Positions 1 to 50,374 of a stretch of DNA of 50,374 nt are shown in pieces (positions within the stretch are counted from its first letter, which is position 1; every line of letters begins with the position of its first letter). The position numbers and the translations under genes are program-made. The notes under the pieces are model-generated. The model saw only the letters and a program-made list of their open reading frames with translations. It was not told the origin of the DNA and did no database searches. Origin of the DNA: Chitinophaga sp. (GTDB taxonomy: Bacteria; Bacteroidota; Bacteroidia; Chitinophagales; Chitinophagaceae). The DNA lies in NCBI RefSeq assembly GCF_036569125.1, contig NZ_DATCRF010000365.1, positions 1 through 50,374 on the forward strand, in the 5' to 3' direction.

Positions 1-956
1 GTGTCCAGCGTACCATCCGGATGCAGGCGGGCCATAAAGTTCACCATGGTAGAGTCCAGGTGCAGGGAGTCGCCGCCCGTTACAGATACCAGGTTGTAAT
101 TAGGCTTTACATAATAACGGAAGTAACCTACTACTATCATCTTCCCATCCTGCTGTAAATGCAAACCGGTTACCACACCCGATACACCGCCTTTCAGGGC
201 AGATACCGGCTGCACTTTGCCGGAAGGCCGTGTTATATTTTCCGTTTCCAAACCGCCGGTATTATACAGGCGTGCAATGCTGCTTACATAAGGCAGCCCT
301 TCATAGCTGGCAAAGCTGCCGGCTACCAGGTATCTGCCATCGGGCATGGCAGCGGCTCTTACCACGGTTGCCGGTGCGCCGGTATTTTTTCCGTAACGGA
401 AAGAACGGTCAATGGTACCATCGCCATTTATACGTGCTACACGGTTCACGCCCCCGTCAATGTTGGCATTGTCAAAGTTGGTGAAATCGCCCACTATCAG
501 GTATTTGCCGCCTTCTACCGGTATAATGTCCTGTATGGTATTATCTGCGCCACGGGAGCTGGGGTATACGGTATCCGTTTCCATAACACCCATTACACGG
601 AAAAAGGGGCCAAAGAAATACTGCTGCCCTACCTGTGCCGTAATGTTGCCGGTGCTGGCAAAAACGGGCACTTTTACTTTTACGCTGGAATCGGTTACAT
701 CTATCAGCGTACCGGGTTGCCCGTTAAACAATATGGAGAGCTCCTGCTGGTGCGCCTTAAACCCTTTGCCGCGGATAGTGATCTCGTCGTTGATATGTCC
801 CCGGTCCGGCAATACACCGCCCTTGCTGATGAGGATTGCCGGCGATACCGTATCCTTATAAGGGTCTTTGCCGCTGCTGGCCACATCATCCTTACTGCAG
901 GCCTGCAGGCAAATACCGGCTATTATGATCCCTGTAAAAAATCGAAGTATTTTCAT
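1..956 (-). CDS. PUL lipoprotein with IPT/TIG-like domain and delta-60/beta-propeller-like repeats (DUF5008-like), 3' end truncated by the window edge
   Basis: Not in ORF track. Read manually from ATG at 956: MKILRFFTGIIIAGICLQAC (lipobox), ITIRGKGF...VKVKVP (IPT), YLIVGDFTNF..VARINGDGTIDRSF and MARLHPDGTLD repeats. Frame open to the edge, 12 bp downstream of the fasciclin gene. Confidence 0.85.
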   Translation of the reverse strand, partial: MKILRFFTGIIIAGICLQACSKDDVASSGKDPYKDTVSPAILISKGGVLPDRGHINDEITIRGKGFKAHQQELSILFNGQPGTLIDVTDSSVKVKVPVFASTGNITAQVGQQYFFGPFFRVMGVMETDTVYPSSRGADNTIQDIIPVEGGKYLIVGDFTNFDNANIDGGVNRVARINGDGTIDRSFRYGKNTGAPATVVRAAAMPDGRYLVAGSFASYEGLPYVSSIARLYNTGGLETENITRPSGKVQPVSALKGGVSGVVTGLHLQQDGKMIVVGYFRYYVKPNYNLVSVTGGDSLHLDSTMVNFMARLHPDGTLD

Positions 957-968
957 CTGGTAATGTTT

Positions 969-1664
969 TTATCTCAACAGGTATTGTTCTGCCATCCGTA
1001 CAAAAGTGCCGCCCCGGAAACCAAATACATGGTTGTTGTTCAGCACATGCAGCACACCGTTCCGGGGCTGTATGTCTGAAGTGGCGATCATAGTGGATGG
1101 GTTGTTCTGGAAATTCTGCGGGTCGTAAGTAATGTCTGTTAGCCGTATAATGCGGGCCCCCACTGCTTCCACATTATTGTAGTTCTGGTAAATGAGGCCT
1201 ATGTTCAGTATGTAGCCCCCATCCATTACATAGTTAATACCGGGATAGGCGTATACGTTAACAGGGTCTACCCGCGCAAACTGTTTGGCCAGGTATTTCC
1301 CTTTCAGCACGTACATGGAAAGGAAGTGCCGCCATACTTCCGGGTCTATATCCTGCAGGTGCACGGAATCTTCCACGTTGAAGTAACGGTAATCATTCAG
1401 GGCGTTCATTACTACCTTCACCGCATCGTCCGTAGGGGCGAAAAAAGTAACGGAATCGTTGTTCAGCATGTCTTTCATGCCCGCACGGTCAATGATATAC
1501 GTAATGGTATCAAACCAGTAAGGCGTATTTTTCAGGTAATCATAAATGCTGCCGTCGTATTTGGGATTGGCTAAACCGCCATCCACGTAATAATCTTTTT
1601 TACAGGCATTGAACAACAGCACGGTGAGCAGCAGCAAGCCTGCAATGGACCATAATTTTTTCAT
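969..1664 (-). CDS. Fasciclin-domain lipoprotein (PUL accessory)
   Basis: Lipoprotein signal MKKLWSIAGLLLLTVLLFNAC; fasciclin motifs TFFAPTDDA and NGVLHVL. Start moved from 1694 to the ATG at 1664. Confidence 0.85.
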   Translation of the reverse strand: MKKLWSIAGLLLLTVLLFNACKKDYYVDGGLANPKYDGSIYDYLKNTPYWFDTITYIIDRAGMKDMLNNDSVTFFAPTDDAVKVVMNALNDYRYFNVEDSVHLQDIDPEVWRHFLSMYVLKGKYLAKQFARVDPVNVYAYPGINYVMDGGYILNIGLIYQNYNNVEAVGARIIRLTDITYDPQNFQNNPSTMIATSDIQPRNGVLHVLNNNHVFGFRGGTFVRMAEQYLLR

Positions 1665-1674
1665 AACACAGTTT

Positions 1675-3174
1675 TTATCTGGACCAAAATTCATTTTGTA
1701 TGATCAGGGGATTGTTCTTTACCGCACCCAGGTCTATAGGCCAGGTCCATGCGCGGCGCTGGAACTGTTCCGGTGTGAGGTAGTTCTCACACTGGTTGCG
1801 GTCCATTACGCGGCCGGTACGTACCAGGTCATAATAAAAATGCCCTTCGCCCCATAGCTCTTTAGCGCGTTCCAGGAAAATGGCATCCTGCAGCGCAGGG
1901 CCGCCACCACCACTGTAGCTGCGGGCGCCGGCGCGGGTGCGCACCATATTCAGCAACGTAATGGCTTCTGCATCCTGGTTGCCAAGGTTGGCCAATGCTT
2001 CTGCACGCAGCAGCAGCAGATCCGCATAACGGAATATCAGGAAGTTGGCATCATAGTCGCGTGTGGATGGATTGGATACGGAGGAGAACTTCAGGTACAT
2101 GGCCGACTGCGGGTTGGCATTACTGTACGGATCATCAAACCACAGGTCAAAACGTTTGTCCGGCTCACCAGCCGGATAGATCTTATCCAGGAATATACGC
2201 TTCGGTGTGATCTCAGAACCAAAGCCGCCATACAGGTCGCCGCTGCTGTGAATAATAGGCTCATGCAACACCCACTGCGCTATAAGCGAGTGGAATTGTA
2301 CGCCGTAATTTATATCCAGCGACAGCTCAAAAATACCTTCCAGGGAACGGCCTTTGAAAATGGTTTGAAAGGTTTCCTTGGTATAAGGCAGCAGCTCGTA
2401 TACGCCCAGGTCCATTACCTGCTTGCCCAATGCAGCGGTTTGCTGCCAGCACTCCTGTTTGTGCGCTGCATCAAAACCGGCTTTCCACATATACATGTGC
2501 GCCATTAAAGTAAGCGCTCCGCCACGGGTAGCGCGTACTGCGCGGTTGGTAGGGTCATCGTAGGAAATGGGCAGGTCCTGCTCGCAGCTGCGCAGGTCCG
2601 CTATGCAGGTATCCAGCACGGTGATCATATCTGCACGGGGTTTAATAGCCGTTTCATACGGATCCAGCTGCAGCGGCACATCTCCGTATAGCCGTACCAT
2701 ATAGAAGTAGGTAAAGGCGCGTATAAAGCGTGCTTCAGCTACCAGCGCCTTACGGTTTTGCGCGCTAAAGCCGGGGTCCTGTATGCCGGGTATACGGTCT
2801 ATGCATAAATTGGCGGCAGCAATGGCCTTGTAAAACTGTGTCCAGTTCTTAGGACCGGCGGAATTATCTGAGCTGTTAAGGTCACCGCCCAGCATATCAT
2901 TACGGCCCAAAGCGGCCAGGTTGCGCTTGTTAAACCAGTTCCACCATCCGGCGCGGAAATCGCCTGTATTGTACAGGGTAGATTCCAGGAATTTATCCAG
3001 CAGCAGACGGTACGCGCCGTTAATACCTTTCAGGGCATCATCCTCATTCTTCCAGAACTCACTGCCGGAGAGGGTATCCACCGGCTTCACCTCCAGGAAC
3101 TTTTTGCAGGACATAGTAAATGCCAACAAGCCGATGAGCAATCCTATTTTAAAGCGTGTTTGCATAATGTTCAT
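1675..3174 (-). CDS. susD: RagB/SusD family lipoprotein
   Basis: Lipobox (TMSC); AEARFIRAFTYFYMVRLYGDVP, FRYADLLLLRAEA, ERAKELWGEGHFYYDLVR motifs; directly follows susC. Confidence 0.95.
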   Translation of the reverse strand: MNIMQTRFKIGLLIGLLAFTMSCKKFLEVKPVDTLSGSEFWKNEDDALKGINGAYRLLLDKFLESTLYNTGDFRAGWWNWFNKRNLAALGRNDMLGGDLNSSDNSAGPKNWTQFYKAIAAANLCIDRIPGIQDPGFSAQNRKALVAEARFIRAFTYFYMVRLYGDVPLQLDPYETAIKPRADMITVLDTCIADLRSCEQDLPISYDDPTNRAVRATRGGALTLMAHMYMWKAGFDAAHKQECWQQTAALGKQVMDLGVYELLPYTKETFQTIFKGRSLEGIFELSLDINYGVQFHSLIAQWVLHEPIIHSSGDLYGGFGSEITPKRIFLDKIYPAGEPDKRFDLWFDDPYSNANPQSAMYLKFSSVSNPSTRDYDANFLIFRYADLLLLRAEALANLGNQDAEAITLLNMVRTRAGARSYSGGGGPALQDAIFLERAKELWGEGHFYYDLVRTGRVMDRNQCENYLTPEQFQRRAWTWPIDLGAVKNNPLIIQNEFWSR

Positions 3175-3185
3175 CTTTTACATTG

Positions 3186-6100
3186 TTAGAATTGTACCGC
3201 AAAGCCCAGCGCAAAGCTGGTAGCAGAAGGGTACCCGTTAATATCATCACGGCCCAGCGAGGTCACCGTTTCCGGGTTAGGACCGGAGTAGGGTGAAAAG
3301 ATGGCTACGTTATAAGCCGTGAAGTAGGTTCTGAGCATGCGTATCTTCAGGCGCCGCATAAATTCCTGGTTGCGGAAACTGTAGCTCAGCGTTACCTGGT
3401 TCAGCTTAAAATAAGAACCATCTTCCTGGAACAGCGTTTGATCCAGGCGGTTGGGTATTACATCCTGCCCGTGGAAAATGTCGCCTACAGCAGGGTATTG
3501 CGCATTATCGCCGGGGTTCTTCCAGTAATTGATCTTGCTAAGGTCATAATAGTTCACAGGCCCTTCTGCCGTACCGGTAATGTAGGTGGCATCCGGGTAC
3601 TGCGCACGGTATAAGCGCGCTGCCATGGCATTGTTCATAATGCTGCGCTTAATAAGGTAAGAGCAGAAAATGTTCAGCGCAAAGTTGCGGTAGCTGAAGG
3701 TGTTGGTGATACCGCCTGTTATCAGCGGATCGGGGTTGCCGGTGATCACATTGTCATCCGCATCATCCAGCGCATAATCGCCGTTCACATCCAGCCAGCG
3801 CGGATCGCCACCCTGGAAATACTGAGTGCCGTTGCCGCGGAATGATTTGTAGCGTACGCCCCGCACCGGGTCTACGGGTACATTGCTGGTATTGGCGTAA
3901 ATGCCCTGTGTTTCATACAGGTAGTTGCTGATGGGGTTACGGCCTACTTTCAGCGCCAGCTCCTCATAATAGGGGGCGCCCTGCGCCTGCCGGTAAAACT
4001 GTACACCGCCGGGCAGCTGTGTTAGCACGCCACGGTTATATGCACCGTTCACACTTATCATCCATTGAAAATTCTGCTGGATGGGCGAGGAAATGGGCCG
4101 CGCAGTGATCGTAAGCTCATGCCCGTAGTTCACCACGCTGGCGCCATTTACCTGTACGCGGTTAAAACCGGTAACATCGGGCAGGTATAGATCACGGATC
4201 AGGTTAAACGATTTTTTGAAGTAGGTATCATAAATAAATTCCAGCCGCCCTTTGAACAGGCCCAGGTCTACACCAAAGTTGAACTGGTTCGACTTTTCCG
4301 GCTCCAAAGATTGGTTGGCCATTACATCAAAATTGGGTGCGATGGCCGGGCTGTTGTTATAGTTGTTATACACCTGGTAAATGCCCAGGAAGTTGGGCAG
4401 CGTAGCAGCAGCACGGCTGTTGGAGCCATAGGTTACACGTACGGAACCATAGTCCAGCCAGTTAAAGCGCCGCATCAGGTTTTCCTTACCAAAGTTCCAG
4501 CGCAAACCAATGGCCGGGTTTTTCGTATAGGGGTTATTGATACCTGCCGATGAGTTGCCATCCAGGCGGTAAGAAAGGTCTATACTATACTTGGTGCGGA
4601 AGTTATAGGAAACAAAACCGGCCCAGGATAAGGCATGGTACAGGTAAGATACGCTGGTGCCATTATCGTTGGTATTACCTCCGTCATTCCAGGGGTTACC
4701 GGGATAAAAACGGGGCGAGTAACCACGCGGCCCCCAGAAATAATCACTGGGCCCGTTGCGTACATCGCGTATGTGCTGGTTATCTGTTTTAATATTCACT
4801 TCACTGAACAGGCTCGCATACAGGTTATGCCCTCTTTCCACATTGGCTGGGTCGCTGCTGAAATTGTAGTTAATACCGTTACGCGTATTCAGCTCATCAT
4901 GCCGCCCAACAAAGCCATACAACAGGGTTTGGTTGTTGTTGGCAAAGGCCTGGTTAAAGCGGTCGCGGGTATCTGTATAATAGTCGTAAGAAGTGATGGA
5001 GTTTACGCGTATGTTATGGAAGATCTCATAATCCATATCCACAAACCCGCGCAGGTTAATGGTGTTGTTATCATCCATATTATTCTCATACCCGTCAAAC
5101 TGCGGGTTGCCTACAAACTGGGAAGGGCCGGGCAGCAGAGAGGAGGTGAAGGCATTACCGGCGCCATTGCCTGTTAAGCCGCCGCCGTTACCGCGCTGCT
5201 TTTGTCCTAAGGCGCCAAACAGCTGGGTGCTGATGCGCAGCTTTGGACTGGGCTGTATGTTCAGCTGCATGTTCAGGCTGTACTTGTCAAAACCGGTGTT
5301 CTTAATTACACCCTGGTTACGCTGGTACGCCATGTTAGCCTTGTAGTTCAGCTTGGGATTGCCCCCGCTGATCTGTACGTTGTTCTGTGTGTTGATGGTA
5401 GTTTGGTAAAATAACCCCTGCCAGTTGGTTGAGTTATTGTAAAAGCTGTTCAAACTATCTGTGAGGAACTGGGCGCCTTCCAGCCGGTCGCGCGCTTCCT
5501 GGATATTGCGGCTGTGATATAAAATGGAATTGATACGGTATTGCCTTTCCAGAGCGCCGCCCCAGGTAGGCCGCAGCTGCGGGGCCAGGTTAATGAACAC
5601 ACTGCTGTTCACATCGATCACCGGCGTGGGTGAGTTACCACGTTTGGTGGTAATTACAATTACACCGTTAGCGCCGCGGGAACCGTACAGTGAGGTGGCC
5701 TGCGCATCTTTCATGATCTCGATGGATTGTATGTCATCCGGCGGTATCAGCGCCAGTGGCCCGGTGGCAGCACCTGGTTGTAACATGGACTGGGAAAAAC
5801 CGCCATCATAATCCACCGGTACGTTATCTATTACCAGCAATGGGTTATTGGTAGCCAGGTAAGTCTGGTCGCCGGTGCCGGTGATGTTCAGCTGGGAAAT
5901 ACCGCGTATGGATACCGTGCCGCGGAAGCCCGGCGCGCCGGTGTTGTTCTGGATATTTAAGCCGGCTACCTTACCCTGTAACAGCTCCTGCACGCTGGAT
6001 ACCGGTACATCCTGCAGGTCCCTGCCGGAGATCACGGCTACTGAGCCGGATACGGTTTCCTTGGTACGTTTCTGGTAGCCCACTACCACAGCCTCTTTCA

Positions 6101-6419
6101 GGGAACGGTTCTCCGGTGAAAGGAAAAGGTTCAGCGTAGGTTTGGTAACCTTCAGCGTTTGATCCTTATAGCCCACAAAACGGAACTGTACCGTTCTGCC
6201 TTCCTGTATGGTAAAGGAAAAATTACCCTGTACATCCGTTAAGCCCAGGCCTTTTTTAGCCTGCACATCTATGATGGTAACGCCGGGCAGCCCTTCACGG
6301 CTAATGGCATCCTGGATCCTGCCTTTTACAGTAATGTTTTGCTGGGCAAAGGCTTGGCTGCTGCAAAGCAGCAGGGGAATAAGCAGTAAGACCAGCAGGT
6401 TGTAATAACATTTATACAT
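3186..6419 (-). CDS. susC: SusC/RagA TonB-dependent transporter with N-terminal extension domain
   Basis: Signal peptide, carboxypeptidase-regulatory-like N-terminal domain, plug motif SIEIMKDAQATSLYGSRGANGVIVITTKRG, C-terminal Phe. Confidence 0.96.
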   Translation of the reverse strand: MYKCYYNLLVLLLIPLLLCSSQAFAQQNITVKGRIQDAISREGLPGVTIIDVQAKKGLGLTDVQGNFSFTIQEGRTVQFRFVGYKDQTLKVTKPTLNLFLSPENRSLKEAVVVGYQKRTKETVSGSVAVISGRDLQDVPVSSVQELLQGKVAGLNIQNNTGAPGFRGTVSIRGISQLNITGTGDQTYLATNNPLLVIDNVPVDYDGGFSQSMLQPGAATGPLALIPPDDIQSIEIMKDAQATSLYGSRGANGVIVITTKRGNSPTPVIDVNSSVFINLAPQLRPTWGGALERQYRINSILYHSRNIQEARDRLEGAQFLTDSLNSFYNNSTNWQGLFYQTTINTQNNVQISGGNPKLNYKANMAYQRNQGVIKNTGFDKYSLNMQLNIQPSPKLRISTQLFGALGQKQRGNGGGLTGNGAGNAFTSSLLPGPSQFVGNPQFDGYENNMDDNNTINLRGFVDMDYEIFHNIRVNSITSYDYYTDTRDRFNQAFANNNQTLLYGFVGRHDELNTRNGINYNFSSDPANVERGHNLYASLFSEVNIKTDNQHIRDVRNGPSDYFWGPRGYSPRFYPGNPWNDGGNTNDNGTSVSYLYHALSWAGFVSYNFRTKYSIDLSYRLDGNSSAGINNPYTKNPAIGLRWNFGKENLMRRFNWLDYGSVRVTYGSNSRAAATLPNFLGIYQVYNNYNNSPAIAPNFDVMANQSLEPEKSNQFNFGVDLGLFKGRLEFIYDTYFKKSFNLIRDLYLPDVTGFNRVQVNGASVVNYGHELTITARPISSPIQQNFQWMISVNGAYNRGVLTQLPGGVQFYRQAQGAPYYEELALKVGRNPISNYLYETQGIYANTSNVPVDPVRGVRYKSFRGNGTQYFQGGDPRWLDVNGDYALDDADDNVITGNPDPLITGGITNTFSYRNFALNIFCSYLIKRSIMNNAMAARLYRAQYPDATYITGTAEGPVNYYDLSKINYWKNPGDNAQYPAVGDIFHGQDVIPNRLDQTLFQEDGSYFKLNQVTLSYSFRNQEFMRRLKIRMLRTYFTAYNVAIFSPYSGPNPETVTSLGRDDINGYPSATSFALGFAVQF

Positions 6420-6430
6420 ACATAGTAATT

Positions 6431-7468
6431 TTAATCGTCCTGAAATTTTGGATTCACCTTGAACTTGAACACCACTTCCCAGTCGCCGGGTTCATAAATG
6501 GCTAAGCTGAGCCCTATGCCTGCATTGTACCGGTGCCCAAAGGATACGCGGTTATACTGGAATGCGATATAGGCTTTGTCCGAGTTGCCGGAAACATCGG
6601 CCAGTATGGGAAAGGGGCTGGTAACATCATAGGTAAGAATGGTGCTGTCAGCGCTCATACGCCGGTTAAAGCCAAAGGGTACATCCAAACCGATTGAACC
6701 GGTGCGGTAACGCAGGCTGTCCCATTGTGTGAGGTTGAAATTGGAAAAGGGAATGGCTACAGAATCCTTATCAAAGATTTTAAACGTAAGCGTATTGCCT
6801 TTTATATCTGTTTTGCGGAAGTATACATTCACACTATCCCGGGGCAGGTTCAGGTTAAATTGATCTACCACGCCGCTAAGGTCGGGGTGCGTAATGCCGC
6901 CCTGGTCCCATGCTTTGCGGATGCCGGTGATATCGTCAAACTCATACGGCTCATAAGGGCGCGGGCGGCGCACATCCAGCACCATGTTCTTGAACACTTT
7001 TTCACCGCCATTATTTTTTACACGCACATCAAAGTAATAGATGCCGGGCTTAATGCGGGAGGAATCCGTATTCCAGAAAAATATTTCACCGGAGTGCGGG
7101 CGTATATCTAACGCCGGCGCCTGTACGGTGCTGCGTTTGTCTTCAATTTCCGCAATGGTCTTTTCTAAGCCGCTGTAATAGTTTTTCCATTGCCGGGTAG
7201 CTACTTTTTCAAGCAGCTCCGGAGCAGCGCTGCTGTCGGCATGGCGTACATTTTCCAGCGTAAAGGTGAGCGGCTGCGTGGAATAGTCCGCATTAAAAAT
7301 ATAGGAGTACACGTTCGTACGGCCTAAGTTCACCGGGAAGTTGGTCCGGTTATAGTTCATATTGGTGCTGAAAAAATCCTTTTCACCCGGCACCATGTTT
7401 TTGTAGCATCCTGCCATGGCCGTGGCCAGCAGCAGAAGCATGATCAGATAAGGTTTATAACGTTGCAT
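6431..7468 (-). CDS. DUF5007-like PUL lipoprotein
   Basis: Lipobox (MAGC); STQPLTF, HSGEIFFW, YYFDVRVKNNGG, WEVVFKF..NPKF resemble DUF5007 proteins of tandem susCD loci. Confidence 0.75.
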   Translation of the reverse strand: MQRYKPYLIMLLLLATAMAGCYKNMVPGEKDFFSTNMNYNRTNFPVNLGRTNVYSYIFNADYSTQPLTFTLENVRHADSSAAPELLEKVATRQWKNYYSGLEKTIAEIEDKRSTVQAPALDIRPHSGEIFFWNTDSSRIKPGIYYFDVRVKNNGGEKVFKNMVLDVRRPRPYEPYEFDDITGIRKAWDQGGITHPDLSGVVDQFNLNLPRDSVNVYFRKTDIKGNTLTFKIFDKDSVAIPFSNFNLTQWDSLRYRTGSIGLDVPFGFNRRMSADSTILTYDVTSPFPILADVSGNSDKAYIAFQYNRVSFGHRYNAGIGLSLAIYEPGDWEVVFKFKVNPKFQDD

Positions 7469-7479
7469 AATGCAGGGAA

Positions 7480-8643
7480 TTAAAGTTTGTAGAAGGTCAT
7501 TTTGTTGATATTGTAACCGCCGGATTCTTCATAGAACCGCAGGATGTGCTTACCGGCAGTAAGGTTCACCGTGGTATTTACCGTTACCCAGTTCTGCCAG
7601 CCGCCTGTATCATTGCAATGCACCGTACCGCTAACGTTTACGCCGTCAAACTCCAGCCGGAAATTGCCGCCGCCACCACCGGATGCCATGCGCAGGGCAA
7701 CAGCATAAGCGCCGTCTGCGGCTACTTCTACCGTGTATTCCAGCCATTCGGAACCACCGGTCCAGCCCACGTTATAAGTGCCTTCGCTGCAGTTTTCGAT
7801 ATCCACAGCTTCTGTGCGGTACTGGTTGCCGTTGTTGCCGCCGTCATTATCATGGTAAGCCAGTCCCTCTCCGCCATCATCATAATCCTCAAACTCAATA
7901 GTGCCGGGTATGGGAGATGGTAATCCCAGGTAGGGCGATTGTATGGGGTTCAGCGAATACGGGAAAGCCATCGGCACCAACGACACAAAGCCGAATACAT
8001 GTTTGCTTTCCAGCACATGCAGCCAGCCATTAGCCGTTTTAAGATCTATGCTTTGGGTAATGGAGGTTGACCAGTCCCTGATAAAGCGGGAGCGGTTCAT
8101 ATCGCTGTACTGTAATACCAGCGGGCCGCCGTTCTGGATGCCGGAAGCTGCTGTGGGTACAGACTTGCCGTTCATCTGGTAATTATAGGCCAGGGTGTTC
8201 AGCATCACCCCATCTGCATACTGCAGGGAGTCGGCGCCTACCTTACCCCGCATCATGTAGCGGCGCAGCAGCGTATCCCATACGGCTGCGGGTACGCTGT
8301 CCAGCGTCCAGTCGCCTTTAAAGCCATATTTACCCCGGCTGAAGTTCAGGTTGTACAGCGCAGTTTTAATGCTGTAATCCTGCGGCGCAAAAAAAGTGAT
8401 GTTCTCCTTTTTCAGCGTATCTGTAAGGCCGGCTTTATCAACCAGGTATAATAAGGTATCATACAAACCCTGCTGACTTTTCAGGAAGTCATAGGTGTTT
8501 ACCGGCACTTCTGCCGTGGGTTTGGCATTGCGGTAAGTATTATCTTTTTTACAACCCGCTATCACCAGCAGCAACAGCAGGGCGCCGGTGTACCATTGTG
8601 GGCAGGTACTCCGCGCGGTGAATTGTTGTAAGCTCATTTTCAT
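7480..8643 (-). CDS. Lipoprotein with fasciclin domain and C-terminal CBM6-like carbohydrate-binding module
   Basis: Lipobox (IAGC), TFFAPQDYS/NGWLHVL fasciclin motifs; IPGTIEFEDYD, NVGW...WLEYTV, TGGWQNW CBM6 motifs. Start uncertain (8655, 8643 or 8637). Confidence 0.85.
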   Translation of the reverse strand: MKMSLQQFTARSTCPQWYTGALLLLLVIAGCKKDNTYRNAKPTAEVPVNTYDFLKSQQGLYDTLLYLVDKAGLTDTLKKENITFFAPQDYSIKTALYNLNFSRGKYGFKGDWTLDSVPAAVWDTLLRRYMMRGKVGADSLQYADGVMLNTLAYNYQMNGKSVPTAASGIQNGGPLVLQYSDMNRSRFIRDWSTSITQSIDLKTANGWLHVLESKHVFGFVSLVPMAFPYSLNPIQSPYLGLPSPIPGTIEFEDYDDGGEGLAYHDNDGGNNGNQYRTEAVDIENCSEGTYNVGWTGGSEWLEYTVEVAADGAYAVALRMASGGGGGNFRLEFDGVNVSGTVHCNDTGGWQNWVTVNTTVNLTAGKHILRFYEESGGYNINKMTFYKL

Positions 8644-8654
8644 AACAGCAAACA

Positions 8655-10130
8655 TTATTTCCAGAAATTATTTTGTACCAGCGCGCTGTTGGTGGAAAGT
8701 GCCTGTTTAGACACAGGCCAGTAAGCAGCGCCATTATTTACATCGGCCTGGGTGAATTGGGTGTACCGCGATACTTTGTTGAAATGTATCAGGTCAAACC
8801 AGTACCAGCCTTCGCCTATCAGCTCACGCCTGCGTTCCAGGAAAATGGCATCCAGCAGGGCTTCCTGCGTGGGATTGCCGGGCAGTGTTTTTAAACCGCG
8901 GCGGGTGCGTATGCTGTTAAGATCACCTACTGCATCGGACATGCCTAAACGCGCTTTACATTCTGCCTGCAGCAGGTACAGCTCCTCATACCGGAAAATG
9001 ATGATGGCGGATGTATAAAAGCGGAGTGTCGGATTTTTTACCGCGCTGTTCACCTGCTTCATTTTATAGAACACCGGGTAGGCATCATTCAGCTGATCAA
9101 AGAACAGGGTAGCGCGCTGATCGCCGCTTTCACTGTAAATACTCAGGATGCTGTCTTTGGGTATATAGATCTCGGATTCGCTTTTGGGAATATCCGGTGA
9201 GCGCAGTGTCCAGTCTTCCAGCTGCCCGGTAGTGGAGTATTCTGCGTGGTCAAAGTTGAGGTCTATCTGGAAAATATTGCTGAAGCCACGGCCGCGGAAA
9301 GAGCCATCCAGGCGGGTAAGATCGGCGGTGCTTACAAAGTTGTAACCGGTTTGCCCCTGGTTATCTATTACAGCACGTGTGTTTTGCAGGGCATTGGCAT
9401 AATCGCCTTTCCAGGCATACAGGTGCGCCAGTAAGGTATAGGCCATACCGCGGGTAGCGGAAATATCTGTATGGTGGCCTTCACCCTGGCCCTGGTAATC
9501 GCCTTGCTGCTCCGGCGACTGGCCATTGTACTTCCACGGCAGGCCGTAGGCAGCAGCCAGCGCATCCTGTATGGCAAAGTCCAGCACCTGCTGCTGGTTG
9601 GTTCTTGGGGTAGGCGTAAACGTGCCGTTGGGCGGGCTGGAAATTAAAGGCACATCGCCCCACACCCTTACAATATAATAATAGAGAAAGGACCGCAGGA
9701 AACGTACCTGCGAGCGGTCCAGCTCCATATCATTGTTAGAGTAGCGGTAATCGCGTTTGGGCACTTCAGGCAATTTTTCAATGGCCAGGTTGCATTGGGC
9801 AATGGCGGCGTAAAACCGGCGCCAGTCGCGCCATTGATCGGTAGTGGCATAGCTGGCGTTCAGGTTATTATCCACCAGCGCCTGCAGGTCGCCGCGTTTG
9901 GTAACGCGGAAGTCGCCGCCCCGCAGATCGCCATATACCCAGTGGGCATTTTCATTCATTAACGCGGCGCGTATCAGGGCATAGCAGCCATAAACAGCGG
10001 CACGGGCATCATTTTTATTCTGCCACATGTTCTCTTCTGTAAGCGCGCGTTTGGAGGGCTGGTCCAGCATTTTACTGCAGGAGCTGCCCAGCAGCAACAA
10101 ACCCGATAAGATCACTATTGTATATCGCAT
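8655..10130 (-). CDS. susD: RagB/SusD family lipoprotein
   Basis: Lipobox (GSSC); RFLRSFLYYYIVRVWGDVP, FRYEELYLLQAEC, ERRRELIGEGWYWFDL motifs. Confidence 0.95.
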   Translation of the reverse strand: MRYTIVILSGLLLLGSSCSKMLDQPSKRALTEENMWQNKNDARAAVYGCYALIRAALMNENAHWVYGDLRGGDFRVTKRGDLQALVDNNLNASYATTDQWRDWRRFYAAIAQCNLAIEKLPEVPKRDYRYSNNDMELDRSQVRFLRSFLYYYIVRVWGDVPLISSPPNGTFTPTPRTNQQQVLDFAIQDALAAAYGLPWKYNGQSPEQQGDYQGQGEGHHTDISATRGMAYTLLAHLYAWKGDYANALQNTRAVIDNQGQTGYNFVSTADLTRLDGSFRGRGFSNIFQIDLNFDHAEYSTTGQLEDWTLRSPDIPKSESEIYIPKDSILSIYSESGDQRATLFFDQLNDAYPVFYKMKQVNSAVKNPTLRFYTSAIIIFRYEELYLLQAECKARLGMSDAVGDLNSIRTRRGLKTLPGNPTQEALLDAIFLERRRELIGEGWYWFDLIHFNKVSRYTQFTQADVNNGAAYWPVSKQALSTNSALVQNNFWK

Positions 10131-10141
10131 GGCAATAGTTT

Positions 10142-13100
10142 TTAGAATTGAAAGTTGAAACCTAACGTAAAGCTGCGCGGTGCTGCCCAGTTGTAATAAC
10201 CCTGGTCATAGCCAAAGTAGTCCACCGCTTCGGGGTCGCCACCGGAGTAGCGCGTCCAGGTCCATATGTTATTGGCGGTGCCATAAACGCGCAGCTGCTC
10301 AATACCGGCGCGCCGCATCCAGGGAGTGTTCAGGTTATAGGTGAGCGTAACGGAACGCAGCTTTATGAAAGAGCCGTCTTCCAGGAACAGCGTCTGGTCC
10401 GGCTGGTAGGCATTTACAGCGCTCCAGGGATTATACAGCGGGTACTTGTTGTAATCGCCGTCTATCTTAGACCAGTAGTTCACTTCTTTAATACCTTTTA
10501 CATCATCCAGCCCTTCGCGCTGCGCAAAATCAAAATGGTCGGCCATGGCCTGGTTGATGATCTTGCGGCCAAAAGCGTAATTGCACTGTACCTGCAGCTC
10601 CAGCTGTTTGTAACGGAAGGTATTGCTGAAATAGCCTTGTATTGCCGGCGCCTGCCGCCCTTTCATTACACGGTCAGCATCATTGATCACGTAATCGCCG
10701 TTCAGGTCTTTCCATTTGGGATCGCCTGCATGCAGGGCGGCGCCCTGGTACGTCATTTTATGGCCGTTGGATGGGTTGGTGGGAACCTCTGCATCGCTGT
10801 TATAAATACCATCGTTGATCAGCAGCCAGTAACGGTCTGTTGGTTTGCCTACCAGCAGGCGGTGGTTGCCTATCACCATATCGGTAATGCCATCCGGCAT
10901 AGCCAGCAGCTTGTTCTGATTGGTATAGGCCGAGATGCCGGTGCTCCACTGGAATTTGCTGCCGCGGATCACATCTGCATCAATGGCCACCTCATAACCG
11001 TAGTTACGGATGTCCATCCCGTTCTTAACAAGGCCGGTATACCCGGTTTCTTCCATCACGGGAATTTTCAGCAGCAGGTCGCGGTCTGTTTTGGAGTACA
11101 CATCCAGCGTAGCATGAATGCGGTCGTTCAGCAAACCTACATCCAGGCCAACATTCAGCTGCTCAACATAAGGCCATTTTAAATTGCTGGTTACATAACC
11201 GGTGCCAAAGGCCGCGTTAATGGCGGGAAAGGCGTTGTAGGTAGCTGTGTTGGGGTTGCCATCCCAGCCAATGTCCACATTATAAATGGGGCCGCCTTTG
11301 TAATACTCATCCATTAATACACGTCCCACACGGCCGTAGCTGGCTCGCAGGTTCAAAGTGCTTAGCCAGCGTGAGCCGTGCAGAAATTCTTCATTGCTGA
11401 TCTTCCAGGCTGCGGATAAGGTGGGAGAGAACAGCCAGCGGCTCTCCGATGGTACGTTCGAGCTGCCATCTTCCCGCAGGTACAGGTTCACAAAATATTT
11501 TTCCAGGTAATTATACCCTACGTTGGTGTAAAAGGATGCTACATTGCTTTGCGTATAGTCCTTATAGTTAGCCTGCAGGCGCAGGTTGCCGAATACGCCT
11601 TCCTTATTGGAGTCGTCGCCCGGTTTGTAGATCTTAATATAATCACTGCGGCCTTTATAAGCTTTGCCGTAATCATAGCGCCACTTGTCCCACTGTGCGT
11701 ATTGCCCCAGCGTTACATCTATATGGTGCTTATTTACAAAAGTATGATCGTACCGTATGGAGTTATCCAGCACCATACGCCGGCTTAAGCCGTCGAAGTT
11801 GGATACGAAGTTATTACCGTCATTGATGGTGGTGGGAATAAACAGGTCCCGGAAGTTTTGCCCATAGTCAATGCTGAAGCGGGTGTTCAGCGCCCAGTCA
11901 GCACCAAGTGTATAATGCAGGTTGGCAAGGATGCGCGCATTATTGTTCCGGTTGCGGTTCAGCCCGTCTTTCAGGTACGTGTAATACGGCTGTAAGTATT
12001 GTTTGTTGGGTGATGGCGGGTTTTCAAAGTTCACCAGGTAGTCCTCATCACCGGCTCGGTCCCGGATAAATTCATTACGGGTGCGGGTAAGCGTGGCGCC
12101 GTTAATAAAGGTGGTGAGCATGAGGTTCCTTACCGGCATCAGGTTAATACCGAAATTAATGTCGTACCGGTTCATGGCTGTATGGTCTGCCACGCCTTGT
12201 TGTGCGGTGCGGCCCAGGCTAAAGCGGAAGTTGGCCAGGCGGTTGCCGCCGCTTACAGCGGCTTGTATACCATTGCTTAAAGCATTACGGTAATAAAGGT
12301 CGTCCCAGTCTGCTGCCCCAAAGTAGCGCGCCTGTGTGGAGTCTGCCAGGTACCGCGGAAAATTGCGCCATTGCGATTCATTGGCGTATTTCTGGTAAAA
12401 AGGCATGCGGAAGTTGCGCTCATACTCGCCGTTCACCGTGTTTATCGTTGGTTTAATGGAAAGGCCTATCCAGGAATTTACCGATACCTTCATGCGCCCT
12501 GAGCGCGGGCCTTTGGTGGTGATGTTGATAATGCCGTTAGCGGCCAGGGGGCCGTATTTGGCGCTGGCTGCAAAATCTTTCAGCACTTCTATGCTGGCAA
12601 TATCATTTACATCCAGGAAAGAGAGCAGGTTGCTTTCTGTTCCCAGGCGGTTGAAATCAAAACGCTGTATGTCGTACGGGAAGGCATGTTCCGGCATCAG
12701 CGGCACCCCATCTACAATATAAGTAGGCTGTGCGTAGAACAGGTCACTGTTCTTTAGCAGTAAGGTGGAGGTACCCCTGATAAATACGCTGGTACGTTTG
12801 CCGGGTTCTGCGCTGGGTGTGCGTATATCCACCCCCGTTACCCTGCCGTTCAGCATCTGGTCAATGCTGTTGTAAGGCATTTTTCTTACCTCGTCCATAT
12901 TCACGCTGGATATGGCGCCTGCCTTGTTGTTGTAAAGGAAGAGCTCATTATTTGGTAAGTGTCCAATAGTGTCCCTGGCCTGCAGCGGTATTTTTTTTAA
13001 CCAGCTGATACTGTCTGTGGAAGACGAAATACTGCTGGTGTCTTTGCTCTTGTACACGCTTTGCGCATAACTGCCGGCAGACAGCAGTAAGCAGACAATG

Positions 13101-13147
13101 GCCCCTGCCACCCCGTTTCGTGGGATGACGTAACATTGTGTTGTCAT
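10142..13147 (-). CDS. susC: SusC/RagA TonB-dependent transporter without the N-terminal extension domain
   Basis: Plug motif SIEVLKDFAASAKYGPLAANGIINITTK, EDGSFIKLRSVTLTY, C-terminal Phe; first gene of the PUL. Confidence 0.95.
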   Translation of the reverse strand: MTTQCYVIPRNGVAGAIVCLLLSAGSYAQSVYKSKDTSSISSSTDSISWLKKIPLQARDTIGHLPNNELFLYNNKAGAISSVNMDEVRKMPYNSIDQMLNGRVTGVDIRTPSAEPGKRTSVFIRGTSTLLLKNSDLFYAQPTYIVDGVPLMPEHAFPYDIQRFDFNRLGTESNLLSFLDVNDIASIEVLKDFAASAKYGPLAANGIINITTKGPRSGRMKVSVNSWIGLSIKPTINTVNGEYERNFRMPFYQKYANESQWRNFPRYLADSTQARYFGAADWDDLYYRNALSNGIQAAVSGGNRLANFRFSLGRTAQQGVADHTAMNRYDINFGINLMPVRNLMLTTFINGATLTRTRNEFIRDRAGDEDYLVNFENPPSPNKQYLQPYYTYLKDGLNRNRNNNARILANLHYTLGADWALNTRFSIDYGQNFRDLFIPTTINDGNNFVSNFDGLSRRMVLDNSIRYDHTFVNKHHIDVTLGQYAQWDKWRYDYGKAYKGRSDYIKIYKPGDDSNKEGVFGNLRLQANYKDYTQSNVASFYTNVGYNYLEKYFVNLYLREDGSSNVPSESRWLFSPTLSAAWKISNEEFLHGSRWLSTLNLRASYGRVGRVLMDEYYKGGPIYNVDIGWDGNPNTATYNAFPAINAAFGTGYVTSNLKWPYVEQLNVGLDVGLLNDRIHATLDVYSKTDRDLLLKIPVMEETGYTGLVKNGMDIRNYGYEVAIDADVIRGSKFQWSTGISAYTNQNKLLAMPDGITDMVIGNHRLLVGKPTDRYWLLINDGIYNSDAEVPTNPSNGHKMTYQGAALHAGDPKWKDLNGDYVINDADRVMKGRQAPAIQGYFSNTFRYKQLELQVQCNYAFGRKIINQAMADHFDFAQREGLDDVKGIKEVNYWSKIDGDYNKYPLYNPWSAVNAYQPDQTLFLEDGSFIKLRSVTLTYNLNTPWMRRAGIEQLRVYGTANNIWTWTRYSGGDPEAVDYFGYDQGYYNWAAPRSFTLGFNFQF

Positions 13148-13715
13148 AAGTGAAGATTTGGCAATACAAACCCTGTGCGTAAGCTTGCGCTTACACCGGG
13201 CTTAATAATGTTGCTTTACGGAAACAGATTTAGCTACCGACCTTGTAATAGATCAATAGCGGATGTTGTAAAAGCGATGGTGGAGATGCGTACCGCTGAG
13301 GTACGGGCATACGGATAGGATGGCCATTTGCTAGTAAAGTTTGAACCTGCATGTGCTAGAATTGTGGAATTTTAAAATGTGCTTTACGGTGATAAACATT
13401 CTTATGGAAATAGGCTCTGGATCAGTTTTCAAGGCATTGTTAGTTGGGCTGATAACGCGGAATCGGGATTACACTGCTGACGTGGGCCTTTAAACGAAAT
13501 CCTACTACATACATTTAGTTCTTCAATCGGTTGTGCTCACAATTTAATTAGCTAAAACGATTTTTCATAATTTTTTTTAACAATTATTTTTCATTTTGGA
13601 TTTCGTAGTTGCTGAATAACTATTACTTATAACTCAAGACAGTTTTAATTTATTATAGCTGTATAACATTTTGAGCGATGGAACGTTTATAGAAAAATCA
13701 TCAAACCCTATCTTT

Positions 13716-14744
13716 ATGAAAACCATTTACCCGCTGGCTGTAGCGCTGGTGATCATTTCAGGCTTAACAGCCTGTTCCCATTCCGATGTACCGGAGCCCG
13801 CATTACCCTCCACACCTTCCTCCAAAGAAAAAGCTTCGATCGCTGTAATTGATTACCGGGAGGAGATGCGCAATTTTGTGATCGGCATCAGCCAGTATGC
13901 AAAAGCACAAAACCCGCAGTTTGCCATTATCCCGCAGAACGGTATCGAGCTTATTACCACCAACGGTGAAAGTAATGGAACACTGGCCCAATCGTACATC
14001 CAGGCTATTGATGGTGTAGGCCAGGAAGACCTTTTCTATGGCTACACCGATGATAATGTGCCCACACCTTCTAATGACAACCTGTACCTGCGTGAATTCC
14101 TGAACCGCATTAAGGCAAGCAAAAAGGTGCTGGTTACCGATTATTGCAGCAGCAAGACTAATATGGACAAGTCTTACAGCAGCAATAACACCAACGGCTA
14201 TACTTCTTTTGCCGCCAACCACCGGGAGCTGAATAATATTCCCGGCTACCCCGTACAACCATATGGTGTGAACTCTAATAATATTACCAGCCTGTCGCAG
14301 GCAAAAAATTTCCTTTACCTTATTAATCCTGAGAACTATTCCAGCAAGACCCAGTTCATTAATGCCGTTGCAGCTACTAATTATGACGTAGTGCTGATGG
14401 ACCTGTTCATTGGCAGCAACAATCCTTTCACTGCAGCAGAAATAGACCGGCTGAAAACCAAAGCCAACGGTGGTAAGCGCCTGGTGATCTGCTACCTGTC
14501 TATTGGCGAAGCAGAGGATTACCGTTACTACTGGCAAACAGGCTGGCGCGTGGGTAATCCACCTTTCATCAGCGCAGAAGATCCCAACTGGAAAGGCAAC
14601 TACTATGTAGAGTACTGGAATGCCGACTGGAAAAGCGTAATATTCGGTAACGACAGCTCTTACCTGAAAAAAATATTGAACAGCCATTTTGATGGCGCCT
14701 ACCTGGATATTATTGATGCTTTTGATTATTTCGAGAACCGGTAG
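13716..14744 (+). CDS. GH114/TM1410(MJ1477)-like glycoside hydrolase lipoprotein (endo-alpha-1,4-polygalactosaminidase-like)
   Basis: Lipobox LTAC after ATG at 13716; YLSIGEAEDYRYYW, FDGAYLDIIDAF, IIPQNG, DGVGQEDLFY motifs. Confidence 0.85.
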   Translation: MKTIYPLAVALVIISGLTACSHSDVPEPALPSTPSSKEKASIAVIDYREEMRNFVIGISQYAKAQNPQFAIIPQNGIELITTNGESNGTLAQSYIQAIDGVGQEDLFYGYTDDNVPTPSNDNLYLREFLNRIKASKKVLVTDYCSSKTNMDKSYSSNNTNGYTSFAANHRELNNIPGYPVQPYGVNSNNITSLSQAKNFLYLINPENYSSKTQFINAVAATNYDVVLMDLFIGSNNPFTAAEIDRLKTKANGGKRLVICYLSIGEAEDYRYYWQTGWRVGNPPFISAEDPNWKGNYYVEYWNADWKSVIFGNDSSYLKKILNSHFDGAYLDIIDAFDYFENR

Positions 14745-14822
14745 GACCGTTCATCTATTTTGCAGGTTTAACAATTAACAAAGCAGTAATTTTATTGGTA
14801 TCGCAACCAATAATCTATTGCT

Positions 14823-16673
14823 ATGAGGAAATATCCACTCACCCTGTTATTGTTATGCCTGCCCCTGCTGGTATTTTGCCAGGCCACCCAAAAACCTGTT
14901 CTGCACGGCCAGCACTGGATGGCCATTACCGGCAAGCCGCTGGCGGCAACGGCCGGCTCCATGATCTTTCAGCAGGGCGGTAACGCGGTAGATGCTGCCT
15001 GCGCCATGATAGCCGCTACCTCCACCATGTGGGATGTATTGAGCTGGGGTGGCGAAACACAGGCCCTCATCTATAATCCGAAAACAAAAAAAGTAATTGG
15101 CATTAATGCATTAGGAGTAGCGCCCACCGGTGCTACTCCTGCTTTTTATAAGCAAAAGAACATGCAGTACCCGCCGGAGTACGGACCACTATCGGCCGTA
15201 ACCCCCGGCACACCGGGCGGCATTATTACCATGCTGGCGGAGTATGGCACCAAAAGTTTGAAAGAGGTGCTGGCCCCTGCCATGGAGCTGGCCAAAGGCT
15301 ATCCCATAGAAGGGCAAACCGCCAACGCCATCCAGGAATACAAAAAGTGGATCACACAATGGCCATACTCCAAACAGGTGTTCTTCACACATCCTGACCG
15401 TGCGCGCGTAGCGCCTGATGCCGGTGAAATTTTTCGCCAGCAGGACCTGTTAGCTACTTTGCAGAAGCTGGTGGATGCGGAACAGGCAGCGCTGAAAAAG
15501 GGCCGGTCCCGCAAAGAGGCGCTGTATGCGGCCTACGACCGTTTTTATAAAGGCGATATTGCACAGGAATTTGTACGCGGCTGCCAGGAGCAGGGCGGCC
15601 TTATTACCCTGCCCGACCTGGCCAACTGGAAAGTGCATATCGAAGAGCCCATGATGGTTACCTACAAAGGCATTGAAGTGTACAAGCTTTCCCAATGGAC
15701 ACAAGGGCCGGCCTTGCTGCAGGCGCTGAACATCCTGGAAAATTTTGACCTGAAAGGCATGGGCTACAACTCCACCCGCTACATACATACCGTGTACCAG
15801 GCTATGAGCATGGCTTTTGCCGACCGGGATTTTTATTACGGTGATCCCTACTTTCCGCCGGAAGAGCCTATGAAAGGCCTGCTTTCCAAAGCATATGCAA
15901 AGGAGCGCGCCCGCAGCATTAACCAGGAGCAGAATGATACTATGATAGGCCCTGGCGATCCCTACCCCTTCGAAGGCGGTGGTAAGCAGAACCCTTATTT
16001 TAACCTGTTAAAAACCTGGGGCCATACCGCGGTGTATAAGCCGGATGAGCCCATTCATGGTTTGGATGATCCCTTCCTGCAAACATTCCTGAGCGGCACC
16101 ACCTCCGTAGAAGCCGCGGATGCGGAGGGATGGGTAGTATCTGTAACGCCCAGCGGCGGCTGGTTACCGGCCACTATTGCGGGCCACACCGGGGTAGGGA
16201 TGAGCCAGCGTATGCAAAGCTTTGTGCTGGATGAAAAGGAAAGCCCCTTTAATGTAATGGAGCCCGGCAAACATCCGAAGGTAACGCTTACGCCTACACT
16301 GGCGTTGAAAGATGGTAAGCCGTACCTGTCTTTTGCGGTGCAGGGCGGCGACAGCCAGGATCAGAACCTGCTGCAATTTTTCCTGAACGTAGTGGAGTTT
16401 GGTATGAATGTGCAGGAAGCCGTAGAAGCCGCCAACTTTAACAGCTACCAGATGTACTCCTCTTTTGGCGCGCACGAGCGCAAACCCGGCGGCTTAACCC
16501 TGCAGCAGAACACACCCTTCTGGACACGGAAAGAGTTAAAGCAATTAGGATATAAGATAGATTACCAGGAGCGTACCTCAGGCCCCATTAATGCCATTTA
16601 CTTCGACTGGCAGCACGGCAGCTTCTGGGGCGGCTCCAGCAACCACGGGGAAGATTATGGGATCGGGTGGTAG
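14823..16673 (+). CDS. ggt: Gamma-glutamyltransferase family protein
   Basis: GGNAVDAA, PGTPGG, AFADRD, catalytic Thr in SGTTSVEAAD; signal peptide. Confidence 0.9.
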   Translation: MRKYPLTLLLLCLPLLVFCQATQKPVLHGQHWMAITGKPLAATAGSMIFQQGGNAVDAACAMIAATSTMWDVLSWGGETQALIYNPKTKKVIGINALGVAPTGATPAFYKQKNMQYPPEYGPLSAVTPGTPGGIITMLAEYGTKSLKEVLAPAMELAKGYPIEGQTANAIQEYKKWITQWPYSKQVFFTHPDRARVAPDAGEIFRQQDLLATLQKLVDAEQAALKKGRSRKEALYAAYDRFYKGDIAQEFVRGCQEQGGLITLPDLANWKVHIEEPMMVTYKGIEVYKLSQWTQGPALLQALNILENFDLKGMGYNSTRYIHTVYQAMSMAFADRDFYYGDPYFPPEEPMKGLLSKAYAKERARSINQEQNDTMIGPGDPYPFEGGGKQNPYFNLLKTWGHTAVYKPDEPIHGLDDPFLQTFLSGTTSVEAADAEGWVVSVTPSGGWLPATIAGHTGVGMSQRMQSFVLDEKESPFNVMEPGKHPKVTLTPTLALKDGKPYLSFAVQGGDSQDQNLLQFFLNVVEFGMNVQEAVEAANFNSYQMYSSFGAHERKPGGLTLQQNTPFWTRKELKQLGYKIDYQERTSGPINAIYFDWQHGSFWGGSSNHGEDYGIGW

Positions 16674-16676
16674 GTG

Positions 16677-16910
16677 CTGCGCGAAGCGCAGCGGTCCATG
16701 GTCCATAGTCGATGGTCCATGGACTGCTGCATATGAATGGTTAGCGCGGTAATGTGTATTTGTCTATGGTTTGCGGACAATAGTTTACTGCATAGCTCAT
16801 GAGGCATGTTTGCGTTATGAGCAGCTAATAGCTATCTGTTAGCGTATAACCTGTTACATTAAGGTAGGCTATGGACTATAGGACCATCGACCATGGACTG
16901 CGCGAAGCGC
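16677..16910. mobile_element. MITE/REPIN-like element, copy 1 (inverted GTCCATG-type heptamer arrays)
   Basis: Left gtccatg-gtccata-gtcgatg-gtccatg (16694-16721), inverted right array 16869-16898, 13-bp direct repeat ctgcgcgaagcgc at 16677 and 16898. Interior is homologous to 41900-42100. Confidence 0.65.
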
Positions 16911-16913
16911 GCC

Positions 16914-17270
16914 TCAACAAATATTCGGAATAGTCCCCGAAAAATCACACAGCTTTTCCAGCAATGCGCATAGTTCTTCTCCCTTCTTGGTAAGCGTGTA
17001 AACCACTTTAGGAGGTACTTCCGGAAAGTGTTGCCGGTTGATGAGCGTGTTTTTTTCCAGCAGCTTTAAACGGTCTGCCAGTATATGATCCGTAATAGGC
17101 GACAGCTCTTCCTTGATACCGGAGAAACGGCTGTTGCCTTCCTCAATACAGAAAAGGATCTCCGTAAACCAGCGCCGGCTTAATAATACCAGCAGCTCAT
17201 TTAGCGTACACTTACTTTCCAGGAAAGCTTGATTCTGGTAGTTAGTTGAATTGACCTTCCTTTCAGCCAT
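16914..17270 (-). CDS. HxlR-family winged-helix transcriptional regulator
   Basis: RWFTEIL, RFSGIK, LADRLKLLE, VPPKVVYTLTKKG. Confidence 0.92.
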   Translation of the reverse strand: MAERKVNSTNYQNQAFLESKCTLNELLVLLSRRWFTEILFCIEEGNSRFSGIKEELSPITDHILADRLKLLEKNTLINRQHFPEVPPKVVYTLTKKGEELCALLEKLCDFSGTIPNIC

Positions 17271-17885
17271 AAAAAATATTTATTTAAGTAGTTACTATTT
17301 AAATAATGAGTTATTGCACAGGTAAGCTGGATATGCTTGCTTTGTAACAGTGAATTGTAGGAACGGAAACCCTGCTTTAAAACATGCTCTCTCAGATCCG
17401 GTTTGCCTTCCGTGTGTAATAGTTTGAGCAATGTAGGAGAATAGATCCAGATATCAAACGGGAATTACATAAACGGACGGCGCCCGGCTGCAGAGCACAC
17501 TATAGGACATTTTAACTGGCATACGCGTCAGCAATGGTTGCCCGGCAATTTTTGCAGCTGCGGTTTCCGCGCAATGTTTTGCAGGGAACCCGCAGCAGGC
17601 GCGGGGATCAGCAGCACACCAAACCGCCTTTAAAAAAGGGCAGTGAACATCAGGACAGGACAGTTTTTAATATTGATTGTTTTAATACCGGAGGCCCGGC
17701 GCTGCCTCTGAACAGCGCCGGTTTCCTCCCGGTATCCGTACAGGATCCGGCTGCTATAGGCTGATGGCGCCCATAACAGCTACCACTCCGCAAACCGTAT
17801 AACGGTATAGTTGTCAGCCTTTCATCCGTTCCATCTGCCGAACAAATAATAAAAAAAACTACTGCATATTCCCTATATTTACGAC

Positions 17886-18722
17886 ATGCATTATTTTACT
17901 TTTTCTCAGCGCAGCATCCGTAATATTTTAGCCGGGGGAATATTACTTTTTTCAGCTGCATCCGCTCAGGCGCAGAACGTGGAGCCCCTGCATTATACCA
18001 GCTTTCATACCGGCGCCAAACCCACTATTGATGGTAAGCTGAATGAAGCCGTATGGCAGCAGGCCGCCTGGAGCCAGGATTTTACCGATATTGAAGGCGA
18101 CAAACGCCCGCAGCCGCCCTTACGCACCCGCCTTAAAATGCTGTGGGATGATCAGTACCTGTATGTAGCCGCCGAACTGGAAGAACCGCATATCTGGGGC
18201 AAGCTGCTGCTGCATGATACCATCATTTACCACGACAACGATTTTGAATTATTTATTGATCCGGATGGGGACGGGAAAGAATATTTTGAAATAGAGGTGA
18301 ACGCCCGCAATACCATTTTTGACCTGTTTATGCCGCGCCCCTATAATGAAGGCGGCCATGCGCTTATTACCTGGGACACCAAAGGCATGAAAACAGCCAT
18401 CGGCATAAATGGCACCTTAAACAATCCTGCAGATAAAGATAAATCCTGGACCGTGGAAATGGCTATTCCTTTCAAAGCCCTGCGCCTGCTGGGTGTACCG
18501 GATGTGCCGAAAGACCGTACCGTATGGCGCATTAACTTTTCCCGCGTGGAATGGGATACGGAAATTAAAGGCGGCCAGTACGTAAAGAAAATCAATCCCG
18601 CCACCGGCAAGCCCTTACCGGAACATAACTGGGTATGGTCGCCGCAGGGTGTTGTTAACATGCATGTGCCGCAGAAATGGGGTTACTTACAATTCTCTAC
18701 CCAAGCCGTTCAAAAGCCTTAA
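17886..18722 (+). CDS. Carbohydrate-binding family 9-like (CBM9/DOMON-like) secreted protein
   Basis: IDGKLNEAVW, KMLWDDQYLY, DNDFELFIDP, WTVEMAIPF, WRINFSR, WVWSPQG..MHVPQKWG. Confidence 0.88.
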   Translation: MHYFTFSQRSIRNILAGGILLFSAASAQAQNVEPLHYTSFHTGAKPTIDGKLNEAVWQQAAWSQDFTDIEGDKRPQPPLRTRLKMLWDDQYLYVAAELEEPHIWGKLLLHDTIIYHDNDFELFIDPDGDGKEYFEIEVNARNTIFDLFMPRPYNEGGHALITWDTKGMKTAIGINGTLNNPADKDKSWTVEMAIPFKALRLLGVPDVPKDRTVWRINFSRVEWDTEIKGGQYVKKINPATGKPLPEHNWVWSPQGVVNMHVPQKWGYLQFSTQAVQKP

Positions 18723-18730
18723 ATTACAAT

Positions 18731-19810
18731 ATGGATAAGCGTAATTTTATAAAATCACTGGGCGTAGGAAGCGTAGCGTTGCTACCCGGTGTGCCTGCCC
18801 TGGCTAAAGAGGCCACTGCAGCGGCAAAGGAGGCAGCGCCCCCAAAGATAGCGCACCGCGTATGGATCAACCCTAACAAGGAAGATGCGGAAGCAGACAT
18901 ACAAAAACGTTATGCTGATTATAAAAAAGCAGGCATCAGCGATATTTACTTTGAAGACGATAGCGAAAAACATTTCCGCATCGCTAAAAAGAACGGCATT
19001 AAAGCCCACCGCTGGATCTGGACAATGAACCGCGGAGAAAAAGAGCTGCTGGCCGCCCACCCGGAATGGTATTCCCAGAACCGTAAAGGGGAGTCCTGCG
19101 CAACCAACCCGCCCTACGTGGGCTACTACCGTTGGTTATGCCCCAGCAAGCCTGAAACGCTGAACTACCTGAAACAGCAGGTGGAAAACGCACTTTCCAA
19201 AGATTATATAGATGGCATTCACCTGGATTATGTACGTTATTGCGATGTGATACTGCCCGTGAACCTGTGGAGCAAATACGGCATTGATCAATCCAAAGAA
19301 TTGCCGGAATACGATTTTTGTTATTGTGAAACCTGCCGCAACGCCTACAAAGCAGAAAAAGGCAAGGACCCGCTGGAAATGGAACACCCGGACCAAAGCC
19401 CTTCCTGGCGCAAGTTCCGGTATGACCGTATCACCAACATCGTAAACAACCTGGCCAAGGTAGCGCAGCAGCATAAGAAACCCATTACCGCCGCTGTATT
19501 TCCCACACCGGAAATAGCCAAACGCATTGTGCGCCAGGACTGGACCAACTGGCACCTGGATGCGGTGAACCCCATGATCTATCATGGCTTTTACCAGGAA
19601 GATGTAAGCTGGATCGGCGATGCCGTTGCCGAAGGCGTACGCGCGCTCAATGGCCGCTTCCCTTTATATGCCGGCCTTTTCCTCCCCGACTTTAATGGCA
19701 ATATGGACGATCTGAAACGCGGCGTAGCGTTAGCCGTGAAGAACGGCGCCGCAGGTGTATCGTTGTTTGGCGATCTTACACCGGAAGTGCTGGCGGCGAT
19801 TGCCGTGTAG
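18731..19810 (+). CDS. Glycosyl hydrolase-like 10 (DUF187) family protein with Tat-like signal
   Basis: MDKRNFIKSLG leader; WLCPS, IDGIHLDYVRY, ITAAVFP, VRQDW motifs. Start moved to the ATG at 18731. Confidence 0.85.
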   Translation: MDKRNFIKSLGVGSVALLPGVPALAKEATAAAKEAAPPKIAHRVWINPNKEDAEADIQKRYADYKKAGISDIYFEDDSEKHFRIAKKNGIKAHRWIWTMNRGEKELLAAHPEWYSQNRKGESCATNPPYVGYYRWLCPSKPETLNYLKQQVENALSKDYIDGIHLDYVRYCDVILPVNLWSKYGIDQSKELPEYDFCYCETCRNAYKAEKGKDPLEMEHPDQSPSWRKFRYDRITNIVNNLAKVAQQHKKPITAAVFPTPEIAKRIVRQDWTNWHLDAVNPMIYHGFYQEDVSWIGDAVAEGVRALNGRFPLYAGLFLPDFNGNMDDLKRGVALAVKNGAAGVSLFGDLTPEVLAAIAV

Positions 19811-20090
19811 AATTACGAATTAGTTAATTACGAATTACGAATTGGGTACTGCGTAATTAAAAGTATTTCGCTTGCCGTAATCATTATTCGTTATTCATAT
19901 CTGCACAATACCACAGTAAGGCCACATCAACCCATAAAAAAGTCCTGCACTCACTGCAGGACTTTTTAGTTTCTTATATTTTATCAACCTCACGTTATCA
20001 TCCGCTGCATTCCAATTCATTATTCCTATTCAATTACCACGTTCCTTTTCCCCACGCTCTGCCCAATTCGTAATTAACTAATTCGTAATT
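19811..20090. repeat. Intergenic element bounded by inverted AATTACG heptamer arrays
   Basis: aattacgaattagttaattacgaattacgaattggg (19811-19846) and its reverse complement, one unit shorter, at 20062-20090. Confidence 0.8.
19936..19967. terminator. Bidirectional intrinsic terminator between convergent GHL10 and GH92 genes
   Basis: aaaaaagtcctgca-ctcac-tgcaggacttttt. Confidence 0.8.
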
Positions 20091-22386
20091 AAAGCTTCGA
20101 ATCCGGCCTATCCTCGGTCTTCTTCCCAAACTCATAGTTCGGCTTATCACCCATCTTAACTACCAGCGTGCCGCCTTTCACAATATCAGCATGCTTAATA
20201 TAGCTTTTCGTATAAGGCTTACCGTTCAGGGTAATGCTTTGAATATACTTGTTAGCAGCGCTGTTGTTCAGCGTTTGCACAGTAAAGGTTTTGCCGCCCT
20301 GCAGCTTCAGGCTGGCCTTATCAAATACCGGGCTGCCAAAAACATAAATACCCTTAGCCGGGTTTACAGGATAAAACCCAACAGAAGATAATACATACCA
20401 GGACGACATAGCGCCTACATCCTCATTACCTGCCAGGCCATCCGGTTTGGTGGTATAGAACTCCTGCATCACCTGCCGTACTTTTTCAGCTGTTTTCCAC
20501 TGGTTGCCGGCATAGGTGTACATATAGGTAACATGGTGGCTGGGCTCATTACCATGCGCATACATGCCTATGAGGCCGGATATGTCACTGGAAGCCTCTT
20601 TACCCATATCGCCTTTGGCCTCAAACAGGCTGTCCAGCTTTTTGGTAAAAGGTGCGTCGCCGCCCATTAAGCTGATCAGGCCTTCCACATCCTGCGGTAC
20701 CAGCCAGGTATACTGCCAGCCGTTACCTTCGGTGAAGTCGCCCTTTTCATGTTTGGACTGGAAAGGATCATACGGCGTTTTAAAGCTGCCGTCGCTCATA
20801 CGCGGACGTACAAATTTGATGGTGCTGTCAAAATAGTTCTTGTAATAAGCAGCACGTTTGGCGTAGGTATTATAATCATCCGTTTTACCCATTTTCTTGG
20901 CCATAGCAGCAATACACCAATCGTCAATAGCATATTCCATGGCTTTGGATACGGATTCATATTCTTTGTCGGAAGGAATGTAACCGCGCTCTTTCACGTA
21001 GTTCACGCCCAGGTCGTCGCGGGTAGAGGATACTTTCATGGCCGCCAGCGCAGCTTCCGCATCAAAACCTTTAAAGCCTTTCAGGTAGGCATCAGCGATC
21101 AAAGGCACGGCATGGTAACCCACCATACAGTTGGTTTCACTGCCCATCAGCGGCCATATAGGCAGCTTACCCTGTTGCTGGTAAATAGCCAGCAGGGAGT
21201 TAATAAAGCTGCTCATACGGTCCGGGTGCAGCAGGGTGCTAAGCGGCGCTGCAGAGCGGTAAGTATCCCACAGGGAAAAAGTAGTGTAGTTATCAAAGCC
21301 TGGTTTGGTGTACACTTTTTTATCCGTACCGCGGTAGCTGCCGTCATGATCGTTAAACAGGGCAGGGCCTATCATGGTATGGTACATAGCGGTGTAGAAC
21401 ACGCGCTTTTTAGCTTCATCTGCACTTTGTACATTGATCTTGGCCAGCTCCTTGTTCCACTTGTTATTAGCGCTGTTCACTACTGCAGCAAAATCCCATC
21501 CGGGAATTTCCGCGTTAATATTAGCCAGCGCATTTTCACTGCTCACAGGCGAGATGCCTACTTTCAGCATCACCTGCGCAGGCGCATTGTCAAAGGATAT
21601 AACGCCTTTCGTGTATTTGGCTTTCAGCTCCTTACCATCTTTCTTCTCATCGCCATCATACACGGCAAAATTTTTCACCGGTACATTACTCTTAATGGCA
21701 AACCACAGGCGCTGATCTTCTGACCAGCCTTTGGAAAAGCGGTAACCTTCCAGGGTGTATTCATCCTTTTGGCGGATGAATGTTTCCACGGGCGCATCCC
21801 AGCCAATACCTTCTTTCAGGTCCACAATAATGTGGGCCGGTTTGCCTTTAGGGAAAGTGTACCTGTGAAAGCCCACGCGCTCAGACGCGGTCAGCTCTAC
21901 CTGTATATCATGATCGTCCAGGTGCACGGCATAATAACCCGGCCTTGCCGTTTCACGGCTATGGGAGTAATGGGAGCCGTAACCGGTAGTGGGATTTTCC
22001 TGTGAGCCATGGCTGGTTCTTACATCGCCGGTATACGGCATTATCAGCACATCACCCAGGTCGCCAATGCCGGTGCCGCTCAGGTGTGTTTGTGAAAACC
22101 CGATCACCACACTGTCGGAATAATGGTAGCCGGAACACCAGTCCCACCCTTTAACAATATTATTCGGTCCTACCTGTACTGCGCCAAAAGGAACGCTGGC
22201 GCCTACAAAAACGTGCCCGTGTCCGCCGGAACCAATATAGGGATCTACATAAGAAAGTGGTTTGCTTTCCGGTAATTTTTGTCCCTGTATTTTCCGGGGT
22301 TGCTCTACCTGCGCTTTCACCTGCGCACCTGCCATCACCAGCCCTGAGAAGGCCAGCAGATAAGCATTCTTAAACCTCAAAGTCAT
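20089..22386 (-). CDS. GH92 alpha-mannosidase
   Basis: YVDPYIG, FSQTHLSGTG, FSLWDTYR, EGNGWQYTW, HGNEPSHH, GNEDVGAMSSWY. Start moved to the ATG at 22386. Confidence 0.95.
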   Translation of the reverse strand: MTLRFKNAYLLAFSGLVMAGAQVKAQVEQPRKIQGQKLPESKPLSYVDPYIGSGGHGHVFVGASVPFGAVQVGPNNIVKGWDWCSGYHYSDSVVIGFSQTHLSGTGIGDLGDVLIMPYTGDVRTSHGSQENPTTGYGSHYSHSRETARPGYYAVHLDDHDIQVELTASERVGFHRYTFPKGKPAHIIVDLKEGIGWDAPVETFIRQKDEYTLEGYRFSKGWSEDQRLWFAIKSNVPVKNFAVYDGDEKKDGKELKAKYTKGVISFDNAPAQVMLKVGISPVSSENALANINAEIPGWDFAAVVNSANNKWNKELAKINVQSADEAKKRVFYTAMYHTMIGPALFNDHDGSYRGTDKKVYTKPGFDNYTTFSLWDTYRSAAPLSTLLHPDRMSSFINSLLAIYQQQGKLPIWPLMGSETNCMVGYHAVPLIADAYLKGFKGFDAEAALAAMKVSSTRDDLGVNYVKERGYIPSDKEYESVSKAMEYAIDDWCIAAMAKKMGKTDDYNTYAKRAAYYKNYFDSTIKFVRPRMSDGSFKTPYDPFQSKHEKGDFTEGNGWQYTWLVPQDVEGLISLMGGDAPFTKKLDSLFEAKGDMGKEASSDISGLIGMYAHGNEPSHHVTYMYTYAGNQWKTAEKVRQVMQEFYTTKPDGLAGNEDVGAMSSWYVLSSVGFYPVNPAKGIYVFGSPVFDKASLKLQGGKTFTVQTLNNSAANKYIQSITLNGKPYTKSYIKHADIVKGGTLVVKMGDKPNYEFGKKTEDRPDSKL

Positions 22387-22513
22387 ATTAGCTGCTTTAA
22401 ACTGCCAAGATACGCGCTGTATCTTACTTTTCAAGTAGTTTTTATGTGAACGGATCTATAAAATTGCTTTTATCAGCGCTATGTCTTATTTTTCTAAACA
22501 ATCCAATACCTAC

Positions 22514-23704
22514 ATGATCAACCAATTATCCACGCATCGCATTCTTTCCATTGACGCCCTCCGTGGCATCACCATCCTGGTAATGATCTTTGTAAATGAG
22601 CTGTCCGGCGTAAGCGGCATCTCGCCCTGGATGAAACATATGCCGGCTGATGCCGATGCAATGACCTTTGTAGATGTGGTGTTCCCGGCCTTCCTGTTTA
22701 TTGTGGGCATGTCTGTTCCCTTTGCTATTAACCGCCGCCTGGCTAAAGGCGATAGTTTTGTGCAGCTGCAGCAGCATATCGGCTGGCGCACACTGGGCCT
22801 GCTGGTATTGGGGCTGTTTATGGTAAATGCAGAAGACGATTATAACGAAGCCGCAATGGGCATGTCTATTCATGTATGGTCATTGCTGTTTTATATCTGC
22901 GTGGTATTGGTGTGGAATGTATACAAGCTTTCGAAACCCACGCTGGTATATGTGTTAAAAGGTATTGGCATTGCAGGCCTGCTGGTGCTGGCATTTATTT
23001 ACCGTGGCGGAAAAGATGGTACGGAATATTTACAGCCGCACTGGTGGGGTATCCTGGGGCTCATTGGCTGGGCCTATTTATATGCCTGTATTTTTTACCA
23101 GCTGTTTAAAGGGAATGTATATGGATTGCTGGCCATGATCGGTATCTGTACGCTGTTTTATATTATAGGCCACCAGCCCGCGGTACAGCAATCCGGCTGG
23201 CGCTGGATCACCTCGCAAAGCGGCAATGCAGCGCATACTTCTATTGTATTATGCGGTATTGTGCTATCGCTGATTTTCTTTGACCAGGCCAGCAATAAGA
23301 GTGTGCAGCAGCGGTTCATACAGGCCGGTGGTTTTGCATTGATCTTACTGGTAACCGGTTATTTCCTGCGTCCGTATTTTAAGATATCCAAGATCTACGC
23401 CACTCCCACCTGGTGTTTATACAGCGCAGCTATCTGCTGCATTTTGTTCTCCTTTTTATACTGGCTTATTGACCGCAAACAAGTGAGCGGCTGGACGAAC
23501 TTTTTCCGCCCTGCCGCCGCCAATCCTTTGCTTACCTACATCATTCCTTTTGTTATCTACGCCCTTTTGCACCTGCTGGGCATTCGTTTACCGGACCTGC
23601 TGCAGCAGGGCTATCCCGGCATGTTATGGTGTATCCTGTACGCAGTGATCGTGATGGGCATTGCCAAAGGATTGAATAAAGCGGGGATAAAATTGCAGCT
23701 GTAA
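22514..23704 (+). CDS. DUF5009/NagX heparan-alpha-glucosaminide N-acetyltransferase-like membrane protein
   Basis: RILSIDALRG, TFVDVVFPAFLFIVGMS, WWGILGLIGWAY, ISKIYATPTW; multiple TM segments. Start 22481 or 22514. Confidence 0.88.
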   Translation: MINQLSTHRILSIDALRGITILVMIFVNELSGVSGISPWMKHMPADADAMTFVDVVFPAFLFIVGMSVPFAINRRLAKGDSFVQLQQHIGWRTLGLLVLGLFMVNAEDDYNEAAMGMSIHVWSLLFYICVVLVWNVYKLSKPTLVYVLKGIGIAGLLVLAFIYRGGKDGTEYLQPHWWGILGLIGWAYLYACIFYQLFKGNVYGLLAMIGICTLFYIIGHQPAVQQSGWRWITSQSGNAAHTSIVLCGIVLSLIFFDQASNKSVQQRFIQAGGFALILLVTGYFLRPYFKISKIYATPTWCLYSAAICCILFSFLYWLIDRKQVSGWTNFFRPAAANPLLTYIIPFVIYALLHLLGIRLPDLLQQGYPGMLWCILYAVIVMGIAKGLNKAGIKLQL

Positions 23705-23741
23705 TAGGCCCAAAGGAATGTAAACTCATAAATCTTAAATG

Positions 23742-23786
23742 TAAAAGTGGAATGCTTGCGATGCGGGTTGCTGCATTCCGCTTTTA
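23742..23786 (+). terminator. Putative intrinsic terminator
   Basis: taaaagtggaatgc...gcattccgctttta hairpin after the NagX-like gene. Confidence 0.55.
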
Positions 23787-23930
23787 AAGATAACGGTTGA
23801 ATAACCCCCTCCCTGTAACTTAATCTCTTCAACAAACGTTTTTTATAGCATACGAAAACACCTGCTGTGGCATCCATGCTGCCACGCGGTTATGTATTGT
23901 AACATCAAATCACATTAAAACCATTTAACC

Positions 23931-24395
23931 ATGCTGAAACCATTCGGCGTAGCATTGCTATTGCTACTCGCTTTCTCCTGTAAAAAAGACAATGATCCAA
24001 CACCTGCACATTACCGCTATTATGCAGTAGGCATGCACAGCAACGGCCAGGAAACCGGTTGGAAATGGCAGGACACCACCTTTGTAGTGGCCGTAGCTGA
24101 TACCAATACTACCCTCATTGCGGAAATCAATGCCCAATTGAAACTGCCTATAGCCCAAAGGAATAAGTTTGTGGCAGGCACGTTAGTTGCAGGAGATGGA
24201 GGGTATAACAAGAACGGATCCCATCGCTTTAAATGGCATCTTAAAGAAACCGACTGGAACCTGGTAGACGCTACCATAGAGTTATCAGACGGATTGCCAT
24301 ACACCGATGTGGATGTGAACAACAGCTACTGGATGGAGAAAGTGAAACGCTTCTCCCCCTGGTCCTCGTACATAAAGAAAGAAATTACACCATGA
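23931..24395 (+). CDS. BP74-related lipoprotein
   Basis: Lipobox FSC; GYN...WHL, IELSDG, FSPWSS pattern recalls the BP74 N-terminal domain. Confidence 0.65.
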   Translation: MLKPFGVALLLLLAFSCKKDNDPTPAHYRYYAVGMHSNGQETGWKWQDTTFVVAVADTNTTLIAEINAQLKLPIAQRNKFVAGTLVAGDGGYNKNGSHRFKWHLKETDWNLVDATIELSDGLPYTDVDVNNSYWMEKVKRFSPWSSYIKKEITP

Positions 24396-26020
24396 AAATG
24401 AAATGGCTGATCTTATTCATCCCCGCCGGCTTAATCCTGCTTCTTGCAGGATGCCGGCAGGGTACCAAAAGCAAACCGGAGATCTCAGCCCGCAATACCG
24501 CGGTGAACAAAAGCAATGCCTACAACGATCTGTTCCTGGACAGCACAGCCGTAGAGAAATTTATAGCGCAGCAAAAAATGGACGATACCACCGCGAATGC
24601 CATGCGCAGCTTTTACAACGTCCGCAATTTTGAATACGCCTGGTTCGACAGCCAGGGGCTAACTGAACAGGCGCTGGGCTTCCGCAGCCTGTACCATTAC
24701 AGCAAAGACACCAGCGGCAGCCGGCAAATGGAGGTTCGCCTGGATGAATTGATGAATGATAATGATACTACTATCACCGGCAATGAAGCAGGTATTATAA
24801 AAACAGAGCTGCAGCTCACAAAACGTTTTATACAGTTTACCCAGGAAAAGTTTGAAGACCTGAACCTTGCACAGCTGCAGCAATTCATTCCCATTCAGAA
24901 ACAACGCCTGCTGCAGCTCACGGATTCTATACTGGCTAACAACAGCCGGGAACAAAAGAGCTATGAAGCAGCCAACCCGGCATACGCCGCCATGAAAAAG
25001 CAGCTGGCGCAGTATGTACATATTGCCAAAAAAGGTGGCTGGCCGGCCATTACAGCCGATAAGAAAAAATATGCAAAAGGAGACAGCGCAGCAGCAATAC
25101 AGCTGGTAAAGAAACGGCTGCAGGCTACCGGCGAGCTGTCCGGAGCAGACAGCAGCACCTTATTTGACGATACCCTGGAAGCAGCCGTTAAAACATTTCA
25201 GCAAACGCATGGTTATACCCCCAGCGGTTTGCTTACAGATACGCTGTTGCGCGATATGAACGTACCCGTGCTGGCCCGCGTACAACAGCTGGTAATGAAT
25301 ATGGAACGCATACGCTGGGCGCCCGCTGCACCGGAAGGCCAGCTGATTATAGTGAACATACCCGAATACGTGTTGCATGTATGGGAAGGTAAAAAGAAGG
25401 TATTTGATATGCCCGTAGTAGTAGGCAAGGAAGGCAGCAGCACCACCATGTTCTACGGCGATCTGAACCAGATTGTATTTAACCCTTACTGGCATGTGCC
25501 GCGCAGTATTGTACGGAAAGAAATACTGCCACATATAGCTAAGAACAAAAATTACCTGGAAGAGAATGATATGGAGATCACCGGCGAGCGCAACGGCGTA
25601 CCTGTAGTAAGACAGCGCCCGGGTAAAAAGAATGCGCTGGGCCATGTAAAATTCCTGTTCCCCAACAGCTTTAACATCTACTTTCATGATACGCCGGTAA
25701 AAGGCCTGTTTGAAAAAGATAAACGCGCGTACAGCCACGGCTGCATACGTTTAAGCGATCCCGTTAAAATGGCTAACTACCTGTTGCAGGATATGCCCAA
25801 ATGGACACCTGAAAAAGTAGACAGCGCAATTAACAAAGGCGATAAGGAAAAATATGTAAGGCTGAAGCACTCCGTACCCGTACTGGTGACCTATTACACC
25901 GCCTGGGTAGATGAGCAGGGCGCTTTACAGTTCCGCGAGGATATTTATGGGCACGATGCGCGCCTGGCGCAAAAGATGTTTACAGACGGGCAGGGTCCGG
26001 CGCTCAGCTCCGCCAACTAA
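24392..26020 (+). CDS. YcbB/LdtD-like L,D-transpeptidase (scaffold + PG-binding + YkuD domains), lipoprotein
   Basis: AVKTFQQTHG PG-binding, NMERIRW, VNIPEY, NPYWHVP, IYFHDTP, catalytic SHGCIR; overlaps upstream stop (ATGA). Confidence 0.93.
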   Translation: MKMKWLILFIPAGLILLLAGCRQGTKSKPEISARNTAVNKSNAYNDLFLDSTAVEKFIAQQKMDDTTANAMRSFYNVRNFEYAWFDSQGLTEQALGFRSLYHYSKDTSGSRQMEVRLDELMNDNDTTITGNEAGIIKTELQLTKRFIQFTQEKFEDLNLAQLQQFIPIQKQRLLQLTDSILANNSREQKSYEAANPAYAAMKKQLAQYVHIAKKGGWPAITADKKKYAKGDSAAAIQLVKKRLQATGELSGADSSTLFDDTLEAAVKTFQQTHGYTPSGLLTDTLLRDMNVPVLARVQQLVMNMERIRWAPAAPEGQLIIVNIPEYVLHVWEGKKKVFDMPVVVGKEGSSTTMFYGDLNQIVFNPYWHVPRSIVRKEILPHIAKNKNYLEENDMEITGERNGVPVVRQRPGKKNALGHVKFLFPNSFNIYFHDTPVKGLFEKDKRAYSHGCIRLSDPVKMANYLLQDMPKWTPEKVDSAINKGDKEKYVRLKHSVPVLVTYYTAWVDEQGALQFREDIYGHDARLAQKMFTDGQGPALSSAN

Positions 26021-26098
26021 AAAAGAAAGACCCGGCGGTTATGCCAGGTCTTAATTAAATCTCTCAATAAACATAGGTAGTATAACAGGTAATGCCGC

Positions 26099-26863
26099 TT
26101 ACAGCATCGGAGTGCTCATCGCTAAAGCTTTATCCTGTTTCAGCATTTTGGAATGTGCAATATAATTTTTGTTAGCGCTGTAAATAAACAGGCAGGCGCC
26201 GCCTTTCAGCGCTTCGATCACCTCACGGTGTATCTCGTCCGGGATAGCCGGGCAGCCCAGGCTGCGGCCAATGTAACCCTGGTTATTAATAAAATCTTCA
26301 TTCACATAGCTGGCCCCGTGCATCACAATACCCCGGTGCATAGCATTATCATTAATGCCTTTTTCTGTTCCCTGCAAACGCAGGGATAAGCCGTGCTCGC
26401 CCTGGTAGGTATTATCCGTAATATAAAATCCCAAGCTGCTCTTATTGCTGTTAGTGGCATTGGAAAAGCTGGTAGCATTCAGCTTACCGGTATTTTTTCC
26501 ATGGGATACCAGTGTGTTAAACAGCAGGCGGCCGTTCTTTATATCAATAACGAATAAACGTTTCTGGGTGGAGGGAAGGCTGAAGTCCACAATAGCAATT
26601 ACACTATCATTATGCAGCCTGCCATTATTTAACAGGCGGTTAAAACCCATTATGCCATACATAAAAGCATCCTGGGAAAGCCCCATTGTACCCAGCTGTA
26701 AGCTGTCATATACCATACTTTTACTGCTGCTTGCGGCAGTAGGTACCGGCATAAACTTTGCGTTCTTACGGCTGGTAGAAGAAACATTTGCAGCAAATAG
26801 GAACGAAAAAAGTACAATTGGAATAATAAATAGCTTTGCTCTTCGCTGGATAGGTTTTCTCAT
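26099..26863 (-). CDS. Murein L,D-transpeptidase catalytic domain (YkuD_2) protein
   Basis: IVDFSLPSTQKRLFVID, VSHGKN, SSLGFY, IVMHGA, GRSLGCPA. Start moved to the ATG at 26863. Confidence 0.92.
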   Translation of the reverse strand: MRKPIQRRAKLFIIPIVLFSFLFAANVSSTSRKNAKFMPVPTAASSSKSMVYDSLQLGTMGLSQDAFMYGIMGFNRLLNNGRLHNDSVIAIVDFSLPSTQKRLFVIDIKNGRLLFNTLVSHGKNTGKLNATSFSNATNSNKSSLGFYITDNTYQGEHGLSLRLQGTEKGINDNAMHRGIVMHGASYVNEDFINNQGYIGRSLGCPAIPDEIHREVIEALKGGACLFIYSANKNYIAHSKMLKQDKALAMSTPML

Positions 26864-27107
26864 TTTCACAGTTCTCCAAATTGACACAGGCCATAAGTTT
26901 TTCCACAGGTATATGGTCCTGTTGCGGTGATTAAAAATAGTTAGGAATAGTTGTAGTGTTTTGTTTTGTATAACAAATATCGGCAAAATCTGAATAAAAT
27001 GCACGGCTGAAGTCCCTTATTTGCTGTTTTTTTAACATTTTTCAGACATTTTAAACGGTTTAATATTGCCGGGCCAGGTAGTATCTTAGCGGCCTTATCT
27101 GTTATTT

Positions 27108-27836
27108 ATGCAGGAGCATATGCCGTTTTATGAGGATCAATTAGCCGGGGCCGGGTATACGATCATCCCGGATGTGTTTGCAGCCCATGAAATAGATGCC
27201 ATTAGTGAGGTGATCAATACTGCCGATACAACATCCTCCACTTTTCGGAAGACCGCCGATCTTTTTGCCATCCGGCAATGTTTGAAAGAAATTCCTGCGC
27301 TGCAACCACTGATCTTCACAAATAGCCTTCATGAAATTATTCAGCAGCTTTTGGGAGATGACTACTTCGTAGTGAAGTCTATTTACTTTGATAAGCCGCC
27401 TCAATCTAACTGGTGGGTAGCCTGGCACCAGGACCTTACCATTTCTGTTGATCAGAAAATATCATTACCCGGTTTCAGCTCATGGACTATCAAACAACAA
27501 CAATTTGCAGTACAACCACCACTGGAAATACTGGAACACATTTACACCATCCGTATTCATTTAGATGATACGGATGCAACCAATGGTGCACTAAAAGTAA
27601 TACCCGGTTCTCATCGCAAAGGCATTTATCGCCCGGAAACAATTGACTGGAAAAATGAAAAGGAAGTGATGTGTAATGTGCCTAAAGGAGGTGTAATGCT
27701 GATGCGCCCTTTATTACTGCATGCCTCTGACAGGGCCACCAGCAATGCTAACAGGCGGGTAATGCATATAGAATTTTGCAACCGCACATTACCGGCTGGT
27801 TTACAATGGAATGAATACATCAGTCGTACACGTTAG
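27108..27836 (+). CDS. Phytanoyl-CoA dioxygenase (PhyH) family Fe(II)/2-OG oxygenase
   Basis: WHQD, RIHLDD...NGALKVIPGSH, LLHAS, RRVMHIEF. Confidence 0.9.
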   Translation: MQEHMPFYEDQLAGAGYTIIPDVFAAHEIDAISEVINTADTTSSTFRKTADLFAIRQCLKEIPALQPLIFTNSLHEIIQQLLGDDYFVVKSIYFDKPPQSNWWVAWHQDLTISVDQKISLPGFSSWTIKQQQFAVQPPLEILEHIYTIRIHLDDTDATNGALKVIPGSHRKGIYRPETIDWKNEKEVMCNVPKGGVMLMRPLLLHASDRATSNANRRVMHIEFCNRTLPAGLQWNEYISRTR

Positions 27837-27875
27837 TTATAACAGGAAAAAATTTTATGCAATTTTTTTATCAAA

Positions 27876-27911
27876 AGTTGTTTTTATCAAAAAATTAGTT
27901 TCATCTTTGCA
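27876..27911 (+). promoter_or_regulatory. Bacteroidota sigmaA-type promoter for the tRNA operon
   Basis: -7 element catctttgc (27902-27910, near the TAnnTTTG consensus) with ttg about 20 nt upstream, in an AT-rich region. Confidence 0.6.
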
Positions 27912-27939
27912 CTGTTAAAGAAAACAAAAAATAAAAAAC

Positions 27940-28032
27940 ATGTCACGCATACAGTTACATACAAACGCAAAGAAAGGCTTCGGTCCCATGGAGGATTGCA
28001 GCGTTTGCGGGGCATGTTATGCTACAGAATAG
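27940..28032 (+). CDS. Leader peptide 1 (30 aa, MSRIQLHTNAKKGFGPMEDCSVCGACYATE)
   Basis: ATG preceded by an A-rich initiation context (aaataaaaaac); 3' part is complementary to the 5' arm of the following terminator. Confidence 0.65.
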   Translation: MSRIQLHTNAKKGFGPMEDCSVCGACYATE

Positions 28033-28058
28033 TTGAAACAACGAATTCGATATAACAC

Positions 28059-28090
28059 AAGCCCCCGACGCGTCGGGGGCTTTTTATTTT
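28059..28090 (+). terminator. Attenuator terminator 1
   Basis: Perfect palindrome gcccccgacgcgtcgggggc followed by tttttatttt. Confidence 0.88.
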
Positions 28091-28105
28091 ACATAAAACA
28101 TAAAC

Positions 28106-28270
28106 ATGCAAATGCATTCACTACACATAACAGGTATACGATTTAGAGGTATGAATGATCAATGGTTATCACTCATAAGCCCTTGTCATGTGTATAGTGA
28201 TCAGCAGAAGAATGATAAACATATTGAACGCACCCCGTCAAATAAACGACCTTGGTATGATCGCACATAA
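28106..28270 (+). CDS. Leader peptide 2 (54 aa, MQMHSLHITGIRFRGMNDQWLSLISPCHVYSDQQKNDKHIERTPSNKRPWYDRT)
   Basis: A-rich initiation context (aaaacataaac-ATG), open frame filling the space between two terminators; acgacc near its end is complementary to terminator 2. Confidence 0.6.
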   Translation: MQMHSLHITGIRFRGMNDQWLSLISPCHVYSDQQKNDKHIERTPSNKRPWYDRT

Positions 28271-28288
28271 GTAACCCTGTGTGCAGTT

Positions 28289-28325
28289 AAAAAGCCCGGT
28301 CGTACTAAGCGGCCGGGCTTTTTTT
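28289..28325 (+). terminator. Attenuator terminator 2, immediately before the first tRNA
   Basis: gcccggtcg-tactaag-cggccgggc followed by T7. Confidence 0.88.
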
Positions 28326-28327
28326 AT

Positions 28328-28399
28328 GGTTCGTTGGTGTAATGGTTAACATCTCAGATTGTCGATCTGCAGCTACGGGTTCGATTCCCGTACGAACCG
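28328..28399 (+). tRNA. tRNA-Asp(GTC)
   Basis: Acceptor ggttcgt/acgaacc, anticodon loop ttGTCga, T-loop ttcgatt, discriminator G. Confidence 0.88.
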
Positions 28400-28422
28400 C
28401 TGTGCGCTTATACGAAAGTAAC

Positions 28423-28495
28423 TGGCCTGTAGCTCAATGGTAAGAGCAGTTGCCTTATACGCAGAAGGTTACTGGTTCAAACCCAGTCAGGCCAA
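28423..28495 (+). tRNA. tRNA-Ile(TAT)
   Basis: Acceptor tggcctg/caggcca, D stem gctc/gagc, loop ctTATac, T-loop ttcaaac, discriminator A; weak anticodon stem. Confidence 0.8.
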
Positions 28496-28505
28496 CAAAA
28501 CAAAT

Positions 28506-28577
28506 GGTGACTTGGCGCAATGGTAGCGCACTACGCTGATACCGTAACGGTTGATAGTTCGAATCTATCAGTCACCA
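28506..28577 (+). tRNA. tRNA-Ile(GAT)
   Basis: Acceptor ggtgact/agtcacc, loop ctGATac, T arm gatag-ttcgaat-ctatc. Confidence 0.88.
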
Positions 28578-28582
28578 CAACT

Positions 28583-28654
28583 TGCTGGATAGTGTAATGG
28601 TCAACACATCACATTTTGGCTGTGATAGTTTCAGTTCGATTCTGAATCCGGCAA
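28583..28654 (+). tRNA. tRNA-Gln(TTG)
   Basis: Acceptor tgctgga/tccggca (U1-A72), stem tcaca/tgtga, loop ttTTGgc. Confidence 0.88.
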
Positions 28655-28664
28655 CTGAATAAAT

Positions 28665-28736
28665 GGCGTCCATAGTTTAACGGCAAAACATCCGGTTGTG
28701 GGCCGGAAGTTGAGGGTTCGAATCCCCAGGGACGCC
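28665..28736 (+). tRNA. tRNA-His(GTG)
   Basis: G-1/C73 identity, stem tccgg/ccgga, loop ttGTGgg; mismatches at the acceptor/T-stem junction. Confidence 0.8.
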
Positions 28737-28746
28737 CACACAAAAT

Positions 28747-28821
28747 TGGTTCGTAACTCAATTGGTTCAGAGTACCGGTCTTTTACACCGGGAGTTGTGA
28801 GTTCGAGTCTCACCGGGCCAA
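28747..28821 (+). tRNA. tRNA-Lys(TTT)
   Basis: Acceptor tggttcg/cgggcca, stem ccggt/accgg, loop ctTTTac, T arm gtgag/ctcac. Confidence 0.88.
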
Positions 28822-28887
28822 CAATGGTGTGAGTGCTATTTATCCCTTACCACTGGTTAGGACAGTGGTGCAAGCTCACACCAGTAC

Positions 28888-28959
28888 GGACAGATAGCTT
28901 AATGGTAAAGCAGCGGCCTGTTAAGCCGCAAGATGAAAGTTCGAATCTTTCTCTGTCCG
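28888..28959 (+). tRNA. tRNA-Asn(GTT)
   Basis: Acceptor ggacaga/tctgtcc, stem gcggc/gccgc, loop ctGTTaa, discriminator G. Confidence 0.9.
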
Positions 28960-29008
28960 CAAAAGAGAATGTGAGTGGCTAAAATTTTTACCACTCACAT
29001 TAGTAAAA

Positions 29009-29080
29009 GGTTGGGTAGCTCCAATGGTAGAGCAGCGGTTTGAAGCATCGCCTGTGCAGGTTCGAATCCTGCCCCATCCA
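29009..29080 (+). tRNA. tRNA-Phe(GAA)
   Basis: Acceptor ggttggg/cccatcc (one U-U), loop ttGAAgc, T arm gcagg/cctgc. Confidence 0.85.
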
Positions 29081-29103
29081 CGGACCAATAAAAACAGAAT
29101 GCC

Positions 29104-29589
29104 ATGGACCACAAAAGACAATGGAGACGGTTAAACGGCGCCATTGTAAAAACACCGATCGAAGATGAAATAAGGGATGTGCTGGTACAAGCCATCCACA
29201 ATGGTTACACCATGAAGGTTTGTATAGGTACAGACAGTCAGGTGAAAGGCCGCACCACGGAGTTTGCTACCGTGATCGTATTTATCCGCAAGGGAAAAGG
29301 CGGTTTCATGTACATACACAATGAAACCACGGTACGCAAAATGTCTGTAAGAGAAAGGATGCTGGCGGAAGTAACCAAAAGTATTGAAGTAGCCTACGAA
29401 TTATGTGGCCTGTTCACTACTTACAATGTAGATATGGAAGTGCACGCGGATATTAACACACAACCCAACTTTAAAAGTAACGATGCTTTAAAGGAAGCAA
29501 TGGGTTATATCACCGGGATGGGTTTTGCCTTTAAAGCCAAGCCGCATGCCTTTGCCAGCAGCAGCTGTGCAGATAAAGCCGTGCATTGA
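29104..29589 (+). CDS. Ribonuclease H-like YkuK (DUF458) family protein
   Basis: VCIGTDSQ, ERMLAEV..SIEVA, EVHADIN, KP.AFASSSCAD motifs with acidic catalytic-type residues. Confidence 0.85.
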   Translation: MDHKRQWRRLNGAIVKTPIEDEIRDVLVQAIHNGYTMKVCIGTDSQVKGRTTEFATVIVFIRKGKGGFMYIHNETTVRKMSVRERMLAEVTKSIEVAYELCGLFTTYNVDMEVHADINTQPNFKSNDALKEAMGYITGMGFAFKAKPHAFASSSCADKAVH

Positions 29590-29954
29590 TAAGGCGATCT
29601 GGCATAAAAGATAGCAATGTGACCAGGCATCGGAACAGCTCTCGCTATTTGCACACTGCTTTAATGAGCCGTCAGAAACTGAAAGGTGGGTATGGAAATA
29701 ACTGCGGGATAGCTGGCAGTGCTCCATATTTGGATAAGCTGGCAAAGCTGTAAAGTGTGAGTATAAAAATGTGACTGCGGACAGCTGTCAAAACAAATTA
29801 TAAATTATAACTGATGGAAAGCATCAGTAAAAGATCTTCCCCTGTTAGGGGAAGTGGATACTCTTCTAACCGGCAACCCGGGCGTGGTCTTAGAAGCCCC
29901 GCAGTGCAGCGGCTGTAGCTTGCTGTATGCTGTTGTTCGTGTTTGGCAGTATCC

Positions 29955-30089
29955 CGACCTGTGGGTTGAAGGTTCGATTCCTTCACGGTTTAAAGCACCG
30001 TTAGCTCAATTGGTTAGAGCAACAGTTGTGTATGTGGGTTCAAATCCCACTCCTTTTTAGAAAGGATAGCATAATGGTTATGCAACAGC
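29955..30089 (+). ncRNA. Two tandem circularly permuted tRNA-like domains (YrlA/Y-RNA-like)
   Basis: Order is T-arm, loop-closed acceptor hairpin, D-arm, twice: gaagg-ttcgatt-ccttc / acggt..accgt / gctc-aattggtta-gagc and gtggg-ttcaaat-cccac / tccttt..aaagga / gcat-aatggtt-atgc. Confidence 0.7.
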
Positions 30090-30128
30090 CCGGAAGCGCA
30101 CTCCTTCCCTAAAAAGTGCACCAACAAA

Positions 30129-30317
30129 ACCAGCGTTACCCGGCCGGCTTATGCAAAAGGTATAGGCGACAGGCGGTTCGGTAAATACCAGCGGGTGAAT
30201 GCTCCGTTACAGGCAGCCAATGATTTGAGCAGGTAATGCACACCGCACCTGTTCCATCAACGGTCCCCGGTAACGGAAATCCACCTCCGTATGTATTGAA
30301 TGCAAAGTAGCGCTGGT
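30129..30317 (+). ncRNA. Putative multi-branched structured RNA upstream of the slipin gene
   Basis: 11-bp closing stem accagcgttac/gtagcgctggt enclosing several hairpins, including ccg-gtaa-cgg (GNRA). Confidence 0.5.
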
Positions 30318-30345
30318 CTTTTAAGATCAAAATAAAATTAACAAG

Positions 30346-31446
30346 ATGAAAAGGGTAACAATTAACGCCTACCAGGTTGGTTTGGTGTTTAAAAATGGCG
30401 TGTACAAACGCATGCTGGCAGAAGGCAGCTACTGGCTGATGCCTGTTGAAACCGTGCGCGTATACGACACTACCGCGCCGTTTGAAACAGCTTTTGAGCT
30501 TAACATCCTGTTGCAGGATGAAGCGCTGGCAGCAAGGCTGCATGTAGTAGAAGTAAAGGAAGATGAAATAGTGCTGCAATATGAGAACGGCTTGCTGAAG
30601 CAGGTGCTCACTACGGGCCGTCACGTTTTCTGGAAAGGCATTGTACAATATAAATTTGTACGCGCCGGTTTGAACAAGGTGCAGATCACGGAAAACCTTG
30701 ACCGTACCACGCTGCAGCACCGGCTGGTGGCGCCTTATGTGCGCACCTTCAGTGTGGAAGCCTACGAGCGCGCAGTATTGTTTATTGATGGTAAGTATGC
30801 ACAAACACTGGCAGGTGGTGTATACTACTTCTGGAGGAACCACATTCCCATTCTTATGGGCAAGGTAGATACCCGGCAGCTGCAAACGGAGCTGAACGGC
30901 CAGGAAATACTAACCAAAGACAAAGCCGCTTTGCGTATCAATGCCTGGGCGCAGTACCGGGTTACTGATATTGAAAAAGCTATGCTGCAGCACAAGGAGT
31001 ACGATAAGCAATTGTACATCCTGTTCCAGCTGGCGCTGCGTGAATACGTTGCCGGTTTGGGTTTGGATGAGCTGCTGGAAAAGAAAGATACCCTGGCGCC
31101 CTTCATTCTGCAGTCAGTAAGCGATAAAGCTGCCGGCCTGGGTGTGCAGGTAACCGGCTTCGGTATCCGCGATATTATACTGCCGGGTGAAATGAAGGAT
31201 ATCATGAACCAGGTGCTGGTGGCGGAAAAGAAAGCGCAGGCCAACACCATTATGCGCCGGGAAGAAACTGCCAGCACGCGTAGCTTGCTGAACACTGCAA
31301 AGCTGATGGAAGATAACCCGATGCTGTGGAAGCTGAAAGAAATGGAATATGTGGAAAAGATAGCAGAGAAGATCAGCAGCATTAGTGTAAGTGGTAACGG
31401 CGTATTGGTGGATCAGCTGCGGCAGATCTTTACGCCTCAAAAATAG
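30346..31446 (+). CDS. Slipin (SPFH/band-7) family protein
   Basis: GQEILTKDKAALRIN, QLALREYV, GIRDIILPGEMK, AEKKAQAN..RREETASTRSLLNTAKLM, KLKEME. Confidence 0.92.
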   Translation: MKRVTINAYQVGLVFKNGVYKRMLAEGSYWLMPVETVRVYDTTAPFETAFELNILLQDEALAARLHVVEVKEDEIVLQYENGLLKQVLTTGRHVFWKGIVQYKFVRAGLNKVQITENLDRTTLQHRLVAPYVRTFSVEAYERAVLFIDGKYAQTLAGGVYYFWRNHIPILMGKVDTRQLQTELNGQEILTKDKAALRINAWAQYRVTDIEKAMLQHKEYDKQLYILFQLALREYVAGLGLDELLEKKDTLAPFILQSVSDKAAGLGVQVTGFGIRDIILPGEMKDIMNQVLVAEKKAQANTIMRREETASTRSLLNTAKLMEDNPMLWKLKEMEYVEKIAEKISSISVSGNGVLVDQLRQIFTPQK

Positions 31447-31484
31447 ACGGGTTGGTTGCAAAAGGCAGCCAACCCGTTTTGTTG
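31446..31484 (+). terminator. Intrinsic terminator ending the tRNA/slipin operon
   Basis: acgggttggttgc-aaaag-gcagccaacccgt followed by tttgtt. Confidence 0.8.
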
Positions 31485-31520
31485 TTGTGTGTATAGCAGG
31501 TAAAGAATAGTCTCCTTCTC

Positions 31521-32000
31521 TTATCTACCATGGCCCCAGCCCCTGTTAATCACCCGGCCTCTTTCCCTTCTGTTATCCCCATGGTTATCGCGTGCATAGT
31601 TATGGTTATCGCGATGATTATCGCGGTTCATCATCTGGTTGTAATGGCCACGGTAGCCGGCGTAACGGCTCCGGTACACATCATGGTGCATATATGGCCT
31701 GGGCTCATTGATCACTACCTTGTAACTATGGTAAAGGTCAAACCCGCGGTAGCGTGCCGGTAAGCTGGCAGCGGTGATCCAGCGCGGACCATCTGCATAT
31801 ATGAACTGCCGTGCAGGCACATTATAATAAGCATCTATATCAGGTAAATAATAGTACTGCGCGTAATCATATCCTGCCGGGCCCCATTCAGGCTGGCTGC
31901 CAATGTTAAAATTTACGTTAACTCTTACCTGTGCGTTGGCGTTTTTGTGAAAGGCGATGCTGCCAGTGAACAGCAGGGCTACAAGTATTAAGCGTTTCAT
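31521..32000 (-). CDS. Secreted hypothetical protein (Bacteroidota-type, low-complexity R/D/H/G tail)
   Basis: Signal peptide ending ANA-QV; QPEWGP..YYYLPDIDAYY motif; DNHR repeats. Confidence 0.8.
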   Translation of the reverse strand: MKRLILVALLFTGSIAFHKNANAQVRVNVNFNIGSQPEWGPAGYDYAQYYYLPDIDAYYNVPARQFIYADGPRWITAASLPARYRGFDLYHSYKVVINEPRPYMHHDVYRSRYAGYRGHYNQMMNRDNHRDNHNYARDNHGDNRRERGRVINRGWGHGR

Positions 32001-32081
32001 GTTCGCAAATTTTTGATCTGATAGTTAGATGTGCGCAGGTAACAAGAGTTTAAACTGTTAACGTTGTTTAACACTCCGGCT

Positions 32082-32117
32082 TAAAACAAGAAAGGCCGCC
32101 TGGAAAGGCAGCCTGTT
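32082..32117 (-). terminator. Putative intrinsic terminator
   Basis: Minus strand aggctgcc-tttcca-ggcggcct followed by ttcttgtttt, downstream of the SusD-like gene. Confidence 0.6.
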
Positions 32118-32163
32118 GCATGTTTATCTAATTTGTAACCTTTAGCCCTGTTCAGGGAAAAGT

Positions 32164-33792
32164 TTAATATCCTACGTTTTGATATAAGTTGGGATAAGTT
32201 TCCAGTATGCTGATGGGAATGGGCAGCAGATCATGATGTTTATCGTAACCCAGCGGTGTTAATACCTGCACGTCCATATCCCAGCGTTTTAAAGACGGTA
32301 AGCGGTTACCTTCTGTACGCATATTGCGTTTCCAGGCGGTCATCAGCTCTGCACGGAAATTGTCTGCGCTGATAGTGTTTGCCAGGGCTGCAAGCTTTTC
32401 ACGCTGGCGTACTTTATTCAGGCTGGTAACTGCATCGCTCATAGTGCCCACATGAAGATTAGCTTCTGCATTGATCAGGTACATTTCTGTTAAGCGCAGC
32501 TCCGGTAAGAAAGTACCTCTGGTAAATACGCTCTTCACCCAGCTGCTTGTCAGGGTGTTGGAAGTATTCCACAACAGCTCTTTATTACCGGTTTGCGTAA
32601 ATATCAAAGGGGTATCCACCAGCATATAGGCTGTATTGGCAATCACTGCGCTGCTATAGGCTTTTGCATTTACAAAATCTTCCGCTTGCAGGGCCAGCTT
32701 GGCCTGTATGGCCTTACAGGCCACAGCAGAAATAATATCCGTATTGCTGCCCAGCTTTGATGCAGCTGCTGTTAACATCGTATCTATATAGGTGCGGAGG
32801 TCGTCGGTAGCGGGCCGGTTCACGTTGGTAGGTAATGCAAGGTCGTTTTGCATAGGTACATTACCAAAGTAAGACATAAGCTGAAAATATACATATGCTT
32901 TTACGCCTTTAGCCTGTGCAATGGCCAGCTCTTTCTCAGCAGCCTGCATATCGCTTACCGCATTGGTATAATTAATTACTTGATTCAGCTGTGATATTAT
33001 CTGGTAACCGTTTTTCCAGAGCAGCAGCGCGGTGCTGTTGGCGGCGGTCATACCGGTATAGGCATCTATGCTGCACCAGTCAGGGCCCATGCTGCCACAG
33101 GCCGCATCGTCCGTATACACAGCGTCAAGGGTAACCTGTACCTCATGAAAGTTATTCAGGCTTGTAACGCTGCTTTGCAGGGCGGCTGCTACTTGTGTTT
33201 TACTAGTGAAGCCTATAGGCCGGTTATCCACCTTACCGATCAGGATGCGTTTGGTGTTGCTGCTTTTGGCTGCTATATGAATGGATTGTGCGGGCAGCTC
33301 TGTAACATCATCGCCACTTATCATTCCATCGCCGTTCAGATCTTCCAACCGGAAGTTGCCGGGCGCCGCATACTTGTTAACAGGAGAGCTGGCAATTTCT
33401 GCGGTGGTTTGGTACAGGGAATCTGCTATATAACCTACATACACGCCATTTACCTGTTTTGCGCCTAAAAGGTTATTGCCATCGGTGCTGGTGGCTACAA
33501 TGAAATACTGGCCGGTATCAATGCTGGCAAAGCTGGCTTTACCATTGGCATCGGTAGTTTGGGTGTACGCAGCTGTGCTGCTGTTAAATGCAGCCTTTGT
33601 TTTAAACAGCTTTACAGTTGCGTTGGTGGCAGGTGAGCCGGCAGGTTTGTCTACGCTCCAGGTTAAAGTGTTGTAAACTTGTACTTCCAGTGATTGTTTG
33701 TCCTGCTCAGGCGTGGGCTGAGGCTTGTCGTCGTTTTTCGAACAGGCTGAAAGGGCAGCCAGCGAGAACGCATACAGTGCAATTTTCTTCAT
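32164..33792 (-). CDS. Orphan SusD-like lipoprotein with N-terminal prealbumin/SdrD-B-like domain
   Basis: Lipobox LSAC; ATVKLF..TTDANG..GQYFI beta-sandwich; then AKGVKAYVYFQLMSYFGNVP, LRLTEMYLINAEA, EGNR, LLPIP..NLYQNVGY SusD motifs. Confidence 0.85.
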   Translation of the reverse strand: MKKIALYAFSLAALSACSKNDDKPQPTPEQDKQSLEVQVYNTLTWSVDKPAGSPATNATVKLFKTKAAFNSSTAAYTQTTDANGKASFASIDTGQYFIVATSTDGNNLLGAKQVNGVYVGYIADSLYQTTAEIASSPVNKYAAPGNFRLEDLNGDGMISGDDVTELPAQSIHIAAKSSNTKRILIGKVDNRPIGFTSKTQVAAALQSSVTSLNNFHEVQVTLDAVYTDDAACGSMGPDWCSIDAYTGMTAANSTALLLWKNGYQIISQLNQVINYTNAVSDMQAAEKELAIAQAKGVKAYVYFQLMSYFGNVPMQNDLALPTNVNRPATDDLRTYIDTMLTAAASKLGSNTDIISAVACKAIQAKLALQAEDFVNAKAYSSAVIANTAYMLVDTPLIFTQTGNKELLWNTSNTLTSSWVKSVFTRGTFLPELRLTEMYLINAEANLHVGTMSDAVTSLNKVRQREKLAALANTISADNFRAELMTAWKRNMRTEGNRLPSLKRWDMDVQVLTPLGYDKHHDLLPIPISILETYPNLYQNVGY

Positions 33793-33861
33793 GGATAATA
33801 GGGTTATTTTTTATAACCCATAAAGATAATCGCATTAGTTGTTTTTTATATGTATTAGGCG

Positions 33862-35121
33862 TTATTTCTGTAATATATTTTTCAGCACTGCAGCTTTTCC
33901 ATCCACCGGTTCTGTGATCTTTAACCCTAAAATGCTGGTTATTAACGGGTACACATGTACGTTGGCAAAAGCAGGCTGCGTATAATGTTTTTTAAAGGCC
34001 GGGCCCCAGGCCATAAAAGTGGCATTCATACGGATATCATTATTATCATACCCGTGATGGCCGGGATAGGTACGCATATTTTTCCTGCTAAAAACATAGC
34101 CTGCATCTGCAACTAATATGAGGTCGCCAATACGGTTGTAACGGTCTTCCTGTCCATAATGCCAGCGGGCAGGAGTTTCTTTTTTCAGGAATACCCGGTA
34201 ATGATCGGCCTTTGCTTTTAATGTATCATATAGTTGGCGGATGCGTGCTGTATCGCTGTTATAGATCATCACCTTTTCATTCCCCAGTGATAGCTTGCAG
34301 TCACTGAGGTTAAGAGTGCTGTCTATGTAAATGGGATGTTGCAGATCCGCCTGCGCCATACCATGATCTGATACTACTATAAAATTTACAGGCAATTGCA
34401 GCCTGCCTACTGCCTGCACCATTTTGCCAATGCTTTCATCTACAAACTGAACGGCTTTGCGGGCGCTGTCTGAATCAGGCCCGGCATAGTGCGCAGCATG
34501 GTCTACTTCCGGGAAATAAAAAGCAACCAGGTGCGGACGCTTATCTGCCGGCAGGCTTAACCAGTCCACCACCTGCTGTATGCGCTGATCTATACCCTGC
34601 TTTTCATTATAGGTAAAAGAATAGGTAGGGCGGGTATCCTGTATGGCAGCTTCTGAACCAACCCAGTAATAGCTGGCGCTTACCATTTGCTGTTTTTCCG
34701 CCAGCACCCATAATGGCGTGCCGCCATACCAGCTGCCATCCTCCACCGCATCACGGTCATGCACATAGTATCTTTTACGCCGCTGCGGATCATAAAAATC
34801 ATTGTCAACAAGGCCATGGTGAGCGGGGTACAAACCCGTTACCAGCGTATAATGGTTGGGAAATGTTAAGGTGGGAAAGCTGGGCTGCATGCTCTTTGCA
34901 CGCACGCCATTGGCCGACAGGCGCAGTAAATTTTTTGCGTGATATTTCTCCGCAAAATCATACCGCATTCCGTCAATGGAAATAAGGATCACATAAGGTT
35001 TTTGCTGCTGTACGGCGCTGTTGCTGCGGTTGGGTACTGTATGCAGGGAAGTGTCCTGCGCAAAAGATAATAAGGTAAAGAAACAGCCAATGCAGGATAG
35101 TAAAAAAGATCGTTGAGCCAT
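33862..35121 (-). CDS. Type I phosphodiesterase/nucleotide pyrophosphatase (NPP family)
   Basis: ILISIDGMR, PTLTFPNHYTLVTGLYP..HG, VDHAAH, VSDHGM, GHHGYDN. Confidence 0.95.
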   Translation of the reverse strand: MAQRSFLLSCIGCFFTLLSFAQDTSLHTVPNRSNSAVQQQKPYVILISIDGMRYDFAEKYHAKNLLRLSANGVRAKSMQPSFPTLTFPNHYTLVTGLYPAHHGLVDNDFYDPQRRKRYYVHDRDAVEDGSWYGGTPLWVLAEKQQMVSASYYWVGSEAAIQDTRPTYSFTYNEKQGIDQRIQQVVDWLSLPADKRPHLVAFYFPEVDHAAHYAGPDSDSARKAVQFVDESIGKMVQAVGRLQLPVNFIVVSDHGMAQADLQHPIYIDSTLNLSDCKLSLGNEKVMIYNSDTARIRQLYDTLKAKADHYRVFLKKETPARWHYGQEDRYNRIGDLILVADAGYVFSRKNMRTYPGHHGYDNNDIRMNATFMAWGPAFKKHYTQPAFANVHVYPLITSILGLKITEPVDGKAAVLKNILQK

Positions 35122-35204
35122 ACGCCGGTATTAAAGCTATAAATTTAAATATCCTTTGTTACTTTAGAGATTACTTTTTAGTTATGAACATGGTTCCGCA
35201 TTAT

Positions 35205-36368
35205 ATGAAACTATTAAAACCTACCTGGCGCTGGTTTGGGCCGGATGATCCTGTAACCCTGCAGGAGATCAGGCAAACAGATGCTACCGGCATTGTAACC
35301 GCCTTACATGATATTCCCCATGGCGAAGTATGGCCCAGGGCTGCTATTGCCGCCCGCAAACAGCTTATTGAACAGGCAGGCCTTACCTGGGATGTGGTGG
35401 AAAGCGTAACCGTGCATGAATCCATTAAAACACAAACCGGCGATTATACCGGCTACATAGAAAAATATAAGCTCACGCTGGAGAACCTGGCTGCCTGCGG
35501 CATTCGTATTGTAACGTACAACTTTATGCCGGTGCTGGATTGGGTGCGTACCAATATCAGCTACCGATTGCCCAACGGCGCCGAAGCATTATATTTTGAT
35601 AAAGCCGACCTGGCCTTATTTGATATTCACTTACTGGAAAGGAAAAATGCCGCGAACGATTATGATGCGGCCACAGTAGCTGCTGTGTCCCAACGCTGGC
35701 AGCAGTACACGGATGCGCAAAAGCAGGCCATTGCAGATACCATCCTGCTGGGCATTCCCAGTGAAAAAAAGCTGGATATACCCGGCATCCGGGAGCGCCT
35801 GCAGCACTACAAACATATTACCCGCCAGCAGCTGCGGCAGCACCTGCAATACTTTTTACAGCAGGTAGTGCCGGTAGCAGAAAAGCTGGATATGAAGCTG
35901 GCCATTCACCCGGATGATCCGCCCTTTGATGTGCTGGGCCTGCCCCGCATTGTAAGCAGCCATGATGATATTGCTTTTATACTGCAGATGGTAGACAGCC
36001 CTGCCAATGGCGTCTGCTACTGCACCGGTTCCCTGGGCGCCGGCACGCATAACGACCTGCCGGCCATTCTGCGCATGATAGGCAGCCGCGTGAACTTTGT
36101 GCATTTACGCAATGTACAGCAGGATACCAATGGTAACTTTTATGAAGCCGATCATTTGCAGGGAGACGTAGACATGTACACCATTATGAAAACCCTGCTG
36201 CAATTACAGCAGCAGCAACCGCTGCCCATTCCATTCCGCCCCGATCACGGGCACCGTATGCTGGATGATCTGCAAAAACACTGCAACCCGGGTTATACCG
36301 CTATTGGCAGAATGAAGGGGCTGGCAGCCCTGCTTGGGTTACAGCGGGGCATTGCAGGCGGCCGCTAA
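35205..36368 (+). CDS. uxuA: Mannonate dehydratase
   Basis: WRWFGPDDPV, YNFMPVLDW, LAIHPDDPP, CTGSLG, FRPDHGH, NPGYTAIGRMKG. Start 35184 or 35205. Confidence 0.96.
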   Translation: MKLLKPTWRWFGPDDPVTLQEIRQTDATGIVTALHDIPHGEVWPRAAIAARKQLIEQAGLTWDVVESVTVHESIKTQTGDYTGYIEKYKLTLENLAACGIRIVTYNFMPVLDWVRTNISYRLPNGAEALYFDKADLALFDIHLLERKNAANDYDAATVAAVSQRWQQYTDAQKQAIADTILLGIPSEKKLDIPGIRERLQHYKHITRQQLRQHLQYFLQQVVPVAEKLDMKLAIHPDDPPFDVLGLPRIVSSHDDIAFILQMVDSPANGVCYCTGSLGAGTHNDLPAILRMIGSRVNFVHLRNVQQDTNGNFYEADHLQGDVDMYTIMKTLLQLQQQQPLPIPFRPDHGHRMLDDLQKHCNPGYTAIGRMKGLAALLGLQRGIAGGR

Positions 36369-36369
36369 G

Positions 36370-36918
36370 CTAGGCCAGCCGCCACTCTAACCAATACTGG
36401 CGCAGTGGGCCATCTGCCCCATACACCGGGTCTATTGCAGGTAACGGTAAATGCTCAATGCGTTCGTCTGCCTCCGGCCTTTCACTGGTATCGCCCCGGC
36501 AAACATCATATTGCTCCTGCCCGGGAGGGTAAGCGCCAATACAGCTGAAATCAGCGCTGCTATTCAGGCTGCAATGCGCCACACCGGCAGGTATGATCAG
36601 CACATCGCCCATTCTTACTTCCAGTGCAATGCCGTGCGGGCCGCCCAGCTGTATCGTGGCTTCGCCGCTGCAAACGCCCATTACTTCATGAGAGGTGCTG
36701 TGATAGTGATGAAAATTATAGATCCCGCTTTCCCAGATGCCCGTCCACCCATTACTGGTGAACAGCGCTTCTATAGCAGCTGCAGCGGTAAAGTCATCCG
36801 GCACCTGCAAACAATCTTCATAAAATAAAGCAGGTAAGTGTGGGTTATTGGGAAAAATGCCATCGTCCCGGAAGGCATATGGTTGTATTTCGCTGGATAA
36901 TAAAACAAGCTGGGCCAT
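36370..36918 (-). CDS. Cupin domain protein (YjlB-like)
   Basis: DDGIFPNN, HHYHSTSHEV, GDVLIIPAGVAH, GAYPPG, DPVYG. Confidence 0.88.
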   Translation of the reverse strand: MAQLVLLSSEIQPYAFRDDGIFPNNPHLPALFYEDCLQVPDDFTAAAAIEALFTSNGWTGIWESGIYNFHHYHSTSHEVMGVCSGEATIQLGGPHGIALEVRMGDVLIIPAGVAHCSLNSSADFSCIGAYPPGQEQYDVCRGDTSERPEADERIEHLPLPAIDPVYGADGPLRQYWLEWRLA

Positions 36919-36969
36919 AAACACTTAGATTTTTCTAAATAGCCTCAACTCTTGTACCACAAAAACGGT

Positions 36970-36977
36970 TACTTTTG
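36970..36977 (+). promoter_or_regulatory. -7 promoter element TACTTTTG
   Basis: Exact TAnnTTTG match 25 nt upstream of the GTG at 37003. Confidence 0.55.
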
Positions 36978-37002
36978 AAACAACAGAAAAAACCTAAGCA
37001 TC

Positions 37003-37266
37003 GTGGACAACTTTTTACTGAAATTTGAATACAAAGGGCACCCGCATATCCTGGAGGTAAAGACCTGGGACCAGCAATATAAAACCGTTTATAAGGTGAT
37101 CATACAGCAGCATGAAATTACCTTTGAGCCGGATGAAGAAGGCTACCCGCGCGCCATTGCAGATAACCATGACCAGGCAGGAAATATAGATGCCGGCCTG
37201 CTGGAAGAGGTAGCGCAGCGTATAGCCGCCCACGTAAATGGCGAAGGAACGGCCGGTGCTGAGTAA
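37003..37266 (+). CDS. Small hypothetical protein
   Basis: 87 aa with FEPDEEG.YRA-like motif; upstream promoter match; fits the intergenic space. Confidence 0.7.
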   Translation: MDNFLLKFEYKGHPHILEVKTWDQQYKTVYKVIIQQHEITFEPDEEGYPRAIADNHDQAGNIDAGLLEEVAQRIAAHVNGEGTAGAE

Positions 37267-37286
37267 CCGGAAGTGAAAAATAAATA

Positions 37287-39224
37287 CTACGTATTTTCTT
37301 TTTTTACATTCAATATTTCTGCACTACCACTGGCGCCCGGTATTTCATTTACTTCCGGGTTTCCTTCTTCTTCCATCAGGGAGCGTTCATCCCAGCTCAG
37401 TATTTCATCGTTCCAGGGTTTAACCTTATCCGTTTGAATGAGCGTGGACATTTCTTCAATACGTTCCTTAAAAGTATTCAGGTAGGTTTTGCGGTCATCG
37501 CGCAGGGCCGATAGCTCTTTCAGCGCCTTTTCATCATGCTGCCGGAAAGTGCTGGCAGCGCGGCGCGCATTATAGGCGCGGAAACCCAGCATATGCAGCG
37601 CATCGGCGCCCATGCGCAGGGAAGTATCCAGCGATTCCCGGTAAATATGCAGCACGCCCAGCTCCATCAGGTCAAAGGTATCCGGTATGGTAGCCGCCTT
37701 TACCAGCATTTGCAGGTTGGGAAAATGCTGGCGCACCACTTTTACTATTTCCGTTGTTTGGTCAATAGTATCCGTAGCAATAATAATTATTTTAGCCTCT
37801 GCCGCGCCGGCGGCATGCAGCAGGTCCTGGCGGGATGCGTCACCGTAATAGGCGCGTATACCCAGGTTATGCAGCATATCTATGCGGTCAGAGTCCAGGT
37901 CCAGGATAGTAGTAGGCACGCCATTGGCCAGCAAAAAGCGGCCGATCACATTCCCTGTTTTTCCAAAACCGGCCAGTATCACCGGGTTCTTTTCGGCAAT
38001 GGCATCTGCCTCCCGGGTATTGTTTTCCGTAATGGTAAAGCGGGGCTGCAACAGCTTTTCATAAAGCAGTATCACCAGCGGCGTAAAGGCCATGCTAAGC
38101 GCCACTACGGCCGTCATCATGCTGGCAGTGGTATCCGGCAGTATACCGTTTTGGCGGGTAAAGGACAGCAGCACAAAAGCAAATTCACCTACCTGCGATA
38201 AGCTGTAGCCAAACAGCAGGTTCTGGTCCGTGCTTAGCTTAAATATTTTACCCAGGCCCATTAAGATCAGGCATTTCACCATCATCAGGGCCAGCACCAG
38301 CCCTACCATCATCAGGGGGTGGGCAAATATCAGCTTAAAGTCTATAGAAGCGCCTACGGCAATAAAGAACAGTCCTAACAGCAAACCTTTAAAAGGTTCT
38401 ATATCGCTTTCCAGCTCATGCCGGTATTCACTATTGGCCAGCACCACCCCGCCTAAGAATGCGCCCAGCGCGGGGCTCAGGCCCACTAAGGTCATGAGCA
38501 CGGAGATGCCTACTACCAGCAGCAGCGCAAAGGTGGTGAACAGCTCCCGCACCCGTACCTGCGCCACCAGCCGCAGTAGCGGCCTTACCAGGTAACGCCC
38601 TGCCAGTATAATGGTGATCACCGCGCCAAACACCATCAGCGTTTGCATCCAGCCGGGCAGCCCCTCCCTGGCGGTATGCCCGCCGGTGCTGGTAACAGCG
38701 CCCACCGGGGCCAGTAAGGGAAAAATAGCCAGCATGGGAATTACGGCAATATCCTGGAACAGCAGCACGGAAAAAGCGCTTTGTCCTGCAGCAGAAGGCA
38801 TCCAGCCTTTTTCTTTTAAGATCTGTAATACAATGGCGGTAGAAGAAAGGGAGAACGTCATACCCAGCGCCAGCGCCGCATTCCAGGGCTGTCCCATCCA
38901 CCAGGCAATAACAGAGATCACAGCGGTGCTGATCAGCACCTGCATACCGCCCAAACCAATAATGGGCGCGCGCAGCTTCCAGAGCAGCGAAGGCTCCAGC
39001 TCAATACCTATCAGGAACAGCATCATTACCACGCCAAACTCCGCAAAGTGCAGAATATCCTGCCCTTCAGCGCCAATGAACCCCATTACATTCGGCCCTA
39101 TGAAAATGCCGGCCAGCAGGTAGCCCAGCACAGATCCCAGCCCCAGCTTTTTAGCCACCGGTACACATACTACCGCCGCGGCCAGGTATATCATGGCAGT
39201 AAAGAAAAAGGAATGCTCGTTCAT
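37287..39224 (-). CDS. kefB: KefB/KefC-type potassium efflux CPA2 antiporter with KTN domain
   Basis: LGSVLGYL, AEFGVVMMLF, RHELESDIEPFKGLLLGLFF, QVGEFAFV, AGFGKTG, YYGDASR; KefB versus KefC cannot be resolved by eye. Confidence 0.9.
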   Translation of the reverse strand: MNEHSFFFTAMIYLAAAVVCVPVAKKLGLGSVLGYLLAGIFIGPNVMGFIGAEGQDILHFAEFGVVMMLFLIGIELEPSLLWKLRAPIIGLGGMQVLISTAVISVIAWWMGQPWNAALALGMTFSLSSTAIVLQILKEKGWMPSAAGQSAFSVLLFQDIAVIPMLAIFPLLAPVGAVTSTGGHTAREGLPGWMQTLMVFGAVITIILAGRYLVRPLLRLVAQVRVRELFTTFALLLVVGISVLMTLVGLSPALGAFLGGVVLANSEYRHELESDIEPFKGLLLGLFFIAVGASIDFKLIFAHPLMMVGLVLALMMVKCLILMGLGKIFKLSTDQNLLFGYSLSQVGEFAFVLLSFTRQNGILPDTTASMMTAVVALSMAFTPLVILLYEKLLQPRFTITENNTREADAIAEKNPVILAGFGKTGNVIGRFLLANGVPTTILDLDSDRIDMLHNLGIRAYYGDASRQDLLHAAGAAEAKIIIIATDTIDQTTEIVKVVRQHFPNLQMLVKAATIPDTFDLMELGVLHIYRESLDTSLRMGADALHMLGFRAYNARRAASTFRQHDEKALKELSALRDDRKTYLNTFKERIEEMSTLIQTDKVKPWNDEILSWDERSLMEEEGNPEVNEIPGASGSAEILNVKKENT

Positions 39225-39293
39225 CCGTACAAAGGTTTAAGAAGGTTGGCAAATGGTTGCTGCCCGTATTATATTAAACATTGAAAAGTGCTG

Positions 39294-39899
39294 TCAGTTA
39301 TGCTCACTGATCTGCGCTATCAGATCATTCAGGTAGGTGGCTTCCTGCAGCATGGCCGGGCTGTACTTATCATCCCGCAGGGCTTCCAGCGTTTCCCGGT
39401 ATTGCATGCAGCAAAAAGGCAGGTCCTGCCGTTTCAGGCGGTGAGTGCCATGTATTACAAAAGGCGGCAAATATTCCATGTTACAAAGACGGGCCGTTTG
39501 CCGGAAGGGCAGCAGAAAATCATGAATAGTACAGCCATGGTGCCCTTCAACCGTATATGATTGCTGTGAGCCGCCGGTGCTGATCACATTGCCCATCCGC
39601 TTGCCGCTTAAGGCTTTGCCGTTATGCCCGTAGGCCCATCCATGTTCCAGCACCAGGTCCTGCCACTGTTTAATAATGGCCGGTGCGCTGTACCAGTAAA
39701 ACGGGTGTTGGAAAAGAATAATATCGTGCTGCAGCAACAGCGCCTGTTCCCGGTCTGCATCTATATTCAGATCGGGATATACCTCGTACAGGTCATGCAG
39801 CGTAACGCCCTGCGTGCCTTTGATGTTCTTTAGCAAGCCGGCATGTATGCGTGATTTCTCCAGCGCAGGATGCGCAAACAGAATGAGTATCTTTGCCAT
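39294..39899 (-). CDS. kefG: KefG/KefF-type NAD(P)H oxidoreductase (Kef ancillary protein)
   Basis: ILILFAHP, HDLYEVYPD, QHPFYWYSAPA..KQWQD.VLEHGWAYG; adjacent to the Kef antiporter. Start moved to 39899. Confidence 0.88.
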   Translation of the reverse strand: MAKILILFAHPALEKSRIHAGLLKNIKGTQGVTLHDLYEVYPDLNIDADREQALLLQHDIILFQHPFYWYSAPAIIKQWQDLVLEHGWAYGHNGKALSGKRMGNVISTGGSQQSYTVEGHHGCTIHDFLLPFRQTARLCNMEYLPPFVIHGTHRLKRQDLPFCCMQYRETLEALRDDKYSPAMLQEATYLNDLIAQISEHN

Positions 39900-39902
39900 G
39901 CA

Positions 39903-39991
39903 ATAAATTAACAATTAATAATGAACAATTAATAATAATTGGGAAACACTTCATACGATTATTAATTCTTAATTATTCATTCTTAATTAAT
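39903..39991. repeat. Short inverted AT-rich heptamer arrays (AATTAAT/AATGAAC type)
   Basis: aattaac-aattaat-aatgaac-aattaat, then inverted attatta-attctta-attattc-attctta-att, overlapping the ClC stop codon. Confidence 0.6.
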
Positions 39992-41840
39992 CATCGTTGG
40001 AGTACTCCTGTAACAGTTGTCTATAGCGATTCAGGATACCGGATTTCGATACAAATCCCAGCAGGCGGTTCTGCTCCACCACCGGCAGGTTCCAGCTATG
40101 GGTCTCATCCAGCTTTTGCATTACAAAAGCAGCGCTGTCCTCCGGGTGCACCAGTGCGGGCGGCGCTTTCATCAGCTCCCTTACAGTAGTGGTATCGTAC
40201 AGGGAAGGGTTAAACATAATAGGCCGTATATCTTCCAGTGTAATAATACCTTCCAGGAATTGCTGCTGGTTCACTACCGCCACCATATTCCGTTTACCCT
40301 GTTTCACCAGCTCCACCAGCTGCCGCAGGGAAGCTTGTATATCTATCTGCTGCACATCCTTTTCAATCAGCGGCTCAATTTTCAGGATGGATAATATATT
40401 GCGGTCATGCTCGCGGGTAAAGATCTTACCTGCATCTGCCAGCTCTTTCAGGTCCGGTGAAATGGGGGAGAACCATTTGCCTATCAGGAAAGAAATCGTG
40501 GATACCAGCATCAGCGGAATAAACAGGTCGTACCCCGAGCTGGATTCTGCGATCAGGAAAATAGCGGTTAACGGAGCATACAGCACACCGCTCATTACGC
40601 CGGCCATGCCCACAATCACCAGGTTCACCACCGGCACATCCTTCATACCTGCCTGCTCGCATACCATGGCAAAAAAATAACCCAGGAAACCGCCTGCAAA
40701 CAAGGATGGTGCAAAGTTACCGCCATTGCCTCCGCTATGAATGGTAAAGGAAGTGGCAAACACTTTCAGCAGGCATACGCTGCCCGCAAACAGCAGCACG
40801 ATCCAGTTTTCAAGATGTACGTACCGTAAAAAGCTGTGCTCTATAATATTACCTGCATCGCCGTTCACCAGCAGCTTTACAGAGGTGTAACCTTCCCCGA
40901 ACAGCGGCGGCATCATCACACACAACACCGCTACCACCCCGCCGCCCAGCATGGCCTTTTGCAGCTTGCTCCATTGCCGGCGGTGAAAAAAATGTTCCAC
41001 CCACTGGGAAAGCACTACAAAGTAGCGGGCATACAACCCGCATAGGATGGAGAGTATAATGTAGTAAGGAAGATTATGATAATTAAAAGGCTCGCGCGAT
41101 TGAAAGTGGAACAATACCTCCTCCTGCAAAATAACCTTGGATAAAAGGCTGCCGCATACGGCCGCCAGTATCAGCGGAATAAAATCAGAGAACACCACGC
41201 CGGTGAGCAATATCTCAAACGCGAACATCATACCTGCAATGGGTGCATTAAAGGCAGCCGCAATACCGGCCGTAGCGCCGGCTGCCAGCAGCAGCGTTCT
41301 TTCCTTATAGCCTAAGTGGTAAATGCGTGCATAGTTGGAGCCGATGGCCGCGCCTGTTACCGCTATGGGGCTTTCCAGCCCGGCAGAGCCGCCCAGGCCC
41401 ACGGTTACTGCACTTTGTAAGATCTGTGAATACATTTTAACAGCCGGCACCAGGCTGCTGTTCTGCGCTATTTCATACAAAATAGCCGGAATGCCTTTGC
41501 GTGCCTGCCCTTTAAAGAACCAGATCACCATCAGCGTGGTAAGCACAATACCCAGGAAAGGGAACAGCGCATAAAATATGATCTGTGTGCTGAAATGTAC
41601 TTTATACGTAATAACATAATGAATGTAATGCACCAGCATTTTCAGCGCCACACCGCCCAGCCCGGCAGCAGTACCAACCAGTATACCGGATAGCATCAGG
41701 AACTGGGTGCGGCTCATTTTGCTGTGCAGCCAATGAATAATGATCTCGTAGCTCCGGGCCTTTTTCAGGCTGTACCGCTCAAAATCCTGTTTAAATCTGA
41801 AAAAGCTATGGTATTTCCGTATCCGGCTGTAATGGCTCAT
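39987..41840 (-). CDS. ClC-family chloride channel/transporter with two CBS domains
   Basis: GIP, GGSAGLESP, FNAPIAG, GGNGGNFAPSLF motifs, C-terminal CBS pair. Start moved to the ATG at 41840. Confidence 0.93.
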   Translation of the reverse strand: MSHYSRIRKYHSFFRFKQDFERYSLKKARSYEIIIHWLHSKMSRTQFLMLSGILVGTAAGLGGVALKMLVHYIHYVITYKVHFSTQIIFYALFPFLGIVLTTLMVIWFFKGQARKGIPAILYEIAQNSSLVPAVKMYSQILQSAVTVGLGGSAGLESPIAVTGAAIGSNYARIYHLGYKERTLLLAAGATAGIAAAFNAPIAGMMFAFEILLTGVVFSDFIPLILAAVCGSLLSKVILQEEVLFHFQSREPFNYHNLPYYIILSILCGLYARYFVVLSQWVEHFFHRRQWSKLQKAMLGGGVVAVLCVMMPPLFGEGYTSVKLLVNGDAGNIIEHSFLRYVHLENWIVLLFAGSVCLLKVFATSFTIHSGGNGGNFAPSLFAGGFLGYFFAMVCEQAGMKDVPVVNLVIVGMAGVMSGVLYAPLTAIFLIAESSSGYDLFIPLMLVSTISFLIGKWFSPISPDLKELADAGKIFTREHDRNILSILKIEPLIEKDVQQIDIQASLRQLVELVKQGKRNMVAVVNQQQFLEGIITLEDIRPIMFNPSLYDTTTVRELMKAPPALVHPEDSAAFVMQKLDETHSWNLPVVEQNRLLGFVSKSGILNRYRQLLQEYSNDD

Positions 41841-41844
41841 GGTG

Positions 41845-41852
41845 CAAATGTA
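41845..41852 (-). promoter_or_regulatory. -7 promoter element TACATTTG, 4 nt before the ClC start (leaderless-type)
   Basis: Minus strand reads tacatttg-cacc-ATG. Confidence 0.6.
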
Positions 41853-41899
41853 ATAAAGTATGGTTAGTGATGGCCTGCGGGCCATCGCTGACCATACTG

Positions 41900-42100
41900 G
41901 TCCATGGTCGATGGTCCATAGTCCATGGCATGGTTCAGGATTGTAAATAATACGTTAACAGGTAGTTGCAGTTCATCACGCTAAACAAGCTATACGAACT
42001 ATGCAATGGGCCGTAAACCGTCGTCCGTGGACAGCAGCCCATTCAACGAGCAACCCGCCATACGCACTAGGCCATGGTCTATGGACCATCGACCATAGAC
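41900..42100. mobile_element. MITE/REPIN-like element, copy 2 (30-bp terminal inverted repeats of GTCCATG heptamers)
   Basis: 41900-41929 and 42071-42100 are inverted repeats with 2 mismatches; interior aligns with the reverse complement of copy 1. Confidence 0.7.
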
Positions 42101-42129
42101 TGTGCTTATAGAATTGTGAGCCGACAGGC

Positions 42130-43038
42130 TCATAATTCTATAAGCGCATACACCTTATCATTCATATAAGGGCCGCCGGGGTGGCGGGCGGTATAATCCA
42201 GGTTTATCCAGTAGCTGCCTTTCATTTCGTGGTAATAGATCTCCTTTACTGCCGGCCGGGGAAAAAGTGTGATAATAGCCTGTTTCATGGCCTCAAAATC
42301 TTCTTTGCTGCCGCAGTACAGCTCCGGGTAAGCATGCCCCTGGATAAGCACAATACGGCATTGGGCGCCAATGGATTGCAGGCAGGCCGCCATAAGAATG
42401 GAGTGATCATCACAATCCCCACCCAGCCCGTTTAAGATGGTTTCACGGGCCGTGGCAAAATATTCATCACGCCGGGTATCCTGCACATATTTGAAATGGG
42501 TGTTAATGTAGCGGAACAGGGAAAGAAAGCGTACCACCCGCCCATACTTTGGAAAATATTCATCAAAATCTTCCAGGGAGTGCCGCACAGAAAAGTTGCG
42601 TACCACAGAATCCTGGAAATCCACCCGCGACTTTATGCCCCGTACGGTTTTATCCCGGTAGGTTTCCACACGGCGGGGGTACAGGCTTAAAATGTCCAGC
42701 TGCTTGCTGTCCTTGGCGCCCCAGTTGCCCTGTACCACGCCTTTATAATCGTTTAAAACGTTGCTAAAGCTGTAGCTGTCAGTGAAGTAGTTGAATACCA
42801 GCACCCCGCATACCAGCAAAAACGCCGGTATGATCAGCGGTTTAAAGATCCACAGCAGCAGGCGGGTAAATAAAAAGGAAAGGATAATGGCCACCATCAT
42901 ATCCAGGTGCCAGCCACCGGCCACTATTTGTGGCAGGTACCGGTTCAGGTACGGCGCCAGGGGCAGCACGGTTAACAGGCTCAATAGGTTGAGCAGGAAT
43001 TGCTGCAGGCCGGAGTATCTGCTTTCATCAATTGCCAT
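42130..43038 (-). CDS. Membrane-anchored transglutaminase-like domain protein
   Basis: Three N-terminal TM helices; Cys-His-Asp triad motifs GDCDDH, GHAY, WINLD. Confidence 0.85.
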   Translation of the reverse strand: MAIDESRYSGLQQFLLNLLSLLTVLPLAPYLNRYLPQIVAGGWHLDMMVAIILSFLFTRLLLWIFKPLIIPAFLLVCGVLVFNYFTDSYSFSNVLNDYKGVVQGNWGAKDSKQLDILSLYPRRVETYRDKTVRGIKSRVDFQDSVVRNFSVRHSLEDFDEYFPKYGRVVRFLSLFRYINTHFKYVQDTRRDEYFATARETILNGLGGDCDDHSILMAACLQSIGAQCRIVLIQGHAYPELYCGSKEDFEAMKQAIITLFPRPAVKEIYYHEMKGSYWINLDYTARHPGGPYMNDKVYALIEL

Positions 43039-43085
43039 TCATATGAAGGTAAAATGTAAATTACAAATGTAATCATTCTACCTCT

Positions 43086-45647
43086 TTACCATAACCGGGC
43101 CGTTTGTTTAAAGGAGGTGCTTTTATGGAAAAGTTCTACCTGTTGCTGCGCCTGATCCAGCTGTTTTTCCAGCTGCAGCTGTTTATAGATCCTCCGCAGC
43201 AGGGAAAAGTTCAGGAGCGCCAGCAGCTTCAGGTCCTGCTTCAGCGCTATTTCCATAGCCCCTTCTGCCGTACGCAGTGCCTTGCTATACTCCTGCCGGT
43301 TATCATACACCTGCGCCATAATGATCTTTTGCAGCGTTTCCACATGCCGCATACAGTAATGGTCCGTTGCGTTTTTGCTCAGTACCGTGTCTACATGGCG
43401 GCATATTTTGGAAGCCGTGTCCGGGTCTCCCAGCTGCAGCTGTGCATAGGCCTGCCAGCAAAGCAGTACCTGGCGTAAGCTGTCCGTAGTGCGGTAGGGC
43501 AGGGCAGGGTGATAGGCAAACAAGCGTTTGCTGAAGTTAAACAGGTGCTCATAATCTTCCAGCAGCAGGAATATAAATCCCATGTTACGGTACACAATTT
43601 CCTGCGCCACGGTAATAGACTGCCGGCTGCTGCCATTCCAGTAGCGTGTATAATCGTAGATCTTTTCACGGATGCCTTCATTCACGATCCCGAATTTCAT
43701 ATACTCATAAATGAACAGGCATATTTCATAGGGACTTAGCCACAACCCTTCATCCTGCGGTTCTTTGGCGCAGATCTTCTTAATGTTGTTCAGCTCCTGC
43801 TCGCACTGTTCCGCATCCAGCTGCAGCAGCGCCAGGCGGAACAGGATGCTGCGTATCTTCAGCCGGTCTTCCGGCGCCTCGGCCAGTGTAAGCAATGCGG
43901 TAAGCACCTTGCGTTTGCCGGGGTGCAAAAAGTCATCGCTGATAAAGCTGTTCAGCGGGTACTTTTTAAAATAGCCGGGCGGAAAAACATGCTTCAGGTC
44001 CTGCTGCCGGTCGCCCTCCTGCTGGTAGTGCAGCACCAGGTATTCCAGCAGCACAGATTTTTCGGGGGCGGAAAGCGGCAGGCAAAGTATTTTATGCACG
44101 CTGTCTGTTTGCCGCTGGTTAATAGCATACCGCAGCAGCCATTTAAATATGCTGCCCCGGTAAGCAGATGCGGGGAAATGCGTAAGGATCTGCTGCAGCA
44201 TATCGTCTGTAAGCTGCCCGCTTTCCCGCACAAAATGCATGGCGGTAAAATATTCCAGCAGAAAGTTATGCGCAAAGCGCACCTTCACATGGAACATGAT
44301 CTCCTGGCTCAGGTTTTCCTCCACCAGTATATTATCGGCCAGCAGCTCTTTATACGCTTGTACAAGGGCCATATCCTGCTGGTTCAGCAACAGCATCTTA
44401 TCCGTGTACTGTCCGTTACGTCCATAGTCCAGCAGGTCCAGCAGCTGGTCAAGGATCCTGATCTTAAAGGAATTATTCTGGGAATTAAACACCCGCTGCT
44501 GCACAAACCGCGATACGATCTCAAAAAGGCTCAGGTGCTCATCTATAAACGATTGGTCCGGCCCTGCATTCAGCTGGCAAAAGAGCTGCAGGTAATAAGG
44601 GTAACGCAGCTTTTGCAGGAAGGGTTCACTGAAAGTGCGTACCGTTACCGGGTTAAACTGATGATTGTATAAAACGGATTTTACTTCCTGTTCAGTAAGC
44701 AGGGGCAGATTGGTATTGGTTTCTTCATCCATTTCAGCGCCTACATACCAGTAGCGGCGAAAGGCAGGGTACTGCACGGAGTGCTGGAAGATCTCTGACC
44801 AGGTATTGCTGCGGATAGAAAGGATCACTTTCACCCAGGGGAACAGATCGTTGGAATACACAAAGTCTTCCAGCTTGGTGTACATAAGGCGCAGCTTATC
44901 GCCTGCCACAGCTATTTCATCAAAGCCGTCTATGATCAGCACCAGGCGGCCGCCCTTCTTATCAAAATTACGGGCAAAGTATTCCCGGAAGTTTTCACCG
45001 CTGCCAAGATTCAGCTGGTTATCCAGCCAGGATGAGAGGGAGAAGCCTTTTAACAGCAGGCTGCCGGCTGCATGCGCATGTATGAACCAGCAGATATCCT
45101 GTTTGTAACGGGCCTCCCGGCCAAACCAGAAATGCTCGGCTAAATGAACTAATGTAACGGATTTACCCCAGCCGGAAGGTGCAATAAGTGCAGTAGCTGC
45201 ATAGTCGCTTTCCAGGAAACGTTCAATATGCGCGGTGCAGTATTGCCGCGGTACAGTGTAGTTAAAAGGAATGCCGGAACGGTTCTTTAAGGTTACAATG
45301 GTGTAATAGGAAACAGCGTCTGCCTTATTCTTAAGATCAGACCATTTATCGTTATCAACAATAATATCTCCACTCAGCTGCTTGTATTGATGGGTTTGAA
45401 AATCTTCCCAATCCTTATACCGGCAATATTGCGATAAGGTGTTCAGTGTATAACGCGAAAAACTATGCTGGGCAACAGCAAAACCAAATACACGTTTAAG
45501 TGTGGTTTCACTTACCAGCTTAGTTGTGGCGTCCAGGATAGATTGGGAGAGATGCTTACAATCCCCCGGTAACATTACTTCCACGCCAAATCTATACAGC
45601 ACTTCTTTTTGCAGCGCTACGATAAAATCATAGGATAGATCTATCAT
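43086..45647 (-). CDS. STAND/NACHT-like P-loop NTPase with N-terminal putative HTH and C-terminal helical/TPR region
   Basis: SETTLKRVFG...SRYTLNTLSQY N-terminal domain; Walker A APSGWGKS; Walker B LIIDGFDE; PYYLQL and FAHNFLLEYFTA winged-helix-like motif; helical C-terminus. Start 45656 (TTG) or 45647. Confidence 0.8.
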   Translation of the reverse strand: MIDLSYDFIVALQKEVLYRFGVEVMLPGDCKHLSQSILDATTKLVSETTLKRVFGFAVAQHSFSRYTLNTLSQYCRYKDWEDFQTHQYKQLSGDIIVDNDKWSDLKNKADAVSYYTIVTLKNRSGIPFNYTVPRQYCTAHIERFLESDYAATALIAPSGWGKSVTLVHLAEHFWFGREARYKQDICWFIHAHAAGSLLLKGFSLSSWLDNQLNLGSGENFREYFARNFDKKGGRLVLIIDGFDEIAVAGDKLRLMYTKLEDFVYSNDLFPWVKVILSIRSNTWSEIFQHSVQYPAFRRYWYVGAEMDEETNTNLPLLTEQEVKSVLYNHQFNPVTVRTFSEPFLQKLRYPYYLQLFCQLNAGPDQSFIDEHLSLFEIVSRFVQQRVFNSQNNSFKIRILDQLLDLLDYGRNGQYTDKMLLLNQQDMALVQAYKELLADNILVEENLSQEIMFHVKVRFAHNFLLEYFTAMHFVRESGQLTDDMLQQILTHFPASAYRGSIFKWLLRYAINQRQTDSVHKILCLPLSAPEKSVLLEYLVLHYQQEGDRQQDLKHVFPPGYFKKYPLNSFISDDFLHPGKRKVLTALLTLAEAPEDRLKIRSILFRLALLQLDAEQCEQELNNIKKICAKEPQDEGLWLSPYEICLFIYEYMKFGIVNEGIREKIYDYTRYWNGSSRQSITVAQEIVYRNMGFIFLLLEDYEHLFNFSKRLFAYHPALPYRTTDSLRQVLLCWQAYAQLQLGDPDTASKICRHVDTVLSKNATDHYCMRHVETLQKIIMAQVYDNRQEYSKALRTAEGAMEIALKQDLKLLALLNFSLLRRIYKQLQLEKQLDQAQQQVELFHKSTSFKQTARLW

Positions 45648-46472
45648 AGGGAACAATAATGGATTTTAGGTGATTGACTTTAGATTTCCATGAATAGTTA
45701 CGTATAGATTACACATTTAGATTTTTATTTAGCAAAATAGATCGGCTGCAATAGCAGTGATAACAAATGTTAGATAGGTCCGGCTGCTAAAATATTGCAT
45801 GGCTTTAGAGGGAAAATATTATATCTAACAGTATGATCACACATTAATATTCCCATGAAGAATATTTTTGCAATCGATACCGGTTACTGCATTACTGATA
45901 CGGTTATTCTTATCAGCTATTTAAATGAGTAGTGAAACTGCGCTTCAATTGCAGGCGTTGTTTTTAAGCAGTGTAAGGGTAGTCTGATTCGGGTGTTATT
46001 GGTATGCTTCCCTCCTAAAAAGGCTCCGTAATTGCTGCGCAACCCTAGTGCAACTCTACCCCCCTACATAAAACCCTACATCTTTTTTCCGCGTTTACAT
46101 ATCGCCGTTCTATAAAATGCGGAGCTCCTGATATATTTCCTCTCACAACAATTCTTAAATGAACAAAATGAACAAAACGATATTTACTGAATAAGTCTGA
46201 ACATAGGCGCTTACATGAATGAAATGAATTTTCGTTTCCTCCCTTTTGAGAGTACTTTCGTTAGGCGAATACAATAACACTTCTTTAACAGATTGTGAAA
46301 AATGCTATACCGATAAGTTGTGATTTTGCTTTCAATTTAATCTGCTAGTAAGAAACTTAAGATCCGTTTGAAACCTTACTCCCCGTTCGTAACCTGGCCA
46401 GAGTTTAGATGCATAGTGATCACTATGTAAAACCAAAACGCATTATATCTACCAAACTAATATTTGCTGTCT

Positions 46473-49400
46473 ATGCATTTAAAAGTTACTCCTAAAGGTT
46501 CTTTAAGAGCTTTTATTTTTGCTGTCATCTCCTGTATCCCGCTGCTCGTGGCTATGGGAGCCTATGCCCGTATTGCCCCTGCAAAGGCTGTATTTTCCCG
46601 GCAAACCTATAACAGCTGGCAGCAGGCCTACCTGCAGGATCATCCCTTTGCTCCCTTTGCCCTAAAGGAAACGGCTATACGCTTTTTTGGCGGAGCACCC
46701 GGCCCCTTATGGAGCTTTGCCGCTACCCAAAGCAATTTTGTTACCGGCATATGCCTGGGCTGCGGGGTAACCAACCCCGCCCGCGCCGTTGATAGCGATA
46801 CCACTACCTACTCCGCCCTGGTAACACTGGTGGGTGTAGGCGGTACTGTAACACAGCGGCTTACTTTTGCCGGCGATTACCAGGCCGGTGATAAAATAGC
46901 GCTGGACCTGGAAGTGCCCGGCCAGCTGCTGGCCGGTGGCTTATTGTCCGGCATTACCGTACAAACGCTCAATAACGGAATACTGAATAATGATGCAACC
47001 GCTTTAAATGGTTCCCTGGTACAGGTGAATTTGTTAGGCAGCGCAGCCAGTAAGTTCCGTGCAATTATACCGGTAACAAAGGCCTTTAATGCCATACAGG
47101 TAACTACCGGTTCCGTACTGGCAGCTTTAGGCTCCTTAAGGATCTATGAGGCCGCAGCCATTGTACCGGTGACCGTAAACCCCGATAGTACCGTAATAGT
47201 ATCAGGGCAAAGCGCTTCTTTCACCGCGGCATCCCGCTTATCAGGCGCACAGTTCAAATGGTACAGCAGCCCCACCGGCGGCACTGCCCTGCATACCGGC
47301 GCTACCTTTAATACCCCGCCCCTTACAGCAGCAGCTACCTATTATGTAGAGGCTACTACTCCCGATAATTTAAGCAGCTATATACGTACGCCCGTTGTAG
47401 TTAGAGTGTCCGGCGCACCCGGCCCTATCTGGACGTATGGCGATGAACAGGACGGGCCCTTTGTTGGCGGCGCTGCCTGCGTTCTGTGTTCGGTAAGCAA
47501 TCCCGCACAGGCGGCAGACGGCGATACTACCACCGCATCAGCTTTCACAATGCCGCTGGGACTGGCCACCACATTAGGCCAGCGGGTGATATTCCCGGGT
47601 GTGTACTACCCCGGCGATAGCCTGGTGCTGATCCTGGAAACACCGGCCAACCTCCTTAGCGGACAGCTATTACCTAACCTCATTGTACAAACCTATCATG
47701 ATGCTATCCTGGGCGCTCCGGTAGCAAACGATGATGCAACGGTGCTGGATGCTCAGCTGGCGCGGATAGACCTGCTGGGCCTTTCCGGAGGCAACCGTAA
47801 ATTCAGGGTTACACTGCCCATACAGGATACCTGTGATGCAGTGCAGGTGAACCTGAGATCTACCGCATCGCTTTCGCTGGCGCAAAACCTTAAATTATAT
47901 GAAGCCGTGGCTATGGTGCCGGTAACGGTTACCCCTTCGCCCGATACTGTGGCTTATCATCAAACCGCTACTTTAACACCCTCATCGCGTATAGCAGGCG
48001 CTACCTACAACTGGTACGCATCTCCCACCGGTGGCGCACCGCTGGCCACCGGTACATTTACCACCCCGCCGCTTACCCGTAATGCTACTTACTATGTAGA
48101 GGCAGTAGACCCGCTGGGTAAAACCAGCTTTAAACGTACAGCCGTACCCGTAATAGTAGCCGGTGGTGCCGGCCCCTTGTGGACGTATGGTGTGGACCAG
48201 CAAAGCCCCATAACCGGCGGTATTGCCTGCGTGCTGTGCGCCGTTAACAACCCTAACCTGGCTGTAGATGAAGATACCACTACCGCTTCGCGCCTGGTGC
48301 TGCCGGTAGGCGTAGCTACCTACGTAGGGCAGCAGATCCGCTTCCCGGCTGAATACCAGGCCGGCGACAGCGTGGTATTTTTCTTAGGTACGCAGAACAA
48401 TCCCCTGGCTACCGCCAATCTGCTGAACGGCATCCGGGTACAAACTTTCAATGGCGCCACCCCTAATGGTGATGCCACCTTCCTGAACAGCAGCCTTATT
48501 AAGCTGGACCTGCTGGGCATAGACGGCGGTATTAATAAATTCCGTGTAGCCTTTGCCGCTACACAACCGTTTGATGGTACCCGTATAGACCTTACCTCTA
48601 CCGTAGGTTTATTAGACGGTTTAAATGTATATGAAGCCGCCGCCATGATGCCGGTACAGGTAACCAGGGTAAACCCCGCATCCGATACCGTAGAAGTGGG
48701 CAAAACGGCCAGCTTTACAGCCGGTATTCCGCGTATTCCCAATGCTACCTTCAGCTGGTATGAAACACCAACCGGCGGCACGCCTGTATTTACCGGCGCT
48801 AACTTTACCACACCGGACATACTGGATAACAAGGTGTATTATGTAGAAGCATTTTCACCCAACGATGGCTTACATAGCCTGATACGTACAGCTGTACCCA
48901 TTTACGCCAAGGCGGTGAATAACCTCCTGTGCGGGGCCGCCGCCACACAATCCGCCGGCACCAGTGGTGTAGCGTGTTTGGGTTGTTCCGTAATAAATCC
49001 CTTACTGGCCATTGATGGCGATGTGAATAGCGCATCTGAGCTGCGTGTAACCATTGGCCTGCTGGGCGGGGTGTACCAGGGTTTAGGCTTTAGCGCATTA
49101 AGCGGCGCTAAGGATACGCTGCGTATAGGCGTGGGCGTCAACACCGGCCTGTTAAACCTGGGCGCCTTATCCGGTTTAACCTTTACCCTGTATAGCGGTA
49201 ATACCCAGGTAGCGCAGGCTAATAACGCAGCCCTGCTGGATCTGCATCTGCTGGGTGATACTACCCGCGGAGAAATTGTTTTTGCGCCCGGCGTAGCATT
49301 CGACAGTGTAAAAATAGATTTCAACGCTTTACTGGCAGCCATCAGCTCCTTCAGGATCTACTACGCTAAATTCACCCCGCCCAACGCCGTGGTGGCAGAC

Positions 49401-50374
49401 AGCGTGGTAAGGGCATGCCCCGGCGGCAGTGTAGCTTTAAAGGCTACTTTGCCTGCAGGTAGCGTGTTCCGCTGGTACGATTCCTATTCCGGCGGTAACC
49501 TGTTGTTCACCGGCGCCACCTTTAACGCCGGCAACATTACTTCAGATACTACTTTTTATGTAGAAGCAGTATCCACCGGTGCAGATGCCTGCGGCAGCAA
49601 TACCCGCACGCCGGTTCAGGTAAAACTGGGCCTGCCTGCTGTTGCGGTGAACCCGTCCACCATTACAATAGACAAAGGGCATACTGCCACCTTTAACGTA
49701 ATATCTCCCAACGCTAATTATACTTACCGCTGGTTTACAGCAAATACCGGCGGCACAGCCATTCACACCGGCGCACAGTTCATAACCGCTGCGCTGGATT
49801 CCAATACTGTTTATTATGTGCAGGCCGATTCCAGCGGCTGCAGCAGTAAGCGTACGCCCGTTTACGTTATTATCTCCACCTTACCGCCGGTACCGGATAT
49901 TATTCCCGATACCGCCTATGTAAGCACCGGCCAAAGGGCCACCTTCCGTATTGCCAATCCTGATCCGGCGCTTACTTACCGCTGGTATAGTGTGGATAGC
50001 GGCGGCGTAGTGCTGGCTACAGATACTATTTATACTACCCCTGCCATAACTGCAAATGGTAAAGTATATGCAGAGGCGGTGAATGCCTCTAACCAGGCCA
50101 GCCGCACCCGCGCAGTAGGCGTTATACAGCTGGTGAATGCACCCGGCGGTTTGCCCTGTACCTACAGCAATGCGCAGCAAAGCCCGGTATACACCGCACC
50201 GCTCAGCATTTGCCTGTTGTGCAGTGTAACCAACCCGGGTAATGCTATAGACGGGGATACCACTACGGCCTCCCACATCCGCTCTAATGTAGGTATTGGT
50301 TATATAGGCCAGCACCTGCAATTCCAGCACCCCGGCATGGCGGGCGATAGCATTCGCCTGATACTGGGCCTGCC
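46473..50374 (+). CDS. Very large repetitive surface/adhesin-like protein (CxxC beta-domain and Ig-like CHU_C-associated repeats), truncated by the window edge
   Basis: Not in ORF track. ATG at 46473, signal peptide MHLKVTPKGSLRAFIFAVISCIPLLVAMGAYA, frame checked at several points through to the end. Repeated WY..PTGG...F.TP.L...TYYVEA Ig modules and C-x-x-C-x-V-x-N-P..A.D.D modules. Confidence 0.88.
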   Translation, partial: MHLKVTPKGSLRAFIFAVISCIPLLVAMGAYARIAPAKAVFSRQTYNSWQQAYLQDHPFAPFALKETAIRFFGGAPGPLWSFAATQSNFVTGICLGCGVTNPARAVDSDTTTYSALVTLVGVGGTVTQRLTFAGDYQAGDKIALDLEVPGQLLAGGLLSGITVQTLNNGILNNDATALNGSLVQVNLLGSAASKFRAIIPVTKAFNAIQVTTGSVLAALGSLRIYEAAAIVPVTVNPDSTVIVSGQSASFTAASRLSGAQFKWYSSPTGGTALHTGATFNTPPLTAAATYYVEATTPDNLSSYIRTPVVVRVSGAPGPIWTYGDEQDGPFVGGAACVLCSVSNPAQAADGDTTTASAFTMPLGLATTLGQRVIFPGVYYPGDSLVLILETPANLLSGQLLPNLIVQTYHDAILGAPVANDDATVLDAQLARIDLLGLSGGNRKFRVTLPIQDTCDAVQVNLRSTASLSLAQNLKLYEAVAMVPVTVTPSPDTVAYHQTATLTPSSRIAGATYNWYASPTGGAPLATGTFTTPPLTRNATYYVEAVDPLGKTSFKRTAVPVIVAGGAGPLWTYGVDQQSPITGGIACVLCAVNNPNLAVDEDTTTASRLVLPVGVATYVGQQIRFPAEYQAGDSVVFFLGTQNNPLATANLLNGIRVQTFNGATPNGDATFLNSSLIKLDLLGIDGGINKFRVAFAATQPFDGTRIDLTSTVGLLDGLNVYEAAAMMPVQVTRVNPASDTVEVGKTASFTAGIPRIPNATFSWYETPTGGTPVFTGANFTTPDILDNKVYYVEAFSPNDGLHSLIRTAVPIYAKAVNNLLCGAAATQSAGTSGVACLGCSVINPLLAIDGDVNSASELRVTIGLLGGVYQGLGFSALSGAKDTLRIGVGVNTGLLNLGALSGLTFTLYSGNTQVAQANNAALLDLHLLGDTTRGEIVFAPGVAFDSVKIDFNALLAAISSFRIYYAKFTPPNAVVADSVVRACPGGSVALKATLPAGSVFRWYDSYSGGNLLFTGATFNAGNITSDTTFYVEAVSTGADACGSNTRTPVQVKLGLPAVAVNPSTITIDKGHTATFNVISPNANYTYRWFTANTGGTAIHTGAQFITAALDSNTVYYVQADSSGCSSKRTPVYVIISTLPPVPDIIPDTAYVSTGQRATFRIANPDPALTYRWYSVDSGGVVLATDTIYTTPAITANGKVYAEAVNASNQASRTRAVGVIQLVNAPGGLPCTYSNAQQSPVYTAPLSICLLCSVTNPGNAIDGDTTTASHIRSNVGIGYIGQHLQFQHPGMAGDSIRLILGL

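Follow-up and report, generated by a model that had tools for sequence, protein, structure and literature searches.

Organization of the locus and its relatives

The window, that is, the whole stretch of 50,374 nucleotides of Chitinophaga sp. DNA analyzed here, carries on its plus strand two short leader ORFs ahead of a tRNA array and two protein genes. The region begins with a predicted Bacteroidota-type promoter (TTG ... CATCTTTG; positions 27878 to 27909), which we take to be of the -33/-7 type and in which CA(T/C)CTTTG is nearly invariant in a 49-sequence alignment (A3). This -7 box (27902 to 27909), present in nearly all homologues, departs from the TAnnTTTG consensus. Leader ORF 1 (27940 to 28032; 30 amino acids, with L-H-I/T at codons 6 to 8) contains the antiterminator 1 strand GCGGGGC (28007 to 28013), the predicted partners of which are the 5' arm of terminator 1 or the start-codon region, and a predicted intrinsic terminator (terminator 1; 28059 to 28085) follows. 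Leader ORF 2 (28106 to 28270; 54 amino acids), for which relatives have a homologous ORF, includes an early motif, ATA-CGA-TTT (28136 to 28144; family form CAT-A(T/A)A-CGA-TTT, usually at codons 7 to 10), and the antiterminator 2 strand ACGACC (28246 to 28251; codons Arg48-Pro49). Its stop codon lies in a small hairpin within the antiterminator (28263 to 28284; GCACATA at 28263 to 28269 and TGTGTGC at 28278 to 28284). The second predicted intrinsic terminator (terminator 2; 28289 to 28325) consists of a stem (28294 to 28318), with GGTCGT at 28298 to 28303, and seven T residues (28319 to 28325). Neither leader peptide gave a domain match in Pfam.

The array (28328 to 29081) comprises eight tRNA genes, Asp(GUC), Ile(UAU), Ile(GAU), Gln(UUG), His(GUG), Lys(UUU), Asn(GUU), and Phe(GAA), and thus serves the amino acids D, I, Q, H, K, N, and F. 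Hairpins of about tRNA-arm size at 28826 to 28885 and 28968 to 29001 between the tRNAs are possibly decayed tRNA genes or processing signals. The array is followed by genes for an RNase H-like protein (PF04308, which we take to be YkuK; 29104 to 29589) and an SPFH/Band-7 protein (30346 to 31446), and a terminator lies after the latter (31445 to 31479). Between the two genes is a cluster of tRNA-like remnants (29800 to 30110), in which tRNA-like or Y-RNA-like sequence at 29960 to 30050 scores 31.4 bits as tRNA and 39 bits as YrlA, below the YrlA cut-off of 69; the locus is without a Ro60 gene.

This layout (promoter, leader 1 with its terminator, leader 2 with its terminator, 0 to 18 tRNAs, and then YkuK, SPFH, RtcB, or Ro60 genes) was conserved in the Chitinophagaceae, and nearly all named carriers were Chitinophagaceae or unclassified Bacteroidota bins. 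A leader-1 profile, which differently sequenced look-alike architectures would escape, hit 4 of 16 genomes of the family and none of 284 others in the phylum. No second copy was detected in the window's own genome (89.5% complete) by this profile or by a scan for promoter, ORF, and terminator. Our discovery set comprised 86 loci, of which 64 had terminator 2; the leader-2 homologous ORF was present in 63 of these, and removal of 7 near-duplicates left 56 (three start codons in this set were placed by hand). A further 121 loci were gathered using the leader-1/terminator-1 pattern, which is blind to leader 2 and arrays. Among them, 31 were too short, 16 were missed by the terminator-2 pattern (12 with variant terminators and 4 with leader 1 alone), and 74 were parsed, every one of which had the leader-2 ORF; 41 of the parsed loci were unlike the discovery set, and 25 of these were testable. 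The conservation of the leader ORF in frame ahead of the operon is thereby established.

YkuK-like and SPFH genes were each found in 38 of 63 loci, AAA ATPase genes in 17, RtcB genes in 11, and Ro60 genes in 2. The ATPase is a recurrent protein of 357 amino acids (L097:1586-2656 and homologues), an unannotated protein of about 245 amino acids occurs in the same operons (L107:2550-3290; 4 loci), and an AAA-like gene precedes rtcB on another contig (C620) of the window's own genome. The downstream partners thus include RNA-repair genes (RtcB, Ro60/TROVE, and DRB0094 RNA ligase), which we count in favor of the tRNA-tuned attenuator discussed below. Second copies of the Asp, Gln(UUG), His, Lys, and Phe tRNAs exist elsewhere in the genome, as does TilS; with RtcB and Ro60 in homologous loci, the array shows the redundant tRNAs beside RNA-repair genes that mark a translational-stress L-array of the trn operon type. 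Besides, the array tRNAs differ from the housekeeping copies in their anticodon loops (G37 in Asp and Phe, C38 in both Ile and in Lys, and G38 in His), and altered loops occur across homologous arrays (e.g., TT.GA in 25 of 33 Asp and CT.AC in 36 of 43 Ile[UAU] tRNAs). Judged from these loops, such tRNAs may be modification-independent or nuclease-evading substitutes.

Both leaders were kept without an adjacent tRNA in 11 of 99 loci, and in 4 loci (L166, L198, L177, and L178) leader 1 alone stood ahead of protein genes; thus, the element does not need tRNAs. In L166, leader 1 was confirmed to lead directly into a DRB0094 RNA ligase gene, and L198 is similar by eye. Leader-1-only loci also precede YkuK-like and AAA ATPase genes, and L177 and L178 are two copies 1.36 kb apart. 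In another locus (L032), several tandem degenerate tRNA-Asp-like units lie immediately 3' of terminator 2, upstream of the first tRNA.

Pairing of the antiterminators and terminators

A preliminary description of this DNA had proposed that ACGACC, beginning 20 nt after a run of nine codons in leader 2, can pair with GGTCGT in terminator 2, extended by the GCACATA/TGTGTGC hairpin, and all of these elements are present exactly as described. Indeed, in a transcript ending at 28306, ACGACC was predicted to fold onto GGUCGU around the small hairpin. Among 58 aligned loci, 94.5% of the 290 cells in the five-pair core of antiterminator 2 were paired, with 5 double changes, and the corresponding values for terminator 2 were 98.3% and 18, which establishes covariation of the pairing. 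None of 500 shuffles reached 94.5%, a test that relatedness among the loci inflates, and slid partners gave only 2 to 48%. The antiterminator and terminator are mutually exclusive, and the antiterminator strand lies inside the ORF: automatic placement put CGA-CC in register with the ORF in 52 of 56 loci, and the usual distance to the stop was 7 codons. The variant forms CAA-CC, GGA-CC, and TGG-CC change with the terminator arm and not with the peptide, which indicates that the RNA pairing, and not an Arg-Pro dipeptide, is conserved. Leader 1 is laid out like leader 2, and the predicted pairing probability of antiterminator 1 exceeded 0.5 in 93% of 90 truncated transcripts.

At equilibrium in the complete transcript, terminator 2 was more stable than the antiterminator, the difference being 8.2 kcal/mol in the window and, as a median, 5.8 kcal/mol in 35 loci, implying that read-through would be kinetic, with the antiterminator forming first. 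As to an anti-antiterminator (1:2) helix of the his/trp kind, one is predicted for leader 1 in 68% of 90 loci, whereas for leader 2 the folding energy was unchanged by ribosome position upstream. Four RNA libraries, read at the contig level with small shares, contained two contigs spanning terminator 1 (27944 to 28179 and 27973 to 28229), of a kind from which strand, ends, and transcription are not readable. Searches of Rfam gave no leader family at cut-off and no T-box match at the gathering threshold or at an E value of ≤5, and a T-box riboswitch was ruled out accordingly; weak leader matches proved to be terminator look-alikes. Attenuation of some kind is highly probable, and we favor two ribosome-coupled attenuators in series.

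Leader codons and array content

Codons 32 to 40 of leader 2 (28199 to 28225) read DQQKNDKHI, and every residue belongs to the array set, exactly as the preliminary description had noted. It had further proposed that this run and three ATA codons, matching tRNA-Ile(UAU), form an attenuator that senses loss of the tRNAs that the operon resupplies. Shuffling the codons of the leader produced a run of at least nine such codons in 0.45% of cases; among GC-matched sequences, such a run was present in 3 of 744 coding windows and 8 of 618 small ORFs (0.4 to 1.3% across the three backgrounds), so that it is mildly unusual before allowing for its post hoc choice. In contrast, the overall share of array codons in leader 2 was ordinary (23 of 54; P = 0.16 versus small ORFs), as was the presence of at least three ATA codons (at codons 8, 11, and 24; P = 0.16 to 0.26). 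Although the ORF itself is kept in homologous arrays, a run of at least nine codons for D, I, Q, H, K, N, and F was found, among 99 de-duplicated loci, in that of the window alone; it also occurs in two near-sisters (L031, which is 92% identical to the window, and L230) that had been set aside as near-duplicates.

We then compared, for each locus, the leader codons for the amino acids of its own array with those for the arrays of other loci. In the discovery set, the excess was 0.039 in 40 loci (versus 0.010 ± 0.007 within clades) and 0.040 in the 22 loci outside the window's own genus (versus -0.001 ± 0.009), with a P value of 0.09 in the own genus. The 25 new loci replicated this result, with an excess of 0.056 against a within-clade null of 0.010 ± 0.009. 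When 76 loci were pooled, the signal was largely confined to the reading frame (z = 6.7 in frame 0, 2.3 in +1, -0.3 in +2, and 0.3 on the reverse strand), although the +1 frame was weakly positive in some tests (z = 2.2 to 2.8). YkuK and SPFH proteins, used as controls, gave z values of 0.6 and 1.3 (0.6 and -0.7 for their N-terminal parts), whereas leader 1 matched the arrays with a z value of 5.2. In 88 loci, the signal persisted under a null that preserved both array size and tRNA frequency (z = 6.4) and after removal of A%, GC%, size, clade, and length (z = 5.9). Omission of any one of nine amino acids, or of S, D, and E together, did not abolish it, nor did the choice of start codon matter. 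Furthermore, on a FastTree phylogeny of YkuK and SPFH (79 loci; supports unassessed), 26 of 38 independent pairs agreed with the prediction, 9 went against it, and 3 were tied (P = 0.003), the off-frame and protein controls being null, and the nearest pairs differing in at least 3 amino acids gave 20 versus 3 of 24. Nine further loci with variant terminators were above expectation in 5 cases, below in 3, and equal in 1. Covariation between leader and array is thus established across the family; the effect is small, about 3 to 5 points of codon share. Synonymous non-cognate codons for Ser and Gly also rise with array content, so that the link is established only at the level of amino acids. The expectation that leader codons follow the array was thus borne out in a diffuse form, though not through the run.

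Counted back from the stop codon, the covariation in 88 loci was strongest over codons -16 to -11 (z = 5.85), with another peak over codons -34 to -29 (z = 4.0). About four codons separate the end of the former peak from the antiterminator strand, a clearance that reflects the footprint of a ribosome, so that a ribosome stalled any further along would cover the strand. The counterpart of this peak in the window (codons 39 to 44, HIERTP; 28220 to 28237) has 2 of 6 codons served by the array and shares only 2 codons with the nine-codon run. We give very little weight to a model in which this run, together with ATA for tRNA-Ile(UAU), serves as the control region proper, in the manner of his or trp leaders. 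The run is the longest among 23 loci with arrays serving 5 to 8 amino acids and ends close to the antiterminator, whereas its restriction to one lineage and the ordinary ATA count speak against such a region, as does the longest-run statistic, with P values of 0.02 to 0.04 in the new loci, 0.04 to 0.10 under clade control, and 0.42 in the discovery loci outside the own genus. Any ATA codon was about equally frequent with and without tRNA-Ile(UAU) (24 of 25 and 28 of 31 loci; P = 0.62); an early ATA codon was more frequent with it (20 of 25 versus 14 of 31; P = 0.013), an association likely confounded by genus, and the pooled ATA share was not significantly related to it within clades. Thus, the three ATA codons and the tRNA exist as described, but they do not track each other within clades. 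The covariation signal is diffuse, drawing on many codons in the two leaders, and the nine-codon run is best read as one lineage's instance of a sensor distributed in this way.

It might be argued that the tandem attenuators sense only general translation stress, such as antibiotics or ribosome damage, that the leader sequence is otherwise free, and that shared history or unmodelled composition produced the covariation incidentally. The leader peptides are indeed poorly conserved and range in length from 23 to 70 codons, 3' frameshifts are tolerated in leader 1, and loci lacking tRNAs retain their leaders; in the window's own genus (29 loci), no significant covariation was found (z = 1.2 raw and -0.6 residualized). 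A cyanobacterial tRNA array is induced by many ribosome-targeting drugs (PMC8421152). Drift, however, would not be expected to give the replication, the frame specificity, the null results for YkuK and SPFH, the tree pairs, or the peak adjacent to the antiterminator, and we regard this explanation as unlikely.

Still less probable is that arrest at the early motifs (L-H-I at codons 6 to 8 of leader 1 and H-K/I-R-F at codons 7 to 10 of leader 2), peptide specific or due to rare codons, constitutes the real sensor, e.g., of exit-tunnel antibiotics or of AUA/CGA decoding. Of the 38 well-scoring loci (out of 56), 35 have the leader-2 motif in frame; its distance from the start is fixed (6 codons in 20 of 35), and it has TTT in 28 of 35 and CGA in 22 of 35, though the genome uses CGA for 868 of its 70,372 Arg codons. 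In leader 1, 41 of 53 ORFs placed automatically have His as codon 7, the Ile codon at position 8 shows synonymous variation (ATT in 15, ATA in 13, and ATC in 6), and the start region was predicted to pair with the leader's own antiterminator strand with a probability above 0.5 in 68% of 90 complete transcripts. The leader-2 motif, however, varies at second codon positions (ATA/AAA and CGA/CAA) and hardly at third positions, so that it looks like a nucleotide constraint, and the covariation peak lies far downstream of it. Such arrest is compatible with a tRNA-tuned attenuator, and the two are not exclusive. The early motif at 28136 to 28144 (CATAAACGATTT in the family) resembles the antiterminator strand region at 28243 to 28251 (CATAAACGACC), a likeness in sequence that possibly reflects duplication or a second, weaker pairing partner.

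A probable tRNA-tuned attenuator and its place among known systems

We infer that leader 2 is a ribosome-coupled transcription attenuator with codon content tuned to shortage of the tRNAs that the operon resupplies, a reading to which we assign a probability of about 0.6. This inference extends to translation of the ORFs, coupling, termination, the trigger, and the direction of co-evolution. Either leaders adapting to arrays or the loss of unsensed tRNAs would imply functional coupling. A ribosome keeping pace would cover ACGACC and melt the stop-codon hairpin, and terminator 2 would form. If a missing or cut tRNA delayed the ribosome at any point more than about 4 codons short of Arg48, ACGACC would be left free to capture the emerging GGUCGU, and with the antiterminators formed, transcription would continue into the tRNAs, YkuK, and SPFH. 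Fresh tRNA would then speed leader translation and shut the operon, as negative feedback. Having two leaders in series would amount to an AND filter, and the operon would also be induced whenever antibiotics or ribosome damage stall translation in general. Thus, a shortage of tRNAs that stalls ribosomes likely prompts the cell to turn on its spare set. The attenuator originally proposed is partly supported: the feature is real, and the conserved architecture, compensatory pairing, and covariation favor it at the family level, though not through the nine-codon run, which is not a conserved unit.

In classical trp, his, thr, and pheM leaders, the leader ORF carries control codons, and the antiterminator downstream of them is the alternative to an intrinsic terminator. 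The leaders described here likewise place an ORF upstream of an antiterminator/terminator switch; trp and leu leader attenuators are also treated elsewhere (PMC10274678). Unlike classical leaders, the present ones lack conserved tandem control codons of the his/trp type, match no Rfam leader family at its cut-off, and precede tRNA genes instead of genes for biosynthetic enzymes or a synthetase. For the trn operon, a study of TrcR reportedly identified that protein as the repressor. In Anabaena, a redundant tRNA array is co-regulated with rtcB, control acting through promoter direct repeats, and L-arrays have been reported in Bacteroidetes (PMC8421152). The output is a tRNA array in both cases, whereas attenuation is predicted here, and the string "attenuat" is absent from that article (PMC8421152).

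The proposed mechanism resembles that of the mycobacterial whiB7 uORF, for which efficient translation leads to the terminator and stalling to the antiterminator, the amino acids of the uORF set which starvations induce, and feedback runs through the regulated output (alanine/aspC) (PMC10274678). That uORF and the present leaders are both variable and longish, dependent on composition, and predicted or described to choose between terminator and antiterminator by translation, with feedback. A variable uORF biased toward the regulated output was likewise found here at the family level, though not significantly in the own genus. Unlike whiB7, the present system has two leaders in series and tRNA and RNA-repair genes as its output, and leader composition follows not one amino acid but a multi-tRNA set that varies. 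The Salmonella mgtCBR leader also contains two leader ORFs, sensing ATP and proline (charged tRNA), with protein genes as output (PMC3641672); in contrast, both leaders here show the same array-matching trend. By analogy, the elements are best read as tandem whiB7-like stall sensors that would be tuned to the tRNAs resupplied. Our literature search, which took in few subscription papers, found no leader-peptide attenuator controlling tRNA genes.

More tentatively, and at odds that we place somewhat below even, the family may possess an autoregulatory circuit in which tandem leaders poll many tRNAs and switch on substitute tRNAs, many with altered anticodon loops, together with RNA ligases, while leader codons and array co-evolve gene by gene. 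It would amount to a tRNA-damage alarm, e.g., against anticodon nucleases, that works by attenuation alone. If the tRNA-tuned attenuator is true, attenuation would extend from amino acid supply to the tRNA pool itself, and the tRNA arrays of Bacteroidota would gain a regulator. Leader codons would then predict which tRNA losses switch a given array on, and with about 100 natural leader/array variants on hand, the purpose of the arrays would become testable.
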